DNA of 18,516 nucleotides from Syncephalis fuscata S228 (lineage: Eukaryota; Fungi; Zoopagomycota), in assembly GCA_025786725.1 (NCBI GenBank). It is one part of the record JAHLTZ010000185.1 of this genome. One strand, given 5' to 3'. The translations under genes were made by a program, and so were the position numbers. A model generated the notes under the pieces. It was given only the letters and a program-made list of their open reading frames with translations, was not told the DNA's origin and made no database searches. Shown here piece by piece: positions 1 through 18,516 of this stretch. Position 1 is the stretch's first letter. Every line of letters begins with the position of its first letter.

Positions 1-351
1 CGCTACTACTCGTGCCCCATTTAACTGTGGTCATGCATTAAGGCGGCAGCTGATCCATCAACGATGCTACAATGGAATGACCGAATCTATGCCCTTGGCC
101 AAGAAATAGCGGATAAAACTCGACTATCATCTATAATAGAATGATTATCATTCTTTGTTACAGAATATGCATAAAAATAGAAATACTGACGTATTCGTCA
201 TGGCAATAAGGTGCATTTGCATGTGAATAGAATAATAGAAGTATTAATAACTATGGCTATTATTAGTTAATAGATATATAAATAGAATCAAAAATAATAT
301 AAACTACAATTAATGCAATTATTATTATTAAATGTTTATGTAAAGGTAAAT

Positions 352-872
352 ATAAAAGTCATATAATTGATTTTATATCGTTTCATAGTTGTTATTGTTG
401 TTACTATGTACAGTGTGATTTCTTGCGTCTGAATGGTCTCTTCTATTTTTCAATCTTCTACTGTTGCATTTGGGGAGATTTGCAATGTGAGATACTCGTT
501 TATAGTGACAAAAAGGTAGGACGACTAGCGTTTCTAATGTTCACTACTCTCTTGAGCATCCTTGGTATCAACTTGGTAGGCGCAGGTTATTTGCCAATCA
601 TTGATAAAGCAAATCGGCCTCCACCATATGCAATAATAATAGGTTGAGTGTCTTTATTAGAAAGATATTGTGGTGACAGTTGTAACCAGAATATACGGCA
701 TGCCGTTGAGGTTACTTGAACAGATGTTGATGTAAATAAGAGAAATAAATACTAGTAATTGAATCATGTTATTTATATTGTTATATTCAGCATTATCACA
801 TAATATATTACTGAGTAAAAAGATAAGATAGCAATAGGAAAAGAAAGTGAAATGAATAAATAAAAAATGTGG
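352..872. repeat. Direct repeat copy A (~520 bp; copy B at 7512-8058)
   Basis: Sequence from ataaaagtcatataattgatttt to gaataaataaaaaatgtgg recurs at offset +7160, and at +7187 after a 27-nt insertion in copy B. Scattered substitutions distinguish the copies. Confidence 0.95.
404..745 (-). pseudogene. Decayed TnpB/Fanzor-like RuvC nuclease fragment (copy A)
   Basis: Minus strand, allowing one stop and two 1-nt frameshifts, reads ...YLSNKDTQPIIIAYGGGRFALSMIGK*PAPTKLIPRMLKRVVNIRNASRPTF/VTINEYLTLQI/PKCNSRRLKNRRD. This resembles the G-F-x-M-x-G...P...DE-Y-x-T-S-Q-x-C-x-x-C region of Fanzor/TnpB proteins. The downstream RD-x-N-A-A motif is absent. Recognised by motif memory only. Confidence 0.55.
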
Positions 873-1948
873 AGTCAAGGTAAAAATGACATGACCATAT
901 AAATATTACACACTCAATCCAATGTTTTGTTTTATTTTAATATATAGCTATACAACTTTTATTAATGATCAATAAATGAAATTAATCTGTCTTTCTATTA
1001 TTGCAATAATGTATAAGATTAGCTGCTTATTTTAATAAGTAATTAGATTAAGCCTTATAATAGTTGTTTTAGTTGGTGGTCGTGTACATGTAAGTATTTA
1101 AGAAGTTACAATGTGATTGGGAATATTTATCCATACAAACAACTAGAATTATAAATTATAGTGACAATAACAAGTTATTTAACTACTAAACTTGTTAATT
1201 CAATTTTATTTACATCTCTCTGTTTTCTGTGCGTTATCTCAGTTTAACGTTGCTGCTGTTCTAGTCGCATCAGCAACAGCCAACTTTTGATAAGTATAGT
1301 TCAACTTAGCATAACTATAATGGTTTGCTATATGTTAAACCAGTAAGCCTGTGAGCTTTCAATTGCTTTCCATTGGTTTCTGCTCTGACTTGTTCTTCTA
1401 TATTCTATTTTGTTTGACTTGTCAGAAGTGGTTTTAAAAATGTGGACAGCACTTAGGCCTTGGATGATTACCGGTTTATATGCAATCCATAGCCATTATG
1501 CGCTCAAAATTGCTAATATTTGGGTAGAAATTTCCATTGTGTCTAGTCTAGTGTCTGCATATGGTATTGCGTGTAGTTTAGCCGATGTAGTTTAGTTTGC
1601 AACTGAAAACTGATAAAAATGACTTGTTGGAATGTTCCGCTGTTCAAAATACTGTGATGCATCATGCTACAAATAGTACTTATTGTATAGTCGGTTTCAG
1701 GTGGCTTGAATTAGTTTCCATCTGAATGATAGCAGTTGCACATATGTCATGATATGCCTGGATGTGATGCATTTGTGAATTCAAAACAATGATTACCCCT
1801 GTAACAACGGGCATAGTGACGAATAAAATGCATGCATGTACCAATCAGCACACTTTATAATTTAAGGAGTTATAACTGATTTATGCATGGCAGTAAGACC
1901 TGTATAAAAATACCAGTTTAATATATTAGACTTGTTTTTGCATCAGTG

Positions 1949-2424
1949 TTGTATGCTATTTTGTATGCATGCAGATATTGAGGACCGAATTGGTAGAAAT
2001 GGCAGCGAAGACATCATTATTGTTTTACAAAACCAAACAATATACTTGTTTCCACCGATTAGTTAAACTGTGTAACAAAAATACAAGATGGTGTACATGT
2101 CTCTATTGCATATGTACTGGATTATGAACATTATTACATCATTCGTGCGAATAACTGACAGATTGAAGTAAAGATTAAACAGGTTGTGCGTTATTTTGTA
2201 TGGATGCGGATATTGGGGAGCGAGTCATTCAGTAGAAGCAACAGGAGACATTATTACCGTTTTTACAAAGCTAAAACAATATACTTGTTTTCACCAAATA
2301 GTTAGATCGTTTAATAAAAAATACAAGATAATGTACATGTCTCTATCGCATATGTGCTGTTCATTGGAATTGCCGCGTCATTTGTGTAAATGCCGAGCAG
2401 GTTGAAACCAAGATTGGGCATGTT
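1949..2424. repeat. Diverged tandem duplication (2 x ~235-240 bp) upstream of the micro-exon gene
   Basis: 1949 gttgtatgctattttgtatgcatgcagatattg...caatatacttgtttccacc...aaatacaagatggtgtacatgtctctattgcatatgt aligns with 2183 gttgtgcgttattttgtatggatgcggatattg...caatatacttgttttcacc...aaatacaagataatgtacatgtctctatcgcatatgt. A 21-bp tandem repeat (gttgaaaccaagaYtggg) follows at 2401-2439. Confidence 0.85.
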
Positions 2425-2577
2425 GAAACCAAGACTGGGAAGCATGCTGTCACGCCATGAATCTACTGGTACACGCGCACCTCAAAGTATTATTTGGATT
2501 GCTTTATTGGTTCATATTACACATCAATGGTATATCTCGTATACTGCAGCATACTAGCATCTCAGCATAGCCATAAG

Positions 2578-2585
2578 TATAAATA
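2578..2585 (+). promoter_or_regulatory. Putative TATA box of the micro-exon gene
   Basis: TATAAATA lies 145 nt upstream of the ATG at 2723. It is followed by a C/A/T-rich, ATG-free leader and the start context tcaccATG. Confidence 0.55.
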
Positions 2586-2722
2586 GCCCACAAAATATAC
2601 ACAACCAACTGCGACATCATTATCACACTCTACTTTCTGCTAAACACACACTACTCTCCACTTTACACCAACCACACTCTATTATCTCTCTTATTTGTTT
2701 GTCTTAACAAATCAATATCACC

Positions 2723-5700
2723 ATGAAGCTTTCTATTGCCGTCGTTTGCACCATTGTCGTTGCGCTTGTGGCCGTTACAACCATGGTGGATGCTAAACCA
2801 GCCTTAGTTCGTCGTGGTGGTATGTTGCAATAACATAAATATTCCATAGTTTTATATTTACTAACGGTATTTCTAAATAATAATTACAATAGATCGTAAG
2901 TTATATTGTATATTAGCTAATTACTTACTGATTATATACCATGTACTGTTTGCATCAACAACTAAATATCAATAGCTGGTAGGTTGCGTTACATATTAAT
3001 AGAACATATACTAATTATGTGCTATATACTGTATCTATCAACAACTTAATATTAGCTCAATGTAAGTTGTATTGTATATTAATTTATTACTCACTAATTG
3101 CATGTTATGCGCCATGTGTACCAACAACGTAATACTAATAGGCGGTAAGTAATATTGTATATTGATGGCTTATAAATTAATTATATACCATGTATTGTGT
3201 ATATCAACAATTTAATATTAATAGCTGGTAAGTCGTACTGTATATTATTTTATTTTATTTTGAAGAGCTTGTGAGCCCCCGCTGCGCATAATTAAAGAAT
3301 TTGCGCTGCTTCCCACTATATTTGGACTTTTCCAAACTTTTAACGGGTGGACTGCCACGTTTTTGCGCAAAATCCGGTCCATATAGATTTTACACGGGGG
3401 CCATCTTCCTTTAAATGGTGCTACACAGCACTATTCTCTTGAAGTTGGTCCCAATTGGGTTTTCCTCGGCTATTCTGGCCAAGGTCTTGTTTCCGGACCT
3501 ACTTATTGGGTTCTGGTTTGCAATTTGTTAACTAGAGAAAACTGGGGGGGGGATTTTCCACTTAAGGATTGGTTCAAACTGAGGTTTGAACCCGGAGCCT
3601 TCAGCTCGGGAGACGCTGCCTTACCAACTGGGCTAGCAACGTCCCCTGTCGTACTGTATATTAACTTACTATGCGCTAATTGTATACCATGCACCGTGTA
3701 TATCAATAACAATATTAATAGCATGTAAGTTGTATTGTATATTAGTTGAGCATTATTTAACTGTATATTGTGTATTATATGTATCAATAACTTGATAATA
3801 ATAGGCGGTAAGTAGCAATATATATTGCTGACTTATAAATTAATTGTGTGTCATGCACTGTGCGTATCAATAATTTGATGGAATAGTTGGCAAGTAACAT
3901 ACATATTCACTGATTATACACTAATTATATCCATGTATTGCGTGTTTCAATAACTTAATATTAATAGAAAGTAAGTTGTATCGTATATTAGCTAATTACT
4001 TACTAATTATATCCATGTATTGCGTGCATCAACAAATATTAATAGACTGTAAGTAGCATTGTATATTGGTTAACTATGCATTAACTATGCTATTTACTGA
4101 TTGTATCGATTATTTAATATTAATAGGCAGTAAGTGGTATTTTATATTAACTGCCTATATATTAACTGCTATTTATTGATTGTACCAATTGTTTAATATT
4201 AATAGAGAGTAAGCAATATTGTATATTAACTGACTATGTATTAACTGCTATTTACTAATTGTACCAATTGTTTAATATTAATAGGAAGTAAGTTGTACTG
4301 TGTATTAACTGACTATATATTAACTTCTATTTACTAATTGTACCGAATATTTAATATTAATAGGAAGTAAGTTGTACCATGTATTAACTGACTATATATT
4401 AACTGCTATTTACTAATTGTACCAATTATTTAATATCAATAGCTGGTAAGTAGTATTATATAACAATGAACTATAAATTAATCACATTTTATTGATTGAT
4501 TGACCGATTATTCGATACTAATAGGCTGTAAGTAGTATTATATATTAATTAACCATGCATTAACTAAGCTATTTATTGATAATTTAATTATTTAATATTA
4601 ATAGTGGGTAAGTATTATTGTATTTTAATTAACTATACATTAACTATACTAATTACTAATAATATTAACTATTTAATATTAATAGATTGTAAGTGATATT
4701 ATATATTAATTGATTATTTACCAATCGTATATGCTGTACTATGTGTGTCAACAACTCAATATAATAGGGGGTAAGTGATATTGTATATTAATTATGTTAT
4801 TTACTAATTGTACTGATTATTTGATACTAATAGGCAGTAAGTGGTATTATATATTAACTAACTATACATTAACTATGTTATTTACTGATTACACCAATTA
4901 TTTAATATTAATAGAATGTAAGTGATATTGTATATTAACTGACTATACATTAACTCTGATATTAACTGATTATACCGATTATTTATATTAATAGGTCGTA
5001 AGTGGTATTGTGTATTAATTAACTATAGATTAACTGATATTTACTGGTTGTACCAAATATTTAATATTAATAGGAAGTAAGTTATATTGCGTACTAGCTA
5101 ACTATATATTAACTGCTATTTACTACTTGTACCAATTATTTAATATCAATAGATGGTAAGTGGTATTGTGTAGTAACTAACTATACATTAACTATTATAT
5201 TTACTAATTGTGCCAACTATTTAATATTAATAGGCAGTAAGTAGCACTGTATATTGACTAATTACTCACTAATCACATGCTATTTACTGATTGTACCAAT
5301 TATTTAATATTAATAGGCTGTAAGTAGTATTGTATATTAACTGCCTATATATTAACTGCTATTTATTGACTGTATCGATTATTTAATATCAATAGGCAGT
5401 AAGTGGTATTGTGTAGTAACTAACTATACATTAACTATTATATTTACTGATTGTGCCAATTATTTAATATTAATAGGAAGTAAGTTGTACTGTGTATTAA
5501 CTGATTATATATTAACTTCTATTTACTGATTGTATCAATTGTTTAATATTAATAGCAAGTAAGTTGTACCATGTATTAACTGACTATATATTAACTGCTA
5601 TTTACTGATTGTACCAATTGTTTAATATTAATAGTTTGTAAGTAATATTCTATATTAATTGACTATAAACTAATTACATGTTATTCACTATATATATATA

Positions 5701-5803
5701 TATCAACAATTTAATAATAATAGGCGGTAAGTAACATTATATATTGACTGACTATGCATTAATTATATGGCATATAATATCTTTATTCGTAAATACAGCA
5801 TAA
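2723..5803 (+). CDS. Secreted 6-Cys prepropeptide (65 aa) encoded by 33 exons, 31 of them micro-exons
   Basis: Exon 1 is 2723-2819 (MKLSIAVVCTIVVALVAVTTMVDAKPALVRRG + G). Micro-exons (start:sequence): 2893 ATC, 2976 CTG, 3056 CTCAAT, 3142 GCG, 3225 CTG, 3722 CAT, 3805 GCG, 3887 TTG, 3968 AAA, 4046 ACT, 4127 GCA, 4206 AGA, 4285 GAA, 4364 GAA, 4443 CTG, 4525 GCT, 4605 TGG, 4686 ATT, 4768 GGG, 4834 GCA, 4915 AAT, 4995 GTC, 5074 GAA, 5153 ATG, 5234 GCA, 5317 GCT, 5396 GCA, 5477 GAA, 5556 CAA, 5635 TTT, 5724 GCG. The last exon is 5799 CA-TAA. Each micro-exon is flanked by TAG and GTAAG (GTAGG once, GCAAG once). The joined CDS is 198 nt with no internal stop: ...RRGDPAQCAACVENCKRRTGLDWGKCRNGSCRTICA*. 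Confidence 0.9.
2896..5726 (+). repeat. Tandem array of ~79-83 bp intron + micro-exon units
   Basis: The unit consensus is GTAAGT-nntattgtatattaactgactata...(tactRat)...ttTAATATTAATAG-NNN. Introns are mostly 75-80 nt (range 63-86; intron 6 is 494 nt with the SINE and 78 nt without it). Confidence 0.95.
3248..3647 (-). mobile_element. tRNA-derived SINE (400 bp) inserted antisense in intron 6
   Basis: A perfect 16-bp TSD, gtcgtactgtatatta, lies at 3232-3247 and 3648-3663. The minus-strand 5' head AGGGGACGTTGC-TAGCCCAGTTGG (A box, 3635-3624) leads to GGTTCAAACC (B box, 3592-3583). The 3' tail is ...CTTC-AAAATAAAATAAAA. The insert is GC-richer than its flanks, and removing it plus one TSD restores a 78-nt array-type intron. 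Confidence 0.9.
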
Positions 5804-6034
5804 TCGATGGTTTCAAGACATCAGCATTGGTGGTGCAATCAAGCCACTATTCCAATACACTTTAGGTATATATTCGGTAAAAAGCAAGACCATTTGACAA
5901 CTACGCCGTCCGGTCTATTTATATATCAAGTTTTGGCCAATGCTCCGATTCATTTAGTCTTTAATCAATGAGATCATTATTTTATCAACAAGCTTGCATC
6001 TAGTTGTTTCTATTCAACTGTGCAAGCTTATAGT

Positions 6035-6040
6035 AATAAA
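6035..6040 (+). promoter_or_regulatory. Candidate polyadenylation signal of the micro-exon gene
   Basis: First AATAAA downstream of the stop at 5803. This is weak evidence in AT-rich DNA. Confidence 0.3.
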
Positions 6041-7511
6041 CCTATGGTTCCATCTTAATTATATACAATCAAATTGCTATATCTATAATCACGTTCTATT
6101 TACATTCAATAATTGACAACTATTAATCAAATAGTTAAATTAACAAAATGTATATGATCATATCACCTAAGCTATAGGCATAGATTGATATGAATAGTAG
6201 CAAAGCTATCATTATCATATAGCCAAATAATATTATGCTGAAATTAAAATAAAGACGTTTTTTTAATAGAACATGGCAATAAAGCATAGGATATTATAAT
6301 ATAAAATAAATAAGCGAATTAGATACGTGAATAGTGATAGTGAAACTATACTGTATGCAATTGGCCAAGAGTAATGAACTAAATGAATCAAAATACACTA
6401 AAAGAATACAGTTAGCAATGAGCTTTTAGCCTTTGTTAGTATAATTTTTACAATTTACAATATTAATGGTATAGATGGTCATATAGTACAAATATACAGG
6501 ATAGCTATGCACAGTACAATAATAATGATAAATAAATAGCTTAATAACCAATGACACTCAACAGCCAGTTTTATCTTCAATAAAGCGAATATTTCGTTTA
6601 AATGTGTGGCTATTATAGCTATTTAACTGCCAAGTCACATTAAACAACCAATAGTGTGCTTAATATTATCAAAAAAGTTATCTTTATTTAGTTAATAAAA
6701 ATATTATAAGATTTAATACAAGTCAAGTGGATTAAATGATCCGTCACAGCACCCTTTTAAGCTTCTTTTGCCATGTTCCACAACTTTTTTAAATTGGAAC
6801 ATTGGAGCGACTACTGCGACATTTAAAAGTAGATGTTACGAGTAGATTGTTATAGTTTATCAATGACAAATGCCATGTTGACGGTTTTATTTTGCATATC
6901 TTTACTCTTGCTTGATAACCAACTAATTAGCTTGAGTTGATCAAAGCAATAATACTTTTATGCAACTCGAAATTGTTTAATTGCTAAATCTGATATCTGA
7001 AATGCTCTAAATAAGCCAATCTAATCTTATTTGTTGGTTAAATTTTTTGCTTGCATTAAAATTTATTTATTTATTTTAATGTTTGTTTCATTAGTTGTTT
7101 GTTTTTATTTTTCAATAAAGACATTTATTTTAACATTAACTACTATTCCAACATTATTATTCTAATTTTTACAGAGCATGTTGTTTATTGTATTTTTTGA
7201 GTTGCATTTGCTACAATTAACTAAACTATGTAAATAAACAAAGTTTTAAATTAAAATTCGTTGCATTTATTGTAATTAGCTTTTTCAAAATTTCTCTATT
7301 TTACTTTGACGCTCATATTTTGAGCCCTTAAAGCAAAACTCATTCCAATTGAAGTCGCACTGCTATACATAACAATTATATTGTTTTTTATTAAAATATT
7401 GTTAATAAATTGATTTAAATAAGCAATACAATATAGTATTTGATTTTACTGAATATTTGAGGCCGATTATTATTGTTGTTGGCTATGTGTAGAAAAATTG
7501 ATTGGATATTA

Positions 7512-8058
7512 ATAAAAGTCATATAATTGATTTTATATCGTTTCATAGTTGTTATTGTTGTTACTATGTACAGTGTGGTTTATTGCGTTTAAATGGTTTC
7601 TTCTATTTTCCAAGCTTCTACTGTCGCATTTGGGGAAATTTGCAATGTGAGATACTCGTCTATGGTGACAAAAAGGTAAAAAGACTAGCGTTTCTAATGT
7701 TCGCTACTCTCTTGAACATCCTTGGTATCAACTTGATAGACACAGATTATTTGCCAATCATTGATGAAGCAAATCGACCTCCACCATATGCAATAATGAT
7801 AGGTTGAGTGTTTTCACTAGAAAGATATTGTGGTGACAGTTGTAACCAGAATATACGGCATGCCGTTGAGGTTACTTGAACAGATGTTGATGTAAATAAG
7901 AGAAATAAAGACTAGGGATTGAATCATGTTTTTTATTGCTGTTCAAATACACATGTTATTTATATTGTTATATTCAGCATTATCACATAATATATTACTG
8001 AACAAAAAGATAAGATAACAATAGAAAAAGAAAGTGAAATGAATAAATAAAAATGTGG
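7512..8058. repeat. Direct repeat copy B
   Basis: Aligns to 352-872. It carries an extra 27 nt at 7931-7957 that duplicates the flanking catgtt. Confidence 0.95.
7564..7905 (-). pseudogene. Decayed TnpB/Fanzor-like RuvC nuclease fragment (copy B)
   Basis: Minus strand reads ...YLSSENTQPIIIAYGGGRFASSMIGK*SVSIKLIPRMFKRVANIRNASLFTF/VTIDEYLTLQI/PKCDSRSLENRRNH. DEYLT is at 7660-7646 and PKC at 7634-7626. The stop and frameshifts are shared with copy A. Confidence 0.55.
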
Positions 8059-8723
8059 GAATTAAAGTGCAATAGCTTCTTAGTGTTAAATAATTTATTA
8101 GTAGACCCATATGATTCAGTGTCAAAAGACTAAAATTGACATATTTAATTGAACTACGCATTTGTTATTCTACTAAACATGGAACTAGGTGGTGAGTTAT
8201 ATTAAATATCAAAATTATAATGCTTTGAGTACTTCAAAGCAATAATATAAATTAACATTTATTTATACTATTATTTATCTATTTATTATATTTTATTGCT
8301 AGTAACATGAAGTAATATTTAAAACTTACTTCGATATTGAAAATAGTACGGAGTTGGCATAGCGCCACTTCAACAAATAATAATTTTAATATCAAAAACT
8401 GATTGATGATCTATTGTTTAATTTATTGATCTTCTTTATCCCTCAGTTTGAGGCTAAGTGGCATAAAGTAAAATAGCTTTTGGAAGATAAAAAGGGCAAA
8501 ATATGAATATCGTCATTATTGGTAATGGGTGGGAGTCTGAGTTGTCGGATTACGATGAAATTAACCGAATAGATGATACGATCAGTAATGATAGTAATAG
8601 TAATAATAGTTAGTAATAGTGATATAATGATAATATGTAGTGGTACAATTTGACTTTTGTCACCGACCAGCGCTTCTCTTTTTCTTTTGCGGCTTTCCTT
8701 GGTTCTTTCTTTTTGATATAATT

Positions 8724-10470
<1,747 letters not shown>

Positions 10471-10726
10471 TTAATCTCCTGCTTATGTGCGTGTATGCGT
10501 CACTAGAATGCTTATCTGACAATGGCTACACACTTGTCAACATCAATAAACACGTAATGATCGCTGTTATACCTAAATAAGATGGTGTAATTTACTAATG
10601 AATGAGAAAGAAAAGAAAAAATGTAATATCAACATTATAACAATTGTAATAATTCAAAGCATATATATTTTCTATGAAAAAGACTGAAAATAACAAAAAT
10701 AAAAGACAGTTACGCAAATAATGGTC

Positions 10727-12208
10727 CTATCCACAATTATATTGATGATAATCAGGTAATGATTGTATTAGTGTACGTTTACCGTCGTCCATCAAGGTAA
10801 CAAGTGCACTGCGCACTTTAAGTAGACACGGCAATCGACAGAATCGTAATTGCCAAGGCGCATAGGCTGTACGGAACTTTTGCCATATCATAATACTAAG
10901 TGTATCGTGATAGAGACACGTACCACAGTGCCAACAAGTATCGCCTGTTGCATCAAGTAATGATGTAGTACCATCCAATCTACTCGATTGACGTAATCCA
11001 ATAGGCAAATGATGTGGCATTGTTGTAGTTGCTGAGTGGTTATTCTGTTGACCCACTAGTTGTATACACTGTGAATAGAGACCGTAATTATGTGCATAGA
11101 CTTGAAATGGTACTTGATATACACCACGCTTACTTCGTCTCTTTCTTAGTTGTGATGGCTGTACACCCTCAAACTTAACTGGTAATCCTGTCCACCATTC
11201 ATGACTAGGCAATGCATCATTGGTATCGATATCAATAGATGTATCGATATCATTTATAGTGGTGGCACTATGTGAAATGGTCAATGAATTCGGATCTACT
11301 ATCGTGTGAAATTGTCGTAACCAAAAGGGACATGGTCGATCAATCATCGGCATACTAGATGTTTTAGATTCTCTTGAATGTTCATCATCCAATCGAATGG
11401 TTGGTGCAATCATTAATGGATTATCTTTAAACCAAAAGCATACTAGCAATGCTTGTTGACATAATTCAGCCGGTAATGACTTTAGTCGATTACCGGAAAC
11501 ATCAAGTGAACACAAATCTTTGAGTTCAGCCAATTCTTGTGGCAAGTGTTCCAAGCAATTATTATAAAGATTAAGATTATTAAGTCGTTTCAACTGTGAA
11601 ATGCCTTTGGGCAGTGTACATAATTGATTGTTGGATAGATCCAACTCTTCCAATCCAGCTAATCCATAAATAGAGGTTGATAATTGAGTAATACAATTAT
11701 TACCAAGTCTTAGAATACGTAATTGTTGAAGTTGAGGCAATGCCAGTGTCAAAACACGCTAAATAATAACCATTAATATTTATACAAATATATACATATG
11801 GATATTACTTACAAAATTGGTAATATGTTGCCGTGTTAATTGAATCATATTTGTGGCCGTAAATGGTACTTGAATAGTTTCAACCGGTGTAGTTAACTTT
11901 GGTCTCGTTGATAGTCGTGATGACCTTGTTGACCGCTTCTCTTCTAATAGAGGCGGCGATGGCAGTTGCGTATATTGAGACGTCATATTGATTGGTATGT
12001 TTTGAGAAGTGATATGCTGTAACGGTTGATCGTTCTTATTATAGTCATTAGTCTGTCCCGTAGTAGCTGCCATTGCTATCGCTTCATCGTAGTCTGACGT
12101 ATCTTCATCAATTGGCTGCGATCTCTCCTCGCTATAATAACGAGACAGTGTATAGCCATCCTCGTTGTCTGCCCGCAAACTCCAAAGAATGATTTCATTA
12201 CACGTCAT
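10727..12208 (-). CDS. Leucine-rich repeat protein (~475 aa, 2 exons)
   Basis: Exon 1 is 12208-11813, followed by a 54-nt GTAAGT...TTAG intron (11812-11759), then exon 2 at 11758-10727 in frame. There are about four LxxLxLxxNxL repeats (LRILRLGNNCI, LEELDLSNNQL, LNNLNLYNNCL, LCSLDVSGNRL) and a C-terminal CxxC...CxxxC (CWHC...FCRLPC). Confidence 0.85.
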
Positions 12209-12533
12209 AGTTAAAGATAGAAGAATGCCCGCTAATCAGTAGAAATAACCATTAATGCAGTATCTCATTCAGACGCAATAGATAAGCTGTTGAATACTTG
12301 ATCAACTAGGCAATGCTATGCTTACTGACTAGAAGAATAAGTCAGTGTGTGCTGTGTAAGGGGAAAAGAAAAAGAAACGTTGGTCACCGTTAAGAACGAG
12401 AGAGTTGCGGTATTTTGACCACTGTTCTATTAGTAACAATAGTAAAATATGATTAATATTATCGCCGCCTTCTTATCGTTTAAAACTTTTCCTTCTTTTT
12501 ATTCTATTACTGTACTAGAATATACAAAGTGTG
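12209..12533. promoter_or_regulatory. Probable bidirectional promoter between the LRR gene and ARP6
   Basis: Only 325 bp separate the two divergent start codons. Confidence 0.5.
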
Positions 12534-14749
12534 ATGTCGACCGACCGTACACTAGCTATTGTCGATAATGGGGCTTACAGTATTAAGGCCGGGGTGATGG
12601 GCCGCGATGAACAGCCACAGTAAGTGGAAAGAGTACAGGAAGGGGCGCAGTGTGACGTTTGCACAGTACAGTCGTGATTAATAGACCTTTATCAACGGTA
12701 TAGCGTAATGCCTAACTGCTTGGCTAAAGTAAAAGGGGCACGGCAATGGCTTGTAGCGGATGAGTTGAATTCTACGCATAATTATGCTGGTCTTTACTAT
12801 CGATTGCCCTTTGAAAAGGTAATACTAATAGTGAAGTAGCTAATAAATAGTAATCAACATAGAACTAATGTTAACTAGGGTATTCTAGTTGATTGGGATG
12901 TTGAACGTACTGTTTGGGAACGACTATTTTCATCAAATCTATTAAATGTAAGTTAAAAAGAGATATGTAAATACAAATGGTTAATCAATTATATTATAGT
13001 GTAATCTTGATACAACGTGGTTATGGTTGACTGAACCTTGTTTAAATCTACCCAATGTACAAGAAACATATGATCAAGTATTATTTGAAGAGTTTGGACT
13101 GGATGGATACGCACGCCACACAGGTAATTAGATGAATATGTATATATATGTGTGTGTAGTTATTAATATAATCAATTGTATAGCACCGGAATGGTGTATT
13201 AGAAATGATTTAAGTAATTTATTTAACGATTCAATAGCACCTTCAGTCAATGAATTAAATACAGCCACCATATCAACTATGCCTGATACAAATATATACG
13301 ATAGAGACTGTGTACTTATTGTAGATGTTGGTTACTCGTTTACCCATGCTGTTCCATTTCTAAATGGACAAATGATTAGTAGTGCTATTAGAAGGTAAAT
13401 ATGGCTAATTAACAGCCATAATGTTGATCTTACTAATCTATTACAGATTAAATGTAGGAGGCAAATTCTTAACAAATCATTTAAAAGAGATGATTTCATT
13501 TAGGTAATTATTAGTAATATACGAGCTATCTAAAGTTGTATTTAATAATATTGATATTAGACAGTGGAATATGATGGATGAAACGTATTTAGTTAATCAA
13601 ATTAAAGAAACGTGCTGTTTTGTATCTTCAGATATCTATCGTGATCTTCGTATCTGTTAGTAAGTATTTGTATCATTTAAATATCCTTTACTAGATAGAT
13701 AGTTGTAATAATAATAACAATTATCATTATTATGTATAATTTAGAGATAATCCACGATCTAATGACATTTTACAAGCTTATATATTACCCGACTTTGTTG
13801 ATACACATCAAGGCTATGTCAAGGTAAGTAGTAGCAACTTTATAATAATTAATATTTATTGTAATAAAATTAGACACCCGAACAAGTGAGATCGGCACCA
13901 TTGGCCGAAGAACAAGTAAATTAAATCAAATCAGACCAATTCTTTGTATTCATAATTGTACTTATTGTTTCAGGTGTTATGGATGAATAATGAGCGATTC
14001 ACCGTGCCTGAGGTACTATTCCATCCCTCAGATATTGGTTAGTATGAATAGCTAAAGAGTATTATGGTAGAGGCAATACGATAATCTTTACCAAACATAG
14101 GTATGCCACAAGCCGGTTTGGCCGAATTAATCCTGCGTGCCGTCCAAGCCACTCCTGAAAGTAAATATAAACGATTTAATACGTACCCATGAAGACACTA
14201 TTTACCTAGATTATATATTATAGCATTACACGCTCTATTATATGCCAATATCATTATAGTGGGTGGCAGTGCCCAATATCAAGGCTTCTATGATCGATTG
14301 TAAGTAGAAATAGCGAATATAATAAATGTAATAAATGTGATATAATATCTGTAATAATTAGATATTCTGAATTGCGTTCAATTGTACCCTCTGAACACAA
14401 TCTCCGTATTGCCATGCCTCAAACGTAAGTTAATAACCACGTGTCATAATAAATGGCCTTTTGCATGGCCATTGCTTTAAATCAACGCTTTGTATCATCG
14501 TCCATAGACCACTGATCTAACCTACTACTATTATACTATTATGCCATCCTACTATCATTTATCTCTCTTATCTCTTTTGTTACACGTTAAAGGCCGGAAC
14601 AATATGCTTGGCAAGGTGCTTATCACCACATCCATCAACATGCATTGTCGCAGCTAAAAGAAGACATAGTAACGCGTGCTGAGTATCAAGAAGAGGGCTC
14701 ATCTGCACATCATCGTCGTCGTCGTCATCACCGTCGTCGTCGTCATTAA
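12534..14749 (+). CDS. ARP6: Actin-related protein 6 (SWR1 complex), 14 exons
   Basis: Spliced translation: MSTDRTLAIVDNGAYSIKAG...GLYYRLPFEKGILVDWDVERTVW...LTEPCLNLPNVQETYDQVLFEEFG...IVDVGYSFTHAVPF...[42 protein letters not shown]...YILPDF...NNERFTVPEVLFHPSDIGMPQAG...AWQGA...VTRAEYQEEG. Stop TAA at 14747-14749. The exon 7/8 junction (~13655/13745) is ambiguous. Confidence 0.93.
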
Positions 14750-15322
14750 TATAGTGGCTATTCACTATAACATAGCATACTATTATAATAAACAAGTTGT
14801 TTTTATTTACATGTCATTTAGTTTTACAAAAGCACTTTGAATATCTAACCATGTATTCTTCTCTCTAATATACATATATATATATCATCTAGTATGTATC
14901 GACACGATAATCATACTAAATATAAACACGGCTATAACGTTGTTTAATACTGTGTGGGTATATCTGTCCTTGAAGTGATGAAACTCGCACAACGATTGAC
15001 TCCTTGTTACTCCTACTGAATAAACGACCTTGACCACACTTTTCTACGTATTATTACTAAAATACTAAAATAAGTAGCAACTACTACCGATATACACACA
15101 CACAGCAGTGAATGTGAGAGAACTCGAAAGATAAAAGATGGTCTTCATCATTCACACACGCCTGCATCCAACGACAAATCCCTTATATTCCCACCCATAA
15201 CATCCTCCTTTCCTTTTCTCAACCACTCCTGCTCTTTTCTCTTTTGTTCGCCCGGCCGCTTCATCTTTCCTCGTTCATCATTGCCTGCTACTCTTACTTT
15301 CGTTCATTTCTTTTCATCAGGA

Positions 15323-15389
15323 CTTACTACTTACTACTACTTACTACTACTACTTACTACTACTACTACTACTACTACTACTTACTACT
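15323..15389. repeat. Imperfect (TAC)n microsatellite
   Basis: cttactacttactactacttactactactac... is visible directly. Other short repeats nearby are (GTTT)n at ~15637-15690 and (CAA)8 at 16208-16231. Confidence 0.9.
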
Positions 15390-17060
15390 TTGACATATTT
15401 CCACTTGGTTTGTTCGTTTGTGCGTTGTTCGTTTTAGCGCGTACTCCTCCAGTTTGCGACGTCTCTCTGTTGTAGTAACAACAACAACAGCAGCAATAAC
15501 ACGCCATACTAGCGTTTAGTACGCTCTAAAGCTTTCTCTCACTTTCACTTTCACTTTTTTGTTTAACTTGTGCGTTTTCGGTCACGCTCGCTCTTCATTA
15601 TCATCTGAAGCAATTATACCGTTTGGTGTTTGCCACTTGTTTGTTTGTTTGTTTGTCTGTTTGCTCAATCGTTTATTTGTTTGTCTGTTTGTGTCCGCGT
15701 CCATTGACTCGGTCATAGCCTTGCCTTTACAGCTATTTGGATTGTCGTGTGATTGTTTGGTATAATAGTGTGCGTGTGTACCCTTATTATACTAGTATTA
15801 CAACTTTGGTACACGCCAACTATTAATCCGATCTGCCTCCATTAGCACATCATTGCCATACTCTGCACGCATATACGCAGACACACGTCTCGATTATCAC
15901 GCGCTCATCTGTTTTTTTCATTTCACGCTGTGAACTTGACTAAACACACACACACGCCCATCCACGCACACACTTACACACACATATATATATAACAACT
16001 GTGGCCGCTCATCTATCAATAACGGCACAACGATCCACACCTTTTCGGTTACTTTTGAAAAACGTATACTTTGATCTTACTGATTACTGTATTGTGCTAG
16101 CACAGATCTCTGTTCATCAAACGCAACACTAAAAAATCACTATTATTACTGCTACTGCTACTACTATTAACACTCCTACTATACTAGTACTACTATTCCT
16201 ACATTTGCAACAACAACAACAACAACAACAACTATACTGACATTTGCGTGCACTTGCTTCTATTTGGCCTAAATTATAACTATTGCCGTTATTTAGTGCT
16301 ATCCATTTATATAACACTACAGATTCGTCCACTTACAAGCAAGACTGCAAGTTTGGAATTGCACCTTCACTCGTTTCAACTTGTGTGTAGGTAAGCACGA
16401 GTAACTTGTTAATTACATTTCAAACATTGTCTAACTATTAATGTGCATTTATTACACTCGACGTGGATTTATTTCATATTATAATTATTATTGATTGCAT
16501 TTGTGCTTTAATATTATTATCCATTCTTTATCGACGTGTGTAGCTTGCCTTTCGTGCAGTTTTTTGTTGCTGTCATTACTGCTATTGTCGTTTATTCTCG
16601 TGTGCTTTTTCGTTGGGCAGCAAATACTATTGCTCAGTATTATTTTTAAAGGTATGTGCATTAATACTACTATTTAACGGTCTAGCTATATTAATAAGTC
16701 AATAGAGTAACTTGTGATACGAATTTGAACGTCTCCCTCCTTCCTGCCATAATCCCGCTGTTATTAGTATTTGAATAACATTGCCATTTTGTGGTATTAA
16801 GCTTTTGTGCTTTCTTTCTCGCATTCTTTCTTTTGCTAGACCTTGTTTCCACGCATATTACACCACGCATACTCGCGCACTTTCCAACTGATTTATTTAC
16901 TACTACAAACCAACCATTTAAACGCCACCTTACTACTTGTCGCGCTCCGATTGCAACGCATTTGACCGGCCAATCTATTAACTTGGTTCGATCGACCTTT
17001 GAATTTTTTCTGCACTTATACTTGTCTTTGCGCTAGTCGCTTATTTGTTTTTATTTTAAC

Positions 17061-18231
17061 ATGATGCCCTACCGCCCACCACAACGCCAACAATCCCCTG
17101 CTCGTCAGCGTACTCCTCCGCTTCGTCAGCCATCGCCAACGCATCAGCGTAACTCGAGCTATAGCCAGGCCACGAATAACTCGGATCCATACGGCTCACC
17201 ATCCAATAGCCGAAACCAAAACCAGGCTGGTCCAACGATGGTACCAGGCCATCCAGGTGGGCCAATTAACACAGGTAGCGGTGGTATTAAACAAATACCG
17301 CTTACCTGTTCTGGCCACACACGTCCGTTGTTCAGCTACAGTTTTCGCCAGTACTTGAAGATGGCAGCTATTTATTAATTAGCGCCTGTAAAGACGGCAA
17401 TCCTATGCTGCGTATTGGTGCAACCGGCGATTGGATCGGAACATTCAAGGGCCATAAAGGTGCTGTGTGGTGTGCACGTCTTAATATGGATGCTTCACGT
17501 GCTGTTACCGCTTCAGCTGATTTCTCTGCTAAAGTATGGGATACATTCAGCGGTGAAGTACTGCATACATTCCAACACAAGCATATAGTCCGTGCCGTCG
17601 ACATTTCACCTGATGGCCGCTACGTTGTCAGCGGCGGTCACGAGAAAGTCGTGCGTATGTACGATCTATCATCGCCTGATGCTGCACCTCGTTTGGCTAT
17701 GGGCCACGAAGCAACCATTAAAGGCATTGTTTGGGATCAATGGCATGGCGTGTTGATCACGCATGCCGAAGAACGTAGCGTTCGTATTTGGGATTTACGT
17801 ACGCTGAAGCAGACCAACTTGCTTGAAACGCAAGAGCGCGTCACCTCGGTCGAATTATCGAGCGATGGTGCAGTCATTAGCGCTACAGCCGGCAAGGCGG
17901 TCTATTTCTGGGATGCAGATACCTACGAATTGGTCAAAACGATCAATATGACCTTCGAGGCTAGCTGTGTTACTCTACATCCTACACGGGCCAGATTTGT
18001 TGTTGGTTCCAGCTCGGATCTATGGGTCGTGTCTACGATTTGGCATCTGGCCAAGAGCTAGAATTGTACAAAGGCCATCACGGACCAGTGCACACCGTCA
18101 GCTACAGTCCCGATGGTGAGGTGTATGCAACGGGTTCGGAAGATGGTACAATTCGTTTGTGGCAAACCATTCCTGGTACCGAGTATGGTCTATGGCAAGC
18201 TCAGTACACGGACGAAGAAGCTGCGCGCTAG
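17061..18231 (+). CDS. STRAP: STRAP/UNRIP-like WD40 protein; CDS broken by 1-nt frameshifts, 3' end uncertain
   Basis: A Pro/Gln/Ser-rich N-terminus leads to IPLTCSGHTRP/[shift ~17325]VVQLQFSPVLEDGSYLLISACKDGNPMLRIGATGDWIGTFKGHKGAVW...ASADFSAKVWD...DLW/[shift ~18026]VRVYD...KGHHGPVHTVSYSPDGEVYATGSEDGTIRLWQ...YGLW, which are characteristic STRAP motifs. No introns were seen in the CDS. It may continue into the poly-Q frame that runs off the window end. Confidence 0.85.
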
Positions 18232-18342
18232 CTGCATTGGCTGCCGATGAAGAAGCTTGTTGGCTGCGCTATTGCCGCCGATTAATGGGCGCACAACATC
18301 ACCGCCACAGCAACATCAGCTTTGTCACAAGGCTATAGTCCA

Positions 18343-18504
18343 CAACAACAGCAGCAGCAGCAACAACAACAGCAGCAGCAGCAGCAAGCGCAGCAGCTGT
18401 CACCACAACAGTTGCAACAGTTACAACAATTGCAACAGCAGGAGCAGCAATATCAACAGCAGCTCCAGCAACAAATCCTCCAGCATTTGCAACAGCAACA
18501 ACAG
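18343..18504 (+). repeat. CAA/CAG poly-glutamine-coding tract
   Basis: Mixed CAA/CAG codons in one frame, open to the window end (QQQQ...AQQLSPQQLQQLQQLQQQEQQYQQQLQQQILQHLQQQQQGLGS). The nearest upstream in-frame stop is TAA at 18283-18285. Confidence 0.8.
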
Positions 18505-18516
18505 GGACTTGGCTCT

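Follow-up and report, generated by a model that had tools for sequence, protein, structure and literature searches.

A probable gene of 31 consecutive micro-exons and its secreted-peptide family in the mycoparasitic fungus Syncephalis fuscata

Genes whose coding sequence is divided among very small exons are known from several unrelated lineages. The closest precedent lies in the nank (NACHT-ankyrin) NLR genes of Tuber melanosporum, which, according to the papers that cite Iotti et al. 2012 (PMC4986451, PMC13449251, PMC10197012), contain tens of codon-sized exons and encode large intracellular receptors diversified by alternative splicing. The micro-exon genes (MEGs) of Schistosoma have exons of 6-36 nt that make up about 80% of the coding region (PMC5825161), and the bicycle genes of aphids, which average about 17 exons, encode cysteine-patterned secreted effector candidates (bioRxiv 10.1101/2021.09.24.461719). 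The initial annotation of the locus discussed below held that no gene with about 30 consecutive codon-sized exons had been described, a claim that has to be given up, since the Tuber genes precede it as those citing papers describe them.

The locus lies at positions 2723-5803 of an 18,516-nucleotide stretch of the Syncephalis fuscata S228 record JAHLTZ010000185.1, and this whole stretch is called the window throughout. S. fuscata is a haustorial parasite of Mucorales. In all likelihood the locus is a real spliced gene belonging to a lineage-specific family of small, predicted secreted peptides. Its parts are as follows.

2578-2585, plus strand: TATA-like box of the family promoter, within a region (2570-2610) conserved in the array genes and in the intronless paralogue P0003
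2616-2722, plus strand: putative 5' UTR; homology with the intronless paralogues P0007 and P0010 begins at 2616-2618
2723-2819, plus strand: exon 1, 97 nt, encoding a predicted signal peptide (residues 1-24), a predicted pro-peptide (residues 25-31, ending in a dibasic RR Kex2-type site), Gly32 and the first base of codon 33
2893-3227, plus strand: micro-exons 2-6, starting at 2893, 2976, 3056 (6 nt, 3056-3061), 3142 and 3225, with introns of 77-80 nt among them
3228-3721, plus strand: intron 6, 494 nt long, made up of an ordinary unit intron and an insertion
3248-3647, minus strand: SINE-like insertion of about 400 bp within intron 6, with a tRNA-like head and an A-rich tail
3722-5726, plus strand: micro-exons 7-32, 3 nt each, with introns of 63-86 nt; numbers 7-19 start at 3722, 3805, 3887, 3968, 4046, 4127, 4206, 4285, 4364, 4443, 4525, 4605 and 4686, and numbers 20-32 at 4768, 4834, 4915, 4995, 5074, 5153, 5234, 5317, 5396, 5477, 5556, 5635 and 5724
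5799-5803, plus strand: coding portion of the last exon: the remaining two bases of the final codon, then the stop
5804-6056, plus strand: 3' UTR, with a polyadenylation signal at 6035-6040

Between 2893 and 5726 there are exactly 31 acceptor-micro-exon-donor units, 30 with an exon of 3 nt and one with an exon of 6 nt, and the gene has 32 introns, all in phase 1, a recount that agrees in every figure with the initial annotation. The 198-nt coding sequence specifies 65 amino acids with no internal stop and with six cysteines spaced 2-3-10-4-3, and a single Gln codon is the only unsplit one in the micro-exon part, again as first described. The unit spacing of about 80 bp proposed there holds for 31 introns (63-86 nt) and fails for intron 6, which the insertion has brought to 494 nt. 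In the array the 3-nt pattern is found 30 times, whereas 2000 shuffles gave a mean of 0.13 and at most 2; the remainder of the window has three scattered matches, counting both strands. The division of exon 1 into signal peptide and pro-peptide was judged by eye from the pattern, the former from a conserved hydrophobic N-terminus in the sequence. Transcription would start near 2616.

The insertion in intron 6 is antisense to the gene and flanked by a 16-bp target-site duplication (3232-3247 and 3648-3663). A tRNA origin of its head was judged from A- and B-box-like motifs only, and ARAGORN and Rfam gave no match to the head. A copy 98% identical to it sits in intron 8 of the paralogous array gene L006, and other copies lie in introns 2, 8 and 23 of L001, intron 15 of L003 and intron 9 of L005, so that, across some 210 kb of S. 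fuscata-type DNA, all seven copies are found in introns of micro-exon arrays. They are antisense and begin some 15-20 nt past the donor, the youngest with target-site duplications of 15-16 bp, and the element could be a retroelement that inserts site-specifically into the intron repeat.

A search with exon 1 matched S. fuscata proteins only, and the exon is 74-91% identical across 12 of them. Six further array genes stand behind the same first exon (L001, L003, L004, L005, L006 and L010), the 3' end of an eighth is visible in L132, ending near 15945 on the minus strand, and the minus strand of L008 at about 2960-3985 holds a decayed copy that has lost its start codon and in which many splice sites are eroded, a natural negative control. 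The seven modelled genes together contain 216 introns with a median of 78 nt; of their 210 internal exons, 200 are of 3 nt. The exons of the paralogues were picked partly by eye, and the end of L010 and one degenerate unit of L006 are uncertain. A canonical branch motif falls within the last 65 nt of only 78% of 208 short introns, and some donors are weak. The 6-nt exon recurs at the equivalent place in L001, L004 and L005, and the 5-nt ending of the last exon is common to the window gene, L001, L003, L004, L005 and L006 and to the intronless P0003, P0013 and P0007.

The products of these arrays are 52-72 residues long; four have six cysteines, one has four, and two (L003 and L006) have none and include a second dibasic site. 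The phase-1 frame is open in six of the seven genes, the exception being L001, where one exon has 2 nt (and was read with X) and a stop comes a little ahead of the usual end; this gene is broken or mis-assembled. Elsewhere in the window a WD40 gene at 17061-18290 has apparent frameshifts near 17340-17400 and 18030, perhaps assembly indels, so the 2-nt exon of L001 is possibly a sequencing error too.

Similarity among family members extends beyond the coding sequence. The promoter region (2570-2610) is 66-93% identical in the array genes and P0003, and the 3' flank of the window gene is 83-91% identical to the nearest paralogous loci. A dispersed repeat of about 550 bp flanks the window gene at 340-900 and 7500-8040 and is found also near the array genes of L004 and L132, and a duplicated unit of about 240 bp, a possible regulatory repeat, lies upstream of the window gene (1950-2450) and upstream of L001 and L004. 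Downstream of the gene are a NAD-isocitrate dehydrogenase (IDH) subunit (8724-10470), an LRR protein (10727-12208) and an ARP6-like, actin-related gene (12534-14670). The order IDH, LRR, ARP6-like, WD40 is syntenic with S. plumigaleata, mostly at 65-78% DNA identity in long matches, and in the 5 kb that follow IDH at the syntenic locus neither an array nor a homologue is present. A profile search with three intronless paralogues likewise matched S. fuscata alone; neither this search nor that with exon 1 found a homologue outside the species.

Six intronless members of the family, P0003, P0007, P0008, P0010, P0011 and P0013, provide a test of how the arrays are to be read. An open frame is not enough to settle the matter, because the in-register frame of the window gene, in which each exon is one codon, is stop-free as well; random orders of the window exons are stop-free in 10% of shuffles, and stop-free with six cysteines in 0.2%. 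The open in-register frame, the 10% figure and the fact that Tandem Repeats Finder calls the introns of the array as a 79-bp tandem repeat could be cited for a non-coding minisatellite with splice-like words in it by chance, or for an in-register reading of the gene. The comparison with the intronless genes speaks for phase 1 instead. Joined in that frame, the micro-exons of L004 score 105 against P0013 (21 when shuffled), those of L010 score 70 against P0008 (21) and those of the window gene 44 against P0003 (18), with p=0.0005 in each case over 2000 order-shuffles, while the other two frames score 13-24. At the DNA level the match of the window gene to P0003 is modest (p=0.007). Cysteine spacing is identical in L004 and P0013 (2-3-13-3-3) and in L010 and P0008 (1-6-2).

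The in-register frame is moreover interrupted by stops in L004, L006 and L010, and the donor of exon 1 is in phase 1 in all seven modelled genes. Only the phase-1 frame fits the intronless paralogues, which settles the reading and largely rules out the in-register one. A passive minisatellite is rejected on other grounds: in units whose flanking introns differ at 7% of sites the triplets differ at 62% of sites, close to the value for unrelated units (72%), and such a decoupling of triplet from flank is not the behaviour of a neutral repeat. We regard either version of this alternative as scarcely credible. The intronless paralogues thereby support what had first been proposed, a real gene with a phase-1 reading and a genuine cysteine pattern.

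The intronless genes also bear on whether the arrays are spliced. Four of them (P0007, P0008, P0010 and P0013) share the 5' UTR from about window position 2616 and lack the TATA region, the promoter interval 2570-2610 being only 22-41% identical. At the other end their match to the 3' UTR runs on for about 15 nt after the polyadenylation signal, to near 6056; they continue with 5-6 A and then diverge to 36-44% identity, which would place the poly(A) site of the window gene near 6056. As evidence this 3' boundary counts for less than the 5' one, because some array genes also fall to 53% identity beyond it. With no introns, homology limited to the transcript and a short 3' A-tail, the four are probable retrocopies of fully spliced mRNA; the label stops short of certainty because no convincing target-site duplication was found around them, a lack that may reflect erosion. 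P0003 and P0011 are intronless and have kept the promoter, a combination that fits intron loss in place by cDNA recombination. Loss of all the introns of a gene by this route is a known mechanism in yeast.

An unrooted tree of UTRs and exon 1 scatters the intronless genes over at least three positions among the array genes, and a single intronless clade is rejected (AU p 8e-87). The simplest reading is that fully spliced mRNAs of the family have been reverse-transcribed repeatedly, and splicing of family members is accordingly a strong inference from these genomic traces. The reverse history, in which the intronless form is ancestral and arrays arose by intron insertion into existing peptide genes, could draw on P0003 and P0011, which have the promoter and no introns; with the intronless genes scattered as they are, it would demand several independent gains of homologous arrays, with an intron at every third base, and it leaves unaccounted for the four genes that have A-tails and no promoter. 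CDNA recombination accounts for P0003 without it, and, leaving aside the ultimate origin, on which an unrooted tree is silent, we think this order of events very improbable.

The probable retrocopies derive from relatives and not from the window gene, which is presumably expressed itself. It is conceivable that the family is real and the window copy silent or recently dead, for example through the SINE-like insertion in intron 6. Decayed members do exist, as the L008 copy and the 2-nt exon of L001 attest, and protein searches returned no annotated product encoded in the window. Against this stand a promoter, a start, a stop, 64 of 64 splice sites and six cysteines that are all intact, and an insertion that spares both ends of its intron and has counterparts in intact paralogues, all of which makes a dead copy improbable, if a little less so than ancestral intronless genes.

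It had first been proposed that gene predictors would miss such genes. Public annotation does miss or truncate them: five of the six public models at array loci span only the first 220-500 bp, and the truncated models for which a structure was rebuilt continue into an intron or into an incorrect exon. One public model, P0004, includes two consecutive 3-nt exons in the same phase.

Elsewhere in the genome, L132 holds the intronless P0011 (8001-8336, 111 aa), which keeps the promoter, adjoins two M36 fungalysin genes and has several KR sites between amphipathic-looking peptides. L007 carries a tandem pair of intronless paralogues (8752-8961 and 10001-10234) with an identical 3' flank and very different mature peptides, of 6 and 8 cysteines; P0013 has lost its dibasic site.

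How the arrays diversify is suggested by their introns. Within the window gene, introns 15 and 30 are 96% identical and introns 25 and 28 are 97% identical; introns 8 and 12 of L005, and 20 and 28 of L006, are 100% identical, all of them parts of duplicated blocks. The first intron of a gene, and the last, match the corresponding introns of paralogues. The repeated introns of about 78 nt could serve as recombination handles around each codon, so that, through unequal crossing-over and gene conversion, single codons or whole blocks would be gained, lost or exchanged without a change of frame. Selection, we infer, keeps or drives the differences between triplets, positive selection and conversion tracts confined to introns both fitting the data, and with triplets kept different the family would diversify very fast. 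From time to time its spliced mRNAs would be reverse-transcribed into intronless copies.

In fungi, short introns are recognised across the intron (intron definition). An exon of 3 nt would leave too little room for two spliceosomes at once, and neighbouring introns would then be removed in turn, the short introns being excised singly until a mature peptide of 34 residues had been built from 31 micro-exons behind the signal peptide and dibasic processing site supplied by exon 1. The precursor probably loses a signal of 24 residues and a pro-peptide of 7; the mature part of the window peptide carries an internal KRR, at which it could be cleaved further.

In the cysteine-rich members the main product probably includes every micro-exon, since leaving out a single one in the window gene would change the spacing of the cysteines in 29 of 31 cases and create a stop in three. 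A serious rival, one that we nevertheless hold to be unlikely overall, is that micro-exons are skipped at random, so that one gene yields a library of peptides, as reported for the Tuber nank genes and schistosome MEGs. The internal exons of intact members are multiples of three in a single phase, which makes any skip safe for the frame, and the three stops just mentioned are few; weak donors, and a tolerance of skips in the cysteine-free L003 and L006, point the same way. Apart from the changed cysteine spacing, what counts against the library is that the retrocopy-like genes retain the full spacing of their array relatives over at least 20 exons, so those mRNAs included every exon in the span. 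A splicing library is most plausible, above all, for the cysteine-free members.

With full inclusion, the cysteine-rich product would be a six-cysteine alpha-helical hairpin. In single-sequence models the mature parts of P0003 and P0013 are helical (pLDDT about 75), P0013 as a two-helix hairpin. Comparisons with databases and folds used exon 1 and the natural intronless paralogues in place of the joined window model: no Pfam family reaches its cut-off for the six paralogues, and PDB sequence and Foldseek searches gave nothing significant. Predicted secretion, a mostly cationic and cysteine-rich make-up, rapid change confined to the lineage and the parasitic lifestyle lead us to suggest, tentatively and at somewhat short of even odds, that the peptides are secreted where the fungus meets its host or other microbes and act as effectors or antimicrobials against mucoralean hosts or competitors.

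Arrays of codon-sized exons, known already, are probably common in fungi. A scan of metagenomes for the pattern returned at least 120 stretches, and at least 33 contigs have runs of 8-36 three-base exons with introns of fungal type; about 20 matches that were simple tetranucleotide-like repeats were set aside. On at least three contigs some 31 three-base exons lie directly behind a NACHT/NPHP3_N domain (L041 5565-8174, L062 5233-7523 and L122 4785-7151), the gene in L041 also having ankyrin, and by their predicted domains these are NLR genes of the Tuber nank kind in fungi. One of 663 metagenome triplets is an in-register stop, against 32 expected, suggesting that these exons are whole codons, unlike the split codons of S. 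fuscata. Apart from the three NACHT-linked arrays, runs of 8-36 such exons were seen in L044, L094, L098, L100, L028, L063, L117, L040, L128, L130, L060 and at least about 20 more, with introns of 65-100 nt, GC contents from 0.13 to 0.56 and exons apparently in register. The Alu motif was absent from the 33 array contigs, and no contig under study looked human. One further match, L026 15-3180, was rejected as micro-exons: it has 45 repeats with the same triplet in each, stands beside a Cas1 gene and is most likely a CRISPR array that fits the pattern by chance.

The locus offers an extreme natural test of the spliceosome, with 31 consecutive exons of 3-6 nt and genomic fossils indicating that full splicing works in the family. 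It also suggests, in a form open to test, how effector genes rich in introns and quick to evolve might come about, each codon being a unit that can recombine, and it supplies peptides that are candidates for host interaction in a mycoparasite on which little work has been done. The class to which these genes belong, shortened by annotation and hidden by repeat masking, numbers at least eight array loci in one genome and at least 33 metagenome contigs. A bolder proposal, to which we give slightly less credence than to the splicing library, is that frequent unit recombination and some skipping make the arrays a generator of diversity at codon resolution, from which a shifting library of secreted peptides would arise in this mycoparasite, and that the three-base-exon design arose independently in NLRs of many other fungi. 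Attackers and defenders in conflicts between fungi would then have arrived at a single hidden architecture, missed by annotation across the kingdom.

Comparison with the known systems places the window gene in none of the three with which this account began. Like the Schistosoma MEGs (PMC5825161), the family has short symmetric exons in series that can be skipped without loss of frame, and the fast evolution that defeats homology search, and its products, like theirs, are predicted to be secreted; the window exons, in contrast, are of 3 nt rather than 6-36 nt and make up 48% of the coding sequence (96 of 198 nt) rather than about 80%, encoding nearly all of the mature peptide, and no sequence relationship was seen. 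With the aphid bicycle genes it shares many small exons, nearly all in one phase. Those are insect genes with larger exons and a different phase convention, their CYC motif is absent in S. fuscata, and the searches, which gave S. fuscata proteins only, brought no sequence homology to them.

Two likenesses concern the peptide. A signal peptide followed by dibasic sites recalls the fungal KEX2-processed repeat proteins, or KEPs, and L003, L006 and P0011 carry a second or further KR site; unlike KEPs (PMC6339444, PMC7329392), the window product has one core peptide and no repeated cores. The P0013 model shows a likeness, short of significance, to plant alpha-hairpinins and vicilin-buried peptides, which have a helix-loop-helix, disulfides and CX3C motifs, and its Foldseek list is led by the leaders of Jug r 2 and Ana o 1 and by BWI-2c, at E 1.6 or worse. 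Plant alpha-hairpinins typically have four cysteines, and the S. fuscata peptide has six; the likeness, as far as a model allows, is probably convergent.

What appears to be new is a family of secreted peptides whose mature part is made wholly from codon-sized exons and for which there is retrocopy evidence; we found no description of such a family in the literature searched, nor, among the papers covered, one in which Syncephalis and microexon occur together. The nearest relation in design is still with the Tuber nank genes. Both are fungal, both have tens of 3-nt exons, and both, as far as the citing papers describe the Tuber genes, form an expanded family tied to interactions between organisms. 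Set against those same descriptions, the S. fuscata genes differ in several respects: they belong to Zoopagomycota, they have neither NACHT nor ankyrin (the window product being 65 aa), they encode a predicted secreted precursor of 52-72 aa, and the whole of the mature peptide lies in micro-exons, with signs of full inclusion.
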